Part shown: positions 1-40,445 of the stretch, in pieces | Layout: every line of letters starts with the position of its first letter | Position numbering within the stretch: the stretch's first letter is position 1 | Source of the DNA: a virus | Lineage: Duplodnaviria; Heunggongvirae; Uroviricota; Caudoviricetes | Length of the DNA stretch: 40,445 bases | Direction: 5' to 3' (one strand) | Virus record (IMG/VR): IMGVR_UViG_2541047760_000006 | Made by a program: the position numbers and the translations under genes | Notes under the pieces: generated by a model | Seen by the model: only the letters and a program-made list of their open reading frames with translations | Told to the model about the DNA's origin: nothing | The model's database searches: none

Positions 1-183
1 GGCTGGGCCATACTCCTCCGGCAGAAGCAGAAAAAGCTTATTATGCTTCCATCGGAAACGATGATCTGGCAGCCTGAGTTCACAGATAAAACACTCTCCA
101 GGAAACCCGGGGCGGTTCACTTCGTCTGTTTCTACTGGTATTGGCACAAACCTGACTCCAATTTGAGCAAGGCTATGTGCCAT
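1..183 (-). CDS. hypothetical early-left protein, N-terminal part only (runs off window start)
   Basis: ATG at 181-183 on the minus strand opens a frame (MAHSLAQIGVRFVPIPVETDEV...) with no stop before position 1. Sits just downstream of orf60a in the pL operon. No family recognised. Confidence 0.3.
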   Translation of the reverse strand, partial: MAHSLAQIGVRFVPIPVETDEVNRPGFPGECFICELRLPDHRFRWKHNKLFLLLPEEYGPA

Positions 184-197
184 CTCAATACTCGTTC

Positions 198-386
198 TTA
201 ACTCAACAGGAGATGCTTTGTGCATACCGCCTCCCGTTTATTATTTATCTTCTCAGCCAGCCGCTGTGCTTTCAGTGGATTTCTGATAACAGAAAGGCCG
301 GGAAATACCCAGCCTCGCTTTGTAACGGAGTAGACGAAAGTGATCGCGCCTACCCGGATATTATCGTGAGGATGCGTCATCGCCAT
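198..386 (-). CDS. lambda orf60a-like small protein
   Basis: 62-aa translation [33 protein letters not shown]... is near-identical to lambda orf60a as I recall it; lies immediately downstream of exo. Confidence 0.75.
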
Positions 387-1057
387 TGCTCCCCAAATAC
401 AAAACTAATTTCAGCCAGTGCCTCGTCCATTTTTTCGATGAACTCCGGCACCATCTCGTCAAAACTCGCCATGTACTTTTCATCCCGCTCAACCACGACA
501 TAATGCAGTCCTTCACGCTTCATACGCGGGTCATAGTTGGCAAAGTACCAGGCATCTTTTCGCGTCACCCACATGCTGTACTGCACCTGGGCCATGTAAG
601 CCGATTTTATGGCCTCGAAACCACCGAGCCGGAACTTCATGAAATCCCGGGAGGTAAACGGGCATTTCAGCTCAAGGCCGTTGCCGTCACTGCATAAACC
701 ATCGGGAGAGCAGGCGGTGCGCATACTTTCGTCGCGATAGATGATCGGGGATTCAGTAACATTCACGCCGGAAGTAAACTCAAACAGGGCTCTGGCGTCG
801 TTCTCGTACTGTTTTCCCCAAGCCAGCGCCTTAGCGTTAACTTCCGGAGCCACACCGGTGCAAACCTCAGCAAGCAGGGTGTGGAAGTAGGACATTTTCA
901 TGTCAGGCCATTTCTTTCCGGAGCGGGGTTTTGCTATCACGTTGTGAACTTCTGAAGCGGTGATGACGCCGAGCCGTAATTTGTGCCATGCATCATCCCC
1001 CTGTTCGACAGCTCTCACGTCGATCCCGGTACGCTGCAGGATAATGTCCGGTGTCAT
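377..1057 (-). CDS. exo: lambda exonuclease (Red-alpha)
   Basis: 226-aa translation [40 protein letters not shown]... matches lambda Exo almost residue for residue. Confidence 0.97.
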
Positions 1058-1839
1058 GCTGCCACCTTCTGCTCAGTGGCTTTCTGTTTCAGGAATCCAA
1101 GAGCTTTCACTGCTTCGGCCTGTGTCAGTTCTGACGATGCGCGAATGTCGCGGCGAAATATCTGGGAACAGAGCGGCAATAAGTCGTCATCCCATGTTTT
1201 ATCCAGGGCGATCAGCAGAGTGTTAATCTCCTGCATGGTTTCATCGTTAACCGGAGTGATGTCGCGTTCCGGCTGACGTTCTGCAGTGTATGCGGTATTT
1301 TCGACAATGCGCTCGGCTTCATCCTTGTCATAGATACCAGCAAATCCGAAGGCGAGACGGGCACACTGAATCATGGCTTTATGCCGTAACATCCGTTTGG
1401 GATGCGACTGCCACGGCCCCGTGATTTCTCTGCCTTCGCGGGTTTTGAATGGTTCGCGGCGGCATTCATCCATCCACTCGGTAACGCAGATCGGATGATT
1501 GCGGTCTTTGCGGTAAATCCGGCATGTACATGATTCATTGTCCTGCTCAAAGTCCATACCATCAAACTGCTGGTTTTCATTGATGATGCGGGACCAGCCA
1601 TCAACGCCCACCACCGGAACAATGCCGTTCTGCTTATCAGGGAAGGCGTAAATTTCTTTCGTCCACGGATTAAGGCCGTACTGGTTGGCGACGATCAACA
1701 ATGCGATGAACTGCGCATCGCTGGCATCACCTTTAAATGCCGTCTGGCGAAGAGTGGTGATCAGTTCCTGTGGGTCGACAGAATCCATGCCGACACGTTC
1801 AGCCAGCTTCCCTGCCAGCGTTGCGAGTGCTGTACTCAT
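1054..1839 (-). CDS. bet: Red-beta single-strand annealing protein
   Basis: 261-aa translation [38 protein letters not shown]... is lambda Bet; start overlaps the end of... exo lies directly downstream with a 4-nt overlap. Confidence 0.97.
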
Positions 1840-1844
1840 CCGTT

Positions 1845-2141
1845 TTATACCTCTGAATCAATATCAGCCTGATGGTGAGCAATGGTTTCAACTATGTACC
1901 GGATGTGTTCTGCCATGCGCTCCTGAAACTCAACATCGTCATCAAACGCACGGGTAATGGCTTTTTTGCTGGCCCCGTGGCGTTGTAAATGATCGATGCA
2001 TAGCGATTCAAACAGGTGCTGGGGCAGGCCTTTTTCCATGTCGTCTGCCAGTTCTGCCTCTTTCTCTTCACGGGCGATCTGCTGGTAGTGACGCGCCCAG
2101 CTCTGAGCCTCAAGACGATCCTGAATGTAATAAGCGTTCAT
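1845..2141 (-). CDS. gam: Gam (short GamS form), RecBCD inhibitor
   Basis: 98-aa translation [42 protein letters not shown]... equals the C-terminal 98 aa of lambda Gam. Confidence 0.95.
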
Positions 2142-2216
2142 GGCTGAACTCCTGAAAATGGCTGTGAAAATATCGCCCGCGAAATGCCAGGCTGATTAGG
2201 AAAACAGGAAAGGGGG

Positions 2217-2360
2217 TTAGTGAATGCTTTTGCTTGATCTCAGTTTCAGTATTAATATCCATTTTTTATAAGCGTCGACGGCCTCACGAAACATCTTTTC
2301 ATCGCCAATAAAAGTGGCGATAGTGAATTTAGTCTGGATAGCCATAATTGTTTGATCCAT
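2217..2360 (-). CDS. kil: Kil host-killing protein (FtsZ inhibitor)
   Basis: Internal ATG of the 2217..2486 ORF gives [47 protein letters not shown] (47 aa), matching lambda Kil. Confidence 0.85.
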
Positions 2361-2493
2361 TTTTTGGGACTCCTGGCTGATTAAGTATGTCGATAAGGCG
2401 TTTCCATCCGTCACGTAATTTACGGGTGATTCGTTCAAGTAAAGATTCGGAAGGGCAGCCAGCAACAGGCCACCCTGCAATGGCATATTGCAT
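2329..2493 (-). CDS. cIII: cIII (FtsH protease inhibitor, stabilises cII)
   Basis: Not in the ORF track (54 aa). Reverse complement of 2401-2493 reads ATG CAA TAT GCC ATT GCA GGG TGG CCT... = MQYAIAGWPVAGCPSESLLERITRKLRD..., the lambda cIII sequence; stop at 2329-2331 overlaps the kil start. Confidence 0.85.
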   Translation of the reverse strand: MQYAIAGWPVAGCPSESLLERITRKLRDGWKRLIDILNQPGVPKNGSNNYGYPD

Positions 2494-2565
2494 GGTGTGC
2501 TCCTTATTTATACATAACGAAAAACGCCTCGAGTGAAGCGTAATTGGTATGCGGTAACGCCGCGC

Positions 2566-2934
2566 TCAGGCGGCCTTGATAGTCATATCATCTGAATCAA
2601 ATATTCCTGATGTATCGATATCGGTAATTCTTATTCCTTCACTACCATCCATTGGAGGCCATCCTTCCTGACCATTTCCATCATTCCAGTCGAACTCACA
2701 CACAACACCATATGCATTTAAGTCGCTTGAAATTGCTATAAGCAGAGCATGTTGCGCCAGCATGATTAATACAGCATTTAATACAGAGCCGTGTTTATTG
2801 AGTCGGTATTCAGAGTCTGACCAGAAATTATTAATCTGGTGAAGTTTTTCCTCTGTCATTACGTCATGGTCAATTTCAATTTCTATTGATGCTTTCCAGT
2901 CGTAATCAATGATGTATTTTTTGATGTTTGACAT
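2566..2934 (-). CDS. ea10: lambda Ea10-like early protein
   Basis: 122-aa translation MSNIKKYIIDYDWKASIEIEIDHDVMTEEKLHQINNFWSD... matches lambda ea10 as recalled; same position between cIII and ral. Confidence 0.88.
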   Translation of the reverse strand: MSNIKKYIIDYDWKASIEIEIDHDVMTEEKLHQINNFWSDSEYRLNKHGSVLNAVLIMLAQHALLIAISSDLNAYGVVCEFDWNDGNGQEGWPPMDGSEGIRITDIDTSGIFDSDDMTIKAA

Positions 2935-2952
2935 CTATTCATATCCTCATAG

Positions 2953-2980
2953 ATAAAAAATCGCCCTCACACTGGAGGGC
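2953..2980 (-). terminator. candidate rho-independent terminator in the pL operon
   Basis: Inverted repeat gccctc/gagggc (2963-2968 / 2975-2980); on the minus strand the stem is followed by a U-run (plus-strand aaaaaa at 2955-2960). Lies between ral and ea10. Confidence 0.5.
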
Positions 2981-3116
2981 AAAGAAGATTTCCAATAATC
3001 AGAACAAGTCGGCTCCTGTTTAGTTACGAGCGACATTGCTCCGTGTATTCACTCGTTGGAATGAATACACAGTGCAGTGTTTATTCTGTTATTTATGCCA
3101 AAAATAAAGGCCACTA

Positions 3117-3317
3117 TCAGGCAGCTTTGTTGTTCTGTTTACCAAGTTCTCTGGCAATCATTGCCGTCGTTCGTATTGCCCATTTATCGACATATTTCCC
3201 ATCTTCCATTACAGGAAACATTTCTTCAGGCTTAACCATGCATTCCGATTGCAGCTTGCATCCATTGCATCGTTTGAATTGTCCACACCATTGATTTGTA
3301 TCAATAGTCGTAGTCAT
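3117..3317 (-). CDS. ral: Ral restriction-alleviation protein
   Basis: 66-aa translation MTTTIDTNQWCGQFKRCNGCKLQSECMVKPEEMFPVMEDGKYVDKWAIRTTAMIARELGKQNNKAA matches lambda Ral. Confidence 0.95.
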   Translation of the reverse strand: MTTTIDTNQWCGQFKRCNGCKLQSECMVKPEEMFPVMEDGKYVDKWAIRTTAMIARELGKQNNKAA

Positions 3318-3387
3318 ACGGATAGTCCTGGTATTGTTCCATCACATCTTGAGGATGCTCTTCGAACTCTTCAAATTCTTCTTCCAT
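3301..3387 (-). CDS. orf28-like acidic micro-protein
   Basis: Not in the ORF track. Reverse complement from 3387 reads MEEEFEEFEEHPQDVMEQYQDYPYDYDY with a stop overlapping the ral start, at the position of lambda orf28. Confidence 0.45.
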   Translation of the reverse strand: MEEEFEEFEEHPQDVMEQYQDYPYDYDY

Positions 3388-3530
3388 ATATCACCTTAAA
3401 TAGTGGATTGCGGTAGTAAAGATTGTGCCTGTCTTTTAACCACATCAGGCTCGGTGGTTCTCGTGTACCCCTACAACGAGAAATCGGATAAACTCTATTC
3501 ACCCCTACAGAGAGCAAAAGAGAAACGCCG

Positions 3531-4112
3531 ATGAACAACTCATGGTGGCAGGAACTAATGCATTTTTTCCTGCAAGGAATGACACTTAAACAGTTGATTC
3601 ATATGCTAATCATCCTGATCATATTGATTATTGTTATGCCGGTAAGCGTAAAAGAATGGATAAACCTGCATAGTCCAGAAATCCTTCCTCATTACTGGAT
3701 GTATTACATCCTGTTGTTTTGCGTTAGCTATGTGCTTAACGGCGTTGTTAATTCCGCTTATCACGCTGTGACTGAAAGAATTGAGGTATTCGCTGCTCAG
3801 AAGCGCAAATCTAAAGAAGAAAAATATGTGCAAGATTTGTTTGATTCGTTAACTCTTGGAGAAAGAGCGTATTTGGCATTCGCTGTAGCCGCTAATAACC
3901 AGCTACAAACGGAAAAGGGCGCTCATGAATCAATTTCATTGCTCAAAAAAGGACTCCTCGTTCGAAGGCCTCCTGCTGTTGGATATCCTGATACCGACCG
4001 TTTCGTTATCCCTGAAAGCTATAGACATGAGTGCTACATTAGGTTTGCCGGGAAGGCAGACAGCCTTATGGATGAACTTATCGCTCAGGATAAGCATGGC
4101 AAAAACAAGTAA
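3531..4112 (+). CDS. sieB: SieB superinfection-exclusion (abortive infection) protein
   Basis: 193-aa translation MNNSWWQELMHFFLQG... with hydrophobic N-terminal segments; lambda sieB-like in sequence, size and opposite-strand position between ral and N. ATG at 3531 follows an aaagag purine stretch. Confidence 0.85.
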   Translation: MNNSWWQELMHFFLQGMTLKQLIHMLIILIILIIVMPVSVKEWINLHSPEILPHYWMYYILLFCVSYVLNGVVNSAYHAVTERIEVFAAQKRKSKEEKYVQDLFDSLTLGERAYLAFAVAANNQLQTEKGAHESISLLKKGLLVRRPPAVGYPDTDRFVIPESYRHECYIRFAGKADSLMDELIAQDKHGKNK

Positions 4113-4128
4113 TTAGCAAATGAATTTA

Positions 4129-4401
4129 TCATCTCGCCGTCAGTTGTTTTGATTTCCGGTAGCCTGCCGCGTAAAGAGCTACGTTCGGAAGACAAGTTGA
4201 ACCTTCATATTTTCTGGTCAACGTTGTCAGAGTTATCACTTCTGCTCTCATTGCTGGTTTGAGCTTGCATTGCAAGACCACTCGTGAAGGGGTTGGCCTG
4301 TGTAGCTTGTCGGAGCTGATCGCCTCCTGACTTTGCAGATTTGCGCGACGAGCTCTACGGCGAGAAGCTGCGGTGCCTTTAAATTCTGTTTTTCTGGACA
4401 T
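4129..4401 (-). CDS. N: N-type transcription antiterminator (P22 gene 24-like)
   Basis: Internal ATG at 4399-4401 gives MSRKTEFKGTAASRRRARRANLQSQ... with an Arg-rich RNA-binding motif and a C-terminus ...VALYAAGYRKSKQLTAR close to P22 gp24. Unlike lambda N. First gene downstream of the putative pL. Confidence 0.85.
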   Translation of the reverse strand: MSRKTEFKGTAASRRRARRANLQSQEAISSDKLHRPTPSRVVLQCKLKPAMRAEVITLTTLTRKYEGSTCLPNVALYAAGYRKSKQLTAR

Positions 4402-4500
4402 GGATTCCTCCCGAATAAACTTTGGCGATGCAATCTCGAAGCTCCTCCTGAGACGGTTGCTTCGGCATTGCATCCCACAGCTTATGTGGTTGGGTGATCT

Positions 4501-4548
4501 GGCTTTTCAGCCACGTAGTCGAGAGTCGACGTTGTTTAAAGAGCCTGC
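4501..4548 (-). promoter_or_regulatory. nutL: nutL candidate (boxA + boxB)
   Basis: On the minus strand: boxA-like GGCTCTTTAAACAAC (plus 4534-4548) followed about 25 nt later by GGCTGAAAAGCC (plus 4501-4512). The decamer GCTGAAAAGC also occurs in the nutR candidate. Confidence 0.55.
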
Positions 4549-4593
4549 CAGTCTGTTCCATTTGGCTTCCAGCGTCCTGCTGACGGTTAAATA

Positions 4594-4680
4594 GTACGAT
4601 ATGTACTTTACAAGATCAATACAATTTGTTGTAAGTTGGCGTGGTTTTTTATAACGCTTTGTATTTAATAGTGTTGTTTT
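4594..4680 (-). promoter_or_regulatory. pL / oL operator-promoter region (candidate)
   Basis: AT-rich interval upstream of N containing palindromes AGTACGATATGTACT and TACAATTTGTTGTA, which share TACA/TGTA half-sites with the cI-cro intergenic region. Confidence 0.45.
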
Positions 4681-4805
4681 TTAGCGTGGATGTATTGCCT
4701 CGGCGATGTAAGGAGAGATCAGAATTGCGTGGTTTAGTGGGTTGCATCTATTTATTTTTCAATAAATATAATTGGTTATGTGTTTTTAGGTGGGCGAACG
4801 TGAGG

Positions 4806-4834
4806 CAAAGAAAACCCGGCGCTGAGGCCGGGTT
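4806..4834 (-). terminator. rho-independent terminator closing the cI-cassette transcript (tIMM analogue)
   Basis: Stem acccggc/gccgggt with loop gctgag (4814-4834); on the minus strand it is followed by a U-rich run (plus aaagaaaa 4806-4813). Immediately 3' of the 4838 stop. Confidence 0.55.
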
Positions 4835-4837
4835 GTA

Positions 4838-5590
4838 TTATGCTGCAAGTCTCTTAACCCAAGTCTCTCTTTTGGAGAATGGTAGAACTTGGCTTGATTC
4901 ATGGAAGAGTAAGGAGAGTTGTTGCATTTGATCACCAATTGCTTCGCTGTCTATAACAACAAATCTGTTGTTATACTCCTCACTTGAAGCTTTAAGATCA
5001 ATTAGTTTCCCAAGCAATGAGTAAGCACTATTCCAGCTTCCTCCGTGTTTCACGCTTGATGTAAAAACGTATTTAGGTATGTCGGTTTTTATTGTTACAG
5101 GGACGGTAATTTGATGTCCACTCAAGCCATATACGTTTTCACGAAGAGAAAGTGCGTCTCTAAGCTCTGTGTGATATAGATAATCAATAACCATACTTTC
5201 AAACTTTTCAGCTTGAACTGGCTGATACCAGTCTAACGACAAAGTTGATGCGAGTATACCAGCTCTAATTATGTTCGATGTAATCGCACCGACATCCTTT
5301 TCTGTTGCCCAAGCAATGATTTCTCCTCGAGCATTGAGTTCTGCGCCTTCTTTAAGCAGTAATTGTCGTATCTCATCAAGTCGTTTTTTGGTAAGCGAGA
5401 TCCCTCTTGCCTCCATATTCATTAAGGCATCGCATCTGTCACTAACTAAATACCTACCATTGACTTCACGGATAAAGGCACCGACATGCTCTCCATCATC
5501 ACAGTAAGTGAATGGACTGATAATTCTCAAGGTCTTGCCTATTGGATGGCATTCGAAACCTAGTTGTGAGATCACTGTTGAGCACATCAT
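4838..5590 (-). CDS. hypothetical protein, second gene of the rex-slot cassette
   Basis: 250-aa ORF, MMCSTVISQLGFECHPIGKTLRIISPFTYCDDGEHVGAFIREVNGRYLV..., predicted soluble. ATG overlaps the upstream stop (ATGA), implying translational coupling. No recognisable family; not RexA or RexB. Confidence 0.8.
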   Translation of the reverse strand: MMCSTVISQLGFECHPIGKTLRIISPFTYCDDGEHVGAFIREVNGRYLVSDRCDALMNMEARGISLTKKRLDEIRQLLLKEGAELNARGEIIAWATEKDVGAITSNIIRAGILASTLSLDWYQPVQAEKFESMVIDYLYHTELRDALSLRENVYGLSGHQITVPVTIKTDIPKYVFTSSVKHGGSWNSAYSLLGKLIDLKASSEEYNNRFVVIDSEAIGDQMQQLSLLFHESSQVLPFSKRETWVKRLAA

Positions 5591-6144
5591 ATTCCAAACC
5601 CCATTTGCCCCGACTCATCTTCAAGCGGTAAAGGTATTCTCCCAGAGTAAGTTATGTTCAGATGTTTACAGAAGTAATTCCAATACCCTACCAGGTCATC
5701 TGGGTTTATGTCATCTTCGATTGGAAACGCTATTCTATCACTATAGTATCCAGCTTCTTCATAGTATACATGGTAGTGAGCACCGTAAATGATATCTTGG
5801 TACTTCGGATGATCGACCTTGTAACTATTCGTGTGTTTGTCAAAGTGATAGGTATCTACCGCGAAAACCCTCTTGTTATGATAGAAAGCAATAATATTTA
5901 TTTTAGGGTAAGAAATCGGGTCATCAGGTTCTGAATCCTGATCTGGTTTCCATTTCAGTTCAAACTTTAGCCCTTGTATAGGTATACAATCCTCATCCAA
6001 GGGGATGATATGGGCTTGTAGCCACATATCAGAGCGACTTGGTTTCTGTTTCCATTTAACGCCAGAAAAGTTAACTATTTTTTTACAATAAAGTACTTTA
6101 TCAACTTCTACTTGGCTTGGCTGATAATCATCTATTTTTGCCAA
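5587..6144 (-). CDS. hypothetical protein, first gene of the rex-slot cassette
   Basis: 185-aa ORF, MAKIDDYQPSQVEVDKVLYCKKIVNFSGVKWKQKPS..., His/Tyr-rich segment AHYHVYYEEAGYY. The track start at 6144 is a TTG codon; the true start is uncertain. Begins 40 nt downstream of the cI stop, same strand. AT-rich relative to neighbours. Confidence 0.75.
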   Translation of the reverse strand: MAKIDDYQPSQVEVDKVLYCKKIVNFSGVKWKQKPSRSDMWLQAHIIPLDEDCIPIQGLKFELKWKPDQDSEPDDPISYPKINIIAFYHNKRVFAVDTYHFDKHTNSYKVDHPKYQDIIYGAHYHVYYEEAGYYSDRIAFPIEDDINPDDLVGYWNYFCKHLNITYSGRIPLPLEDESGQMGFGI

Positions 6145-6183
6145 TGTTTACCGCCCTGTAAATTGTAGATAAAAGTGGTTTCA

Positions 6184-6843
6184 TCACCCAAACGTCTCTT
6201 CAGGCCATTGGCTGGCGATAACTTTCCCCACAACGGAACAACTCTCATTGCATGGGATCATTGGGTATTGTGGGTTTAGTGGCTGTAGAAACACCTGACC
6301 GCTATCCCTGATCAGTTTCTTGAAGGTAAATTCATCACCACCAAGTCTGGCTATGCAGAAATCGCCGGGCTCAACAGCTTGCTCAGGGTCAACCAGAATT
6401 AACATCCCGTCAGGAAAGCTGGGTTTGGAACCTGTTGGTGCGGTCATTGAGTTACCTTCAACCTCAAGCCAGAATGCAGAGTCACTGGCTTTTTTGGTTG
6501 TGCTTACCAATCTCTCCGCATCGCCTTTGGTAAAGGTTCTGAGTTCTGGAGAGAACATCCCAGCCTGAACATGAGAAAAAACAGGGTACTCATATTGTTT
6601 TTTAACTGGGGCCGATGAGTATTCGCCAACAGGTGAAAATGTCCCGTCGTGGTTGAATGATATGTTATCAATACCAAGGTATTTAAACACCACACCAATA
6701 TCACTAAGAGATGGATGACGAGATCCGCGCAACCAGTGTCCAATCCCACCCTGCGTCATACCTAGCTCTTCGGCTAACTTCTCTTGAGTTATGCCGAGCT
6801 CTTTCATTCTGGATCTAGCCAGTTCATACCATTTCATTTTCAT
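6184..6843 (-). CDS. cI: CI prophage repressor (HTH DNA-binding domain + LexA-like S24 autocleavage domain)
   Basis: C-terminal ~140 aa ([18 protein letters not shown]...[16 protein letters not shown]) matches the lambda cI C-terminal domain. N-terminal HTH ([37 protein letters not shown]) differs from lambda. Start at 6843 or 6837; the track ORF extends to 6885. Confidence 0.92.
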
Positions 6844-6954
6844 GTCCTTATTATTACGCTCTGTACTGGAACCATCCATGCACAATGTGTATTTTTACTT
6901 GTATTCGCAAAGTACATATTGTATTTTTTTATTCGTGTTTACTATGGAGGGCAT
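6844..6954. promoter_or_regulatory. divergent pRM / oR / pR control region
   Basis: 111-bp AT-rich interval between divergent cI and cro with repeated TACA..TGTA-type elements (TGCACAATGTGTA, TTACTTGTAT, GTACATATTGTAT) and a ggaggg ribosome-binding site before cro. Confidence 0.6.
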
Positions 6955-7170
6955 ATGAGCAACCTACGAAAATATCGAGAGTCACTGAATATCTCTCAAA
7001 CAACACTTGCTAAGGCAGTTGGATGCACACAGGGAGCTATCGGACATTGGGAATCTGGTCGTCGCTTCCCAGACCTTAAAACATGCCGTGCTCTTGTTGC
7101 GTGCCTAAACAAGTTAGGCGCAAAAGTCAGTCTTGATGACGTGTTCCCGCCGGAACACAAAGCCGCTTAA
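6955..7170 (+). CDS. cro: Cro-type HTH repressor (XRE family)
   Basis: 71-aa product MSNLRKYRESLNISQTTLAKAVGCTQGAIGHWESGRRFPDLKTCRALVACLNKLGAKV... after RBS ggaggg. Recognition helix (TQGAIGHW) parallels the cI HTH (TQGGIGHW). Not lambda Cro. Confidence 0.9.
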   Translation: MSNLRKYRESLNISQTTLAKAVGCTQGAIGHWESGRRFPDLKTCRALVACLNKLGAKVSLDDVFPPEHKAA

Positions 7171-7180
7171 TAAGCGGATC

Positions 7181-7226
7181 CGCTCTTTGTAACAACGGAC
7201 ATTCGTCCTACGTCGCTGAAAAGCGA
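7181..7226 (+). promoter_or_regulatory. nutR: nutR candidate (boxA CGCTCTTT + boxB hairpin)
   Basis: CGCTCTTTGTAACAACGG at 7181-7198 followed by hairpin cGCTGAAAAGCg (7214-7225); the same decamer is found in the nutL candidate. Confidence 0.55.
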
Positions 7227-7255
7227 GTTCCAAGATATCTGACCAACTAAGGCCA

Positions 7256-7273
7256 TATGCGTTTCCACGCATA
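7256..7273 (+). terminator. tR1-position hairpin (candidate rho-dependent terminator region)
   Basis: Inverted repeat atgcgt-ttcc-acgcat between cro and cII with no U-tract; assigned by position only. Confidence 0.3.
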
Positions 7274-7311
7274 CCTTTCAACTAACTATTCACTATTGGA
7301 AATCTTAAGAA

Positions 7312-7611
7312 ATGGAAAGAACAAGTTACAGCAAACTATCACAGCGTGACGTTGATCGCGCAGAAACAGATTTACTTATCAATCTGTCAGCTATTACCCA
7401 GCGCGGTCTGGCAAAGATGATTGGCTGTCATGAATCGAAGATAAGCAGAACGGACTGGAGATTTATTGCTTCGGTCTTGTGTGCTTTCGGAATGGCATCA
7501 GACATCAGTCCGATTAGCAGGGCTTTTAAGTATGCGCTTGATGGACTCACCAATAAAAAACGCCCGGTGTGCAAGACCGAGCGTTCTGATCAAATACAAA
7601 TGGAATTTTAA
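7312..7611 (+). CDS. cII: CII transcriptional activator
   Basis: 99-aa translation ends ...LTNKKRPVCKTERSDQIQMEF, closely matching the lambda cII C-terminus (ILTNKKRPAATERSEQIQMEF). Confidence 0.92.
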   Translation: MERTSYSKLSQRDVDRAETDLLINLSAITQRGLAKMIGCHESKISRTDWRFIASVLCAFGMASDISPISRAFKYALDGLTNKKRPVCKTERSDQIQMEF

Positions 7612-7633
7612 CAACATCCAACGAGGTAATTAT

Positions 7634-7906
7634 ATGCGAAACAAAGGCTTTAATCCACCTGATACACACAAAGAAGCTAAGCGTTTGCGCTTCCTTCGTT
7701 CCATTGATGAAAGAACTCAAATCTCTTTTGTGAAAGTTGCCAGAACTGAGCTTCTGAAGGCTGAGGCGAGGGCGTTGCTCCCGTCTCTGCCAAAAGAGGA
7801 GGGATATACGGCCATTCCAAACGCATTTCTGGAAAAGCTGCTCAAAGAAGACATATCCGTAAGTCAGTTTAACGATGTTCTTAAGGTCTTTCGTCAAGGC
7901 AGGTAG
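7634..7906 (+). CDS. hypothetical protein between cII and the replication initiator
   Basis: Internal ATG at 7634 preceded by gagg; 90-aa product MRNKGFNPPDTHKEAKRLRFLRSIDERTQISFVKVARTELLK...; no family recognised. Confidence 0.55.
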   Translation: MRNKGFNPPDTHKEAKRLRFLRSIDERTQISFVKVARTELLKAEARALLPSLPKEEGYTAIPNAFLEKLLKEDISVSQFNDVLKVFRQGR

Positions 7907-7908
7907 TT

Positions 7909-8856
7909 ATGAGCAATACAGCAAAAATCTACGATTTCAGCGCCGCACACGAGCGCAGGAGCAACAGGATGGAGAACCAGAAAACTGGTTACATTCCGTT
8001 GTACCGGAGCATTCTGAAACAGTCATGGGCGAAAGATGTTTATCTTCGCACCCTGTGGGAAAACCTTCTCCTGAATGCCGCCAGAAAGCCATACAAAGCG
8101 AATTTCAAAGGTCATGAATGGCATCTGCAACCCGGTCAACTGGTTGTGACAGCAGCTGATTTAGGTCTTCAGTTATGCGACAGGCATGGCAAGCCGGCAA
8201 GCCGTGATCAGGTTGAGCGGATGCTTCAGGTTTTTGTGAAAGAGGGGATGATCACCATTGATGGAGAGAAGCAAAAAGGTCGTGTGATTACCATCACAAA
8301 TTACCATGAATATGCTCAAAAAATGGACGATTCGCCAGCACATGAAGCCGCACAAACAACCGCACATGATGCCGCACATGACGAAGCCAGTAATGGCGCG
8401 GCTTTCAGCGTACATGCCGCACATGAAAGCGCACATGAAGCCGCACAAACAACCGCACATCATGAACAAGAAGGTATTAACAAGAATATAAATAATACCC
8501 CCCTACCCCCCAATGGGGGAGGCGATGGGCAGGTTAAACCTGAACGTCGCAAGGCAGAACGAATCGACTACGAATCCTTCCTGAACGCCTACAACACCGA
8601 AGTCGGTGACAGACTTCCACACGCTGTTGCGGTCAACGAGAAACGCAAACGCCGCCTGAAGAAAATCATCCCGCAACTGAAAACGCCAAATGTGGACGGT
8701 TTCAGAGCGTATGTCAGGGCGTTTGTGCATCAGGCCAAGCCGTTTTACTTCGGAGACAACGACACGGGCTGGACGGCTGATTTTGATTACCTGCTGAGGG
8801 AAGATTCGTTAACGGGAGTACGGGAAGGGAAGTTTGCAGACAGGGGGATTGCATGA
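7909..8856 (+). CDS. replication initiator / replisome organiser (O-like, P22 gene 18 analogue)
   Basis: 315-aa ORF directly upstream of and overlapping (ATGA) the DnaB-like helicase gene; contains a low-complexity linker ([18 protein letters not shown]...) encoded by direct DNA repeats, as in origin-containing initiator genes. Confidence 0.85.
8335..8520 (+). repeat. putative origin of replication: iteron-like direct repeats plus AT-rich tract inside the initiator gene
   Basis: The 27-mer catgaagccgcacaaacaaccgcacat occurs at 8341-8367 and 8443-8469; at least five copies of ccgcacatga-type units lie between; followed by AT-rich 8471-8497 and inverted repeat ccccc/ggggg at 8506-8519. Confidence 0.6.
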
Positions 8857-10229
8857 GACAGGATATCGAAGCGAGCGTTATCGGTGGCCTGCTGATTGGT
8901 GGATTAACACCAACCGCCAGCGACGTTCTGGCAACGCTGGAGCCGGAAGCGTTTTCAATTCCGCTCTACCGGAAAGCCTTCGAGGTTATCCGCAAGCAGG
9001 CGCGAAACAGAAACCTAATCGACGCGCTGATGGTTGCCGAGGAGTGCGGAGAGGAGCATTTCACGTCAATCCTGATGACCAGCAAAAACTGCCCGAGTGC
9101 CGCAAACCTGAAGGGATATGCCGGAATGGTCGCGGATAACTATCACCGCCGTCTGGTGCTGGAAATCATGGATGAAATGCGTGAACCAATCCAAAGCGGA
9201 ACCATCGACGCATCGAGTCAGGCGATGGATGAGCTTGTAAAGCGTCTTTCAGCCATCAGAAAGCCCCGTGACGAGGTTAAACCTGTACGGTTAGGGGAAA
9301 TCATCACCGACTACACTGACACGCTTGACAGGCGTCTGAGGAACGGAGAAGAGTCCGATACCCTGAAGACCGGAATCGAAGAACTTGATGCCATCACCGG
9401 AGGGATGAACGCGGAAGACCTGGTGATAATCGCCGCTCGTCCTGGTATGGGTAAAACCGAACTGGCGCTGAAGATTGCCGAAGGCGTTGCAAGTCGTGTT
9501 ATTCCTGGTTCTGACATCCGGCGTGGAGTATTGATTTTCTCAATGGAAATGAGCGCATTACAGATTGCAGAGCGAAGCATTGCCAACGCCGGGAGGATGT
9601 CGGTTAGCGTACTGCGAAATCCTGCATCGATGGATGACGAGGGCTGGGCGCGTGTTGCTAACGGCATGAGTCAGCTTGCAGATTTGGATGTATGGGTAGT
9701 CGATGCCTCGCGGTTATCGGTCGAAGAAATACGCTCAATCGCAGAACGGCACAAACAGGAAAATCCAAACCTGTCACTCATCATGGTGGATTATCTTGGC
9801 CTGATTGAGAAGCCGAAAGCAGATCGCAACGACCTCGCAATTGCTCACATCTCCGGAAGCCTGAAGGCGATGGCGAAAGACCTGAAAACACCGGTTATCT
9901 CCCTGAGTCAGCTTTCGCGCGATGTTGAGAAGCGACCAAACAAACGCCCGACAAACGCAGATTTGCGTGATTCAGGAAGCATTGAACAGGACGCAGACTC
10001 AATCATCATGCTCTATCGGGAAGCGGTATATGACGAGAACAGTAGCGCCGCGCCATTTGCTGAAATCATCGTGACGAAAAACCGTTTTGGCTCACTTGGT
10101 ACGGTTTACCAGCGGTTCTGCAACGGACACTTTGTTGCATGTGACCAGGATGAAGCCAGGCAGATTTGCACAGCATCAAATGCACCTGCTGCACGTGGCA
10201 GACGATATGCACAAGGGGCTGACGTATGA
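8853..10229 (+). CDS. DnaB-family replicative helicase (P22 gene 12-like)
   Basis: 458-aa product with Walker [10 protein letters not shown], Walker [10 protein letters not shown] and DnaB C-terminal motifs ([17 protein letters not shown]); same length as P22 gp12. Confidence 0.95.
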
Positions 10230-10301
10230 CCATCTACATCACTGAGCTAATAACAGGCCTGCTGGTAATCGCAGGCCTTTTTATTTGGGGGAGGGTAAAT
10301 C

Positions 10302-10508
10302 GTGGCTGAGTTAATTTTCTCTGCATTGAGGATTCTCGGTGCTATGTGGATGGTGGCGACGTTCATTGTTGTTGCCAGCAGTTTTGTCCGGTTGGTAGGC
10401 GAAGGTAAAGACCTGGTGGGTGTGCTTTTCGGTAGCATTCTCATGTGGGTGATTATCGGTGTTATGCCTGTCGCTGTAGCAAAAATGGCGTGGCGTTTTG
10501 TGAGTTGA
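10302..10508 (+). CDS. small hydrophobic (two-TM) nin-region protein
   Basis: 68-aa ORF with a GTG start after ggggaggg RBS; predicted membrane micro-protein (MAELIFSALRILGAMWMVATFIVV...). Confidence 0.5.
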   Translation: MAELIFSALRILGAMWMVATFIVVASSFVRLVGEGKDLVGVLFGSILMWVIIGVMPVAVAKMAWRFVS

Positions 10509-10525
10509 ACTGAGGGTAAGTATCG

Positions 10526-10840
10526 ATGGACGAATCAAGAAAGCAGTTTGAAGAAAGTTGGTTGCGACGTGGGGGCGAATCTTCAGACCTTATCCGTTAC
10601 CCTGAAAATCACCATGAAATTGGCAGCGGTAATATTGGTGGTCAATACGTGATGGACGATGTTCAAGGCCACTGGCAAACGTGGCAGGCATCGAGAGCAG
10701 CTATTGAAATTGAGCTGCAAAAGCCAAAGAAAGGCCCACTTCCCGGTGATTATCACATTGGCTATGACACAGGTGCAGAATCACAATACGAAAGCGATGT
10801 AGAGGCCATCCGCACTGCTGGAGTCAAAGTGAAGGAGTGA
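10526..10840 (+). CDS. hypothetical nin-region protein
   Basis: 104-aa ORF, ATG start, tightly packed with neighbours; no family recognised. Confidence 0.6.
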   Translation: MDESRKQFEESWLRRGGESSDLIRYPENHHEIGSGNIGGQYVMDDVQGHWQTWQASRAAIEIELQKPKKGPLPGDYHIGYDTGAESQYESDVEAIRTAGVKVKE

Positions 10841-10842
10841 GT

Positions 10843-11007
10843 ATGAGCGCATACGAAGAAATCATGTTAGCCCTGCGATTCTTTTTCGGTGTGGAAGAAG
10901 ATGAAAACGTAAATGAGATTATCGGGCAAGACCATGACCCGATAGGGACTATTGCAGCTGCACTTGACGATTACAGGAGCGTAAATGGTGAGGAAACTAA
11001 CGTTTGA
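10843..11007 (+). CDS. small hypothetical protein (54 aa)
   Basis: Not in the ORF track. ATG at 10843 after gaaggag RBS; MSAYEEIMLALRFFFGVEEDENVNEIIGQDHDPIGTIAAALDDYRSVNGEETNV; overlaps the ninB start. Confidence 0.35.
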   Translation: MSAYEEIMLALRFFFGVEEDENVNEIIGQDHDPIGTIAAALDDYRSVNGEETNV

Positions 11008-11428
11008 ACTAAGAAGCCCCATCCATCAGCAGAACGCCATTCAAGCTATCCAGCAAATCCTTCCAGACCCAATCAAACCAATCGTAGTAACCATTCAGGA
11101 ACGCAACCGCAGCTTAGACCAAAACCGAAAGCTTTGGGCTTGCCTTGGTGACGTCTCTCGTCAGGTTGAATGGCATGGTCGCTGGCTGGATGCAGAAAGC
11201 TGGAAGTGTGTGTTTACCGCAGCATTAAAGCAGCAGGATGTTGTTCCTAACCTTGCCGGGAATGGCTTTGTGGTAATAGGCCAGTCAACCAGCAGGATGC
11301 GTGTAAGCGAATTTGCGGAGCTATTAGAGCTTATACAGGCATTCGGTACAGAGCGTGGCGTTAAGTGGTCAGACGAAGCGCGACTGGCTCTCGAATGGAA
11401 AGCGCGATGGGGAGATCGGGCTGCATGA
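10985..11428 (+). CDS. ninB: NinB (Orf recombination mediator)
   Basis: 147-aa translation MVRKLTFELRSPIHQQNAIQAIQQILPDPIKPIVVTIQERNRSLDQNRKLWACLGDV... is near-identical to lambda NinB. Confidence 0.95.
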   Translation: MVRKLTFELRSPIHQQNAIQAIQQILPDPIKPIVVTIQERNRSLDQNRKLWACLGDVSRQVEWHGRWLDAESWKCVFTAALKQQDVVPNLAGNGFVVIGQSTSRMRVSEFAELLELIQAFGTERGVKWSDEARLALEWKARWGDRAA

Positions 11429-11952
11429 CTATCAAATCAAATACGCCAGCACACGACAAGGACTGCTGGCAAACGCCGCTCTGGCTTTTTGATGCACTGG
11501 ATATTGAGTTTGGATTCTGGCTGGATTCGGCAGCGAGCGACAAAAATGCTCTGTGCGCTCACTGGCTAACTGAGGACGACGACGCGCTCAATTCTGAGTG
11601 GGTAAGCCACGGTGCAATCTGGAATAACCCACCGTACAGCAATATCAGGCCGTGGGTGGAAAAAGCCGCTGAGCAGTGTATACAACAGCGACAGACGGTA
11701 GTGATGCTTGTGCCAGAGGATATGTCTGTCGGATGGTTCAGCAAGGCTCTGGAGAGTGTTGACGAAGTTCGTATTATCACTGATGGACGGATTAATTTTA
11801 TCGAACCATCGACAGGGCTGGAGAAGAAGGGAAACAGCAAAGGCTCCATGCTGCTGATTTGGCGACCGTTCATCAGTCCTCGACGGATGTTTACTACCGT
11901 ATCCAAAGCGGCATTGATGGCGATCGGGCAGGGCGTCAGGAGGGCTGCATGA
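11425..11952 (+). CDS. phage orphan DNA N6-adenine methyltransferase (Dam-like)
   Basis: Internal ATG at 11425 overlapping the ninB stop; product [26 protein letters not shown]... carries the N6-adenine MTase catalytic motif NPPY (WNNPPYS). Confidence 0.88.
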
Positions 11953-12125
11953 GACGACAGCGACGAAGCATCACCGACATAATCTGCGAAAACTGCAAAT
12001 ACCTTCCAACGAAACGCTCCAGAAATAAACGCAAGCTAATCCCAAAAGAATCTGACGTAAAAACCTTCAATTACACAGCCCACCTGTGGGATATCCGGTG
12101 GCTAAGATATCGTGCGAGGAAATGA
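11949..12125 (+). CDS. ninE: NinE
   Basis: Internal ATG at 11949 gives [58 protein letters not shown], matching lambda NinE. Confidence 0.85.
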
Positions 12126-12469
12126 CAATGGATTATTCACAGTTAAGTGATTTTGAAATTAACAGAATGGTAGGAGACATAATTTTTAAAGGCCTTTGGG
12201 CAAGTAAACCGGAAACATCAGGGAATAACACCAACAAATGGTATTACGGAAATGCTGATACAACTTTTGAGCCATTAAATCATTTGCCTGACTACTGCAA
12301 TGATCCGAGCGCTTCATGGCCGATTATTGAGAAATACAGGATTTCTATCTTAGACCAGTTAACTGAATGGTGTGTGGATGCAAAAGGCGTAAGCCCAATA
12401 TTTGATACCAGACCTCTCCGCGCCGCCATGATTGTCTTTCTCCTGATGCAGGAGGCCAATAATGCTTAG
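12122..12469 (+). CDS. hypothetical nin-region protein
   Basis: [34 protein letters not shown]...; candidate starts at 12122 or 12128 (the latter better spaced from gagga). Confidence 0.65.
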
Positions 12470-12656
12470 CCCATCTCAATCCCTTCAATACCTGAAAGAA
12501 AGCATAGAGCGGGCTTCAATGTGCACAGAGTGGATTCTATCTAGGTTTAGCGCATACAGAAGATTGCCGGTAAAGGGCATGCCAAGCAAGTCGATGCTGC
12601 ATATGCAAAAGAATGCGCGCTGGAAGGTATGGCGAGAACACAGGTTATGTGGCTGA
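12462..12656 (+). CDS. NinF-like protein (N-terminus only conserved)
   Basis: First ~18 aa ([18 protein letters not shown]) resemble lambda NinF as recalled; the remainder is unrelated and lacks the Cys motif. Confidence 0.5.
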
Positions 12657-12675
12657 AAGAGGGGGTTATTAAGGC

Positions 12676-13038
12676 GTGAATACCTACAGCATCACATTAC
12701 CCTGGCCTCCGAGCAATAATCGCTATTACCGCCATAATCGCGGGCGCACGCACGTCAGCGCAGAGGGGCAGGCATACCGCGATAACGTCGCCCGAATCAT
12801 TAAAAACGCAATGCTGGATATCGGCCTGGCTATGCCTGTGAAAATCCGCATTGAGTGCCACATGCCGGATCGCCGTCGCCGTGACCTGGATAATCTGCAA
12901 AAAGCCGCTTTTGACGCACTCACTAAAGCAGGTTTCTGGCTGGATGATGCTCAGGTCGTTGATTACCGCGTTGTGAAGATGCCTGTTACCAAAGGTGGGA
13001 GGCTGGAACTGACCATCACCGAAATGGGGAATGAATGA
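12676..13038 (+). CDS. rusA: RusA Holliday-junction resolvase
   Basis: 120-aa translation [82 protein letters not shown]... matches E. coli DLP12 RusA. Confidence 0.97.
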
Positions 13039-13175
13039 TGTTTGAGTTTAATATGGCAGAACTTCTTCGCCACCGCTGGGGGCGTCTGCGCTTATATCGT
13101 TTCCTCGGTTCTGTTTTGACCGATTACCGAATACTGAAGAATTACGCCAAAACCCTGACAGGAACAGGAGTATGA
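13035..13175 (+). CDS. ylcG: YlcG-like small protein
   Basis: Not in the ORF track. ATG overlapping the rusA stop; [46 protein letters not shown] (46 aa) resembles DLP12 YlcG. Confidence 0.7.
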
Positions 13176-13260
13176 AGTCAGAGATAACAATCAACTAATA
13201 CTGTTTTGTTGATTTTTGCTTGTAATTGGCGTTCTGGTCTGATTTTTGTGGAGTAAGTTG

Positions 13261-13644
13261 ATGCGTGATATTCAGATGGTTCTTGAGCGTTGGGGTGCGT
13301 GGGCGGCTAATAATCATGAAGATGTGACCTGGTCGTCCATTGCCGCCGGTTTTAAGGGATTAATTCCTTCAAAAGTAAAATCTCGCCCGCAATGTTGTGA
13401 CGATGACGCGATGATCATTTGCGGGTGCATGGCCCGTCTGAAAAAGAACAACAGCGATTTACACGATTTATTAGTAGATTATTATGTATGTGGTATGACA
13501 TTCATGTCACTGGCAAGTAAGCATTGCTGCTCGGATGGTTATATCGGGAAAAGGTTACAGAAGGCTGAGGGCATAATTGAAGGGATGTTAATGGCATTAG
13601 ATATCCGGTTAGATATGGATATCGTTGCTAATAATTCTAATTGA
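13261..13644 (+). CDS. Q: late-gene antiterminator Q (QuuD / phage 82-type)
   Basis: Internal ATG at 13261 after ggag; [34 protein letters not shown]... with Cys-rich zinc-binding region; matches DLP12 QuuD as recalled. Confidence 0.92.
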
Positions 13645-13700
13645 TATGCAATTGTTTACTAAAAGTTATTAAAAATGGGGCGTGGAAACGCCCCCAAAAT
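13641..13700 (+). promoter_or_regulatory. candidate late promoter pR' with qut / early-pause hairpin
   Basis: TTGATA (-35-like) overlapping the Q stop, AT-rich -10 candidates about 17 bp downstream, then hairpin ggggcgt-ggaaa-acgcccc (13677-13694). Positional analogy to lambda pR'/qut; boundaries uncertain. Confidence 0.4.
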
Positions 13701-13780
13701 AAAGGGTAATATATAACAGAAGGTTTATATAGTAAGAAGCAAGGTAGTGCTTCTAAAGGAAGTGGCTTGAGGGCTCCACT

Positions 13781-13821
13781 TATATGTTGCGGAGGCAAAG
13801 CCTCCCGCAACATATCTTTTT
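13781..13821 (+). terminator. rho-independent terminator (tR'-like; also 3' of the convergent porin gene)
   Basis: Long stem tatatgttgcggaggc / gcctcccgcaacatat with loop aaa, followed by cttttt on the plus strand. Confidence 0.7.
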
Positions 13822-13832
13822 CGTAAGTCAGA

Positions 13833-14915
13833 TTAGAACTGATAAACCAGACCTACAGCGACGATGTCGTCGGTATCAATACCAGCTGTTTTGGTAAACT
13901 TACTATCGTCAATTAAGTTGATTTTGTAATCAACAAAAGTGGACATGTTTTTATTAAAGTAGTAAGTAGCACCGACATCGACATACTTGACTAAGTCTCG
14001 GTCACCATGAACACCAAGGTCTTTACCTTTTGACTGAAGGTAAGCAACAGATGGACGCAGACCGAAGTCAAACTGATATTGTGCTACTGCTTCAAAGTTT
14101 TGTGCTTTGTTTGCAATATGGTTATTACCAAAAACGGTCATATTCTGAGTTTCAGAATATGTGGTAGCCAGATAGATATTGTTCGCATCATATTTCAGGC
14201 CTGCAGCCCATACTTCCGCATTTTTGCCGGAGGCATTGAATTTGCTCTTACCATAGGCGACCTGACCGTCAGTGCGATCTGATTTAGCATAGGTTGCACC
14301 CACGCCGAATCCTTCATACTCATAAGTAGTGGAGAAACCGAAACCATCACCATTGGCTTCAGTTACGTCAGTGCGGTCATTTTTACCCTGATACTGAGCA
14401 GCAAAGTTCAGGCCATCGACCAGACCAAAGAAGTCGTTGTTACGATAAGTTGCAACACCAGTAGTGCGACCAGTCATGAACACATCTGTTTGGGTCCAGG
14501 TATCACCACCGAATTCTGGCAGAACGTCAGTCCACGCACCGATGTCGTATGCTACACCGTAGTTACGGCCGTAATCGATTGAGCCGTAATCACCAAATTT
14601 CAGGCCTGCAAATGCAAGACGGGTTTTGTCTTTGGAAGAACCTTGAGATTCAGCACGGTTGCCTTTGAATTCATATTCCCACTGACCGAAACCAGTCAGT
14701 TGATCGTTGATTTGGGTTTCACCTTTGAAGCCAAGACGGGCATAAGTAGTATCACCATCATCTGCATCATTAGAGGAGAAGTAGTGCTTGGCATTAACTT
14801 TCCCGTATAGATCCAGCTTGTTACTGTCTTTATTATAAATTTCAGCTGCCTGAGCAGACATCGCCATCAGTACTGATGCAGCTACAGCAGAAATTGCCAC
14901 TGTTAATTTTTTCAT
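13833..14915 (-). CDS. nmpC: OmpC/OmpF-family general porin (NmpC / Lc-like, phage-borne)
   Basis: Signal peptide [23 protein letters not shown] then [17 protein letters not shown]... and C-terminal ...VAVGLVYQF, classic enterobacterial porin features. Start taken at the internal ATG 14913-14915. AT-rich upstream region 14916-15300. Confidence 0.95.
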
Positions 14916-15341
14916 TGTACGCCCTTTTTTTGAACTTTTATTAAAAAATGATGTCACTGCGCGATAAATATTCATCTAATCAATGTGATTATTTCAAGAT
15001 GTAAGTTTTAGTTTCTCATTTAATTTGTGAAGTAGATCTCTATTTTTATCTGAACCTTTTCTATCTAATCCTATTCATGGCTCTTGTCTGAACAAAAATA
15101 AATCTATTAGCTAATTTATATTAATGGCACTTATTTATAAGTGCTCTATAATTCTTTAGCTTAATTTAAACAAACTAAAAATAACATCGGAAATTATTAA
15201 CTGGTTATTTGTTGAAGTTTTCTTATGCATTTGTGGTGGTGTTTTGAACACTCGGTGGCATTCTCACAAATATCATTTAGTAGTTTACGTACGTAAAAAA
15301 TTGGTTATGCTGTTAAGAGTGGTTACTTCGTCACACAGCTT

Positions 15342-15375
15342 AAACCCGCCGTCGAGCGGGTTTTTCCATTTTTTG
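15342..15375 (+). terminator. rho-independent terminator upstream of the lysis cassette
   Basis: Stem aacccgc / gcgggtt with loop cgtcga, followed by tttttccatttttt on the plus strand. Confidence 0.7.
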
Positions 15376-15503
15376 AGTCTCGATATTAGCTGATAACCCA
15401 ATACCTGAGTTATTCACTGACTCCGAATCTGTTACGTTTCTGCCTTTATTGCGATACGTAGTATCCCCTTAATTTACACCCGCTTTGTCTGCGAGGTGGG
15501 GTT

Positions 15504-15719
15504 ATGAAATCCATGGATAAGTTAACAACGGGTGTCGCCTATGGTACCTCAGCAGGTAGTGCCGGGTACTGGTTTTTACAGTTGCTCGATAAAGTCACGC
15601 CCTCACAGTGGGCGGCAATAGGTGTGCTGGGTAGCCTGGTATTTGGCCTGCTGACGTACCTGACAAACCTTTATTTCAAGATTAAAGAAGATAAGCGCAA
15701 GGCTGCGAGAGGTGAATAA
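15504..15719 (+). CDS. essD: class II holin (phage 21 S / EssD-like pinholin)
   Basis: 71-aa product [71 protein letters not shown], two TM segments; RBS gaggtgggg. Confidence 0.93.
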
Positions 15720-16216
15720 TGCCTCCATCATTACGAAAAGCCGTTGCTGCTGCTATTGGTGGCGGAGCAATTGCTATAGCATCAGTGTTAATCACTGGCC
15801 CAAGTGGTAACGATGGTCTGGAAGGTGTCAGCTACATACCATACAAAGATATTGTTGGTGTATGGACTGTATGTCACGGGCATACAGGAAAAGACATCAT
15901 GCTCGGTAAAACGTATACCAAAGCAGAATGCAAAGCCCTCCTGAATAAAGACCTTGCCACGGTCGCCAGACAAATTAACCCGTACATCAAAGTCGATATA
16001 CCGGAAACAATGCGCGGCGCTCTTTACTCATTCGTTTACAACGTGGGTGCTGGCAATTTCAGAACATCGACGCTTCTTCGCAAAATAAACCAGGGCGATA
16101 TCAAAGGCGCATGTGATCAGCTACGTCGCTGGACATATGCTGGCGGTAAGCAATGGAAAGGTCTCATGACTCGTCGTGAGATTGAGCGTGAAATCTGTTT
16201 GTGGGGTCAGCAATGA
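15719..16216 (+). CDS. rrrD: SAR endolysin (GH24 lysozyme with N-terminal signal-anchor-release segment)
   Basis: ATG overlaps the holin stop (TAATG). N-terminal hydrophobic Gly/Ala-rich segment [18 protein letters not shown] followed by a T4-lysozyme-like domain; resembles phage 21 R / RrrD. Confidence 0.93.
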
Positions 16217-16674
16217 ACAGAGTAACCGCGATTATCTCCGCTCTGGTTATCTGCATCATCGTCTGCCTGTCATGGGCTGTTAATCATTACCGTGATAACG
16301 CCATTACCTACAAAGCCCAGCGCGACAAAAATGCCAGAGAACTGACGCTGGCGAACGCGGCAATTACTGACATACAGATGCGTCAGCGTGATGTTGCTGC
16401 GCTCGATGCAAAATACACGAAGGAGTTAGCTGATGCGAAAGCTGAAAATGATGCTCTGCGTGATGATGTTGCCGCTGGTCGTCGTCGGTTGCACATCAAA
16501 GCAGTCTGTCAGTCAGTGCGTGAAGCCACCACCGCCTCCGGCGTGGATAATGCAGCCTCCCCCCGACTGGCAGACACCGCTGAACGGGATTATTTCACCC
16601 TCAGAGAGAGGCTGATCACTATGCAAAAACAACTGGAAGGAACCCAGAAGTATATTAATGAGCAGTGCAGATAG
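16213..16674 (+). CDS. rz: Rz i-spanin
   Basis: Start at internal ATG 16213 ([17 protein letters not shown]...), N-terminal TM then coiled-coil; contains the embedded Rz1 frame. Confidence 0.9.
16433..16615 (+). CDS. rz1: Rz1 o-spanin lipoprotein (embedded in the +1 frame of Rz)
   Basis: [23 protein letters not shown]... lipobox LVVVGC and proline-rich mature part [15 protein letters not shown]; wholly inside Rz in another frame. Confidence 0.88.
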
Positions 16675-16676
16675 AG

Positions 16677-16694
16677 CTGCCCATATCGATGGGC
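16677..16694. terminator. hairpin between convergent Rz and bor (candidate bidirectional terminator)
   Basis: Perfect 7-bp inverted repeat tgcccat-atcg-atgggca; no clear U-tract on either side. Confidence 0.35.
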
Positions 16695-16705
16695 AACTCA
16701 TGCAA

Positions 16706-16999
16706 TTATTGTGAGCAATACACACGCGCTTCCAGCGGAGTATAAATGCCTAAAGTAATAAAACCGAGCAATCCATTTACGAATGTTTGCTGGGTTTCTG
16801 TTTTAACAACATTTTCTGCACCACCACAAATTTTTGCTGCATCGACAGTTTTCTTCTGCCCAATTCCCGAAACGAAGAAATGATGGGTGATGGTTTCCTT
16901 TGGTGTTACTGCTGTAGGTTTGTTTCCAACAGTAAACGTCTGTTGAGCACATCCTGTAATAAGCATTGCCAGAGCGGCAGAAAACAACATTTTTTTCAT
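16706..16999 (-). CDS. bor: Bor outer-membrane lipoprotein (serum-resistance lysogenic conversion factor)
   Basis: Start at internal ATG 16997-16999: MKKMLFSAALAMLITGCAQQTFTV...GIYTPLEARVYCSQ, near-identical to lambda Bor; lipobox LITGC. Confidence 0.95.
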   Translation of the reverse strand: MKKMLFSAALAMLITGCAQQTFTVGNKPTAVTPKETITHHFFVSGIGQKKTVDAAKICGGAENVVKTETQQTFVNGLLGFITLGIYTPLEARVYCSQ

Positions 17000-17479
17000 C
17001 TTATTATCCTGCATTGTTAAAAACGGCAGAATCCTATGTGACAACAATTAAACGATAGTTAAATGGATTGATGAAAATTAAAACTACACAGGTGGGCTCA
17101 GACTATTGGAGGAAGTTGGGGACACTCAGAATCCTGTGGAATGAAATAAACCGGTCTATCCGTCCATTACCCTTTTAGCTGCGCTGTATCGTCGCCGTAT
17201 TCCCGCATTAACCATGACCGTAGCCCGACGGGGAATTCCTTCTGCGTGAGTGTGCGGGAATAATTAAAAACGATGCACACCGGGTTTTTACCGCGTTAAT
17301 GATTCGCGGGTTTATCCCGGTGCGATGGTGGAAGAAACAGGAAGCTGTATTACAGAAAGTGCTACTACTGTATCCCGATGCGATGTATGTAATGTGAGTC
17401 AGATAATGGCACAGGATGTGGTGATGTGGCAGTCTGGAACACAGGATATATTGTCAGAATAAGACCCGTAGGAATAAAA

Positions 17480-17806
17480 ATGAAAAGACGCCTTTTACTA
17501 CTTTTTCTGTTATCTGTCCTGGCAGTGGGATGCTCGCAGCAAAAAGCTGATGAGCCCCGGCAATTAGTGACGGTGTATCCACGATATCCGGAATATGCTG
17601 CAGCAAATTATATCAAGGGGCTGGTTGAGGTTAAGTTCGATATTGGTGCTGATGGGACTGTGACACGGATCGTTTTTCTCCGCTCAGAGCCTCATAATTT
17701 GTTTCGTGATGAAGTGGTGAAGGCCATGGCGAAATGGCGATTTGAAAAGAATCGCCCCTGTCAGGGAGTGAAGAGACAATTTATCTTTACGCCGTCACGT
17801 CCTTGA
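17480..17806 (+). CDS. small lipoprotein with TonB C-terminal-like domain
   Basis: Internal ATG at 17480; signal/lipobox MKRRLLLLFLLSVLAVGC; mature part YPRYPEYAAANYIKGLVEVKFDIGADGTVTRIVFLRSEPHNLFRDEVVKAMAKWRFE aligns with the TonB C-terminal domain pattern (YP..A....I.G.V.V.F.I..DG.V.......S.P...F...V..A...WRF). Confidence 0.75.
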   Translation: MKRRLLLLFLLSVLAVGCSQQKADEPRQLVTVYPRYPEYAAANYIKGLVEVKFDIGADGTVTRIVFLRSEPHNLFRDEVVKAMAKWRFEKNRPCQGVKRQFIFTPSRP

Positions 17807-17928
17807 TGCTTCCAGGTAGAGAGGGGCTGGAAGCAGGAGAAAAATGAAAGAGCCAGCGGTTATATTTTTGTCATGGCTGACGAGGAATGATGGAAGAAGG
17901 CGTTGTATGCCACACAACGCCTCACTGT

Positions 17929-18108
17929 TCATTTCTTCTTTTTCTCTGGTGGAACCCGATGAATAAGAGTTGCACTGGTTTCCGATGAGATGGCGATATA
18001 CTCGGGCAAAGTATGCTGGCAGTTTTCCAACTGGTCAAAAATACCTGCTCTCGTCTGTTGCAATGCCTGCAGCATGCGGCGGCAATGCGCCTTGCTTTTA
18101 CTAACCAT
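17929..18108 (-). CDS. small hypothetical protein (frame may extend 5' to 18282)
   Basis: Track ORF 17929..18282 (117 aa) overlaps the next gene by 113 nt; the internal start at 18108 (MVSKSKAHCRRMLQALQQTRAGIFDQLENCQHTLPEY..., preceded by gaggaaggaaag) avoids the overlap. Stop is firm, start uncertain. Confidence 0.3.
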   Translation of the reverse strand: MVSKSKAHCRRMLQALQQTRAGIFDQLENCQHTLPEYIAISSETSATLIHRVPPEKKKK

Positions 18109-18169
18109 CTTTCCTTCCTCTATCAGTCGCTGCGTGAACTCATCATGGAATACCAGGTAAATGCGGATG

Positions 18170-18421
18170 TTATCGGTTTTGGCTACGCAGCATAGTACAA
18201 AACGGACAGGTGCATCCCGGGACGGGGGAGGCGTCACATGTCCCTGTGATGGTTGTTCCGGGTAATGTACTGTGTGGGGCATAAAAATGTCCGATAATTT
18301 TACTTTCTACCGCAGTTAGTTGATTCGTTGGTCCTGGTAGCACATTGGGCGAGGATTTAAATGCCAGGCAACTGAAGGATGATGTTGCAAGGGAGATAGC
18401 GAGAATATTTCTGATTTTCAT
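18170..18421 (-). CDS. small secreted Cys-rich protein (signal peptide)
   Basis: Internal ATG at 18419-18421: MKIRNILAISLATSSFSCLA (signal peptide) then FKSSPNVLPGPTNQ...GTCDASPVPGCTCPFCTMLRSQNR with five Cys in the mature part; gagg about 10 nt upstream. Confidence 0.5.
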   Translation of the reverse strand: MKIRNILAISLATSSFSCLAFKSSPNVLPGPTNQLTAVESKIIGHFYAPHSTLPGTTITGTCDASPVPGCTCPFCTMLRSQNR

Positions 18422-18559
18422 TTGATGATGCCTCTGTGTGAAATGACGGTAAACGACGCACTTGTGCCGGCACATAATAGCAAGCACCATAATAGATCAG
18501 ATTCGATTCTTGCTGTAAGTGATAATTATTCTCGTTTTCGGGTCCTTTCCGTCGATCCA

Positions 18560-18757
18560 ACAGGTTACGGGGCGGCGACCTCGCGGTTTTTCACTATTTA
18601 TGAAAATTTTTCAGGGAAAATCGTGTCGGTACTTCTCGAATATAACTTTTTGTTTTTTTTAATATTGCATCCGTAAAGGTCCGACATGAAAGTGTCCGAA
18701 AATGCCTTTTTCTGGCGTTTTCATGTCGGGCCTTGTATTTGATAATGGGTTGTTTTC
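18560..18757 (+). other. cos: cos site (cosN GGGCGGCGACCT at 18570-18581 plus cosB with inverted terminase-binding repeats)
   Basis: acggGGCGGCGACCTcgcggtttttcactatttatgaaaatttttc matches the lambda left cohesive end and adjacent sequence; inverted repeats ggtccgacatgaaa / tttcatgtcgggcc at 18679-18692 and 18720-18733; Nu1 starts at 18758. Confidence 0.85.
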
Positions 18758-19306
18758 ATGAAGGTTAATAAAAAGAGGCTTGCCGAAATTTTCAACGTGG
18801 ACCCGCGGACGATTGAACGCTGGCAGTCTCAGGGACTCCCTTGCGCCTCCAAAGGTAGTAAGGGCATTGAATCTGTATTTGATACTGCCATGGCAATTCA
18901 GTGGTATGCGCAGAGGGAAACTGATATCGAAAACGAAAAGCTCCGCAAAGAACTGGACGATTTGCGTGCGGCAGCGGAGTCAGATTTACAACCCGGCACC
19001 ATTGACTATGAACGCTACCGGCTCACAAAAGCGCAGGCAGATGCGCAGGAACTGAAAAATGCCCGTGAAGACGGAGTAGTGCTGGAAACTGAACTGTTTA
19101 CCTTCATTCTGCAACGTGTGGCACAGGAGATTTCGGGGATACTTGTGCGTGTGCCGTTGACATTACAGCGTAAATATCCGGACATTTCACCATCACACCT
19201 TGATGTGGTGAAAACTGAAATCGCGAAAGCCTCCAATGTTGCAGCTAAGGCCGGTGAAAACGTGGGCGGGTGGATCGATGATTTCAGACGCGCAGAAGGC
19301 AGCTAA
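18758..19306 (+). CDS. nu1: terminase small subunit Nu1
   Basis: 182-aa translation [28 protein letters not shown]...[48 protein letters not shown] matches lambda gpNu1. Confidence 0.95.
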
Positions 19307-21206
19307 TGCAGCCGGTGCGATAGCTACAGGGCTTTTATCTCTCATTATTCCTGTTCCACTGACGACAGTTCAGTGGGCCAATAAACATTATTACCTTCCT
19401 AAAGAGTCGTCTTATACCCCGGGGCGATGGGAAACACTGCCGTTTCAGGTTGGCATCATGAACTGTATGGGCAACGATCTGATTCGCACGGTTAACCTGA
19501 TTAAATCTGCCCGTGTTGGTTATACAAAGATGTTGCTGGGAGTGGAGGCTTATTTTATTGAGCATAAATCACGCAACAGCCTTCTTTTTCAGCCCACGGA
19601 CTCAGCTGCTGAAGATTTTATGAAATCTCATGTTGAGCCAACGATAAGGGATGTTCCTGCATTGCTGGAGCTGGCTCCATGGTTCGGAAGAAAACACCGC
19701 GATAATACGCTCACCCTGAAGCGTTTTTCCTCCGGTGTGGGGTTCTGGTGTCTGGGTGGTGCGGCAGCAAAAAACTACCGTGAAAAATCCGTGGATGTGG
19801 TCTGTTATGACGAGCTTTCCTCGTTCGAACCGGATGTTGAAAAAGAGGGTTCGCCAACCCTGCTGGGGGATAAACGTATTGAGGGCTCTGTATGGCCAAA
19901 ATCCATTCGCGGCTCGACGCCTAAAATCAAAGGCTCCTGCCAGATCGAAAAAGCCGCTAACGAGTCGGCACACTTCATGCGTTTTTATGTGCCCTGTCCG
20001 CACTGTGGGGAGGAGCAGTATCTGAAATTTGGCGATGATGCCTCGCCTTTCGGTCTTAAGTGGGAGAAGAATAAGCCAGAAAGTGTTTTCTACCTTTGTG
20101 AGCATCATGGCTGTGTGATCCATCAGTCTGAGCTTGACCAGAGTAACGGGCGGTGGATCTGTGAAAACACGGGCATGTGAACCCGTGACGGCCTGATGTT
20201 TTTCAGCGCCCGGGGTGATGAAATTCCGCCGCCGCGCTCCATCACTTTCCATATCTGGACGGCGTACAGTCCGTTCACCACCTGGGTACAGATTGTCTAT
20301 GACTGGCTGGATGCACTGAAAGATCCCAACGGCCTGAAAACCTTTGTGAACACCACGCTGGGCGAGACCTGGGAAGAGGCTGTGGGCGAAAAACTCGATC
20401 ACCAGGTGCTGATGGATAAGGTTGTGCGTTACACGGCGGCGGTGCCTGCCCGGGTGGTTTATCTGACGGCGGGCATTGACTCGCAGCGAAACCGTTTTGA
20501 GATGTATGTCTGGGGATGGGCTCCGGGAGAGGAAGCCTTTCTGGTGGATAAAATCATCATTATGGGGCGTCCCGATGAGGAAGAGACGCTGTTACGTGTG
20601 GATGCGGCGATCAACAAAAAATACCGCCATGCAGACGGAACCGAAATGACCATTTCCCGTGTCTGCTGGGACATCGGGGGGATCGATGGCGAAATCGTTT
20701 ATCAGAGGTCAAAAAAACACGGTGTTTTCCGGGTGCTGCCGGTAAAAGGCGCATCTGTCTATGGCAAGCCGGTGATCACCATGCCAAAAACCCGCAATCA
20801 GCGGGGCGTTTATCTGTGTGAAGTGGGGACGGACACCGCAAAAGAAATTCTCTATGCCCGTATGAAAGCCGATCCCACGCCTGTGGATGAAGCCACGTCG
20901 TATGCCATCCGTTTTCCTGATGATCCGGAGATTTTTTCGCAGACAGAGGCGCAGCAACTGGTCGCGGAAGAGCTTGTGGAGAAGTGGGAAAAAGGAAAGA
21001 TGCGTCTGCTGTGGGATAACAAAAAGCGGCGTAACGAAGCGCTGGACTGCCTGGTGTATGCCTACGCGGCATTACGTGTGTCCGTGCAACGCTGGCAGCT
21101 TGATCTGGCTGTACTGGCAAAATCCCGGGAAGAAGAGACGACCCGGCCAACCCTTAAAGAACTGGCAGCGAAGCTGTCCGGAGGAGTGAATGGTTACAGT
21201 CGCTGA
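19278..21206 (+). pseudogene. A: terminase large subunit gpA interrupted by an in-frame TGA (20178-20180)
   Basis: Track ORFs 19236..20180 and 20196..21206 are in the same frame (offset 960 nt) and together align with lambda gpA across the break: ...RWICENTGM-*-TRDGLMFFSARGDEIPPPRSITFHIWTAYSPFTTWVQIV. The TGA sits where lambda has Trp (TGG). Likely start is the ATG at 19278. Confidence 0.85.
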
Positions 21207-21396
21207 ACTGCAGGCGCTGCGTCAGGCGCGCCTTGATTTATTAACCGGTAAACGGGTGGTGTCTGTCCAGAAAGATGGTCGCAGAATTGAATATACGGCG
21301 GCTTCTCTGGATGAGCTTAACCGGGCGATCAATGATGCGGAGTCGGTACTGGGGACAACCCGGTGTCGCCGTCGTCCGCTGGGAGTGAGCTTATGA
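21190..21396 (+). CDS. W: head-tail joining protein gpW
   Basis: 68-aa product with LLTGKRVVSVQKDGRRIEYTAASL, matching lambda gpW ([23 protein letters not shown]). Confidence 0.9.
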   Translation: MVTVAELQALRQARLDLLTGKRVVSVQKDGRRIEYTAASLDELNRAINDAESVLGTTRCRRRPLGVSL

Positions 21397-22985
21397 AACG
21401 AACGCCTGTCCTGATTGATGTGAACGGCGTTCCGCTTCGTGAGAGTCTCAGCTACAACGGGGGCGGTGCAGGATTTGGCGGGCAAATGGCGGAGTGGTTG
21501 CCACCGGCGCAGAGTGCCGATGCGGCCCTGCTGCCCGCGTTGCGTCTGGGGAATGCCCGGGCAGATGATCTGGTGCGCAATAACGGAATAGCGGCTAATG
21601 CGGTGGCTCTGCATAAGGATCACATTGTCGGGCATATGTTTCTGATCAGCTACCGTCCGAACTGGCGCTGGCTGGGGATGCGGGAGACCGCAGCAAAAAG
21701 CTTTGTCGATGAGGTGGAGGCGGCCTGGTCAGAATACGCAGAAGGGATGTTTGGTGAGATCGACGTGGAAGGGAAACGCACGTTTACGGAATTTATCCGT
21801 GAAGGTGTGGGCGTTCATGCGTTTAACGGCGAAATCTTTGTGCAGCCGGTCTGGGATACGGAGAGCACGCAACTGTTTCGTACGCGTTTTAAAGCCGTGA
21901 GTCCGAAACGGGTGGACACGCCTGGACACGGTATGGGGAACCGTTTTCTGCGGGCCGGTGTGGAGGTCGATCGATATGGCCGTGCCGTCGCGTACCATAT
22001 CTGTGAGGATGATTTTCCTCGCTCCGGGAGTGGACGATGGGAACGGATCCCGCGTGAACTTCCCACCGGGCGTCCGGCCATGCTGCATATTTTCGAGCCG
22101 GTGGAGGACGGGCAGACCCGTGGGGCCAACCAGTTTTACAGCGTCATGGAACGGCTGAAGATGCTCGATTCCCTGCAGGCAACACAGCTTCAGTCGGCCA
22201 TAGTGAAGGCGATGTATGCAGCGACGATTGAAAGTGAACTTGATACCGAAAAGGCCTTTGAATATATCGCCGGCGCGCCACAGGAGCAGAAGGATAATCC
22301 GCTTATTAATATTCTGGAGAAGTTTTCCAGCTGGTATGACACGAATAACGTGACGCTGGGCGGTGTCAAAATTCCGCACCTTTTCCCTGGTGATGATCTG
22401 AAACTACAGACTGCGCAGGATTCAGACAATGGATTTTCGGCGCTTGAACAGGCGCTGCTGCGGTATATCGCCGCCGGTCTTGGTGTTTCCTACGAACAGT
22501 TGTCCCGTGATTACTCGAAGGTCAGTTATTCAAGTGCCCGCGCCTCCGCCAATGAGTCGTGGCGCTATTTTATGGGACGACGAAAATTTATTGCGTCCCG
22601 GCTGGCCACGCAGATGTTTTCCTGCTGGCTGGAAGAGGCACTTCTTCGGGGGATTATTCGTCCGCCACGGGCACGTTTTGATTTTTATCAGGCGCGTTCA
22701 GCCTGGTCACGGGCTGAGTGGATTGGTGCCGGAAGAATGGCCATTGACGGGCTCAAGGAGGTTCAGGAATCGGTGATGCGTATTGATTCCGGACTGAGCA
22801 CGTATGAGAAAGAGCTGGCGCTGATGGGCGAGGATTATCAGGACATTTTCCGCCAGCAGGTCAGGGAATCTGCAGAGCGGGAAAAAGCCGGACTCTCACG
22901 TCCGGTGTGGATAGCGCAGGCGTATCAGCAGCAGATAGCGGAGAGTCGCAGGCCGGAAGAGGAGACAACACCACGTGAGACGTAA
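21393..22985 (+). CDS. B: portal protein gpB
   Basis: Start at internal ATG 21393 (overlaps W stop); long conserved blocks with lambda gpB (FEPVEDGQTRGAN.FYSVME, LQSAIVKAMYAATIESELDT, LRYIAAGLGVSYEQLSR). Confidence 0.95.
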   Translation: MKRTPVLIDVNGVPLRESLSYNGGGAGFGGQMAEWLPPAQSADAALLPALRLGNARADDLVRNNGIAANAVALHKDHIVGHMFLISYRPNWRWLGMRETAAKSFVDEVEAAWSEYAEGMFGEIDVEGKRTFTEFIREGVGVHAFNGEIFVQPVWDTESTQLFRTRFKAVSPKRVDTPGHGMGNRFLRAGVEVDRYGRAVAYHICEDDFPRSGSGRWERIPRELPTGRPAMLHIFEPVEDGQTRGANQFYSVMERLKMLDSLQATQLQSAIVKAMYAATIESELDTEKAFEYIAGAPQEQKDNPLINILEKFSSWYDTNNVTLGGVKIPHLFPGDDLKLQTAQDSDNGFSALEQALLRYIAAGLGVSYEQLSRDYSKVSYSSARASANESWRYFMGRRKFIASRLATQMFSCWLEEALLRGIIRPPRARFDFYQARSAWSRAEWIGAGRMAIDGLKEVQESVMRIDSGLSTYEKELALMGEDYQDIFRQQVRESAEREKAGLSRPVWIAQAYQQQIAESRRPEEETTPRET

Positions 22986-24480
22986 TCTTTCACACATTAT
23001 TGCAGCAGCATTCAATGAACCGCTGCTTCTGGAGCCCGCCTATGCGCGGGTTTTCTTTTGCGCGCTCGGGCGCGAGATGGGGGCAGCAAGTCTTTCGGTA
23101 CCACAACAGCAGGTACAGCTTGATGCTCCCGGAATGCTGGCTGAAACGGACGAGTACATGGCCGGAGGTAAACGACCGGCCCGTGTTTACCGGGTGGTGA
23201 ACGGTATTGCTGTACTGCCGGTGACCGGCACGCTGGTGCACCGGCTGGGGGGTATGCGGCCATTTTCCGGAATGACAGGCTATGACGGCATTGTCGCCTG
23301 TCTTCAGCAGGCAATGGCGGATAGCCAGGTGCGGGGTGTACTGCTGGACATTGACAGTCCGGGCGGGCAGGCCGCCGGTGCGTTTGACTGTGCTGACATG
23401 ATTTACCGACTCCGTCAGCAGAAGCCGGTCTGGGCACTGTGCAATGACACGGCCTGTTCTGCAGCCATGCTGCTGGCGTCGGCCTGCTCCCGACGGCTGG
23501 TTACCCAGACATCCCGTATCGGCTCCATTGGCGTGATGATGAGCCATGTCAGCTATGCCGGTCATCTGGCGCAGGCCGGTGTGGATATCACGCTGATTTA
23601 CTCAGGGGCGCACAAGGTGGATGGCAATCAGTTTGAAGCGTTGCCGGAAGAGGTTCGCCAGGACATGCAGCAGCGGATTGATGCGGCGCGCCGGATGTTT
23701 GCCGAAAAAGTGGCGATGTATACCGGTCTGTCTGTTGATGCCGTCACGGGAACAGAGGCTGCCGTTTTTGAAGGTCAGTCCGGCATTGAGGCCGGGCTGG
23801 CGGATGAATTAATCAATGCGTCGGATGCCATCAGTGTGATGGCCACGGCGCTGAACAGTAATGTCAGAGGAGGCACTATGCCGCAATTAACTGCAACGGA
23901 AGCCGCCGCGCAGGAGAACCAGCGAGTGATGGGGATCCTGACATGCCAGGAAGCGAAAGGACGTGAACAGCTTGCCACGATGCTGGCAGGACAACAGGGC
24001 ATGAGCGTTGAACAGGCCCGGGCGATTCTGACCGCGGCAGCACCACAGCAGCCGGTGGCATCCACGCAGAGTGAAGCCGATCGCATTATGGCGTGTGAAG
24101 AGGCTAAAGGTCGTGAACAACTGGCGGCAACGCTGGCGGCGATGCCGGAGATGACGGTGGAAAAAGCCCGCCCGATCCTGGCTGCTTCACCGCAGGCGGA
24201 TGCCGGACCATCACTCCGTGATCAGATCATGGCACTGGATGAGGCAAAAGGGGCTGAGGCGCAGGCTGAACAGCTGGCTGCCTGCCCGGGAATGACAGTG
24301 GAGAGCGCCCGGGCTGTGCTGGCTGCGGGATCAGGTAAGGCAGAACCGGTCTCTGCATCCACAACCGCCATGTTTGAACATTTCATGGCGAATCATTCAC
24401 CGGCAGCGGTGCGGGGTGGCGTGTCACAGACGTCAGCAGACGGTGATGCGGACGTGAAAATGCTCATGGCCATGCCATGA
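22975..24480 (+). CDS. C: prohead protease / scaffold gpC (S49 peptidase; Nu3-like scaffold portion in frame at the C-terminus)
   Basis: GTG start overlapping the B stop; N-terminal and protease core align with lambda gpC (AAFNEPLLLEPAYARVFFCAL...). The C-terminal third contains three tandem ~35-aa repeats. Confidence 0.9.
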   Translation: MRRNLSHIIAAAFNEPLLLEPAYARVFFCALGREMGAASLSVPQQQVQLDAPGMLAETDEYMAGGKRPARVYRVVNGIAVLPVTGTLVHRLGGMRPFSGMTGYDGIVACLQQAMADSQVRGVLLDIDSPGGQAAGAFDCADMIYRLRQQKPVWALCNDTACSAAMLLASACSRRLVTQTSRIGSIGVMMSHVSYAGHLAQAGVDITLIYSGAHKVDGNQFEALPEEVRQDMQQRIDAARRMFAEKVAMYTGLSVDAVTGTEAAVFEGQSGIEAGLADELINASDAISVMATALNSNVRGGTMPQLTATEAAAQENQRVMGILTCQEAKGREQLATMLAGQQGMSVEQARAILTAAAPQQPVASTQSEADRIMACEEAKGREQLAATLAAMPEMTVEKARPILAASPQADAGPSLRDQIMALDEAKGAEAQAEQLAACPGMTVESARAVLAAGSGKAEPVSASTTAMFEHFMANHSPAAVRGGVSQTSADGDADVKMLMAMP

Positions 24481-24516
24481 AGTCAGTGCTGACCATCAAT
24501 AGGAGGTTTTTACAAT

Positions 24517-24864
24517 ATGGTGACGAAAACCATCACTGAACAACGTGCAGAAGTACGTATTTTTGCCGGTAATGATCCGGCTCATACCGCCACAGGCAGC
24601 AGCGGGATTTCTCAGGCAACACCGGCACTGACGCCCCTGATGCTGGATGAAGCCAGCGGGAAACTGGTTGTCTGGGATGGACAGAAAGCCGGTAGTGCGG
24701 TTGGCATACTGGTACTGCCGCTTGAAGGCACAGAGACGGCGCTGACGTATTACAAGTCGGGAACCTTTGCGACGGAGGCAATCCACTGGCCTGAAAGTGT
24801 GGATGAACACAAAAAGGCAAATGCCTTTGCCGGTACAGCCCTGAGTCACGCGGCGCTGCCGTAA
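24517..24864 (+). CDS. D: head decoration protein gpD
   Basis: RBS aggagg then ATG; product shares DPAHTAT, TPLMLD, VGIL, YKSGTF and AFAGTA blocks with lambda gpD. Confidence 0.93.
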   Translation: MVTKTITEQRAEVRIFAGNDPAHTATGSSGISQATPALTPLMLDEASGKLVVWDGQKAGSAVGILVLPLEGTETALTYYKSGTFATEAIHWPESVDEHKKANAFAGTALSHAALP

Positions 24865-24873
24865 CACGTTATC

Positions 24874-24893
24874 AGGCCACCATGGTGGCCTGA
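24874..24893 (+). terminator. 20-bp perfect palindrome between D and E (attenuator-like hairpin)
   Basis: caggccaccatggtggcctg at 24874-24893, followed by only a weak T-rich stretch. Confidence 0.35.
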
Positions 24894-24921
24894 CTGATTT
24901 CTGAATGAAAGGAACTGATTT

Positions 24922-25950
24922 ATGGGATTGTTTACGACCCGCCAGTTACTCGGTTATACCGAACAAAAAGTTAAATTCCGTGCGCTGTTTCTGGAGCTGT
25001 TTTTCCGCCGTACGGTGAATTTCCACACCGAAGAGGTGATGCTGGACAAAATTACCGGAAAAACGCCGGTGGCGGCCTATGTCTCCCCGGTTGTTGAAGG
25101 AAAAGTGCTGCGTCATCGTGGTGGTGAAACCCGCGTGTTGCGTCCGGGCTACGTCAAGCCCAAACACGAATTTAATTACCAGCAGGCGGTTGAGCGCCTT
25201 CCTGGTGAAGATCCGGCTCAGCTGAACGACCCGGCCTACCGTCGTCTGCGTATCATTACCGATAACCTCAAACAGGAAGAGCACGCGATTGTCCAGGTGG
25301 AAGAAATGCAGGCGGTAAATGCTGTGTTGTATGGCAAATACACCATGGAAGGAGACCAGTTCGAGAAAATTGAGGTCGATTTTGGCAGGTCGACGAAGAA
25401 TAACATCACTCAGGGTAGTGGTAAGGAGTGGTCAAAACAGGATCGTGACACGTTCGATCCTACACATGATATTGACCTCTACTGCGACCTGGCCAGCGGT
25501 CTTGTGAATATTGCCATTATGGACGGTACCGTCTGGCGTCTTCTGAATGGTTTTAAGCTGTTCCGCGAAAAACTGGATACCCGTCGCGGCTCAAATTCAC
25601 AACTCGAAACGGCAGTGAAAGATCTGGGCGCAGTGGTGTCCTTCAAGGGGTATTACGGCGATCTGGCCATTGTGGTGGCGAAAACGTCTTATGTGGCAGA
25701 GGACGGTACCGAAAAACGTTATCTGCCGGAGGGCACACTGGTCCTGGGGAATACGGCAGCAGAGGGCATTCGTTGCTATGGTGCCATTCAGGATGCGCAG
25801 GCGTTGTCCGAAGGTGTGGTGGCCTCTTCCCGTTATCCGAAACACTGGCTGACTGTGGGCGATCCGGCCCGTGAATTCACCATGACGCAGTCCGCACCGC
25901 TGATGGTGCTGCTGGATCCGGATGAGTTTGTGGTGGTACAGGTGAAATAA
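24922..25950 (+). CDS. E: major capsid protein gpE
   Basis: 342-aa product with extensive identity to lambda gpE (PGYVKPKHE, AIVQVEEMQAV, KLDTRRGSNS.LETAVKDLG, TGDPAREFTM.QSAPLM.L.DPDEFV). Confidence 0.97.
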   Translation: MGLFTTRQLLGYTEQKVKFRALFLELFFRRTVNFHTEEVMLDKITGKTPVAAYVSPVVEGKVLRHRGGETRVLRPGYVKPKHEFNYQQAVERLPGEDPAQLNDPAYRRLRIITDNLKQEEHAIVQVEEMQAVNAVLYGKYTMEGDQFEKIEVDFGRSTKNNITQGSGKEWSKQDRDTFDPTHDIDLYCDLASGLVNIAIMDGTVWRLLNGFKLFREKLDTRRGSNSQLETAVKDLGAVVSFKGYYGDLAIVVAKTSYVAEDGTEKRYLPEGTLVLGNTAAEGIRCYGAIQDAQALSEGVVASSRYPKHWLTVGDPAREFTMTQSAPLMVLLDPDEFVVVQVK

Positions 25951-25959
25951 TCCGTGAGC

Positions 25960-25988
25960 GGGGGCGAAATGCCCCCGTGTCTTTTTTC
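25960..25988 (+). terminator. rho-independent terminator-like hairpin after E
   Basis: gggggc-gaaat-gccccc followed by gtgtctttttt. Confidence 0.5.
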
Positions 25989-26001
25989 ACAGGGGGCTGA
26001 T

Positions 26002-26376
26002 ATGGCAACGAAAGAGCAAAATCTGAAACGGCTTGATGAACTGGCCCTGATTCTGGGGCGTGAGCCGGATATATCCGGGAGTGCCGCAGAGATAGCGCAG
26101 CGGGTGGCAGAATGGGAAGAGGAAATGCAGTCATCCGGCGATGATGTACAGGTTATGAATATGGATATCCGGGAGCGGGAAACCGCGGCTCATGATGTTC
26201 GTGAGGAAACATCCGGCGCGTTAACGCGCATCAGAGTTCTGACCTGCCTCCATCTCTGTGGCGTTGATGGTGAAACGGGGGAATCCGTTGAGCTTGCGGA
26301 TGTTGGTCGGGTGATTCTGATTATGTCCTCAGATGCAAAAACACACGTTGATGGTGGAATGGCTGTTTATGCGTGA
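26002..26376 (+). CDS. FI: DNA-packaging protein gpFI
   Basis: Internal ATG at 26002 (MATKEQNLKRLDELALILG...); position between E and FII; acidic product consistent with gpFI. Similarity to lambda FI is modest. Confidence 0.8.
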   Translation: MATKEQNLKRLDELALILGREPDISGSAAEIAQRVAEWEEEMQSSGDDVQVMNMDIRERETAAHDVREETSGALTRIRVLTCLHLCGVDGETGESVELADVGRVILIMSSDAKTHVDGGMAVYA

Positions 26377-26722
26377 TTTTCAGAATGCCTTTGATGCCGC
26401 CCTTGCCGGGGTGGACAGTACGATTGTTGAAGTGATGGGCATCAGTGCGCAGTTCACCTCCGGTGCACAGCGTGGCGGCGAGGTTCATGGCGTTTTTGAC
26501 GATCCGGAGTCGCTGGGTTTTGCCAGTAGTGGGATCCGTATTGAAGGAAGTAACCCGTCATTATTTGTGCTTACGGATACGGTTTGTGCTGTACGGCGTG
26601 GTGACACGCTGACCATTAACGGCGAGATGTTCTGGGTGGACCGTGTTTCTCCGGATGACGGAGGGAGTTGTTATCTCTGGCTCAACCGGGGGCAACCACC
26701 TGCCGCCAGCCGTCGCCGCTGA
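26369..26722 (+). CDS. FII: head-tail connector gpFII
   Basis: Internal ATG at 26369: MRDFQNAFDAALAG...GVFDDPE...FWVDRVSPDDGGSCYLWLNRGQPPAASRRR, matching lambda gpFII. Confidence 0.93.
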   Translation: MRDFQNAFDAALAGVDSTIVEVMGISAQFTSGAQRGGEVHGVFDDPESLGFASSGIRIEGSNPSLFVLTDTVCAVRRGDTLTINGEMFWVDRVSPDDGGSCYLWLNRGQPPAASRRR

Positions 26723-26733
26723 AAGGGGGATGT

Positions 26734-27312
26734 ATGGCCATAAAAGGTCTTGAGCAGGCCGTTGAAAACCTCAGCCGTATCAGCAAAACGGCAGTGCCTG
26801 GTGCCGCCGCAATGGCCATTAACCGCGTTGCTTCATCCGCGATATCGCAGTCGGCGTCACTGGTTGCCCGTGAGACAAAGGTACGCCGGAAACTGGTAAA
26901 GGAAAGGGCCAGGCTGAAAAGGGCCACGGTCAAAAATCCGCAGGCCAGAATCAAAGTTAACCGGGGGGATTTGCCCGTAATCAGGCTGGGTAATGCGCGG
27001 GTTGTCCTTTCGCGCCGCAGGCGTCGTAAAAAGGGGCAGCGTTCATCCCTGAAAGGTGGCGGCAGCGTGCTTGTGGTGGGTAACCGTCGTATTCCCGGCG
27101 CGTTTATTCAGCAACTGAAAAATGGCCGCTGGCATGTCATGCAGCGTGTGGCCGGGAAAAACCGTTACCCCATTGATGTGGTGAAAATTCCGATGGCGGT
27201 GCCGCTGACCACGGCGTTTAAACAGAATATTGAGCGGATACGGCGTGAGCGTCTTCCGAAAGAGCTGGGCTATGCGCTGCAGCATCAACTGAGGATGGTA
27301 ATAAAGCGATGA
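26734..27312 (+). CDS. Z: tail completion protein gpZ
   Basis: Internal ATG at 26734: MAIKGLEQAVENLSRISKTAVPGAAAMAINRVASSAISQSAS..., essentially identical to lambda gpZ. Confidence 0.95.
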   Translation: MAIKGLEQAVENLSRISKTAVPGAAAMAINRVASSAISQSASLVARETKVRRKLVKERARLKRATVKNPQARIKVNRGDLPVIRLGNARVVLSRRRRRKKGQRSSLKGGGSVLVVGNRRIPGAFIQQLKNGRWHVMQRVAGKNRYPIDVVKIPMAVPLTTAFKQNIERIRRERLPKELGYALQHQLRMVIKR

Positions 27313-27704
27313 AACATACTGAATTCCGTGCAGCCGTACTGGATGCACTGGAAAAACATGACACCGGGGCGACGCTTTTTGATGGTCGCCCCGCTGTTTT
27401 TGATGAGGCGGATTTTCCGGCAATTGCCGTTTATCTCACCGGCGCTGAATACACGGGCGAAGAGCTGGACAGCGATACCTGGCAGGCGGAGCTGCATATT
27501 GAAGTTTTCCTGCCTGCTCAGGTGCCGGATTCAGAGCTGGATTCGTGGATGGAAAGCCGGATTTATCCGGCGATGAGCGATATCCCGGCACTGTCAGATT
27601 TGATCACCAGTATGGTGGCCAGTGGCTATGACTACCGGCGCGACGATGATGCGGGCCTGTGGAGTTCAGCCGATCTGACTTATGTCATTACCTATGAAAT
27701 GTGA
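27309..27704 (+). CDS. U: tail terminator gpU
   Basis: 131-aa product [67 protein letters not shown]... matches lambda gpU. Confidence 0.97.
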
Positions 27705-27711
27705 GGACGAT

Positions 27712-28452
27712 ATGCCAACACCAAATCCTCTGGCACCGGTGAAAGGGGCCGGAACCACACTGTGGGTTTATAACGGGAGCGGCGACCCTTATGCAAACCC
27801 GCTTTCAGACAATGACTGGTCGCGTCTGGCAAAAATTAAAGACCTGACGCCCGGCGAACTGACCGCTGAGTCCTATGACGACAGTTATCTCGATGATGAA
27901 GATGCGGACTGGACCGCGACCGGGCAGGGGCAGAAATCCGCCGGAGATACCAGCTTCACGCTGGCGTGGATGCCCGGAGAGCAGGGGCAGCAGGCGCTGC
28001 TGGCGTGGTTTAATGAAGGTGATACCCGTGCCTATAAAATCCGCTTCCCGAACGGCACGGTCGATGTGTTCCGTGGCTGGGTCAGCAGTATCGGTAAGGC
28101 GGTGACGGCGAAGGAAGTGATCACCCGTACGGTGAAGGTCACCAATGTGGGCCGTCCGTCAATGGCAGAAGATCGCAGTACGGTGACGGCGGCAACCGGT
28201 ATGACCGTGACGCCTGCCAGCTCCTCGGTGGTGAAAGGGCAGAGCACCACGCTGACCGTGGCCTTCCAGCCGGAGGGCGCAACTGACAAGAGCTTCCGTG
28301 CGGTGTCAGCGGATAAAACAAAAGCCACCGTGTCGGTCAGTGGTATGACCATCACCGTGAACGGCGTTGCTGCAGGCAAGGTCAACATTCCGGTTGTATC
28401 CGGTAATGGTGAACTTGCTGCGGTTGCAGAAATCACTGTCACCGACAGTTAA
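27712..28452 (+). CDS. V: major tail protein gpV
   Basis: Internal ATG at 27712: [41 protein letters not shown]..., matches lambda gpV. Confidence 0.97.
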
Positions 28453-28467
28453 TCCGGAGAGTCAGCG

Positions 28468-28890
28468 ATGTTCCTGAAAACCGAATCATTTGAACATAAC
28501 GGCGTGACCGTCACGCTTTCTGAACTGTCAGCCCTGCAGCGTATTGAGCATCTCGCCCTGATGAAACAGCAGGCAGAACAGGCGGAGTCAGACAGCAACC
28601 GGCAGGTTACTGTGGAAGACGCCATCAGAACCGGTGCTTTTGTGGTGGCGATGTCCCTGTGGCATAACCATCCGCAGAAGACAAAGCAGCCTTCCATGAA
28701 TGAAGCCGTTAAACAGATTGAGCAGGAAGTGCTTACCACCTGGCCCGCGGAGGCAATTTCTCATGCTGAAAACGTGGTGTACCGGCTGTCCGGTATGTAT
28801 GGGTTTGTGGTGAATGATGCCCCTGACCAGGCAGAGGACTCCGGGCCTGCAGAGCCTGTTTCTGCGGGAAAGTGTTCGACGGTGAGCTGA
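28468..28890 (+). CDS. G: tail assembly chaperone gpG
   Basis: 140-aa product MFLKTESFEHNGVTVTLSELSALQRIEHLALMKQQAEQAESDS..., matches lambda gpG. Confidence 0.95.
   Translation: MFLKTESFEHNGVTVTLSELSALQRIEHLALMKQQAEQAESDSNRQVTVEDAIRTGAFVVAMSLWHNHPQKTKQPSMNEAVKQIEQEVLTTWPAEAISHAENVVYRLSGMYGFVVNDAPDQAEDSGPAEPVSAGKCSTVS
28866..28872 (+). other. programmed -1 ribosomal frameshift slippery heptamer G GGA AAG (G to G-T fusion)
   Basis: gggaaag at 28866-28872 in the G frame as G|GGA|AAG, 6 codons before the G stop; a -1 slip enters the T frame (track ORF 28872..29306). Confidence 0.8.
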
Positions 28891-29306
28891 GTTTTGCCCT
28901 GAAACTGGCGCGAGAGATGGGGCGACCTGACTGGCGCGCCATGCTTGCCGGGATGTCATCCACGGAGTATGCCGACTGGCACCGCTTTTACAGTACCCAT
29001 TATTTTCATGATGTTCTGCTGGATATGCACTTTTCCGGGCTGACGTACACTGTGCTCAGCCTGTTTTTCAGCGATCCGGATATGCATCCGCTGGATTTCA
29101 GTTTGCTGAACCGGCGTGAGGATGACGAAGAGCCTGAAGATGATGTGCTGATGCAGAAAGCGGCAGGGCTTACCGGAGGCGTCCGCTTTGACCCGGACGG
29201 AAATGAAGTTATCCCCGCTTCCCCGGATATGGCGGGCATGACGGAGGATGACGTAATGCTGATGACAGTATCAGAAGGGATCGCAGGAGGAGTCCGGTAT
29301 GGCTGA
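28872..29306 (+). CDS. T: gpT portion of the gpG-T frameshift fusion (tail assembly chaperone)
   Basis: -1 frame relative to G, no independent RBS; track translation MFDGELSFALKLAREMGRPDWRAMLAGMSSTEYADWHRFYSTHYFHDVLLDMHF... is lambda gpT-like. Confidence 0.85.
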   Translation: MFDGELSFALKLAREMGRPDWRAMLAGMSSTEYADWHRFYSTHYFHDVLLDMHFSGLTYTVLSLFFSDPDMHPLDFSLLNRREDDEEPEDDVLMQKAAGLTGGVRFDPDGNEVIPASPDMAGMTEDDVMLMTVSEGIAGGVRYG

Positions 29307-31860
29307 ACCGGTAGGCGATCTGGTCGTTGATTTAAGTCTGGATGCGGCCAGATTTGACGAGCAGATGGCCAGAGTCAGGCGTCATTTTTCCGGTACGGAA
29401 AGTGATGCGAAAAAAACAGCGGCAGTCGTTGAACAGTCGCTGAGCCGACAGGCGCTGGCTGCACAGAAAGCGGGGATTTCCGTCGGGCAGTATAAAGCCG
29501 CCATGCGTATGCTGCCTGCACAGTTCACCGACGTGGCCACGCAGCTTGCAGGCGGGCAAAGCCCGTGGCTGATCCTGCTGCAACAGGGTGGTCAGGTTAA
29601 GGACTCCTTCGGCGGGATGATCCCCATGTTCCGGGGGCTTGCCGGTGCGATCACCCTGCCGATGGTCGGGGCCACCTCGCTGGCGGTGGCGACCGGTGCG
29701 CTGGCGTATGCCTGGTATCAGGGTAACTCAACCCTGTCCGATTTCAACAAAACGCTGGTCCTTTCCGGCAATCAGTCGGGTCTGACGGCAGATCGTATGC
29801 TGGTCCTGTCCAGAGCCGGGCAGGCGGCAGGGCTGACGTTTAACCAGACCAGCGAGTCACTCAGCGCACTGGTTAAGGCGGGAGTAAGCGGTGAGGCTCA
29901 GATTGCATCCATCAGCCAGAGTGTGGCGCGTTTCTCCTCTGCATCCGGCGTGGAGGTGGACAAGGTCGCTGAAGCCTTCGGGAAGCTGACCACTGACCCG
30001 ACGTCGGGGCTGACGGCGATGGCGCGCCAGTTCCATAACGTAACGGCGGAGCAGATTGCGTATGTTGCTCAGTTGCAGCGTTCCGGCGATGAATCCGGGG
30101 CATTGCAGGCGGCGAACGAGGCCGCAACGAAAGGGTTTGATGACCAGACCCGACGCCTGAAAGAGAACATGGGCACGCTGGAAACCTGGGCAGACAGGAC
30201 AGCACGGGCATTCAAATCCATGTGGGATGCGGTGCTGGATATTGGTCGTCCTGATACCGCTCAGGAGATGCTGATTAAGGCAGAGGCTGCGTTTAAGAAA
30301 GCGGACGACATCTGGAATCTGCGCAAGGATGATTATTTTGTTAACGATGAAGCGCGGGCGCGTTACTGGGATGATCGTGAAAAGGCCCGTCTTGCGCTTG
30401 AAGCCGCCCGAAAGAAGGCTGAACAGCAGAGTCAACAGGACAAAAATGCGCAGCAGCAGAGCGATACCGAAGCATCACGGCTGAAATATACCGAAGAGGC
30501 GCAGAAGGCTTACGAACGGCTGCAGACACCGCTGGAGAAATATACCGCCCGTCAGGAAGAACTGAACAAGGCACTGAAAGACGGGAAAATCCTGCAGGCA
30601 GATTACAACACGCTGATGGCGGCGGCGAAAAAGGACTATGAAGCGACGCTGAAAAAGCCGAAACAGTCCGGCGTGAAGGTGTCTGCGGGCGATCGTCAGG
30701 AAGACAGTGCTCATGCTGCCCTGCTGACGCTTCAGGCTGAACTCCGGACGCTGGAGAAGCATGCCGGAGCAAATGAGAAAATCAGCCAGCAGCGCCGGGA
30801 TTTGTGGAAGGCGGAGAGTCAGTTCGCGGTACTGGAGGAGGCGGCGCAACGTCGCCAGCTGTCTGCACAGGAGAAATCCCTGCTGGCGCATAAAGATGAG
30901 ACGCTGGAGTACAAACGCCAGCTGGCTGCACTTGGCGACAAGGTTACGTATCAGGAGCGCCTGAACGCGCTGGCGCAGCAGGCGGATAAATTCGCACAGC
31001 AGCAACGGGCAAAACGGGCCGCCATTGATGCGAAAAGCCGGGGGCTGACTGACCGGCAGGCAGAACGGGAAGCCACAGAACAGCGCCTGAAGGAACAGTA
31101 TGGCGATAATCCTCTGGCGCTGAATAACGTCATGTCAGAGCAGAAAAAGACCTGGGCGGCTGAAGACCTGCTTCGCGGGAACTGGATGGCAGGCCTCAGG
31201 TCCGGCTGGAGCGAGTGGAAAGAGAGTGCCACGGACAGTATGTCGCAGGTTAAAAGTGCTGCCACGCAGACCTTTGATGGTATTGCGCAGAATATGGCGG
31301 CGATGCTGACCGGCAGTGAACAGAACTGGCGCAGCTTCACCCGCTCCGTGCTGTCCATGATGACAGAAATTCTGCTTAAGCAGGCAATGGTGGGGATTGT
31401 CGGGAGTATCGGCAGCGCTATTGGCGGGGCTGTTGGTGGCGGCGCATCCGCGTCAGGCGGTACAGCCATTCAGGCCGCTGCGGCGAAACTCCATTTTGCA
31501 ACCGGAGGATTTACGGGAACCGGCGGCAAATATGAGCCAGCGGGGATTGTTCACCGTGGTGAATTTGTCTTCACGAAGGAGGCAACCAGCCGGATTGGCG
31601 TGGGAAATCTCTACCGGCTGATGCGCGGCTATGCCACCGGCGGTTATGTCGGTGGCACCGGAAGTCCGGCGCAAATGCGGCGTTCAGAGGGTATCAGGTT
31701 TGAGCAGAACAACAACGTGGTGATTCAGAACGACGGTACGAATGGTCTGCCAGGTCCACAGATGATGAAGGCGGTGTATGACATGGCCCGCAAGGGTGCC
31801 CGTGATGAAATCCAGGCACAGATGCGCGATGGTGGTCTGTTCTCCGGAGGTGGACGATGA
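29299..31860 (+). CDS. H: tail tape-measure protein gpH
   Basis: 853-aa ORF directly after G/T, coiled-coil-rich with Gly-rich C-terminal region; lambda gpH-like. Confidence 0.95.
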   Translation: MAEPVGDLVVDLSLDAARFDEQMARVRRHFSGTESDAKKTAAVVEQSLSRQALAAQKAGISVGQYKAAMRMLPAQFTDVATQLAGGQSPWLILLQQGGQVKDSFGGMIPMFRGLAGAITLPMVGATSLAVATGALAYAWYQGNSTLSDFNKTLVLSGNQSGLTADRMLVLSRAGQAAGLTFNQTSESLSALVKAGVSGEAQIASISQSVARFSSASGVEVDKVAEAFGKLTTDPTSGLTAMARQFHNVTAEQIAYVAQLQRSGDESGALQAANEAATKGFDDQTRRLKENMGTLETWADRTARAFKSMWDAVLDIGRPDTAQEMLIKAEAAFKKADDIWNLRKDDYFVNDEARARYWDDREKARLALEAARKKAEQQSQQDKNAQQQSDTEASRLKYTEEAQKAYERLQTPLEKYTARQEELNKALKDGKILQADYNTLMAAAKKDYEATLKKPKQSGVKVSAGDRQEDSAHAALLTLQAELRTLEKHAGANEKISQQRRDLWKAESQFAVLEEAAQRRQLSAQEKSLLAHKDETLEYKRQLAALGDKVTYQERLNALAQQADKFAQQQRAKRAAIDAKSRGLTDRQAEREATEQRLKEQYGDNPLALNNVMSEQKKTWAAEDLLRGNWMAGLRSGWSEWKESATDSMSQVKSAATQTFDGIAQNMAAMLTGSEQNWRSFTRSVLSMMTEILLKQAMVGIVGSIGSAIGGAVGGGASASGGTAIQAAAAKLHFATGGFTGTGGKYEPAGIVHRGEFVFTKEATSRIGVGNLYRLMRGYATGGYVGGTGSPAQMRRSEGIRFEQNNNVVIQNDGTNGLPGPQMMKAVYDMARKGARDEIQAQMRDGGLFSGGGR

Positions 31861-32186
31861 AAACCTTCCGCTGGAAAGTGAAACCCGGGATGGATGTGAC
31901 ATCGGCTCCTTCCGTCAGGGAGGTGCGCTTTGGTGATGGCTATTCCCAGCGTGCGCCTGCCGGGCTGAACGCTGACCTGAAAACGTACAGCGTGACGCTG
32001 TCTGTCTCCCGTGAGGAGGCCACGGCGCTGGAGTCGTTTCTGGCTGAGCACGGGGGCTGGAAGGCCTTTCTGTGGACGCCGCCTTATGGTTACAGGCAGA
32101 TAAAGGTGACCTGCGCAAAATGGTCGTCGCGGGTCAGTATGCTGCGTGTTGAGTTCAGCGCAGAGTTTGAACAGGTGGTGAACTGA
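31857..32186 (+). CDS. M: minor tail protein gpM
   Basis: 109-aa product MKTFRWKVKPGMDVTSAPSVREVRFGDGYSQRAPAGLNADLKTYSVTLSV... matches lambda gpM. Confidence 0.97.
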   Translation: MKTFRWKVKPGMDVTSAPSVREVRFGDGYSQRAPAGLNADLKTYSVTLSVSREEATALESFLAEHGGWKAFLWTPPYGYRQIKVTCAKWSSRVSMLRVEFSAEFEQVVN

Positions 32187-32884
32187 TGCAGGATATCCGG
32201 CAGGAAACATTGAATGAATGCACCCGTGCGGAGCAGTCGGCCAGCGTGGTGCTCTGGGAAATCGATCTGACAGAGGTCGGTGGAGAACGTTATTTTTTCT
32301 GTAATGAGCAGAACGAAAAAGGTGAGCCGGTCACCTGGCAGGGGCGACAGTATCAGCCGTATCCCATTCAGGGGAGTAGTTTTGAACTGAATGGCAAAGG
32401 CACCAGTACGCGCCCCACGCTGACGGTTTCTAACCTGTACGGTATGGTCACCGGGATGGTGGAAGATCTGCAGAGTCTGGTCGGCGGAACGGTGGTCAGG
32501 CGTAAGGTTTACGCCCGTTTTCTGGATGCGGTGAACTTCGTCAACGGAAACAGCGACGCCGATCCGGAGCAGGAGGTGATCAGCCGCTGGCGCATCGAGC
32601 AGTGCAGCGAACTGAGTGCGGTCAGTGCCTCCTTTGTACTGTCCACACCGACGGAAACGGATGGTGCCGTTTTTCCGGGGCGCATCATGCTGGCTAATAC
32701 CTGCACCTGGACCTATCGCGGTGATGAGTGCGGTTATCACGGTCCGGCGGTCGCGGATGAATATGATCAGCCGACTTCCGATATCACGAAGGATAAATGC
32801 AGCAAATGCCTGAGCGGCTGTAAGTTTCGCAATAACGTCGGCAACTTTGGCGGCTTCCTTTCCATTAACAAACTTTCGCAGTAA
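32186..32884 (+). CDS. L: minor tail protein gpL
   Basis: 232-aa ORF starting MQDIRQETLNECTRAEQSASVVLWEIDLTEVGGERYFFCNEQNEKGEPVTWQGRQYQPYPIQGSSFELNGKG... , lambda gpL-like, with Cys cluster near the C-terminus. Confidence 0.95.
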   Translation: MQDIRQETLNECTRAEQSASVVLWEIDLTEVGGERYFFCNEQNEKGEPVTWQGRQYQPYPIQGSSFELNGKGTSTRPTLTVSNLYGMVTGMVEDLQSLVGGTVVRRKVYARFLDAVNFVNGNSDADPEQEVISRWRIEQCSELSAVSASFVLSTPTETDGAVFPGRIMLANTCTWTYRGDECGYHGPAVADEYDQPTSDITKDKCSKCLSGCKFRNNVGNFGGFLSINKLSQ

Positions 32885-32889
32885 ATCCC

Positions 32890-33633
32890 ATGACAGAGAC
32901 AGAATCAGCGATTCTGGCGCATGCCCGGCGATGTGCGCCAGCGGAGTCGTGCGGCTTCGTGGTGAGAGCGCCGGAGGGGGAAAGATATTTTCCCTGCGTG
33001 AATATCTCCGGTGAGCCGGAGGCGTATTTCCGGATGGCTCCGGAGGACTGGCTGCAGGCAGAGATGCAGGGTGAGATTGTGGCGCTGGTCCACAGTCATC
33101 CCGGTGGTCTGCCCTGGCTGAGTGAGGCCGACCGGCGGCTGCAGGTGCAGAGTGATTTGCCGTGGTGGCTGGTCTGCCGGGGGGCGATTCATAAGTTCCG
33201 CTGTGTGCCGCATCTCACCGGGCGGCGCTTTGAGCACGGGGTGACGGACTGTTACACGCTGTTCCGGGACGCTTACCATCTGGCGGGGATTGAGATGCCG
33301 GACTTTCATCGTGAGGATGACTGGTGGCGTAACGGCCAGAATCTCTATCTTGATAATCTGGAGGCCACAGGGCTGTATCAGGTGCCGTTGTCAGCGGCGC
33401 AGCCGGGCGATGTGCTGCTGTGCTGCTTTGGTTCATCGGTGCCGAATCATGCCGCTATTTACTGTGGTGACGGCGAGCTGCTGCACCATATTCCTGAACA
33501 ACTGAGTAAACGAGAGAGGTATACCGACAAATGGCAGCGACGCACACACTCCCTCTGGCGTCACCGGGCATGGCGCGCATCTGCCTTTACGGGGATTTAC
33601 AACGATTTGGCCGCCGCATCGACCTTCGTGTGA
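32890..33633 (+). CDS. K: tail assembly protein gpK (JAB/MPN + NlpC/P60-like)
   Basis: 247-aa product MTETESAILAHARRCAPAESCGFVV...HSHPGG...DCYTLFRDAYHLAGIEMPDFHREDDWW..., lambda gpK-like. Confidence 0.95.
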   Translation: MTETESAILAHARRCAPAESCGFVVRAPEGERYFPCVNISGEPEAYFRMAPEDWLQAEMQGEIVALVHSHPGGLPWLSEADRRLQVQSDLPWWLVCRGAIHKFRCVPHLTGRRFEHGVTDCYTLFRDAYHLAGIEMPDFHREDDWWRNGQNLYLDNLEATGLYQVPLSAAQPGDVLLCCFGSSVPNHAAIYCGDGELLHHIPEQLSKRERYTDKWQRRTHSLWRHRAWRASAFTGIYNDLAAASTFV

Positions 33634-34202
33634 AAACGGGGGCTGAAGCCATCCGCGCACTGGCCACACAGCTCCCGGTGTTTCGTCAGAAACTGAGCGA
33701 CGGCTGGTATCAGGTACGGATTGCCGGGCGGGACGTCAGCACGTCCGGGTTAACGGCGCAGTTACATGAGACTCTGCCTGATGGCGCTGTGATTCATATT
33801 GTTCCCAGAGTCGCCGGGGCCAAGTCAGGTGGCGTATTCCAGATTGTCCTGGGGGCTGCCGCCATTGCCGGATCATTCTTTACCGCCGGAGCCACCCTTG
33901 CAGCATGGGGGGCAGCCATTGGGGCCGGTGGTATGACCGGCATCCTGTTTTCTCTCGGTGCCAGTATGGTGCTCGGTGGTGTGGCGCAGATGCTGGCACC
34001 GAAAGCCAGAACTCCCCGTACACAGACAACGGATAACGGCAAACAGAACACCTATTTCTCCTCACTGGATAACATGGTTGCCCAGGGCAATGTTCTGCCG
34101 GTTCTGTACGGTGAAATGCGCGTGGGGTCACGCGTGGTTTCTCAGGAGATCAGCACGGCAGACGAAGGGGATGGTGGTCAGGTTGTGGTGATTGGTCGCT
34201 GA
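33531..34202 (+). CDS. I: tail assembly protein gpI
   Basis: 223-aa ORF overlapping the 3' end of K, with a ubiquitin-like N-terminus and Gly/Ala-rich hydrophobic segment as in lambda gpI. Confidence 0.9.
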   Translation: MAATHTLPLASPGMARICLYGDLQRFGRRIDLRVKTGAEAIRALATQLPVFRQKLSDGWYQVRIAGRDVSTSGLTAQLHETLPDGAVIHIVPRVAGAKSGGVFQIVLGAAAIAGSFFTAGATLAAWGAAIGAGGMTGILFSLGASMVLGGVAQMLAPKARTPRTQTTDNGKQNTYFSSLDNMVAQGNVLPVLYGEMRVGSRVVSQEISTADEGDGGQVVVIGR

Positions 34203-34262
34203 TGCAAAATGTTTTATGTGAAACCGCCTCCGGGCGGTTTTATCGTTTATGGAGCATGAGGA

Positions 34263-37200
34263 ATGGGTAAAGGCAGCAGTAAGGGGCATACCCCGCGCGA
34301 AGCGAAGGACAACCTGAAATCATCCCAGATGCTGAGCGTGATAGACGCCATCAGCGAAGGGCCGGTTGAAGGTCCGGTGGATGGATTAAAAAGCGTGCTG
34401 CTGAACAGTACGCCGGTGCTGGACAGTGAGGGGAATACCAATATATTCGGCGTCACGGTGGTGTTCCGGGCCGGTGAGCAGGAGCAGACACCGCCGGAGG
34501 GATTTGAATCCTCCGGCTCCGAGACGGTGCTCGGTACAGAAGTGAAATATGACACGCCGATCACCCGGACCATCACGTCGGCAAACATTGACCGTCTGCG
34601 TTTTACTTTCGGCGTGCAGGCACTGGTGGAAACCACCTCAAAGGGGGACAGGAATCCATCGGAAGTCCGCCTGCTGGTTCAGATTCAACGTAACGGTGGC
34701 TGGGTGACGGAAAAAGACATCACCATTAAGGGCAAAACCACGTCGCAGTATCTGGCCTCGGTGGTGGTGGATAACCTGCCGCCGCGCCCGTTTAATATCC
34801 GGATGCGCAGGATGACGCCGGACAGCACCACAGACCAGTTGCAGAACAAAACGCTCTGGTCGTCATACACCGAAATCATCGATGTGAAACAGTGCTACCC
34901 GAACACGGCACTGGTCGGCGTACAGGTGGACTCGGAGCAGTTCGGCAGCCAGCAGGTGAGCCGTAATTATCATCTTCGCGGGCGCATTCTGCAGGTGCCG
35001 TCGAACTATAACCCGCAGACGCGGCAATACAGCGGTATCTGGGACGGAACGTTTAAGCCAGCATACAGCAACAACATGGCCTGGTGTCTGTGGGATATGC
35101 TGACCCATCCGCGCTACGGCATGGGGAAACGTCTTGGTGCGGCAGATGTGGATAAATGGGCGCTGTATGTCATCGGCCAGAATTGCGACCAGTCAGTGCC
35201 GGACGGCTTTGGCGGCACGGAGCCGCGCATCACCTGTAATGCGTACCTGACCACACAGCGCAAGGCGTGGGATGTGCTCAGTGATTTTTGCTCGGCGATG
35301 CGCTGTATGCCGGTATGGAACGGGCAGACGCTGACATTCGTGCAGGACCGACCGTCGGATAAGGTGTGGACCTATAACCGCAGTAATGTGGTGATGCCGG
35401 ATGATGGCGCGCCGTTCCGCTACAGCTTCAGCGCCCTGAAAGACCGCCATAATGCCGTTGAGGTGAACTGGATTGACCCGGATAACGGCTGGGAGACGGC
35501 GACAGAGCTTGTGGAGGACACGCAGGCCATTGCCCGTTACGGTCGTAACGTCACGAAGATGGATGCCTTTGGCTGTACCAGCCGGGGGCAGGCACACCGC
35601 GCCGGGCTGTGGCTGATTAAAACGGAGCTGCTGGAAACGCAGACCGTGGACTTCAGCGTGGGTGCAGAAGGGCTTCGCCATGTACCGGGCGATGTCATTG
35701 AAATCTGTGATGATGACTATGCGGGGATCAGCATCGGCGGGCGCGTGCTGGCGGTGAACAACCAGACGCGGACACTGACGCTCGACCGTGAAATCACGCT
35801 GCCATCCTCCGGCACCACGCTGATAAGCCTGGCTGACGGACAGGGGAATCCGGTCAGCGTGGAGGTCCAGTCCGTCACCGACGGCGTGAAGGTAAAAGTG
35901 AGCCGTGTTCCTGACGGCGTTGCAGAATACAGCGTGTGGGGGCTGAAGTTGCCAACGTTGCGCCAGCGCCTGTTCCGCTGTGTGAGTATCCGTGAGAACG
36001 ATGACGGCACGTATGCCATCACTGCCGTGCAGCATGTACCGGAAAAAGAGGCCATCGTGGATAACGGGGCGCACTTTGACGGCGACCAGAGCGGCACGGT
36101 GAATGGTGTCACGCCGCCAGCGGTGCAGCACCTGACTGCCGAAGTCACCGCAGACAGCGGGGAATATCAGGTGCTGGCGCGCTGGGACACGCCGAAGGTG
36201 GTGAAGGGGGTGAGCTTTATGCTTCGCCTGACCGTGGCAGCGGATGACGGCAGTGAGCGGCTGGTCAGCACGGCCCGGACGACGGAAACCACATACCGCT
36301 TCAGGCAACTGGCGCTGGGGAACTACAGGCTGACAGTCCGGGCGGTAAATGCGTGGGGGCAGCAGGGCGATCCGGCATCGGTATCGTTCCGGATTGCCGC
36401 ACCGGCAGCGCCGTCGCAGATTGAGCTGACACCGGGGTATTTTCAGATAACCGCCACGCCGCATCTTGCGGTTTATGATCCGACGGTACAGTTTGAGTTC
36501 TGGTTCTCGGAAAAGCGGATTGCGGATATCAGGCAGGTTGAAACCACAGCACGCTATCTTGGCACGGCGCTGTACTGGATAGCCGCCAGTATCAATATCA
36601 AACCGGGCCATGATTATTATTTTTACATCCGCAGTGTGAACACCGTTGGCAAATCGGCATTTGTGGAGGCTGTTGGCCAGCCGAGTGATGATGCATCCGG
36701 CTATCTGAATTTTTTCAAAGGAGAGATAGGGAAAACCCATCTGGCTCAGGAGTTGTGGACGCAGATTGATAACGGTCAGCTTGCGCCTGACCTGGCTGAA
36801 ATCAGGACGTCCATTACGGGTGTCAGCAATGAAATCACGCAGACCGTCAATAAGAAACTGGAAGACCAGAGTGCAGCGATCCAGCAGATACAGAAGGTTC
36901 AGGTTGATACAAATAATAACCTGAACAGCATGTGGGCTGTGAAGCTGCAGCAGATGCAGGACGGACGCCTTTATATCGCGGGTATTGGTGCCGGTGTTGA
37001 GAATACTCCTGACGGTATGCAGAGTCAGGTGCTGCTGGCGGCGGACAGGATTGCGATGATTAATCCTGCGAATGGCAACACAAAGCCGATGTTTGTTGGG
37101 CAGGGCGATCAGATATTCATGAACGAAGTGTTCCTGAAATATCTGACGGCTCCCACCATTACCAGCGGTGGCAATCCCCCAACGTTTTCACTGACACCTG

Positions 37201-37745
37201 ATGGTCGACTTTCTGCGAAAAATGCGGATATCAGCGGTAACGTGAACGCGAACTCCGGGACGCTCAACAACGTCACGATTAATCAGAACTGTCGGATTCT
37301 GGGAAAACTGTCAGCTAACCAGATTGAAGGTGATATTGTCAAAACGGTGGGAAAAGCCTTTCCGAGAAATGGCAGTTATGCCAGCGGTACAATAACGGTC
37401 ACTGTGTACGATGACCAGGCTTTTGACCGTCAGATAGTAGTCCCCCCCGTTCTGTTTCGTGGGGGTAAGCATGAAAACTTCAACAGCAACAACCAACAGT
37501 CATACTGGTATTCAACCTGTAAGCTGCAGGTACTGAAGAACGGACAGGAAATCTTTCAGCAACCCGCGACGGATGTCAGCAGGGTATTTTCATCAGTCAT
37601 TGATATGCCTGCCGGACACGGCCATGTCACCCTGACTTTCAATGTTTCTTCATATGGTGCTAATAACTGGACGCCAACGACCAGTATCAGCGACCTTCTT
37701 GTTGTTGTGATGAAGAAATCTACAGCCGGTATCAGTATCAGTTGA
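34263..37745 (+). CDS. J: tail tip / central fibre host-specificity protein gpJ
   Basis: 1160-aa ORF after I; lambda gpJ-like over most of its length (fibronectin-III-like repeats); the C-terminal ~150 aa I do not recognise as lambda-type. Confidence 0.95.
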
Positions 37746-37764
37746 ATTTTATAACCCAGATACG

Positions 37765-37790
37765 GGCGCCAGAAATGGCGCCTTTTTTAT
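37765..37790 (+). terminator. rho-independent terminator after J
   Basis: ggcgcc-agaaat-ggcgcc followed by ttttttat. Confidence 0.65.
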
Positions 37791-37803
37791 TTGTGGAGTG
37801 AAT

Positions 37804-39864
37804 ATGGCAGTACAGATTTCAGGCGTGCTGAAAGACGGTGCAGGAAAACCGATACAGAACTGCACCATTCAGCTCAAAGCAAAACGTAACAGCACCACGG
37901 TTGTGGTGAACACGGTGGCCTCAGAAAATCCGGATGAAGCCGGACGTTACAGCATGGATGTCGAGTATGGCCAGTACAGCGTTATCCTGCTGGTTGAAGG
38001 TTTTCCGCCTTCACATGCCGGGGCCATCACCGTGTATGAGGATTCTAAGCCGGGGACATTGAATGATTTTCTGGGCGCTGCAACAGAAGATGATGTTCGT
38101 CCGGAGGCACTGTATCGTTTTGAAAAGATGGTGGAAGAGGTGGCACGCAACGCTGAAGCCGCCTCTCAGAGCGCAGCGGCAGCAAAGAAATCAGAAACAG
38201 CAGCGGCATCGTCCAGGAATGCGGCGAAAACATCAGAGACGAATGCAGGTAACAGCGCGAAAGCGGCAGCTTCTTCAAAAACAGCCGCACAAAACGCAGC
38301 AACAGCGGCAGAACGTTCAGAGACAAATGCCCGTGCGTCAGAAGAAGCCTCCGCAGACAGTGAAGAGGCTTCCCGCCGTAATGCAGAGTCAGCCGCTGAA
38401 AATGCCGGAGTCGCCACCACAAAAGCGCGGGAGGCCGCAGCAGACGCAACAAAGGCCGGGCAGAAAAAGGATGAGGCTCTGTCGGCAGCGACACGGGCTG
38501 AAAAGGCGGCAGACCGCGCAGAAGTCGCAGCGGAAGTGACTGCAGAGCCCTATGCGAATATAGTGCCGCCGCTGCCTGATGTGTGGATACCGTTTAACGA
38601 TTCACTGGATATGATTGCGGGTTTTTCTCCGGGCTATAAAAAAATAGCTATTGGTGACGATGTGGTTCAGGTCGCCAGTGATAAACAGGTTAATTTCAGT
38701 CGCGCATCAACGGCAACATATATCAACAAATCTGGCGAACTGAAAACGGCGGAAATTAATGAGCCGCGATTTGAGTGTGATGGCCTGCTTATTGAGGGAC
38801 AAAGAACGAACTACATGCTCAATTCGGAAAGTCCAGCCAGCTGGGGGAAGTCATCAAACATGGATGTGCCCGAAACCGGGACAGATAGTTTTGGTTTTAC
38901 TTATGGAAAGTTTGTCTGCAACGATTCTCTGGTTGGGCAAACTTCGGCTATTAATATGGCATCAATTGCTGCAACAAAGTCAGTTGATGTCTCAGGCGAT
39001 AACAAGTACGTGACAACCTCATGCCGTTTTAAAACAGAACGACAGGTAAGGTTACGTATACGGTTTGATAAGTATGATGGTAGTGCAACAACTTTTCTTG
39101 GCGATGCGTACATTGATACGCAAACGCTTGAAATTAATATGACAGGTGGGGCTGCCGGCAGAATTACGGCACGAGTCAGGAAGGATAAGACCACAGGCTG
39201 GATTTTTGCAGAGGCAACGATTCAGGCAATTGATGGTGAGTTAAAAATAGGCTCTCAGATACAGTATTCTCCTGAGCGGGGTGGGGCAACAGTATCTGGT
39301 GACTATATTTATCTTGCCACCCCACAAGTAGAGAATGGGCCGTGTGTATCATCATTTATTATTTCAGGAGGCAGCGCAACGACAAGAGCCAGTGATTTGG
39401 TTAGTATCCCCACCAGAAATAATCTTTATAAGTTACCATTTACTTTTTTACTTGAGATTCATAAAAACTGGGATATTGCACCAAACGCCGCACCCCGCGT
39501 GTGGGATATAGCAGCAGCCAATACCGGGCAATCAGCAATTGCAGCAATCAACAGAGGTAGTGGTAAGTTATATATGAGTCTGTCAAACCCTTCAGGCTTG
39601 TATGTTAATAGCGCAGCGACAGATGTATTTGCAGAGAAAACCACATTTGGATGTATTGCAAAAGCTGATGGTCACTTTCATGTGGTGACAAATGGTAAAG
39701 CGGTTAATGAAGTTTATTGTGAATATAATGGTGTGACCGCTGATAAAAATATCCGATTTGGAGGGCAGACGAATACTGGAGAACGACATCTGTTTGGCCA
39801 TATTCGCAATTTCCGCATATGGCATAAAGAATTAAATGACAGGCAATTAAAAGAGGTCGTATGA
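37804..39864 (+). CDS. stf: side tail fibre protein (lambda Stf-like N-terminus, lectin/LamG-like C-terminal domain)
   Basis: N-terminal ~150 aa MAVQISGVLKDGAGKPIQNCTIQLKAKRNSTTVVVNTVASENPDEAGRYSMDVEYGQYSVILLVEGFPPSHAG... match lambda Stf; Ala/Ser/Glu-rich coiled region; C-terminal part differs. ATG at 37804 after ggag (track ORF starts at GTG 37798). Confidence 0.85.
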   Translation: MAVQISGVLKDGAGKPIQNCTIQLKAKRNSTTVVVNTVASENPDEAGRYSMDVEYGQYSVILLVEGFPPSHAGAITVYEDSKPGTLNDFLGAATEDDVRPEALYRFEKMVEEVARNAEAASQSAAAAKKSETAAASSRNAAKTSETNAGNSAKAAASSKTAAQNAATAAERSETNARASEEASADSEEASRRNAESAAENAGVATTKAREAAADATKAGQKKDEALSAATRAEKAADRAEVAAEVTAEPYANIVPPLPDVWIPFNDSLDMIAGFSPGYKKIAIGDDVVQVASDKQVNFSRASTATYINKSGELKTAEINEPRFECDGLLIEGQRTNYMLNSESPASWGKSSNMDVPETGTDSFGFTYGKFVCNDSLVGQTSAINMASIAATKSVDVSGDNKYVTTSCRFKTERQVRLRIRFDKYDGSATTFLGDAYIDTQTLEINMTGGAAGRITARVRKDKTTGWIFAEATIQAIDGELKIGSQIQYSPERGGATVSGDYIYLATPQVENGPCVSSFIISGGSATTRASDLVSIPTRNNLYKLPFTFLLEIHKNWDIAPNAAPRVWDIAAANTGQSAIAAINRGSGKLYMSLSNPSGLYVNSAATDVFAEKTTFGCIAKADGHFHVVTNGKAVNEVYCEYNGVTADKNIRFGGQTNTGERHLFGHIRNFRIWHKELNDRQLKEVV

Positions 39865-40139
39865 AAGATTTAACTTTGAAGTTTCATGACAAACTGCAGT
39901 TTAAGGCCTTCCTGTCATCTCTTGACTGGGAGGAGGATGAAGACCTCCAGAATAAACTGTTAGTCGATGAAATTGGTTTCACCTACACAGAAACAGGGGT
40001 AACAGAAGAGGGAGAACCTGTCTGTGTCCGGAATGACGGTTATTTTGTCAACATTCGCATTCTTGATGACTTGTTTGATGTTTCTGTATTCTCTGATTAT
40101 GTCGTGGAGCTGGAAACACCGCTTCGGGAATGGAGCTGA
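39861..40139 (+). CDS. hypothetical acidic protein downstream of the tail fibre gene (possible fibre chaperone)
   Basis: 92-aa ORF, ATG overlapping the fibre stop (ATGA), same strand; no family recognised. Confidence 0.55.
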   Translation: MKDLTLKFHDKLQFKAFLSSLDWEEDEDLQNKLLVDEIGFTYTETGVTEEGEPVCVRNDGYFVNIRILDDLFDVSVFSDYVVELETPLREWS

Positions 40140-40151
40140 AAGGAGGAAATA

Positions 40152-40445
40152 ATGGATATAAGCCCCTTACTTCATGCGCTTTGTGCTGTGGCTGCGCAGA
40201 TACTGGTTGGTCTTTTTACCGGAAACTGGGCTTACGGAGCGATAGCCGGTTGTACGTTCTTCATTGCGCGTGAACATACCCAGGCAGAATATCGCTGGAT
40301 TGAAATGTTCGGGCATGGCAAGCGAATGAATATGCCGTGGTGGGGCGGTTTTGATCCGCGAGCTTGGGATGTGGCAAGCCTGATGGATTTTGCTGTGCCG
40401 GTGGTGGCGTGTCTGCTGGTCTGGCTGTTGGTTAATCGTGGGTGA
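40152..40445 (+). CDS. hypothetical inner-membrane protein
   Basis: 97-aa ORF after RBS aggagg; hydrophobic segments at both ends (AVAAQILVGLFTG..., VPVVACLLVWLLV); stop TGA at the last three bases of the window. Confidence 0.55.
   Translation: MDISPLLHALCAVAAQILVGLFTGNWAYGAIAGCTFFIAREHTQAEYRWIEMFGHGKRMNMPWWGGFDPRAWDVASLMDFAVPVVACLLVWLLVNRG

What the first reader, a model, noticed from the sequence alone, without database searches (positions are those of the whole stretch)
4806..6183. Two-gene cassette of unrecognised proteins in the rexAB slot between cI and pL: candidate prophage-encoded exclusion/defence system
On the minus strand, cI (stop 6184) is followed after 40 nt by a 185-aa ORF and a translationally coupled (ATGA) 250-aa ORF, then a terminator hairpin (4814-4834), then the pL/N region. 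In lambda this exact position holds rexA-rexB, expressed with cI in lysogens. Neither protein resembles RexA (279 aa) or RexB (144 aa, four TM) in size or hydropathy, and I recognise no family for either. The cassette is AT-rich relative to cI and N, consistent with acquisition as a moron.
Basis: inference. Interest (0 to 1): 0.85.

Follow-up and report, generated by a model that had tools for sequence, protein, structure and literature searches.

The report
Untested two-gene cassette replacing rexAB
A lambda-like prophage of E. coli carries, exactly where phage lambda keeps its rexA-rexB exclusion genes, a conserved pair of uncharacterised soluble proteins that is very probably an anti-phage defence module, already flagged by prediction software but never tested.

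Summary
On the minus strand, cI (6184-6879/6885) is followed after 39 nt by orfA (185 aa, 5587-6144, TTG start), orfB (250 aa, 4838-5590, ATGA overlap), a terminator hairpin (4813-4834), then OL/pL and N. DNA homology to lambda, and to phage 2B8 which has the same cI, breaks at the cI stop and at the terminator. The 4836-6182 cargo therefore occupies the rexAB slot exactly.

Neither protein resembles RexA or RexB, and both lack membrane segments. The families are not wholly unknown. orfB has a DUF1828 N-domain with a type III secretion chaperone/YbjN-like fold and a DUF1829 C-domain with a PD-(D/E)xK fold but no canonical catalytic triad. orfA belongs to a tiny family with no structural match and an invariant D-H-N-H-H cluster. 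Both weakly match PADLOC candidate system PDC-M24. Both exact proteins are listed as "predicted novel defense gene" in DefensePredictor (Science 2026), but they are not among its 94 tested units.

The A-then-B pair is conserved down to about 22% identity in Enterobacterales, Aeromonas, Pasteurellaceae and Pseudomonas, nearly always just downstream of a prophage repressor. My best reading is a repressor-cotranscribed abortive-infection or exclusion module, with orfA as a metal-dependent effector and orfB as its sensor or regulator. The function is untested.

The parts
6184..6885 (-). cI-type prophage repressor. The ORF runs from TTG at 6885; the start annotated in relatives is ATG at 6879, giving 231 aa. 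It is 71% identical to lambda cI over residues 24-231.
   Evidence: Pfam HTH_3 and Peptidase_S24; BLASTP against lambda cI, E 2e-111; annotated as cI/LexA family in identical phages.
6145..6183 (-). 39-nt spacer between the cI stop and the orfA start. It has no terminator and holds a purine-rich AGGGCGG 7 nt upstream of the TTG start. It lies inside the swapped cargo.
   Evidence: Sequence; terminator scan found nothing here; the homology breakpoint is at 6183.
5587..6144 (-). orfA: 185 aa, soluble, mostly beta-strand, in a tiny family. Invariant residues are W31, R92, D97, H104, N106, H123, H125, F158 and P173. It has a conserved but disordered C-terminal [S/G]-G-Q tail. I propose it is a metal-dependent effector.
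4838..5590 (-). orfB: 250 aa and soluble. The N-domain (about residues 10-120) is DUF1828 with a type III secretion chaperone/YbjN-like fold. The C-domain (about residues 129-250) is DUF1829 with a PD-(D/E)xK restriction-endonuclease-like fold that lacks a canonical D...(D/E)xK triad. The C-terminus is ...RLAA. I propose it is the sensor/regulator partner.
4813..4834 (-). Intrinsic-terminator-like hairpin followed by a T-rich tail, at the end of the cI-orfA-orfB unit. It belongs to the conserved flank shared with lambda, 2B8 and HK542, not to the cargo. It corresponds to the terminator annotated in the HK542/HK244 immunity regions.
   Evidence: Terminator scan; homology of 4713-4834 to lambda DNA just downstream of rexB and of 4129-4835 to 2B8; 'terminator' feature under the HK244/HK542 matches.
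4836..6182 (-). The exchanged cargo segment (spacer, orfA and orfB) that replaces rexA-rexB.
   Evidence: blastn breakpoints against 2B8 (4835/6183) and lambda (4834/6183).
4593..4611 (.). Operator-like sequence in the OL/pL region, matching an OR sequence at 6907-6923 in 15 of 17 bases.
   Evidence: Script comparison of the two intergenic regions.
4129..4401 (-). N antiterminator gene, the first gene of the pL operon.
   Evidence: Pfam N_peptide, E 1e-32; annotated as N in PhiR57_1.
3531..4112 (+). sieB superinfection-exclusion gene, a neighbouring and separate known exclusion function.
   Evidence: Pfam SieB, E 9e-22; phrog_1301, E 1e-121.

Best explanation
orfA-orfB is a self-contained two-protein anti-phage module of the abortive-infection or exclusion type, carried as exchangeable cargo in the rexAB slot of a lambdoid prophage.

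**Shown**
- It sits between the cI stop and the immunity terminator, with no terminator in between.
- The two genes overlap by ATGA.
- The A-then-B pair is conserved as a unit across gamma-proteobacterial prophages.
- Neither protein is RexA, RexB or any characterised family.

**Inferred**
- The pair is transcribed with cI from PRM in lysogens, and the two proteins are made together and form a complex.
- orfA is the effector. It has a novel beta-rich fold, and its invariant Asp97/His104/Asn106/His123/His125 cluster looks like a metal-dependent catalytic site.
- orfA is kept at a low level, since it has non-ATG start codons in most lineages.
- orfB holds orfA in check. orfB combines a chaperone-like peptide-binding domain with a nuclease-fold domain that appears to have lost the canonical catalytic triad.
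- The conserved, disordered C-terminal tail of orfA is a candidate ligand for the chaperone-like domain of orfB.
- A superinfecting phage releases or activates orfA. This could happen through a phage protein or DNA binding orfB, or through decay of orfB, whose C-terminus resembles an ssrA-type ClpX tag. The result is arrest or death of the infected cell, or damage to the phage.
For: **Position**
- The breakpoints against lambda and 2B8 are flush with the cI stop and the terminator.
- The same slot holds rexAB in lambda and bstA in BTP1, and is a documented mosaic hotspot (PMC8585504).
- Phages with the same cI hold other cargo there.
- There is no terminator between cI and orfA, and one after orfB.

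**Conservation as a unit**
- A lies immediately upstream of B in 17 of 17 loci, mostly with a 4-bp overlap. The same holds in a Pseudomonas D3-like phage.
- The pair sits directly downstream of an S24 or CI-like repressor in Aeromonas, Thorsellia, Photorhabdus, Yersinia, Providencia, Xenorhabdus, Pantoea, a second E. coli allele, an IMG/VR contig and metagenomic contigs.
- One copy stands alone among housekeeping genes, so the pair does not need a phage context.
- Both genes are under purifying selection.

**Defence predictions**
- PADLOC PDC-M24B at E 5e-10 and PDC-M24A at E 5e-4, with both partners matching the two halves of the same candidate system.
- DefensePredictor lists WP_000968518.1 (log-odds 5.64) and WP_001062368.1 (4.90) as predicted novel defence genes. 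In that study 45% of tested units gave protection.

**Role assignment**
- The invariant polar cluster in orfA persists across 22-59% identity.
- In orfB, only S157, G158, G194 and D198 are invariant in the nuclease-fold domain, and K173 is not conserved family-wide.
- orfA starts with TTG or GTG in 7 of 12 lineages, and the C-terminal motifs are conserved.
- As a precedent, the DUF1829 protein DS-6B is proposed to be the non-toxic partner of a HipA-like kinase.
Against: - I found no experimental data on this pair. It is not among the 94 units tested in PMC13092281.
- DefensePredictor and PADLOC candidate systems rely partly on genomic context, so they are not independent of the positional argument.
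- The PADLOC and Pfam matches for orfA are below curated thresholds.
- The assignment of effector and regulator rests on conservation patterns only. No structural neighbour identifies orfA as an enzyme.
- PD-(D/E)xK domains are the commonest defence effectors, and non-canonical active sites exist. orfB could therefore be the nuclease.
- Co-transcription with cI and formation of a complex were not tested.
Confidence: 0.55

Rival explanations
1. It is a defence module with the roles reversed. orfB is the effector nuclease, with a non-canonical PD-(D/E)xK site gated by its chaperone-like N-domain. orfA is the sensor, activator or inhibitor.
Against: No D...(D/E)xK can be placed on strands beta2 and beta3. 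The beta2 N-terminal position is His, and K173 is not invariant across the wider family. orfA carries the tighter and more catalytic-looking invariant cluster. The weak start codons fall on orfA, not orfB.
Confidence: 0.22
2. It is a toxin-antitoxin type addiction module whose main role is to stabilise the prophage or mobile element. Any anti-phage effect would be incidental.
For: The organisation is a compact, translationally coupled pair. The pair occurs on different mobile backgrounds, including next to a resolvase and as a stand-alone chromosomal insertion. One partner has weak start codons and the other an ssrA-like C-terminus, which fits a stable toxin with a labile antitoxin. DS-6, which contains a DUF1829 protein, is interpreted as TA-like.
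Against: There is no match to any known toxin or antitoxin family, and no HTH or RHH DNA-binding domain typical of type II antitoxins. At 185 and 250 aa both proteins are larger than most type II TA components. An integrated prophage has little need for post-segregational killing. The strong preference for the repressor-downstream slot parallels the defence genes rexAB and bstA.
Confidence: 0.12
3. It is an accessory of the lysis-lysogeny switch, for example a modulator of repressor cleavage, induction or establishment, rather than a defence against other phages.
For: The linkage to S24-type repressors is strikingly consistent across four orders of gamma-proteobacteria and down to about 22% identity.
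Against: Phages with the same cI and operators carry unrelated cargo (a NYN-domain gene, the HK542 pair, rexAB) or different alleles of this pair. The switch therefore works without it. The pair occurs with several different immunity types. It also occurs without any repressor or phage genes.
Confidence: 0.06
4. It is a lysogenic-conversion cargo that benefits the host in ways unrelated to phages, such as stress tolerance or virulence.
For: The cassette is AT-rich, moron-like cargo expressed from a lysogenic promoter. It is common in extra-intestinal pathogenic strains, in Nissle 1917 and in O104:H4 strains.
Against: Both proteins are cytoplasmic, with no signal peptide or membrane segment. 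The nuclease-fold domain, the similarity to a defence candidate system and the machine-learning prediction all point to nucleic-acid or phage conflict. The distribution follows prophages across many genera and niches rather than following pathotypes.
Confidence: 0.05

Closest known systems
Lambda RexA-RexB
   Same: It occupies the same slot to the base: between the cI stop and the immunity terminator, upstream of OL/pL. It is a two-gene cassette on the cI strand and is presumably transcribed from PRM in lysogens. The expected role is exclusion of superinfecting phages.
   Different: There is no sequence similarity (BLASTP E > 1). There is no PADLOC RexA or RexB match, although those models score lambda's own proteins at 9e-110 and 9e-61. 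Both proteins are soluble, whereas RexB is a multi-pass membrane protein (RexB topology as described in PMC8585504). The genes overlap by 4 bp.
PADLOC candidate system PDC-M24 (unpublished two-gene candidate, DUF6978-like A plus DUF1828-type B)
   Same: It has the same two-gene architecture. orfB aligns end to end with PDC-M24B (residues 2-249 against model positions 4-254 of 256, E 5e-10). The C-terminal half of orfA, which includes the H-x-H motif, matches PDC-M24A (E 5e-4).
   Different: The similarity is distant. orfA falls below Pfam's DUF6978 threshold (22 bits against 29.6), and only 5 of 15 family members match it at all. PDC systems are unpublished and unvalidated candidates (PMC11811056). 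No paper in the searched library mentions PDC-M24.
BstA (Salmonella prophage BTP1)
   Same: It is a prophage defence gene lying directly downstream of the repressor in the cI-N hotspot. That synteny is conserved across genera, and the gene is highly expressed in lysogens (PMC8585504).
   Different: BstA is a single protein with its own DNA anti-BstA (aba) element. No homology was detected with PADLOC, Pfam or PHROGs.
DS-6 / HipAD (DefensePredictor)
   Same: It is a validated two-protein defence system in which one partner carries a DUF1829 (PDDEXK-clan) domain and is proposed to be the non-toxic, DNA-binding partner.
   Different: The partner there is a HipA-like kinase, and the DUF1829 domain is fused to DUF3037 rather than DUF1828. 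orfA is unrelated to kinases.
Type III secretion chaperones and YbjN/DUF2170 family proteins (fold of the orfB N-domain)
   Different: Sequence identity is only 5-13%. In orfB the fold is fused to a nuclease-fold domain and carries its own invariant residues C3, C14, D32, D51 and E90.

Membership tests
RexAB (lambda exclusion system) | Sequence homology to RexA and RexB | tested here: not met
   BLASTP of orfA and orfB against lambda RexA and RexB gives E > 1. There is no RexA or RexB match in PADLOC at E <= 1, while lambda's own proteins score 9e-110 and 9e-61.
RexAB (lambda exclusion system) | One partner is a multi-pass membrane protein (RexB) | tested here: not met
   The maximum 19-residue Kyte-Doolittle hydropathy is 0.45 (orfA) and 1.19 (orfB), so there is no membrane segment.
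RexAB (lambda exclusion system) | Location between cI and the immunity terminator, on the cI strand | tested here: met
   Homology to lambda is flush with the cI stop (6183) and with the DNA just downstream of rexB (4713-4834).
PADLOC PDC-M24 candidate system | Adjacent genes matching the PDC-M24A and PDC-M24B profiles | tested here: inconclusive
   The B profile matches full-length at E 5e-10. The A profile matches only partially (residues 104-163) at E 5e-4. Only 3 or fewer of 15 orfA relatives match any one PDC-M24A model. PADLOC's own system-calling thresholds were not available.
Pfam DUF1828 | Score above the gathering threshold | tested here: met
   orfB scores 33.5 bits against a cut-off of 22, over residues 26-110. 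Relatives carry PF08861 in precomputed annotation.
Pfam DUF1829 / PD-(D/E)xK clan | Restriction-endonuclease-like alpha-beta-beta-beta-alpha-beta fold | tested here: met
Pfam DUF1829 / PD-(D/E)xK clan | Catalytic D...(D/E)xK residues on strands beta2 and beta3 | tested here: not met
   The beta2 N-terminal position is His159. Strand beta3 carries K173-x-x-F-T177 with no acidic residue, and K173 is not invariant in the wider family. Residues were mapped from predicted secondary structure only, with no 3D superposition, so a relocated active site is not excluded.
Pfam DUF6978 | Score above the gathering threshold | tested here: not met
   orfA scores 22 bits against a cut-off of 29.6, over residues 104-164 only. 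Five of 15 relatives match, with a best E of 1e-4.
Type II toxin-antitoxin systems | A known toxin fold plus an antitoxin with a DNA-binding (HTH/RHH/AbrB) domain | tested here: not met
   No toxin or antitoxin family appears in Pfam, NCBIfam or PADLOC. No HTH was found in either protein.
Type II toxin-antitoxin systems | One partner is toxic alone and neutralised by the other; the antitoxin is labile | not testable with these tools
   There are only indirect hints: non-ATG starts on orfA in 7 of 12 lineages, and an ssrA-like [LIV][AV][AS] C-terminus on orfB in 11 of 12.
Validated anti-phage defence system | Reduced plating or plaque size of at least one phage when the system is expressed | not testable with these tools
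   The pair is predicted only. It appears in Tables S5 and S10 of PMC13092281 but not in Table S6, which lists the 94 tested units.

The most novel reading that the evidence does not exclude
orfA is the founding member of a previously undescribed class of metal-dependent effector enzymes with a new fold. It is held inactive by a chaperone-like, nuclease-fold partner that recognises a phage component. Together they form a new abortive-infection mechanism that has travelled with prophage repressor operons across gamma-proteobacteria for a long time. It would then contribute to the phage resistance of strains such as E. coli Nissle 1917 and O104:H4.
Probability: 0.25. Interest if true: 0.75.

Novelty: new variant of a known kind. 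Interest (0 to 1): 0.55.

Why it matters
The cI-N slot is the site of the first abortive-infection system ever described (rexAB) and of BstA. A third, unrelated and widespread occupant would show that this position is a general docking site for lysogen-expressed immunity.

The pair is common. One allele is in 239 and a second in 61 of 5,426 complete E. coli genomes. Carriers include the probiotic Nissle 1917, the type strain ATCC 11775, uropathogenic strains, and the O104:H4 outbreak lineage.

One protein has no recognisable fold or enzyme family but carries a sharply conserved His/Asp cluster, so a new effector chemistry is possible.

The system is small (1.3 kb), sits in a tractable host, and has clear mutational targets. 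The claim could be tested in a few weeks. The interest is tempered because the genes are already listed, without comment, among thousands of machine-learning predictions, and because nothing here demonstrates function.

Tried and rejected
- **Homology to RexA/RexB:** rejected.
- **Sequence search of both proteins and their profiles against PDB:** nothing meaningful. The only low E-value is orfA against the designed six-bladed Kelch protein SAKe6AC-LB (4e-6 for the single sequence, 3e-12 for the profile). No individual stretch passes the threshold, and the score is summed over identical designed repeats matching one beta-hairpin (residues about 70-108). I treat it as an artefact.
- **Known motifs for the orfA D-H-N-H-H cluster:** I considered His-Me/HNH, cupin, 2H-phosphoesterase and metallophosphoesterase signatures. 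None fits the spacing or the predicted secondary structure, and none appeared in the fold searches. This is reasoning only.
- **NCBIfam:** no hits.
- **Literature searches:** PDC-M24, DUF1828, DUF6978 and the names of the identical phages gave nothing relevant. DUF1829 led to the DefensePredictor paper.
- **Finding distant orfA relatives:** pattern scans of viral and metagenome contigs mostly failed. Exact look-ups worked instead.
- **An internal promoter for the cassette:** the promoter-like matches (for example 6162-6134) are no more frequent than in shuffled sequence (5 found against 5.5 expected), so none is claimed.
- **Rfam and tRNA scans:** nothing in the cassette.
Full report
**1. What is in the sequence**

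On the minus strand the region reads as follows.
- cI ends at 6184. Its ORF runs from 6885, and the start annotated in relatives is at 6879.
- A 39-nt spacer follows.
- orfA runs 6144..5587 (185 aa, TTG start).
- orfB runs 5590..4838 (250 aa). Its ATG overlaps the orfA stop as ATGA.
- A G+C-rich hairpin with a T-rich tail lies at 4834..4813.
- An A+T-rich region follows, then N at 4401..4129.

cI has HTH_3 and Peptidase_S24 domains. N matches the N_peptide family, and sieB lies beyond it on the other strand. An operator-like sequence at 4593-4611 matches one in OR (6907-6923) in 15 of 17 bases, which places OL/pL there.

The cassette is more A+T-rich than its neighbours. GC3 is 0.36 and 0.34, against 0.44 for cI and N and 0.51-0.62 for the replication and recombination genes.

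Both ORFs are real genes.
- They match PHROG families at E 6e-67 and 2e-106.
- They have orthologues across many genera.
- They show dN of 0.15-0.30 with saturated dS.
- The unusual TTG start of orfA is supported by an invariant N-terminal M-A-K in the homologues.

**2. The slot is literally the rexAB slot**

I compared the window with lambda itself.
- Window 6183-6594 matches the 3' part of lambda cI at 93% identity.
- Window 4713-4834 matches the DNA that begins right at the rexB stop codon at 90% identity.
- Nothing in between matches.

Phage 2B8 has the same cI (98% identical DNA) and carries a single NYN-domain gene in the slot. Against it, homology stops at 4835 and resumes at 6183. HK542 and HK244 share the flanks and carry another, unrelated gene pair.

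The cargo is therefore 4836-6182. The terminator belongs to the conserved flank. The region between cI and N is a documented mosaic hotspot that also houses bstA in Salmonella phage BTP1 (PMC8585504).

orfA and orfB have no similarity to RexA or RexB. The same PADLOC models score lambda's own proteins at 1e-110 and 1e-61. Neither protein has a membrane segment.

**3. Where the window comes from and how common the cassette is**

The 1.6-kb region is 100% identical in phages ev017, ev207, PhiR57_1 and PhiR63_2. It is also identical in prophages of E. coli Nissle 1917, ATCC 11775, NU14 and many other strains. In all, 239 of 5,426 complete E. coli genomes carry at least 80% of it.

A second allele, 51% (orfB) and 41% (orfA) identical, sits in the same slot behind different repressors. 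It is in 61 genomes, including the O104:H4 outbreak lineage.

**4. The pair is an ancient unit tied to prophage repressors**

In every locus I examined, an orfA homologue lies immediately upstream of an orfB homologue, usually overlapping by 4 bp. This held in 17 of 17 loci in a uniform scan. It also held in a Pseudomonas D3-like phage, where the orfA homologue is unannotated.

The pair follows an S24 or CI-type repressor in all of these:
- Aeromonas
- Thorsellia
- Photorhabdus (where the upstream gene is a small repressor-like gene)
- Yersinia
- Providencia
- Xenorhabdus
- Pantoea
- an IMG/VR contig with only 25% orfA identity
- metagenomic contigs with about 22% identity

There are exceptions. 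One copy lies next to a resolvase on a short contig. One stands alone among housekeeping genes. One is in an unclear context.

Two conclusions follow. The pair can exist without a phage around it. Phages with the same repressor also do without it. Together these argue against a core role in the lysis-lysogeny switch.

**5. What the proteins look like**

*orfB* (AlphaFold pLDDT 81) has two domains.
- HHpred results in the DefensePredictor supplement call the C-domain DUF1829, in the PDDEXK clan.

The canonical D...(D/E)xK triad cannot be found, however. The beta2 N-terminal position is His159, and strand beta3 has Lys173 but no acidic residue. Across the wide family only S157, G158, G194 and D198 are invariant in this domain. 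The N-domain keeps C3, C14, D32, D51 and E90.

*orfA* (pLDDT 82, pTM 0.81) is mostly beta-strand with one helix near each end.
- It has no significant structural neighbour in the PDB or among viral models.
- Its family is tiny: 20 representatives at E <= 1e-3 among 1.84 billion proteins.
- Invariant residues across 22-59% identity are W31, R92, D97, H104, N106, H123, H125, F158 and P173. An Asp/His/Asn/His/His cluster of this kind is typical of a metal-binding catalytic site. That reading is my inference.
- Its last ten or so residues are predicted to be disordered, yet they carry a conserved [S/G]-G-Q-x-x-hydrophobic motif.

Three further details may bear on regulation.
- orfA starts with TTG or GTG in 7 of 12 lineages.
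- orfB always starts with ATG.
- orfB ends in [LIV]-[AV]-[AS] in 11 of 12 lineages (LAA in this window). This resembles the ssrA-type ClpX recognition motif, as far as I know.

**6. What is already known about it**

- Both proteins weakly match the two halves of PADLOC's unpublished candidate system PDC-M24: B full-length at E 5e-10, A partial at E 5e-4. orfA's family sits outside Pfam DUF6978 by the curated threshold.
- The exact proteins WP_000968518.1 and WP_001062368.1 appear in Tables S5 and S10 of the DefensePredictor paper (PMC13092281) as "Predicted novel defense gene", with log-odds of 5.64 and 4.90.
- They are not in Table S6, the list of 94 tested transcription units. No DUF1828 protein is listed there either. 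In that study 45% of tested units protected against at least one phage, and the validation rate rose with log-odds.
- The same paper validated DS-6 (HipAD). Its DUF1829-containing partner is proposed to be the non-toxic, DNA-binding component.
- No paper in the searchable library discusses PDC-M24, DUF1828 or DUF6978 in a defence context.

The status is therefore predicted by two computational resources, not tested, and not described.

**7. Most likely mechanism**

I think the cassette is a defence module expressed with cI from PRM, and from PRE during establishment, and ended by the shared terminator. This is inferred from the absence of a terminator in the 39-nt spacer and from the analogy with rexAB and bstA.

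Translational coupling and strict co-inheritance point to a complex of the two proteins. I assign the effector role to orfA for three reasons:
- it has a sharply conserved catalytic-looking cluster;
- it has weak start codons;
- the DS-6 precedent makes a DUF1829 protein the non-toxic partner.

I assign the sensor or regulator role to orfB because it has a peptide-binding chaperone-like fold and a nuclease fold without the canonical triad. Its possible degradation tag is a further hint. The conserved disordered tail of orfA is a natural candidate for the peptide bound by the DUF1828 domain.

Activation would come either from a phage product binding orfB or from loss of orfB after phage-induced shut-off. 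These steps are all inferred.

My confidences are as follows.
- That the cassette is a defence module of some kind: about 0.75.
- That roughly the stated arrangement is right: lower. The overall figure of 0.55 for the best explanation reflects the defence reading with the role assignment held loosely.
- The main rival keeps the defence role but makes orfB a non-canonical nuclease effector (0.22).
- A pure addiction module, a switch accessory, and an unrelated conversion function are less likely (sections 2 and 4).

**8. Verdict**

The interpretation as a candidate defence system is reasonable and independently echoed, but it is unproven. The claim that the proteins are wholly unrecognisable is overstated.

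It is a new variant of a known kind, namely repressor-linked prophage defence cargo in the cI-N hotspot. Its proteins are uncharacterised, and one has no fold relatives. It is a good experimental target of moderate-to-good interest rather than a surprise.

Noticed in passing
window 7267-7284 and 7312-7611; L009 11568-11936: Bury et al. 2018 (PMC5987069) cloned a 'phage repressor (pr)' gene from E. coli Nissle 1917 and reported that it gave partial protection against lambda and Stx phages. By primer mapping, that clone is the cII homologue of this prophage type, not cI. The orfA-orfB cassette and sieB of the Nissle prophage were not part of the clone, so their contribution to Nissle's phage resistance is untested.
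   Followed up: partly
L033 2986-3504 (Pseudomonas phage VB_PaD_phPA-G, PP083311.1 about 14515-15033): There is an unannotated orfA homologue carrying the AID...HxNK...HPHLH...GQMGF motifs. It overlaps the start of the annotated orfB-like gene by 4 bp. It lies downstream of the CI-like repressor and of a further 216-aa gene that weakly matches PADLOC candidate PDC-S48.
   Followed up: partly
window 4838-4849 (orfB C-terminus ...RLAA) and homologues in L003, L027, L033 and others: The orfB C-terminus is [LIV]-[AV]-[AS] in 11 of 12 divergent homologues, and LAA in four of them. This resembles the ssrA/ClpX C-terminal degradation motif. Whether orfB is a ClpXP substrate is unknown.
   Followed up: no
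window 6142-6144 and orfA starts in L003, L008, L015, L018, L029, L031: orfA uses TTG or GTG start codons in 7 of 12 lineages, while orfB always uses ATG. This suggests selection for low orfA translation.
   Followed up: no
window 13833-14975 (minus strand): A 380-aa ORF lies between the Q antiterminator region and the lysis genes. It is annotated in near-identical prophages as porin OmpC, OmpD or NmpC. It is a second moron-type cargo gene of this prophage.
   Followed up: no
window 7909-10229: The replication module here is an O-like initiator plus a 458-aa ORF that I labelled a possible DnaB-type helicase without testing it. It differs from the O/P module of the otherwise near-identical Nissle 1917 and PhiR57_1 prophages. 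The window is therefore a mosaic, and no record in the collections matches it end to end (86-87% coverage at best).
   Followed up: partly
window 2448-2506 (minus strand): There is an Rfam Lambda_thermo match (the cIII thermoregulator RNA element) at 88.5 bits. It was the only Rfam match in the window.
   Followed up: no
L023 1644-2501 (phage 2B8) and L002 3131-4182 (HK542): Alternative cargos occupy the same slot behind the same or similar cI. One is a 285-aa NYN-domain protein with a weak PADLOC HEC-09 match. The other is an unrelated 206-aa plus 144-aa pair with no family. Both are further untested candidates for repressor-linked defence.
   Followed up: partly
Table S6 of PMC13092281 (unit 'CITO', DS-34): [quoted passage not shown] It is another case of defence cargo directly linked to a prophage repressor.
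   Followed up: no

Follow-up and report, generated by a model that had tools for sequence, protein, structure and literature searches.

The closest described relatives of the locus analysed here are lc of phage PA-2 and nmpC of the K-12 prophage DLP12 (qsr'), two porin genes that have the same position and orientation between the antiterminator gene Q and P21-type lysis genes. The arrangement is thus already known, having been sequenced in PA-2 (J02580) and annotated in thousands of genomes. The porin transcript of these elements gives rise to ipeX, a 167-nt RNA that is made as part of it (PMC12197685). In Escherichia coli CFT073 the NmpC porin c1560 has been reported at both the protein and the mRNA level, with induction at 37 °C and in urine (PMC2680622, PMC12890032).

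We analysed a 40,445-nucleotide stretch of Caudoviricetes DNA (IMG/VR record IMGVR_UViG_2541047760_000006), hereafter the window, in which Q is followed by a minus-strand porin gene and then by the holin gene, starting at 15504 (Table 1). The porin is the intact form of DLP12 nmpC::IS5 and of phage PA-2 lc; the K-12 copy differs in carrying IS5 after codon 346, and in both relatives the flanking non-coding DNA is 90–100% identical to that of the window. Prophages of E. coli CFT073, Nissle 1917 and ATCC 25922 contain a 2.55-kb block of the window with 100% identity, and at least 80% of this block is found in 2,395 of 5,426 complete E. coli genomes. Over the window as a whole, positions 10994-40445 are 99.45% identical to CFT073 and positions 7608-10993 have no counterpart there; judging from gene order, c1560 of CFT073 would be this very porin copy. 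The porin lies between Q and the lysis genes, on the opposite strand, in all related loci long enough to show the layout (72/72). We consider it likely that this is an autonomous NmpC/Lc porin cassette (about 13668-15045) occupying a slot between Q and the late promoter, and that late transcription starts downstream of the porin.

Table 1 Features between Q and the first late genes, in window coordinates
Feature	Position	Strand	Basis
Q antiterminator, QuuD type, Q21 family, 127 aa	13261..13644	plus	Pfam, structures, CFT073 quuD annotation
Promoter-like site within Q, TTTACA-16-TATTAT	13458..13485	plus	Consensus scan, 10/12
Porin 3'UTR, ipeX-region equivalent, about 165 nt, five hairpins	13668..13832	minus	Homology and folding
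Intrinsic terminator of porin transcript, GGGGCGT-TTCC-ACGCCCC then AUUUUUA	13668..13694	minus	Terminator scan, folding
T-run hairpin: intrinsic terminator after Q (plus), first 3'UTR hairpin (minus)	13782..13821	plus/minus	Folding
Porin CDS, NmpC/Lc type, 360 aa	13833-14915	minus	Pfam, structure matches, RefSeq, PA-2 record
Plus-strand promoter activity antisense to porin 5'UTR	14932..14965	plus	Published sigma-E-type essDp and K-12 Cappable-seq start
Predicted porin promoter (start ~14961; -10 GAATAT 14973..14968; -35 TTGAAA 14997..14992)	14960..15041	minus	Conserved in P7/JL22
CRP site of predicted porin promoter, centred at -72.5	15026-15041	minus	P7/JL22 conservation, PA-2 annotation
Palindrome GTTTACGTACGTAAA, proposed Q-binding element	15283..15297	plus	Class pairing with Q
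Late promoter -10 TATGCT; start A at 15318	15306-15311	plus	TAnnnT conservation, K-12 start
tR' intrinsic terminator, 25 nt after late start	15342..15375	plus	Terminator scan, folding, conservation
First late genes: P21-type pinholin (essD), lysozyme (rrrD)	15504-15719, 15719-16216	plus	Pfam, CFT073 annotation

Pfam Porin_1 (PF00267) covers the porin over the entire profile (1-337/337, E 1.9e-151), and the protein aligns end to end with solved OmpC, OmpK36, OmpF and PhoE chains (E about 1e-137 for OmpC, OmpK36 and OmpF), sequence matches that point to a trimeric 16-strand beta-barrel with channel activity. It carries the loop-3 PEFGG motif (...LPEFGGDTW...) and a C-terminal phenylalanine (...VGLVYQF), and its signal peptide is encoded by 14847-14915 according to the J02580 annotation. 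The true start is the ATG of MKKLTV... at 14915, which matches RefSeq and the PA-2 lc record; a 380-aa mechanical open reading frame that begins at an ATG upstream of it was rejected. The initial annotation, made from the sequence alone, had described a complete OmpC-family porin on the minus strand with its own AT-rich upstream region and no interrupting insertion element, and this description holds: the Porin_1 match is full length, the GC content is 0.24-0.28 upstream (14900-15300) versus 0.38-0.49 within the gene, and the frame is intact, with no IS element in the window copy where the K-12 copy has IS5. The proposed comparison with NmpC and Lc gives 91% protein identity to both (90.7% to PA-2 Lc; 91% to K-12 NmpC, reconstructed across IS5), and neither a truncation nor a frameshift relative to these homologues, which had been named as counter-evidence, was found. 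The differences from NmpC and Lc are grouped in five short patches with small indels, which by analogy with OmpF/OmpC topology may be the surface loops L4-L8. The porin is a plausible lysogenic-conversion gene. To call it inserted, as had been done, is apt, although the inserted unit, from ~13668 to ~15045, is larger than the coding sequence.

On its 3' side, the ~165 nt between the porin stop codon and Q are, judged by homology and folding, the porin's own structured 3'UTR. The segment is 94% identical to K-12, shares its hairpins and terminator, and folds at -53.6 kcal/mol (z -6.5); a homologous 3'UTR follows nmpC in P7 and JL22, which have no Q, with compensatory changes in the stems. It ends in an intrinsic terminator that had been missed before (hairpin 13694..13677 followed by a U-run, -13.8 kcal/mol, z -3.2), which is conserved in P7 and retains its stem, with a changed loop, in K-12. 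Since this minus-strand terminator lies at 13694..13677, the Q and porin genes have overlapping, convergent 3' ends; only about 24 nt separate the Q stop codon from the porin 3'UTR. Compared with ipeX, the window 3'UTR has the 94% identity to the K-12 region, the same terminator end and a similar length (~165 versus 167 nt); it has no Rfam family match, its identity being drawn from sequence and position, and the Rfam search returned only two sub-threshold matches, sau-19 and Trp_leader, which are just terminator hairpins. In PA-2 and DLP12, ipeX is known to lower OmpC and OmpF, as Castillo-Keller et al. 2006 reportedly found, and by analogy the window 3'UTR may have the same role. A structured 3'UTR of the ipeX type also accompanies nmpC in P1-like phages.

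This 3'UTR bears directly on where late transcription begins. The initial annotation had Q-modified transcription start from pR', pass a terminator at 13781-13821, read antisense through the porin and pass a second terminator before reaching the lysis and structural genes; in this model pR' would lie directly after Q and the hairpin at 13782-13821 would be tR'. Such an order would follow the canonical lambda and phage 21 layout, in which the phage 21 pR' begins 7 nt past the Q stop codon; a good plus-strand terminator does lie 137 nt past the Q stop codon in the window, and in phage 434 and Lambda_2E9, too, one terminator closely follows Q and a second one immediately precedes the holin. However, 13668-13832 is porin 3'UTR that is kept in Q-less phages, which leaves only the ~24 nt after Q, and a consensus scan found no plus-strand promoter-like site after Q in 13668-13832. 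K-12 Cappable-seq has no plus-strand start between Q and nmpC, there is no space for a pR' after Q in those relatives whose Q directly adjoins minus-strand genes, and the Q-class-specific site described below is located at 15283 and not directly after Q. The elements to be expected of a pR' sit at 15283-15375, and we regard antisense read-through of the porin as very improbable. A conserved ATATAACAG in 13645-13780, a candidate pR' -10 from alignment with Lambda_2E9 and IdasGreatGrand, was rejected as lying within the porin 3'UTR; P7 has CTGTTATTTATTACC there, on the minus strand.

The two plus-strand terminators that were said to bracket the porin are nevertheless real features, with hairpins and T-runs present at both 13782-13821 and 15342-15375. 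The first consists of a hairpin at 13782-13815 followed by C-TTTTT and folds at -21.9 kcal/mol on the plus strand (z -5.9 versus shuffles) and at -22.7 kcal/mol on the minus strand; P7 has a hairpin of other sequence at the equivalent place, without an opposite-strand T-run. Most likely, the 13782-13821 hairpin only ends transcription leaving Q. Cappable-seq coordinates were converted with an offset of +777, which we take to separate the two K-12 releases. With this offset, a K-12 plus-strand start (U00096.2 573406, RRS 9.3) falls at about 13488, just past the promoter-like site within Q, which would be a source of plus-strand RNA running into the porin 3'UTR region. Q itself matches PF06530 (E 2.9e-52) and the phage 21 Q structures 6P18 and 6JNX (E 4e-8, residues 6-86), and CFT073 annotates quuD at the same coordinates. 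At the other end of the locus, the pinholin matches PF04971 (E 2e-35) and the lysozyme PF00959 (E 1.3e-45).

The elements expected of a late promoter are found downstream of the porin instead. The palindrome GTTTACGTACGTAAA occurs once in the window, where 0.01 chance matches are expected, and is followed by a -10 that is selectively conserved: among 38 distinct variants, A(-11) and T(-7) are present in 38/38 and T(-12) in 36/38, whereas the middle three positions are free. A K-12 Cappable-seq start (U00096.2 576452) falls on the same base as 15318; it is weak (RRS 1.7, with a cut-off of 1.5). A mapped start would come this close to the prediction (1 nt or less) by chance with a probability of about 0.5% (16,539 starts, 9.28 million strand positions). 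The terminator scan places a hairpin at 15342-15363 followed by TTCCATTTTTT, and folding agrees. This terminator is 98-100% conserved in 71/72 loci while its flanks are only 84-92% identical, homology stops right after it in four loci, and the unit to which it belongs is kept in 71 of the 72 related porin loci. What had been taken for a second terminator to be crossed is probably tR' itself. No -35 hexamer match was found upstream of TATGCT, and no sigma-dependent pause element was recognised at phage 21's location (+2..+7). Only 3 nt beyond TATGCT there is another -10-like hexamer, AAGAGT (15315-15320, -3..+3), and Lambda_2E9 has TATAGT at the same offset. One further candidate was rejected: TATAAT at 15147-15152 (ATGGCA-17-TATAAT), as a pR' with a lambda-sized leader of 190 nt, has surroundings that differ between the window and K-12 although their Qs are near-identical, and no mapped start. 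The tR' sequence resembles the terminator that follows Q in phage 434 (AAACCCGC...GGGTTT), but too generically to be taken as homologous.

Relatives show the late-promoter unit at varying distances from Q. A leader 18-mer is found in at least 120 viral contigs, and among the 118 that were fetched a same-strand Q21-family gene is present in 95 of the 95 with a detectable upstream Q, the other 23 having less than 1.9 kb of upstream sequence. The distance from the Q stop codon to the leader ranges from 39 nt to 2,921 nt. At the short end, with 39 nt, are four 'empty sites' (L101, L146, L150 and L172), in which the late-promoter unit is all that lies between Q and the late genes; elsewhere, the DNA between Q and the leader consists of about 20 unrelated cargos, mostly on the minus strand. 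Cargos seen in relatives include a PDC-S20-like KAP NTPase, a PDC-M68A-like HNH protein and an OLD-like ATPase with a methyltransferase. Since the unit either adjoins Q or is parted from it by these cargos, the porin is most likely cargo of such a slot between Q and Q's promoter and does not belong to the late operon.

The same relatives connect the palindrome to Q. There is a one-to-one correspondence between five classes of the variable Q segment and five palindromes located at -35..-21, with no exception among 77 distinct combinations drawn from 162 loci. All pairs lie within 3 kb, and the pairing could partly reflect shared ancestry and linkage. Lambda_2E9, which has no leader, carries the palindrome of its class followed, at the same 8-nt spacing as in the window, by TATGAT, 1.9 kb downstream of Q. 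The 15283-15375 segment could in principle be a mere insulator terminator with a chance promoter-like sequence, its pairing with Q being co-inheritance and the true late promoter lying elsewhere; linkage over such short distances would allow this, the K-12 start at 15318 is weak, and phages with a pR' elsewhere also have terminators just upstream of the holin. However, at empty sites the unit is the sole element between Q and the late genes, the pairing holds over about 20 cargos and extends to a phage whose leader differs, the TAnnnT pattern indicates selection on precisely those two bases that are critical in a -10, and the mapped start would have to be a coincidence of the low probability given above. 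An insulator therefore seems to us quite improbable, and we retain 15283-15375 as the late promoter with its terminator.

Upstream of the porin, P7 and JL22 keep the porin promoter elements and the 5'UTR, and at the CRP site they match TGTGAttttgaTCACA perfectly; in the PA-2 record, too, a CRP site is annotated at the place equivalent to that of the window. On the plus strand, the same region contains promoter activity. The primer pair in PMC7918800 puts the published essDp +1 near 14965, and a strong K-12 Cappable-seq start (U00096.2 576081, RRS 90) corresponds to position 14948, with a -10 of TATTAT in K-12 versus TTTTAT in the window. The Q-responsive promoter could hence be the published sigma-E-type essDp (-35 GAACTT 14932-14937, -10 TCACT 14954-14958, start near 14965) or the sigma-70 start 17 nt upstream, with transcription crossing the porin promoter region and antitermination occurring at 15342-15375. 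As far as the work cited in PMC7918800 is presented there, the DLP12 lysis operon is controlled by a Q-type antiterminator and RpoE, and the Q-responsive promoter is assigned to the sigma-E-type site near 14965. The strong K-12 start lies 370 nt upstream of the weak one at 15318, and the -121..+650 fragment (PMC7918800) also holds 15283-15375, which means that the experiments using it do not separate the two sites. Against essDp, no Q-class-specific element adjoins it, P7 and JL22, where no lysis genes follow, keep its sequence within the porin 5'UTR, it is absent from relatives that carry other cargos although these retain the 15283-15375 unit, and the nearby sigma-70 -10 of the window, TTTTAT, is without the key A. 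We consider an essDp-driven late operon unlikely.

With the late promoter downstream of the porin, the locus can be read as two separate transcription units. In the lysogen, the cassette would be transcribed from its own CRP-dependent sigma-70 promoter to give a general-diffusion porin, the transcript ending at its own terminator after the structured 165-nt 3'UTR. The late promoter at 15283-15318 would fire weakly and constitutively, producing an RNA of about 55 nt that is stopped at tR'. Upon induction, Q would bind the palindrome at 15283-15297 and join RNA polymerase there, and the modified polymerase would pass tR' into the holin, lysozyme, spanin and structural genes. The porin would never be crossed by late transcription, whose start is downstream of it, and the 13782-13821 hairpin would prevent a head-on collision of plus-strand transcription from Q with the porin gene.

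The porin in itself alters nothing, being a textbook lysogenic-conversion gene with existing annotation. Beyond this locus, we lean slightly towards a general rule for the Q21 branch (QuuD, SfII, cdtI and 2E9 types), by which a class-specific inverted-repeat Q site takes the place at -35, there is no -35 hexamer, and the gap between the Q stop codon and the promoter is a recurrent slot for opposite-strand, lysogen-expressed cargo insulated from late transcription, including the NmpC/Lc porin and several candidate anti-phage defence genes. A narrow literature search found no description of the insertion slot or of a palindromic Q site. Promoter placement affects the predicted expression of prophage porins and prophage defence genes, and pR'/tR' would be the proper annotation for the plus-strand element that precedes the holin, in place of a stray terminator. 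The five pairs of Q class and palindrome also constitute a ready set of orthogonal Q-site pairs that is directly testable.

Among known late switches, that of phage 21 is alike in the Q family, a Q site just upstream of the -10, a short leader (about 50 nt) and a terminator at once after it, and the empty-site relatives likewise have the unit directly after Q. It differs in that its Q site, located between -35 and -10, is a pair of direct 8-bp repeats, whereas the proposed window site is an inverted repeat at -35..-21 and the window late promoter has no -35 hexamer. Furthermore, the window unit lies 1.64 kb from Q because cargo intervenes, compared with 39 nt in the empty-site relatives. Shiga-toxin phages are similar in that they, too, are lambda-like prophages with an accessory gene placed between Q and lysis genes. 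There, stx is located on the late strand downstream of pR', with pR'/tR' before it and the holin gene after it, and its expression is induced together with that of the late genes. In contrast, the window cargo lies upstream of pR', on the opposite strand and with its own promoter. Cargo in this slot should hence, unlike stx, be expressed from its own promoter in the lysogen, without being driven by Q or co-induced with the late genes.

The interval 13645-15503 is the entire gap between the Q antiterminator and holin genes and holds, as the initial annotation had stated, a complete OmpC-family porin gene on the minus strand. The protein covers the full Pfam Porin_1 profile (E 1.9e-151), aligns end to end with the solved OmpC, OmpK36, OmpF and PhoE chains, and carries a signal peptide, the PEFGG loop-3 motif and a C-terminal ...VYQF. 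Mechanical ORF calling begins at an upstream ATG and yields 380 aa; from the annotated MKKLTV... start at 14915, shared with PA-2 lc, the protein has 360 aa. The upstream region is strongly AT-rich (GC 0.24-0.28), and the two plus-strand hairpins previously read as terminators both exist and fold well. By Pfam, the other neighbours are a lysozyme, RusA upstream and a Bor/Iss lipoprotein downstream. Just past the lysis cassette lie two more accessory genes, for this Bor/Iss serum-survival lipoprotein (16706-16999, minus strand) and a TonB C-terminal-domain protein (17480-17806, plus strand), the same pair as in phage 21.

Genes and predicted control features around the porin
Feature	Coordinates	Strand	Remarks
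Q antiterminator gene	13261-13644	+	family PF06530
Porin terminator, canonical	13694..13677, then U-run	-	terminator scan and folding
Porin gene	13833-14915	-	single real gene in the gap
Porin -10 GAATAT	14973..14968	-	common to P7, JL22
Porin -35 TTGAAA	14997..14992	-	common to P7, JL22
CRP site	15026-15041		common to P7, JL22; P7 version a perfect TGTGAttttgaTCACA
Candidate late -10 TATGCT	15306-15311	+	8 nt past palindrome
Holin gene	15504-15719	+	P21-type

The proposed route of late transcription, from a promoter beside Q and antisense through the porin, is not supported. Its supposed first terminator for Q-modified polymerase, at 13781-13821, is the first hairpin of the porin 3'UTR, which occupies 13668-13832 on the minus strand, continues with three further hairpins and folds at -53.6 kcal/mol (z -6.5) over ~165-167 nt. 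This region is known in DLP12 and PA-2 as ipeX. The original ipeX paper reportedly found that it lowers OmpC, and the 3'UTR here would act likewise. The RNA is produced as part of the porin transcript (PMC12197685). In the P1-like phages P7 and JL22, an nmpC homologue (81% identical) sits between odaA/hxr and ssb without a Q in the vicinity, and the DNA past its stop is homologous to 13668-13832 along the entire length. A hairpin of different sequence stands at the same place past the stop, stems change from AAGTGG...CCACTT to AGGTGGC...GCCACCT and from AGAAGCA...TGCTTCT to AGAGGCAA...TTGCCTCT, and the motif CTGTTATATATTACCC and the porin terminator are retained. Because homologous DNA follows nmpC where no Q is near, the stretch 13668-13832 is to be counted as part of the porin cassette. 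Only ~24 nt separate the Q stop codon from the cassette end, which is too short for a promoter, Q site, pause site and terminator, and the Cappable-seq listing for MG1655 contains no plus-strand start between Q and nmpC.

Plus-strand transcription out of Q does exist, given that a promoter scan finds a promoter-like site within the Q coding region (13458-13485) and a K-12 plus-strand start maps to approximately window 13488 (Cappable-seq, RRS 9.3). RNA starting at this site would run antisense to ipeX and stop at the terminator 13782-13821, which would protect the porin from it. P7 lacks the plus-strand T-run after the 13782-13815 hairpin, which suggests that the T-run was gained in a lambda-like context as a stop for transcription on the plus strand.

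At the other end of the cassette, P7 and JL22 share the porin 5'UTR with the window. The predicted porin start at ~14961 puts the centre of the CRP site at -72.5, a standard class I position, and the porin would be transcribed in the lysogen from this CRP-dependent promoter of its own. In the PA-2 record J02580 a CRP site is marked at the corresponding position. Similarity between the window and P7 fades past ~15045, and the cassette therefore spans ~13668-15045. The PA-2 lc record carries a second CRP annotation (J02580 1067-1087); this site lies within the late-promoter leader, at window 15320-15340 (GTGGTTACTTCGTCACACAGC), and has one good half-site only.

Related phages point to a late promoter downstream of the porin. 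The Q proteins of SfII and cdtI are 42-48% identical to that of the window, and minus-strand genes lie 3-23 nt past the Q stop, so the late promoter cannot adjoin Q there. The stretch following these genes is 90-96% identical to window 15288-15364. Searching a viral contig collection with an 18-mer from this stretch, TTAAGAGTGGTTACTTCG, gave at least 120 contigs, of which 118 were examined: wherever an upstream Q could be detected (95 loci), it was a same-strand gene of the Q21 family, and the other 23 contigs extend <1.9 kb upstream. Between the Q stop and the element (15283-15375 in the window) there are 39 nt to 2,921 nt. In four loci without cargo (L101, L146, L150 and L172), Q ends in TAA and is followed by 39 nt, GTTAAGAG..., the terminator and then late-strand DNA; phage 21 has the same layout. 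These 39-nt loci show the element to be the usual successor of Q. The DNA between the two comprises ~20 cargos with no detectable similarity among them, their largest ORFs nearly always on the minus strand, and this gap is a recurrent cargo slot in the related loci L093-L210, equivalent to window 13645-15282.

Just upstream of the invariant leader lies a palindrome that varies by Q class and pairs one-to-one with it, without exception across the 77 distinct combinations seen at 162 loci. The 11-residue Q segment of the window class goes with GTTTACGTACGTAAA, RSDCWVGRLLQ with GTTTACAATCGTAAA, CSDGTIRKELQ with ACGCGTACGC, KDEKLIRIEIQ with CGCGGTCCGC and ISLNQVVIRLQ with TGTGTTATAACA; between classes, similar segments go with similar palindromes. 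The palindrome is unique within the window (0.01 chance matches expected). The common leader is missing from Lambda_2E9. The palindrome of its Q class is present in exact form 1.9 kb downstream of Q, followed after 8 nt by TATGAT at the same spacing as in the window; an earlier reading that placed the promoter of this phage beside Q was dropped. Among 38 distinct variants of the hexamer 8 nt past the palindrome, A(-11) and T(-7) are present in 38 and T(-12) in 36, and the middle three positions vary freely, the behaviour expected of a -10. On this sequence evidence, the class palindrome, Lambda_2E9 and the -10 conservation mark the element as a putative Q-dependent promoter without a -35. Its hexamer predicts a start at A 15318, and the terminator stem starts 25 nt further on. 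Q would bind the palindrome, be loaded at the 15283-15318 promoter and overcome tR' (15342-15375). A second -10-like hexamer lies 3 nt past the first (AAGAGT at window 15315-15320; TATAGT at 5848-5853 of the Lambda_2E9 locus, L005); it is too close to the first to be a phage 21-type pause element.

The element is 100% identical in K-12, for which a Cappable-seq table (MG1655, glucose minimal medium, U00096.2 coordinates, RRS cut-off 1.5) lists nearby plus-strand starts at 573406, 575093, 575453, 576081, 576452 and 576907. For conversion we assumed an offset of +777 between the two K-12 releases at this position, which fits the coordinates of essD and ompT. Start 576452 then falls on base 6230 of the K-12 locus (L001), the A at window 15318. 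Its signal is weak (RRS 1.7), and chance would put a start no more than 1 nt from a given base in ~0.5% of cases (16,539 starts, 9.28 million strand positions). At the equivalent of window 14948 (L001 5859), within the porin/nmpC 5'UTR region, lies a strong start (RRS 90) whose -10 is TATTAT in K-12 and TTTTAT in the window. Directed across the porin promoter toward tR', this start could interfere with that promoter.

Studies cited in PMC7918800 place the DLP12 lysis operon under a Q-type antiterminator and RpoE. The fragment used there, described as -121 to +650, has primers mapping to window 14844 and ~15628, which puts the published +1 near 14965, adjoining a sigma-E-like GAACTT-16-TCACT. 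The fragment also holds the 15283-15375 unit, so the DLP12 experiments fit either site. We favour a late promoter at 15283-15318, since it holds the class-specific site, since all relatives retain it regardless of their cargo, and since P7 conserves the sigma-E-like sequence as a piece of the porin 5'UTR. Promoter activity of the fragment may well stem from the strong K-12 start, which may be what was studied as essDp.

Some slot cargos match candidate defence proteins: a KAP NTPase in L167 (PADLOC PDC-S20, E 2e-176), an HNH-type protein in L128 (PDC-M68A, E 7.5e-27) and an OLD/Gabija-like ATPase in L204 (HEC-04, E 2e-36); L208 carries an NYN nuclease. The L204 ATPase adjoins a putative cytosine methyltransferase, judged by eye. 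Two loci of the 2E9-like class, L186 and L125, have TTGGAGATGAATAAT... ~20 nt before the palindrome. This sequence resembles the 3' end of a Q gene (...LEM...), even though the complete Q is found another 620 nt upstream, and looks like a remnant of the junction that originally joined Q and promoter. The slot, with its class-specific palindromic Q sites, may deserve a separate look.

The porin itself is ordinary. The block 13200-15750 (2,551 bases) is found at 100% identity in prophages of E. coli CFT073, Nissle 1917 and ATCC 25922 and in phages ev017 and PhiR57_1; it has a match in 4,672 of 5,426 complete E. coli genomes, and at least 80% of it is found in 2,395. Collinearity with CFT073 is limited to the late region: window 1-119 matches the end of an IS3-family element region in its prophage, and 7608-10993 (replication and nin-left region) has no counterpart there. 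Elsewhere, L038 carries ~720 bp of extra DNA between the 3'UTR hairpin and the porin stop (5561-6285), and in L023 the match is interrupted (from 6722) at 67 nt before the start of the porin gene, both probably IS insertions. NmpC of CFT073 (c1560), by gene order probably this copy, has been reported as a urine-induced protein and shows a strong preference for 37 C over 23 C in both RNA and protein (PMC2680622, PMC12890032). This spread, the identity to NmpC/Lc and the c1560 reports identify the porin as the intact form of an already known lysogenic-conversion gene, a role that the initial annotation had considered plausible. The cryptic K-12 prophage DLP12 has the same layout (quuD, nmpC, essD, rrrD) and is ~95% identical in both non-coding stretches, but its nmpC carries IS5, whereas the window porin is free of insertion elements. 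NmpC rebuilt from its two K-12 fragments (365 aa) is 91% identical to the window porin, with differences and small indels grouped in five short patches, and lc of PA-2 (J02580), placed likewise with respect to the lysis genes, is 90.7% identical.

What the first reader, a model, noticed from the sequence alone, without database searches (positions are those of the whole stretch)
17480..17806. Prophage lipoprotein carrying a TonB C-terminal-like domain: candidate decoy that blocks TonB-dependent uptake
A 108-aa protein with signal peptide and lipobox (LAVGC) whose mature part matches the conserved TonB C-terminal pattern (YP...A...I.G.V.VKFDI..DG.V..I.FL.S.P...F..EV..AM..WRFE). A TonB-domain lipoprotein in the periplasm could bind the TonB boxes of outer-membrane transporters and block phages or colicins that need TonB energy, in the way Cor or Llp exclusion lipoproteins block FhuA. 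It sits in the accessory region between the lysis genes and cos.
Basis: inference. Interest (0 to 1): 0.7.

Follow-up and report, generated by a model that had tools for sequence, protein, structure and literature searches.

The report
Prophage lipoprotein copying TonB's C-terminal domain
A very common E. coli prophage gene encodes a small, probably outer-membrane-anchored copy of the part of the host TonB protein that grips nutrient transporters; it lacks the parts that deliver energy, so it may interfere with TonB-dependent import, but nobody has tested what it does.

Summary
Window 17480-17806 (+) encodes a 108-aa protein with a lipoprotein signal peptide (lipobox Cys18) and a complete TonB C-terminal domain. 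Pfam TonB_C scores 49.2 bits against a cutoff of 24.6. The AlphaFold2 model (pLDDT 86) superposes on E. coli TonB taken from its BtuB and FhuA complexes at 0.9-1.1 Å.

The gene is identical to phage 21's 'TonB C-terminal domain protein', so the domain is already annotated. It occurs in 1617 of 5426 complete E. coli genomes, always between the lysis cassette and the terminase. dN/dS is about 0.12.

New findings:
- It belongs to a clade of small secreted or lipoprotein TonB_C proteins, sister to enterobacterial TonB domains.
- Chromosomal members in Klebsiella, Raoultella and Serratia carry near-perfect Fur operators, which the phage copies have lost.
- The clade keeps the TonB-box-binding strand (Phe230 equivalent), ends before TonB residues 236-239 of the 235-239 occluding strand, and has Tyr in place of TonB's Arg166.

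The decoy idea is plausible, because overexpressed periplasmic TonB domain inhibits transport, but it is untested. The phage's own receptor is LamB, so this would not be self-exclusion. Fur control in the host relatives argues against a pure inhibitor. No functional study was found.

The parts
17470..17473 (+). Ribosome-binding site AGGA, 6 nt before the ATG
   Evidence: Read directly from the sequence. Phage 21 annotation places an RBS at the same spot.
17480..17530 (+). Lipoprotein signal peptide, residues 1-17 (MKRRLLLLFLLSVLAVG): basic n-region followed by a hydrophobic core
   Evidence: Conserved in variants at 67-100% identity and in more distant family members.
17531..17533 (+). Lipobox cysteine Cys18 (A-V-G-C), followed by Ser at +2 (no Asp), which predicts Lol sorting to the outer membrane
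   Evidence: Cys18 is invariant in alignments A2 and A3. The +2 residue is S, A or T in close variants. Sorting is inferred from the established +2 rule.
17534..17578 (+). Tether, residues 19-33 (SQQKADEPRQLVTVY). Its second half aligns to TonB 153-160. Tyr33 occupies the position of TonB Gln160.
   Evidence: pLDDT is low (55-79) for residues 1-30.
17579..17791 (+). TonB C-terminal domain core, residues 34-104, equivalent to TonB 161-231. It has the YP motif (Y36-P37), the aromatic residues F53, F75, W86, F88 and F103, and the last strand 94-103 that corresponds to the TonB-box-binding strand.
   Evidence: Pfam and TIGRFAM hits, PDB alignment, AlphaFold2 model and Foldseek, per-position table.
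17792..17806 (+). Short C-terminal tail (PSRP) and stop codon. The protein ends at the equivalent of TonB residue 235, so it has no residues equivalent to TonB 236-239 (most of the 235-239 strand).
   Evidence: PMC6118199 reports that TonB 235-239 can form an extra strand that occludes the TonB-box site.
17177..17345 (.). Conserved lambdoid backbone block upstream, with nested inverted repeats. It travels with the gene in the Stx-phage variant but also occurs in hundreds of phages that lack the gene. It probably holds the divergent bor promoter or leader and acts as a recombination boundary.
17342..18513 (.). Variable accessory cassette, defined relative to phage 434. It contains the TonB_C gene and about 700 bp downstream with no confidently assigned gene.
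   Evidence: The blastn match to the phage 434 right end is interrupted between 17341 and 18514. The downstream ORFs have no Pfam or PADLOC hits.

Best explanation
The gene encodes an outer-membrane-anchored TonB C-terminal domain that is not coupled to any energy source.

Proposed sequence of events:
1. The signal peptide is cleaved and Cys18 is lipidated (inferred).
2. The 10.6-kDa domain hangs from the inner leaflet of the outer membrane on a tether of about 15 residues (inferred).
3. The domain has the fold and the exposed edge strand that TonB uses to pair with the TonB-box strand of TonB-dependent transporters and of group-B colicins (shown by homology and model).
4. It has no transmembrane anchor, no proline-rich spacer and no ExbB/ExbD coupling, so it can bind but cannot pull (shown by sequence).
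5. The likeliest consequence is competition with TonB at TonB boxes. That would damp or block TonB-dependent import, making the cell less sensitive to TonB-dependent phages, colicins and microcins at some cost in iron and B12 uptake (inferred).

Because the carrier phage uses LamB, any protection would be against other agents, not against itself. With no visible promoter of its own, the gene is probably transcribed mainly with the late operon from pR' (inferred).

It descends from a host family of small TonB_C lipoproteins that is Fur-regulated in Klebsiella, Raoultella and Serratia. The phage copies have lost the Fur operator.
For: - Domain identity and completeness.
- Confident model superposing at 0.9-1.1 Å on TonB as bound to FhuA and BtuB.
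- Conserved core and TonB-box strand. P161, Y163, P164, G174, F180, D181, G186, P198, F202, W213, R214, Y/F215, P220 and F230 equivalents are retained in 20 of 20 or nearly all family members. F230 contacts the conserved Val of the TonB box, and strand 226-231 pairs with it (PMC6118199).
- The protein stops before TonB residues 236-239 of the 235-239 strand that can occlude that site.
- Lipobox conserved down to 35% identity.
- Not a decaying fragment: dN/dS about 0.12 overall and about 0.10 in the domain; present over at least 80% of its length in 1612 of 5426 complete E. coli genomes; 218 viral contigs.
- Fixed position between the lysis cassette and the terminase in three different phage backbones.
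- Precedents: overexpressed periplasmic TonB domain inhibits TBDT iron import (Howard 2001, cited in PMC9841981); the phage lipoprotein Llp jams FhuA from the periplasm (PMC9586334).
- Tyr replaces Arg166, the residue proposed to disrupt the plug. This fits a binder that does not open the transporter.
Against: - There are no experimental data and no binding model. A complex prediction could not be run.
- Residues genetically or structurally tied to transporter contact differ from TonB: Gln160 to Tyr, Arg158 to Thr, Arg166 to Tyr. The start of the binding strand is polar or charged (V-K-R-Q) where TonB has I-V-V-N. Affinity for TonB boxes could therefore be reduced or redirected.
- Chromosomal relatives sit behind strong Fur operators. 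Their hosts probably induce the protein under iron starvation, which is odd for a plain inhibitor of iron uptake.
- No promoter was detected upstream of the window gene and no Fur box, so expression in lysogens is unproven. Late expression leaves little time for exclusion to matter.
- The gene is common in extraintestinal pathogenic strains such as UTI89, which depend on TonB-mediated iron uptake.
- There is no hit in PADLOC defence models.
Confidence: 0.4

Rival explanations
1. It is an accessory or modulatory factor of TonB-dependent uptake rather than an inhibitor. As an outer-membrane-tethered TonB_C domain it would help transport under iron limitation. It might hold exposed TonB boxes, organise transporters, or dock periplasmic binding proteins beneath them. 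In that case the prophage copy is a lysogenic-conversion gene that benefits the host in iron-poor niches, alongside the neighbouring Iss/Bor and porin genes.
For: - Chromosomal family members have near-perfect Fur operators 12-80 nt upstream of the start codon. Klebsiella has TGATAATTATTATCA; Serratia matches 17 of 19; the best of 200 shuffles reached 13-15.
- Those members sit in ordinary chromosomal contexts.
- The clade-specific signature (Y166, N170, S196, D203-D204, I207, A211) is shared by chromosomal and phage members, so the molecular activity is probably the same in both.
- The gene sits among envelope-directed accessory genes: a porin at 13833-14975 and Bor/Iss at 16706-17047.
- From my own knowledge, TonB's C-terminal domain has been reported to bind the periplasmic proteins FhuD and BtuF.
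Against: - The phage copies have lost the Fur operator, so they are no longer tied to iron status.
- No mechanism is known by which an unenergised TonB domain would promote transport.
- The only experimental precedent for a free TonB domain is inhibition.
- No transporter or siderophore genes are adjacent in either context.
Confidence: 0.2
2. It traps TonB itself. The lipoprotein would pair with the C-terminal domain of host TonB by strand exchange or through aromatic contacts and hold it at the outer membrane. Titrating the scarce TonB would be more efficient than titrating the abundant transporters.
For: - All the aromatic residues of the TonB domain are conserved: F180, F202, W213, Y215 and F230 correspond to F53, F75, W86, F88 and F103.
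- Dissected TonB C-terminal fragments crystallise as intertwined dimers (PMC6118199; PDB 1ihr and 1u07).
- The clade is the closest relative of enterobacterial TonB domains in the tree.
Against: - There is no direct evidence.
- The physiological relevance of TonB C-terminal dimers is disputed (my own knowledge).
- Many surface positions that are invariant in TonB differ here.
Confidence: 0.1
3. It has an envelope or lysis-related role unrelated to TonB boxes. It could tether the outer membrane to peptidoglycan, or act as an accessory of the lysis cassette as the PHROG label 'Rz-like spanin' suggests, being expressed late with the lysis genes.
For: - It always lies immediately after the lysis genes on the late strand.
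- The full-length match to PHROG 1267 is labelled 'Rz-like spanin'.
- No promoter of its own was detected.
- From my own knowledge, TonB_C-like domains have been linked to peptidoglycan binding.
Against: - A complete Rz/Rz1 spanin pair is already present at 16201-16674 and 16433-16615.
- The protein is a folded TonB_C domain, not a short proline-rich Rz1-type peptide.
- Chromosomal relatives lie far from any lysis genes and are Fur-controlled.
- The PHROG label rests on no evidence that I could find.
Confidence: 0.1
4. It is a functionless remnant: a piece of host tonB picked up by a phage, as older annotations imply ('partial tonB-like membrane protein', 'TonB fragment').
For: Older annotations use those terms. 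Scattered truncated versions exist in databases (P0013, P0017, P0022, P0035).
Against: - dN/dS is about 0.12 with synonymous sites near saturation.
- It has acquired and conserved a lipoprotein signal peptide.
- It is present over at least 80% of its length in 1612 genomes.
- It belongs to a distinct clade with its own conserved signature and chromosomal members in other genera.
Confidence: 0.03

Closest known systems
C-terminal domain of E. coli TonB (residues about 150-239; PDB 1u07, 1xx3, 2gsk, 2grx)
   Same: Same fold (TM 0.90-0.91, rmsd 0.9-1.1 Å) with 38-42% identity. It shares the YP motif, the aromatic core and the last strand with Phe230 that pairs with TonB boxes.
   Different: It is a stand-alone protein with a lipoprotein signal peptide instead of an inner-membrane anchor and proline-rich spacer. 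It has no route to ExbB/ExbD energy. It has Tyr for Arg166 and for Gln160, and it ends at the equivalent of residue 235.
Superinfection-exclusion lipoproteins Llp (T5) and Cor (T1, phi80, N15, HK022)
   Same: All are small phage-encoded lipoproteins that act, or are proposed to act, on TonB-dependent transporters from the periplasmic side (PMC9586334).
   Different: There is no sequence or fold relationship. Llp and Cor block the phage's own receptor FhuA, whereas this phage uses LamB. The proposed target here is the generic TonB box, not one transporter's plug.
Engineered periplasmic TonB C-terminal fragments (Howard, Herrmann, Stratilo and Braun 2001)
   Same: Each is a TonB C-terminal domain placed in the periplasm without its membrane anchor. 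Overexpression inhibits TBDT iron import (as cited in PMC9841981).
   Different: Those are laboratory constructs of TonB itself and are soluble. This is a natural, diverged paralogue that is lipid-anchored. I could not read the original paper.
Specialised TonB paralogues FusB (Pectobacterium) and HasB (Serratia)
   Same: They carry diverged TonB_C domains adapted to particular partners. The FusB domain is among the best structural matches (7zc8, 9hi3).
   Different: They keep the inner-membrane anchor and are energised. The window protein is not.
Chromosomal small TonB_C lipoproteins of Raoultella, Klebsiella, Serratia and Erwinia (annotated only as 'TonB family protein')
   Same: Same architecture and the same clade-specific residue signature, at 37-49% identity.
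   Different: They are chromosomal, not in prophages, and are preceded by Fur operators that the phage copies lack. Their function is also unknown.

Membership tests
TonB_C domain (Pfam PF03544 / TIGR01352) | Profile score above the curated cutoff | tested here: met
   PF03544: 49.2 bits against 24.6. TIGR01352: 47.4 bits against 27.1.
TonB_C domain (Pfam PF03544 / TIGR01352) | [quoted passage not shown] | tested here: met
   The AlphaFold2 model (pLDDT 86.4) matches 1u07, 2gsk, 1xx3 and 2grx at TM 0.86-0.91 and rmsd 0.9-1.5 Å.
TonB_C domain (Pfam PF03544 / TIGR01352) | YP motif and conserved aromatic core (TonB Y163-P164, F180, F202, W213, Y215, F230) | tested here: met
   Y36-P37, F53, F75, W86, F88 and F103.
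TonB energy transducer (NCBIfam PRK10819 equivalogs) | Full-length score above the equivalog cutoff | tested here: not met
   45-69 bits against cutoffs of 265-448, and only the C-terminal part aligns.
TonB energy transducer (NCBIfam PRK10819 equivalogs) | N-terminal inner-membrane anchor that couples to ExbB/ExbD, plus a proline-rich periplasmic spacer | tested here: not met
   The protein has 108 aa. The N-terminus is a lipoprotein signal peptide and only about 15 residues precede the domain.
TonB energy transducer (NCBIfam PRK10819 equivalogs) | Conserved Arg166 in helix 1 | tested here: not met
   Arg in 9 of 9 enterobacterial TonB domains. Tyr39 here, and Tyr in 15 of 20 members of the small-protein clade.
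Bacterial lipoprotein (signal peptidase II substrate) | Basic n-region, hydrophobic core and a lipobox ending in Cys within the first 15-35 residues | tested here: met
   MKRR-LLLLFLLSVL-AVG-C18. The Cys is invariant in alignments A2 and A3. Relatives have LMGC, LLGC, LSAC or LAAC. Position -3 is Ala here, which is less canonical than Leu.
Bacterial lipoprotein (signal peptidase II substrate) | Lipid modification and outer-membrane localisation | not testable with these tools
   Outer-membrane sorting is inferred from Ser at +2 (no Asp). It needs globomycin or palmitate labelling and membrane fractionation.
Cor / Llp superinfection-exclusion lipoproteins | Sequence or fold homology to Cor or Llp | tested here: not met
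   There are no Pfam or PHROG hits to those families, and the fold is a TonB C-terminal domain.
Cor / Llp superinfection-exclusion lipoproteins | Encoded by a phage whose own receptor is the transporter being blocked | tested here: not met
   J's C-terminal 250 aa are 100% identical to phage 21 J. Phage 21's native receptor is LamB (bioRxiv 10.1101/2024.04.15.589635).
Cor / Llp superinfection-exclusion lipoproteins | Expression abolishes receptor function or phage adsorption | not testable with these tools
   This requires plating and uptake assays.
Rz1-type o-spanin (the label of PHROG 1267) | Short proline-rich outer-membrane lipoprotein encoded within or next to its i-spanin partner | tested here: not met
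   A separate Rz/Rz1 pair lies at 16201-16674 and 16433-16615. This protein is a folded domain of about 90 residues, 800 bp away and beyond bor.
Known anti-phage defence systems (PADLOC-DB 2.0) | Match to any defence-protein model | tested here: not met
   0 families at E up to 0.1.

The most novel reading that the evidence does not exclude
Small outer-membrane-anchored TonB C-terminal domains would form an unrecognised layer of control over TonB-dependent transport. They would be force-less TonB mimics that occupy TonB boxes of transporters or of incoming colicins and phage proteins right at the outer membrane. Hosts such as Klebsiella, Raoultella and Serratia would deploy them under Fur control when transporters are derepressed. 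Lambdoid prophages captured one, stripped it of Fur control, and spread it to about 30% of E. coli, where it would alter susceptibility to TonB-dependent phages, colicins, microcins and siderophore-antibiotic conjugates.
Probability: 0.3. Interest if true: 0.75.

Novelty: new variant of a known kind. Interest (0 to 1): 0.55.

Why it matters
If the protein competes with TonB, about a third of E. coli strains carry a phage-borne modulator of the main import route for iron, vitamin B12, group-B colicins, several microcins, many phages and siderophore-conjugated antibiotics. Those strains include model uropathogens such as UTI89, where the gene sits next to the serum-survival gene iss. That would affect phage-therapy host range, bacteriocin ecology and 'Trojan horse' antibiotic efficacy. 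It would also be an example of a virus copying the business end of a host motor protein to neutralise it. The Fur-regulated chromosomal relatives point to an unstudied host function in iron physiology. The question can be tested directly with standard plating and uptake assays.

Tried and rejected
- Fur box in the window. There is no match to the 19-mer at up to 3 mismatches anywhere. The best match upstream of the gene is 11 of 19, which is not significant.
- A dedicated regulatory RNA upstream. The block 17177-17345 is more conserved than the CDS and folds well (z -3.0). However, it has no Rfam match and occurs in 432 phage records, most without the gene, including lambda, 434 and HK629, where a minus-strand promoter is annotated in it. 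I concluded it is shared backbone and a recombination boundary, not a gene-specific element.
- A conserved partner gene. The downstream minus-strand ORF is unrelated to the DUF3950/YlcI gene that follows the Stx-phage variant. The upstream 45-aa ORF is not conserved in frame.
- Own promoter. The sigma-70 scan found none on the + strand between bor and the gene, and inspection by eye found only weak candidates.
- First structure model. With a shallow alignment it was poor (pLDDT 63) and was replaced.
- Viral structure library. BFVD gave no match at E up to 0.001.
- Literature. Ten searches found no functional study of this gene. The Howard 2001 paper itself is not held.
- Genome scan. The search for related loci with the widest alignment failed for lack of conserved stretches. 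A narrower alignment worked.
- Complex prediction.
Full report
**1. The observation**

Window 17480-17806 (+) is an intact 108-codon ORF with an AGGA ribosome-binding site 6 nt upstream. The product begins MKRRLLLLFLLSVLAVGC, which is a basic n-region, a hydrophobic core and a lipobox.

The rest of the protein is a TonB C-terminal domain by every test I could run:
- Pfam PF03544 scores 49.2 bits (E 7.3e-13, cutoff 24.6).
- TIGR01352 scores 47.4 bits against a cutoff of 27.1.
- Residues 24-103 align without gaps to E. coli TonB 151-230 in several PDB entries at E about 1e-14.

A first AlphaFold2 model built from a shallow alignment was poor (pLDDT 63). A second, built from a more diverse alignment, is confident (pLDDT 86.4, above 94 over residues 31-100). 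Its best PDB matches are all TonB C-terminal domains. They include TonB as bound to BtuB (2gsk_B: TM 0.91, rmsd 1.1 Å) and to FhuA (2grx_C: TM 0.90, rmsd 0.9 Å).

**2. Where it sits and how common it is**

The window is a lambdoid prophage. The order of features is:
- pinholin, SAR endolysin and Rz/Rz1 at 15504-16674;
- a Bor/Iss lipoprotein on the minus strand at 16706-17047 (Pfam Lambda_Bor);
- the TonB_C gene;
- about 700 bp without a confident gene;
- cos, with the 12-nt cohesive-end sequence at about 18569;
- Nu1 and terminase A.

The gene is 100% identical to CPT_21_73 of phage 21, which is annotated 'TonB C-terminal domain protein'. It is also identical in ev017, Perceval and three ECOR prophages. 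Older records call it 'partial tonB-like membrane protein' or 'TonB fragment'. The domain has therefore already been noticed by annotators. The phage 21 genome paper says nothing about it.

It is present in 1617 of 5426 complete E. coli genomes. Of these, 1202 are at 99% nucleotide identity or more and 392 are a 60-80% variant. They include UTI89 and ATCC 25922, and NCBI names the product 'TonB family protein'. A variant at 72% amino-acid identity occurs in Stx1a phages, JLK-2012 and O157:H7 prophages, and a 41% variant occurs in a Klebsiella phage. In all three phage backbones the gene lies after the lysis cassette, before the terminase and on the late-gene strand. The same holds across 80 viral contigs.

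**3. It is a maintained gene, not debris**

Between the phage 21-type and Stx-type alleles, dN/dS is about 0.12 (dN 0.18, dS about 1.5, so synonymous sites are close to saturation). In the domain alone it is about 0.10. The lipobox cysteine is invariant in family members down to 35% identity, and position +2 is Ser, Ala or Thr in the close variants. [quoted passage not shown] That step is inferred, not shown.

**4. Family relationships**

An exhaustive HMMER search found 2795 TonB_C proteins at E up to 1e-3. Among the best hits is a set of 100-135-residue proteins that align end to end at 35-48% identity. Most of them have a lipobox and some have a plain signal peptide.

In a quick neighbour-joining tree of 148 domains, the phage proteins nest inside this small-protein clade. 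The clade is sister to genuine enterobacterial TonB domains, including E. coli TonB. The tree has no bootstrap support values and should be treated as rough.

Members of the clade in Klebsiella, Raoultella, Serratia and Erwinia lie in ordinary chromosomal neighbourhoods, not in prophages. In Raoultella the neighbours are lacZ, lacI, a 17-kDa-antigen-like lipoprotein and a DUF1440 gene. In Serratia the gene lies between ycgN and dsbB. They too carry only the generic name 'TonB family protein'.

**5. What is kept and what is changed relative to TonB**

A per-position comparison in E. coli TonB numbering used 20 small-clade members and 9 enterobacterial TonB domains.

The structural core is retained: P161, Y163-P164, A167, G174, V176, F180-D181, G186, P198, F202, V206, A209, W213-R214, Y/F215, E216, P220 and F230.

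PMC6118199 summarises the published structures:
- The TonB strand at 226-231 pairs in parallel with the TonB box, and Phe230 packs against the conserved TonB-box valine.
- Residues 235-239 can form an extra strand that occludes this site and must be displaced.
- The conserved Arg166 is proposed to disturb the transporter plug by contacting FhuA Glu56.

The window protein compares as follows:
- It keeps the strand and Phe103 (equivalent to Phe230; Phe in 19 of 20 clade members).
- It ends at the equivalent of residue 235, so residues 236-239 of the occluding strand have no counterpart.
- It has Tyr39 at position 166 (Tyr in 15 of 20, against Arg in 9 of 9 TonBs).

Other positions that are invariant in TonB also differ in a clade-specific way: L170 to N, A196 to S, E203-R204 to D-D, K207 to I/V and R211 to A/S. 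So do Gln160 (Tyr33 here) and Arg158 (Thr31 here). The beginning of the binding strand is more polar (V-K-R-Q against I-V-V-N).

My reading, which is an inference, is that the module for strand augmentation is preserved and permanently open, while surfaces tied to plug disruption and to TonB's own partners have been replaced.

**6. Mechanism**

The protein has no transmembrane anchor and no proline-rich spacer. It therefore has no connection to ExbB/ExbD. It scores only 45-69 bits against TonB equivalog models whose cutoffs are 265-448. Whatever it binds, it cannot transmit force.

Two precedents support it:
[quoted passage not shown] 2001, as cited in PMC9841981). The original paper is not held.
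- Phage T5's lipoprotein Llp binds the periplasmic face of FhuA and jams it. The authors of that study suggest such lipoproteins are common (PMC9586334).

A tether of about 15 residues from the lipid anchor is long enough for the domain to reach a TonB box at the barrel rim. This is an inference from geometry; I had no coordinates to check it.

**7. What speaks against a simple decoy**

First, the phage does not use a TonB-dependent receptor. The last 250 residues of J are identical to those of phage 21, whose native receptor is LamB (bioRxiv 10.1101/2024.04.15.589635). This is not Cor/Llp-style blocking of one's own receptor, and the protein is unrelated to Cor and Llp in sequence and fold.

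Second, no sigma-70 promoter is detectable between bor and the gene. Transcription is therefore probably from the late promoter, which leaves little time for exclusion to matter. Expression in lysogens is unproven.

Third, the chromosomal relatives carry strong Fur operators just upstream of the start codon, which was unexpected:
- Klebsiella sp. R390 has TGATAATTATTATCA, a perfect match to the 7-1-7 consensus TGATAATnATTATCA (16 of 19 to the classical 19-mer).
- Four Raoultella and Klebsiella loci are one mismatch off.
- Serratia grimesii matches 17 of 19.
- The best score among 200 composition-preserving shuffles was 13-15.

Those hosts thus appear to induce the protein when TonB-dependent uptake is most needed. 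That fits a modulator or a protective 'guard' better than a plain inhibitor.

The phage copies have lost the site. The Klebsiella phage has a degenerate version. The Stx-type allele keeps a 13-of-19 palindrome at the same position. The window allele has a 13-nt deletion exactly there, and the window has no Fur box at all.

**8. Rival explanations**

The rivals are:
- a positive or scaffolding role in uptake;
- trapping of TonB itself through domain-domain pairing;
- an envelope or lysis role;
- a dead fragment.

The lysis reading rests mainly on position and on the PHROG 1267 label 'Rz-like spanin'. I regard that label as a misannotation, because a complete Rz/Rz1 pair is present and this protein is a folded TonB_C domain. 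The dead-fragment reading is contradicted by the selection and distribution data. No PADLOC defence model matches, and no BFVD viral structure matches the fold at E up to 0.001.

**9. A lead that turned out to be ordinary**

Homology between the two E. coli alleles starts 300 nt upstream of the ATG. The block 17177-17345 is more than 90% identical while the CDS is about 72% identical. It contains nested inverted repeats and folds unusually well as RNA (-64.8 kcal/mol, z -3.0).

However, it has no Rfam match. Its first half occurs in 432 phage records, including lambda-like phages, 434, ES18 and the Stx phages, most of which lack the TonB_C gene. In HK629 a minus-strand promoter facing bor is annotated inside it. 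It is best seen as shared lambdoid backbone and a recombination boundary.

Relative to phage 434, the variable cassette runs from about 17342 to 18513.

**10. Verdict**

The sequence observation is correct and robust, and the domain assignment is already in public annotation. The functional idea is reasonable, has a laboratory precedent and is consistent with the anatomy. It remains untested, and it needs modification: it is not self-exclusion, expression is probably late, and the ancestry is Fur-regulated.

The new points from this analysis are:
- the lipoprotein nature of the product and its predicted outer-membrane location;
- membership in a distinct clade with chromosomal, Fur-controlled relatives;
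- the specific pattern of retained and replaced TonB residues;
- the high prevalence in E. coli, next to iss/bor.

I rate it a new variant of a known kind (phage lipoproteins aimed at the TonB-dependent import machinery), of moderate to good interest, and directly testable.

Noticed in passing
L007 about 5972-5986; L008-L011 equivalent positions; L014 about 5913-5931 (loci from genome contigs): Chromosomal small TonB_C lipoprotein genes of Klebsiella, Raoultella and Serratia are preceded by near-perfect Fur operators. Klebsiella has TGATAATTATTATCA and Serratia matches 17 of 19. This suggests an unstudied member of the Fur regulon. The phage copies have lost the site.
   Followed up: partly
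window 17177-17345: A block with nested inverted repeats is more conserved than the neighbouring CDS. Its RNA fold has z -3.0 and it has no Rfam match. Its first half is in 432 phage records, including lambda-like phages and 434. It marks the point where related phages diverge (17288), and a minus-strand promoter facing bor is annotated in it in HK629.
   Followed up: partly
L003 about 3464-3480 (also L005): The Stx-phage allele has a perfect 8-1-8 palindrome, AGAATAAG-A-CTTATTCT, just upstream of its ribosome-binding site. It matches the Fur 19-mer at 13 of 19. It may be a degenerate Fur site or an operator for another regulator. The window allele retains only the left half.
   Followed up: no
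window 13833-14975 (-) and 16706-17047 (-): A prophage-encoded OmpC/NmpC-type porin (Pfam Porin_1, E 2e-151) and a Bor/Iss lipoprotein flank the lysis cassette. Together with the TonB_C lipoprotein they make three envelope-directed accessory genes in 4 kb. The arrangement is the same in UTI89.
   Followed up: partly
PHROG 1267: The full-length match (E 5e-43) is to a PHROG labelled 'Rz-like spanin'. The label looks wrong for this family and may be spreading into phage annotations.
   Followed up: partly
window 17807-18513: About 700 bp between the gene and cos has no confident gene. Phage 21 annotation lists two small + strand ORFs. Minus-strand ORFs of 117 and 106 aa have no Pfam or PADLOC hits. 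An 8-bp-stem hairpin at 17808-17834 follows the stop codon but has no T-run.
   Followed up: no
L006 (NZ_SJEX01000172.1, Modestobacter excelsi, 418-bp contig): A 418-bp contig in an actinobacterial assembly is 100% identical at the protein level (residues 1-67) to this E. coli prophage gene. This is almost certainly contamination in that assembly.
   Followed up: no
L101-L103 6730-7294; L002 232-858: A DUF1440 membrane-protein gene lies immediately downstream of the chromosomal TonB_C gene in Raoultella. A DUF1440 gene is also present a few kb away in the Klebsiella phage that carries a TonB_C homolog. This may be a trace of co-capture from the host chromosome.
   Followed up: no
P0036, P0043, P0096 and others: Many of the better hits are long proteins with 3-6 tandem TonB_C domains (for example 513 aa with 5 matched stretches, and 1308 aa with 5). 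This architecture was not examined.
   Followed up: no

What the first reader, a model, noticed from the sequence alone, without database searches (positions are those of the whole stretch)
20178..20180. In-frame opal (TGA) codon inside the large terminase gene at a conserved Trp position
The two track ORFs 19236..20180 and 20196..21206 are in the same frame and together reconstitute gpA; the only interruption is TGA where lambda has TGG (lambda ...KTGIWTRDG..., here ...NTGM*TRDGLMFF...). The stop is followed by A, a context that in E. coli favours UGA read-through. Either the prophage is packaging-defective (cryptic) through a single nonsense mutation, or terminase is made at low level by read-through, or this is a base-call error.
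Basis: seen in the sequence. Interest (0 to 1): 0.7.

Follow-up and report, generated by a model that had tools for sequence, protein, structure and literature searches.

The report
Nonsense-mutated terminase gene in prophage
A single G-to-A change has put a real, inherited stop codon in the middle of the DNA-packaging (large terminase) gene of a lambda-like prophage, an ordinary step in prophage decay that public annotation already flags as a pseudogene in sister genomes.

Summary
TGA at 20178-20180 is codon 301 of a 642-codon lambda gpA-type large terminase gene (19278-21206, +). It is the only interruption, both halves are in one frame, and the next base is A. Lambda gpA and nearly identical E. 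coli alleles have TGG (Trp) there.

It is not a base-call error. The same TGA is in three independently finished genomes (HM670, KE51, AHB19), where PGAP marks the gene "pseudogene, internal stop". The exact 300-aa N-fragment occurs on 154 public contigs.

It is a rare, derived allele: 3 records against about 484 with the TGG version of the same local sequence. Its carriers share an IS3 insertion at the same site, and the three finished genomes also have the replication gene O broken by IS3.

No recoding signal was found: no SECIS-like hairpin, no Rfam hit, no tRNA gene, and no conservation of the stop.

Best reading: an inherited opal nonsense mutation that removes the nuclease and portal-binding half of terminase, leaving the prophage packaging-defective. 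Low-level natural UGA read-through by tRNA-Trp would restore the wild-type residue. That is chemically plausible but unsupported as a function. The finding is ordinary and of low interest.

The parts
19278..21206 (+). Lambda gpA-type large terminase gene (642 codons), interrupted by one in-frame TGA; a pseudogene by PGAP's criteria
   Evidence: Pfam GpA_ATPase at residues 46-293 and GpA_nuclease at 323-601. 67% identity to lambda gpA. Gap-free match to the intact ABU 83972 gene with an internal stop at codon 301 only. The identical allele is annotated 'internal stop' in HM670, KE51 and AHB19.
20178..20180 (+). Opal codon TGA = codon 301, derived from TGG (Trp) by a third-position G-to-A transition; next base is A
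   Evidence: CFT073 and APEC E12053 have TGG. Lambda has Trp301. The 81-nt context is exact in only 3 of 1743 matching records.
19278..20180 (+). N-terminal ORF, 300 aa: Nu1-binding end plus the ATPase domain. This is the product expected when translation terminates at the TGA.
   Evidence: Pfam. The exact product is called as a gene on 154 public contigs.
20196..21206 (+). Downstream in-frame ORF from Met307, 336 aa: nuclease domain plus the C-terminal end. Gene finders call it, but there is no evidence that it is translated and no clear Shine-Dalgarno sequence in the 15 nt between the stop and the ATG.
   Evidence: The exact product is on 67 contigs. Met307 is not conserved: lambda has Leu, and the column is mostly gap in the family alignment.
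18758..19306 (+). Nu1-type small terminase gene, intact, overlapping the start of the large subunit gene
   Evidence: 100% identical to the ABU 83972 gene. Pfam Phage_Nu1.
21190..22985 (+). gpW and portal genes immediately downstream, both open. They lie in a recombinant patch 2-4% divergent from the sister prophages.
1..119 (.). End of an IS3-family element that cuts the DUF1382 gene. The same insertion site occurs in the other TGA carrier HM670, so it is a shared derived marker. In the source scaffold it follows a 1075-N gap.

Best explanation
A real, vertically inherited opal nonsense mutation (TGG to TGA, Trp301stop) in the large terminase gene of a lambda-like prophage of a CFT073/ABU 83972-type E. 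coli.

Termination at codon 301 gives a roughly 34-kDa fragment carrying the Nu1-binding end and the ATPase domain. The fragment lacks the endonuclease domain and the C-terminal portal-binding end. Without those parts cos cannot be cut and DNA cannot be docked to proheads. The prophage is therefore packaging-defective, or at best strongly hypomorphic through background UGA read-through.

Shown here: the mutation, its derived and rare state, its presence in many independent assemblies, its position between the two Pfam domains, and the absence of recoding signals. Inferred: the loss of packaging function, which follows from established knowledge of lambda gpA domain functions and lambda A nonsense mutants, not from a test on this allele.
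For: - The TGA is in frame and is the only defect in the gene.
- The ancestral state is TGG. Lambda has Trp301. CFT073 and APEC E12053 have TGG in alleles differing by only 1-4 other bases. 487 complete-genome records match the TGG version of a 102-nt context with at most 1 mismatch, against 3 records with the TGA version.
- The allele was sequenced independently many times. HM670 (USA), KE51 (USA) and AHB19 (UK) are finished genomes, all flagged 'internal stop' by PGAP. The exact 300-aa product is on 154 contigs in NCBI, ENA and Logan.
- Carriers look clonally related. The window and HM670 share the same IS3 insertion in the DUF1382 gene. TGA-bearing terminase genes differ from one another by only 1-3 bases.
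- Decay context. HM670, KE51 and AHB19 match IS3 transposase twice within the first 20 kb. In HM670 I read one copy as lying in the replication gene O, and HM670 also has IS3 in gpJ. The sister lineage CFT073 has different IS hits but TGG. ABU 83972 keeps an apparently intact copy.
- No recoding apparatus. There is no significant downstream structure (z = -1.59), no Rfam family other than the cIII thermoregulator and no tRNA gene in the window.
- The stop lies at residue 301, between GpA_ATPase (46-293) and GpA_nuclease (323-601), so the whole nuclease half is lost.
Against: - In the window itself every other gene mapped from ABU 83972 is open: 54 CDS were mapped, and only DUF1382 (cut by the IS) and terminase are broken. 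There is therefore no independent sign in this copy that virion genes are under relaxed selection.
- UGA is the leakiest stop in E. coli and is read mainly as Trp, which here would restore the wild-type protein (PMC11126739). A K-12 strain gave about 2% at 37 C and 4% at 25 C on one reporter (PMC10570021). 'Null' may therefore be 'leaky'.
- Too few substitutions have accumulated since the mutation to test for loss of constraint: 2 synonymous and 1 non-synonymous (I466T) among the copies seen.
- No functional test was possible.
Confidence: 0.85

Rival explanations
1. Functional leaky stop. Near-cognate decoding of UGA by tRNA-Trp restores authentic Trp301 terminase in a few per cent or less of translations. 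That would be enough for the prophage to keep packaging at low efficiency, making it attenuated rather than dead.
For: - UGA is the most read-through stop in E. coli reporters, and Trp is the main residue inserted (PMC11126739).
- About 2-4% read-through was measured in K-12 BW25113 (PMC10570021).
- The residue restored would be the wild-type one.
- All other virion genes visible in the window are open.
- The allele is common enough to be found on 154 contigs.
Against: - The stop is derived, rare and confined to related carriers, and hundreds of near-identical alleles keep TGG.
- There is no stimulatory structure or signal.
- The measured read-through values come from K-12, which the paper itself notes has an unusually weak RF2. 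Natural isolates are expected to terminate better (my own knowledge).
- The finished TGA carriers carry other lesions, at least one of them plausibly disabling (O::IS3; J::IS3 in HM670), so packaging is not being preserved there.
- The allele's abundance is explained equally well by hitch-hiking in a successful clone.
Confidence: 0.1
2. Two-piece terminase. Ribosomes terminating at 20180 re-initiate at ATG 20196, 15 nt downstream. The ATPase half (1-300) and the nuclease half (307-642) are then made separately and assemble into an active enzyme.
For: - The stop falls between the two Pfam domains, in the 294-322 stretch.
- The next in-frame ATG is six codons later.
- Gene finders call both halves.
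Against: - There is no recognisable Shine-Dalgarno sequence in ACCCGUGACGGCCUG.
- Met307 was present before the mutation and is not conserved in the family, so nothing has adapted to a split.
- In my alignment of 110 full-length homologues of 580-720 aa the two domains lie on one chain. I did not search systematically for naturally split versions.
- Residues 301-306 (WTRDGL) would be lost.
- To my knowledge no lambda-type terminase works as separate halves.
Confidence: 0.02
3. Sequencing or assembly error in the source draft genome; the real codon is TGG.
For: The source is a short-read scaffold assembly with N gaps (GCA_000457695.1). A single-base difference is the typical form of such errors.
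Against: - The same base is found in three finished genomes from other laboratories.
- The exact truncated product is on 154 contigs, including Logan re-assemblies of raw runs.
Confidence: 0.01
4. Programmed recoding of UGA as selenocysteine or another amino acid.
For: None beyond the presence of an in-frame UGA.
Against: - There is no SECIS-like stem-loop 3' of the UGA, and the fold is not better than shuffles (z = -1.59; 13 of 200 shuffles fold as well).
- No Rfam match at the site.
- Homologues have Trp or another aromatic residue, not Cys or UGA.
- No tRNA gene in the window.
Confidence: 0.005

Closest known systems
The same allele in RefSeq: K8B93_RS10460 (E. coli HM670), U8P20_RS12180 (KE51), AC9VTI_RS19095 (AHB19), annotated 'phage terminase large subunit family protein, pseudogene, internal stop'
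   Same: Identical TGA at codon 301. The terminase gene differs from the window by two synonymous bases (20810, 20906). It is the same prophage, with the same IS3 insertion in the DUF1382 gene.
   Different: Those copies keep a lambda-type O/P/ren module with IS3 inside O, and HM670 has IS3 in gpJ. The window has a P22-type replication module and a divergent W-to-E head-gene patch.
Bacteriophage lambda gpA (terminase large subunit, NP_040581.1) and classical lambda A nonsense mutants
   Same: Same family with both Pfam gpA domains, 67% identity, the same Nu1-A-W-B gene order, and Trp301 aligned. A premature stop upstream of the nuclease domain is expected to abolish cos cleavage and packaging, as in lambda A amber mutants in non-suppressing hosts (established knowledge).
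   Different: Here the stop is a natural opal codon fixed in a chromosomal prophage lineage, not a laboratory amber mutant. Its phenotype is untested.
Intact sister prophages next to sitABCD in E. coli ABU 83972 (NC_017631.1) and CFT073 (NZ_CP058222.1)
   Same: Most genes are 100% identical to the window, with the same cargo (iss/bor, OmpC-like porin, TonB_C protein).
   Different: Their terminase genes have TGG and are annotated as intact proteins WP_001304453.1 and WP_001335577.1. CFT073 has its own, different IS insertions.
Cryptic lambdoid prophages of E. coli K-12 (DLP12, Rac, Qin): prophage decay by IS insertion, deletion and point mutation
   Same: The process is the same: IS hits plus inactivating point mutations in morphogenesis or replication genes, with cargo genes retained (established knowledge; for this family).
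   Different: This one is at a very early stage. The window copy is essentially full length, with only two visibly broken genes.
Programmed UGA read-through (RNA phage Q-beta A1 protein) and selenocysteine UGA (fdhF-type SECIS)
   Same: An in-frame UGA that tRNA-Trp can in principle decode.
   Different: In those systems the UGA is conserved and required and, for selenocysteine, is followed by a SECIS hairpin. Here the UGA is derived, rare and lacks any signal.

Membership tests
Lambda gpA-type large terminase | N-terminal GpA_ATPase domain and C-terminal GpA_nuclease domain on one reading frame | tested here: met
   With Trp restored at codon 301, PF05876 matches residues 46-293 (E 8.8e-57) and PF20454 matches 323-601 (E 7.2e-71).
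Lambda gpA-type large terminase | Uninterrupted ORF giving a single polypeptide of about 640 aa | tested here: not met
   In-frame TGA at codon 301. This is a disrupted member of the family, i.e. a pseudogene.
Lambda gpA-type large terminase | Gene order Nu1 - A - W - portal (B), with the A start overlapping the Nu1 end | tested here: met
   Phage_Nu1, gpA halves, gpW and Phage_portal_2 are called in that order. The overlap is 29 nt, against 26 nt in lambda.
Pseudogene by nonsense mutation in a decaying prophage | The stop is a derived state, absent from close and distant homologues | tested here: met
   TGG in CFT073, E12053 and ABU 83972; Trp in lambda. Only 3 records have the exact TGA context, against 487 with the TGG context at no more than 1 mismatch. 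W or another aromatic residue occupies most ungapped positions in the family column.
Pseudogene by nonsense mutation in a decaying prophage | The mutation is real, i.e. reproduced in independent sequencing | tested here: met
   Three finished genomes, and 154 contigs carrying the exact truncated product from NCBI, ENA and Logan.
Pseudogene by nonsense mutation in a decaying prophage | Other inactivating lesions in the same element or lineage | tested here: met
   IS3 in the DUF1382 gene in the window and HM670. IS3 in O and in gpJ in HM670. The window copy itself shows no further broken gene.
Pseudogene by nonsense mutation in a decaying prophage | Loss of function (no packaging) | not testable with these tools
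   This needs induction and packaging assays. It is inferred from the loss of the nuclease domain and C-terminus and from knowledge of lambda gpA.
Pseudogene by nonsense mutation in a decaying prophage | Relaxed selection downstream of the stop | tested here: inconclusive
   Only 3 substitutions were seen among the TGA copies: 2 synonymous and 1 non-synonymous, I466T.
Programmed stop-codon read-through | Stop codon conserved at that position among relatives | tested here: not met
Programmed stop-codon read-through | Stimulatory context or downstream RNA structure | tested here: not met
   The fold of 20166-20250 is not distinguishable from shuffles (z = -1.59). The UGA sits in the loop of a trivial 6-bp hairpin. 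There is no Rfam hit. The +4 base is A, and its effect could not be quantified here.
Selenocysteine recoding | SECIS stem-loop immediately 3' of the UGA, and Cys/Sec in homologues | tested here: not met
Sequencing artefact | Variant unique to one assembly | tested here: not met

The most novel reading that the evidence does not exclude
The opal codon acts as a natural attenuator. Because tRNA-Trp is the main near-cognate reader of UGA, read-through regenerates exactly wild-type terminase at a low level that depends on temperature and nutrients. The otherwise intact window prophage would then remain inducible and transmissible at low frequency, or be packaged by a co-resident prophage's terminase, while costing its ExPEC host fewer lytic bursts. 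That could help explain why the allele persists in a successful clone.
Probability: 0.06. Interest if true: 0.4.

Novelty: already known. Interest (0 to 1): 0.1.

Why it matters
It matters little biologically. It is one datable step in the decay of a virulence-gene-carrying prophage (iss/bor, an OmpC-like porin, next to sitABCD) in a CFT073/ABU 83972-type E. coli lineage, and it serves as a clonal marker for a sublineage.

It has some practical use. GenBank records of draft genomes list the two halves as two separate 'large terminase' proteins (for example the adjacent accessions EQR16959.1 and EQR16960.1). Prophage predictors that count hallmark genes may therefore score this element as intact when it probably cannot package DNA.

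Tried and rejected
- **Second, independent stop at codon 300/301.** A 153-aa database protein (P0243) ends in ...NTGM. It turned out to be a 461-nt contig that simply ends one base after codon 300. Rejected.
- **SECIS or read-through structure.** The fold is no better than shuffles and there is no Rfam hit. Rejected.
- **Phage-borne suppressor tRNA.** There is no tRNA gene in the window. Rejected.
- **Solved structure to place Trp301.** No PDB chain matches by sequence. I did not run a structure prediction, because only shallow alignments (at least 81% identity) were admissible, and the Pfam boundaries already place the stop between the domains.
- **O::IS3 as the lesion preceding the TGA.** This is not shown. 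CFT073, which has TGG, has an intact O and different IS hits. The window has no IS in its replication module, which is of another type. The order of O::IS3 and the TGA within the carrier clade is therefore unresolved.
- **dN/dS after the stop.** There are too few substitutions.
- **Exact look-up of the 315-aa replication protein.** It is not on record with that start codon. The helicase was used instead.
- **Donor of the head-gene patch.** Other prophages encode the identical portal protein but are only about 95% identical in DNA, so no donor was identified.

Full report
**1. The observation**

The window reads ...AAC ACG GGC ATG TGA ACC CGT GAC GGC CTG ATG..., with TGA at 20178-20180 and A at 20181. 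The mechanical ORFs 19236..20180 and 20196..21206 are in the same frame. Translating 19236-21206 gives one internal stop in 657 codons.

The biologically likely start is ATG 19278. PGAP uses it in every relative, and it overlaps the Nu1-type small-subunit gene by 29 nt, as lambda A overlaps nu1 by 26 nt. On that numbering the gene has 642 codons and the stop is codon 301.

With Trp restored, Pfam finds GpA_ATPase at residues 46-293 and GpA_nuclease at 323-601. The stop therefore lies between the two domains.

**2. Is the TGA real, and what is the ancestral state?**

A megablast of 81 nt centred on the TGA against 5,426 complete E. coli genomes matched 1,743 records. Only three were exact: HM670, KE51 and isolate AHB19 (NZ_OZ546918).

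Their terminase genes are identical to one another. They differ from the window at two synonymous sites, 20810 and 20906. CFT073 and APEC E12053 carry alleles differing by 4 and 1 other bases and have TGG, and ABU 83972 is also intact. The TGG version of a 102-nt context matches 487 records with at most one mismatch, and these include the three TGA records.

Outside the finished genomes, the exact 300-aa N-terminal product is indexed in 242 blocks of the assembly collection and was seen on 154 contigs from NCBI, ENA and Logan. Some come from the Broad 'HVH' isolates. The exact 336-aa downstream product was seen on 67 contigs, and each intact allele on at least 1,000.

The window itself is identical over 9,593 and 20,229 nt to scaffold KE699911.1 of GCA_000457695.1. 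A base-call error is therefore excluded. This is a real, rare, derived G-to-A transition.

**3. Context: the prophage and its relatives**

The window is a lambda-like prophage that in finished relatives lies beside sitABCD. I mapped 54 annotated genes of the apparently intact ABU 83972 copy onto the window. Nearly all are 100% identical and all are open except two:
- the DUF1382 gene, cut at window position 120 by the end of an IS3-family element;
- the terminase gene.

The IS3 junction is collinear with that of HM670. The window and the finished TGA carriers therefore share a second derived character, consistent with a single origin of the TGA allele.

In HM670 the replication gene O and the tail gene J are also split by IS3. 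KE51 and AHB19 likewise match IS3 twice in the first 20 kb. CFT073, which has TGG, has a different set of IS insertions: IS3 between ren and ninB, ISEc10 in ead, and IS3 in xis.

The picture is of sister lineages of one prophage decaying independently. The terminase stop is one such lesion.

**4. Features particular to the window copy**

The window differs from its sisters in two recombinant tracts.
- Positions 7462-11072 span the cII 3' end, an O-like replication protein, a DnaB-like helicase, small ORFs and the ninB 5' end. This tract replaces lambda-type O/P/ren and is 100% identical to a P22-like prophage on another scaffold of the same assembly. It is either inter-prophage gene conversion or a short-read assembly artefact.
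- From about 20810/21279 to about 25950 (W, portal, protease, D, E) the window is 2-4% divergent from ABU and HM670. The changes are mostly synonymous and all ORFs are open.

Neither tract reaches the TGA.

**5. Tests for recoding**

- RNA folding of 20166-20250 is no better than shuffled sequence (z = -1.59; 13 of 200 shuffles fold as well). The UGA sits in the loop of a 6-bp hairpin, and nothing resembles a SECIS element 3' of it.
- Rfam at gathering thresholds finds only the lambda cIII thermoregulator at 2448-2506 on the minus strand.
- There is no tRNA gene in the window.
- The stop is not conserved in any relative examined.
- In a MAFFT alignment of the query with 110 diverse full-length homologues (mostly 31-54% identical) the column is W 41, gap 34, Y 13, F 6, I 4. 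The position is aromatic but lies in an indel-prone inter-domain stretch, and no homologue has Cys as the common residue there.

**6. Mechanism**

*Shown:* translation that terminates at codon 301 yields the N-terminal 300 residues, the ATPase domain, and omits the whole nuclease domain and the C-terminus.

*From established knowledge of lambda gpA, not tested here:* the C-terminal half carries the cos-cutting endonuclease, the extreme C-terminus binds the portal, and lambda A nonsense mutants do not package DNA in non-suppressing hosts.

*Inferred:* the prophage cannot mature or package its DNA. The lysis, replication and cargo genes remain open.

**7. How leaky could it be?**

In K-12 reporters, premature TGA is the most read-through stop and Trp is the residue mainly inserted. 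Rates range from undetectable to several per cent and rise in the cold and under nutrient scarcity. T after the stop strengthens termination and G weakens it. The authors note that K-12 has an inefficient RF2 (PMC11126739). Another reporter gave about 2% at 37 C and 4% at 25 C in BW25113 (PMC10570021).

Read-through here would recreate wild-type terminase. That is the one mildly interesting twist, but it is a property of any Trp-to-opal mutation. Nothing indicates selection for it, and natural isolates are expected to terminate at UGA better than K-12 (my own knowledge).

A termination-reinitiation route to a two-piece enzyme via ATG 20196 is conceivable. It lacks a Shine-Dalgarno sequence, Met307 predates the mutation, and Met307 is not conserved.

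**8. Comparison and verdict**

The locus is a disrupted member of the lambda gpA terminase family. The identical allele is already recorded as a pseudogene in RefSeq. It is neither programmed read-through nor selenocysteine recoding, since the defining features of both were tested and not met, and it is not an artefact.

Only three substitutions distinguish the TGA copies I saw: two synonymous and one I466T. Relaxed constraint can therefore be neither shown nor excluded.

My confidence that this is an inherited nonsense mutation making terminase null or nearly so is 0.85. I put 0.1 on read-through being biologically meaningful, and 0.02 or less on each of the other readings. Novelty: already known. 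Interest: low, 0.1.

Noticed in passing
window 7462-11072: The replication module (cII 3' end, O-like replication protein, DnaB-like helicase 8853-10229, three small ORFs, ninB 5' end) is 100% identical to a co-resident P22-like prophage on scaffold KE699913.1 of the same assembly (L028). It replaces the lambda-type O/P/ren of ABU 83972 and HM670. It is either recent inter-prophage gene conversion or a short-read assembly artefact.
   Followed up: partly
window ~20810/21279-25950: The W, portal, S49 protease, D and E genes are 2-4% divergent from ABU 83972 and HM670, mostly at synonymous sites, and all ORFs are open. This is a recombination tract starting about 0.6-1.1 kb 3' of the TGA. Prophages encoding the identical portal protein have intact terminase and a different 169-aa small subunit, but are only about 95% identical in DNA.
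   Followed up: partly
window 1-225; L031 72-1146: The window starts with the last 119 nt of an IS3-family element that truncates the DUF1382 gene. In the source scaffold this is preceded by a 1,075-N gap. The insertion site is the same as in HM670.
   Followed up: yes
window 2448-2506 (-): Rfam Lambda_thermo, the cIII thermoregulator RNA, scores 88.5 bits. It is the only Rfam family found in the window.
   Followed up: no
window 8338-8381 and 8417-8460: Two arrays of 12-nt tandem repeats (3.7 copies each) lie inside the O-like replication protein gene, where they encode His/Ala-rich repeats. They look like origin iterons.
   Followed up: no
window 13833-14915 (-), 16706-16999 (-), 17480-17806 (+), 3531-4112 (+): Host-affecting cargo genes are all intact and identical to ABU 83972: an OmpC-like porin, iss/bor serum-survival lipoprotein, a TonB_C-domain protein and sieB.
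   Followed up: no
L025 (CFT073, NZ_CP058222.1 2962000-2990000): The CFT073 copy of the same prophage keeps TGG terminase but has its own lesions: IS3 between ren and ninB, ISEc10 in the ead gene, and IS3 in xis. This is independent decay in a sister lineage.
   Followed up: yes
L032 (GCA_017737975.1 contig DADSCT010000238.1, 461 nt): This short contig of another terminase allele ends one base after codon 300, just before the polymorphic base. That may reflect an assembly-graph branch where TGG and TGA copies, or two prophage copies, coexist in that sample.
   Followed up: partly
protein cluster holding P0121: The 90%-identity cluster containing the 300-aa terminase fragment has an Alistipes putredinis GH57/alpha-amylase protein as its representative and many such members. 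This is a clustering oddity of the database, not biology of the window.
   Followed up: no
HM670, KE51, AHB19 genomes (places_in_record 3, 3, 2): Each finished TGA carrier holds one or two further gpA-type terminase homologues elsewhere in the chromosome. These could complement the defect in trans or act as recombination donors. Their small-subunit/cos compatibility was not examined.
   Followed up: no
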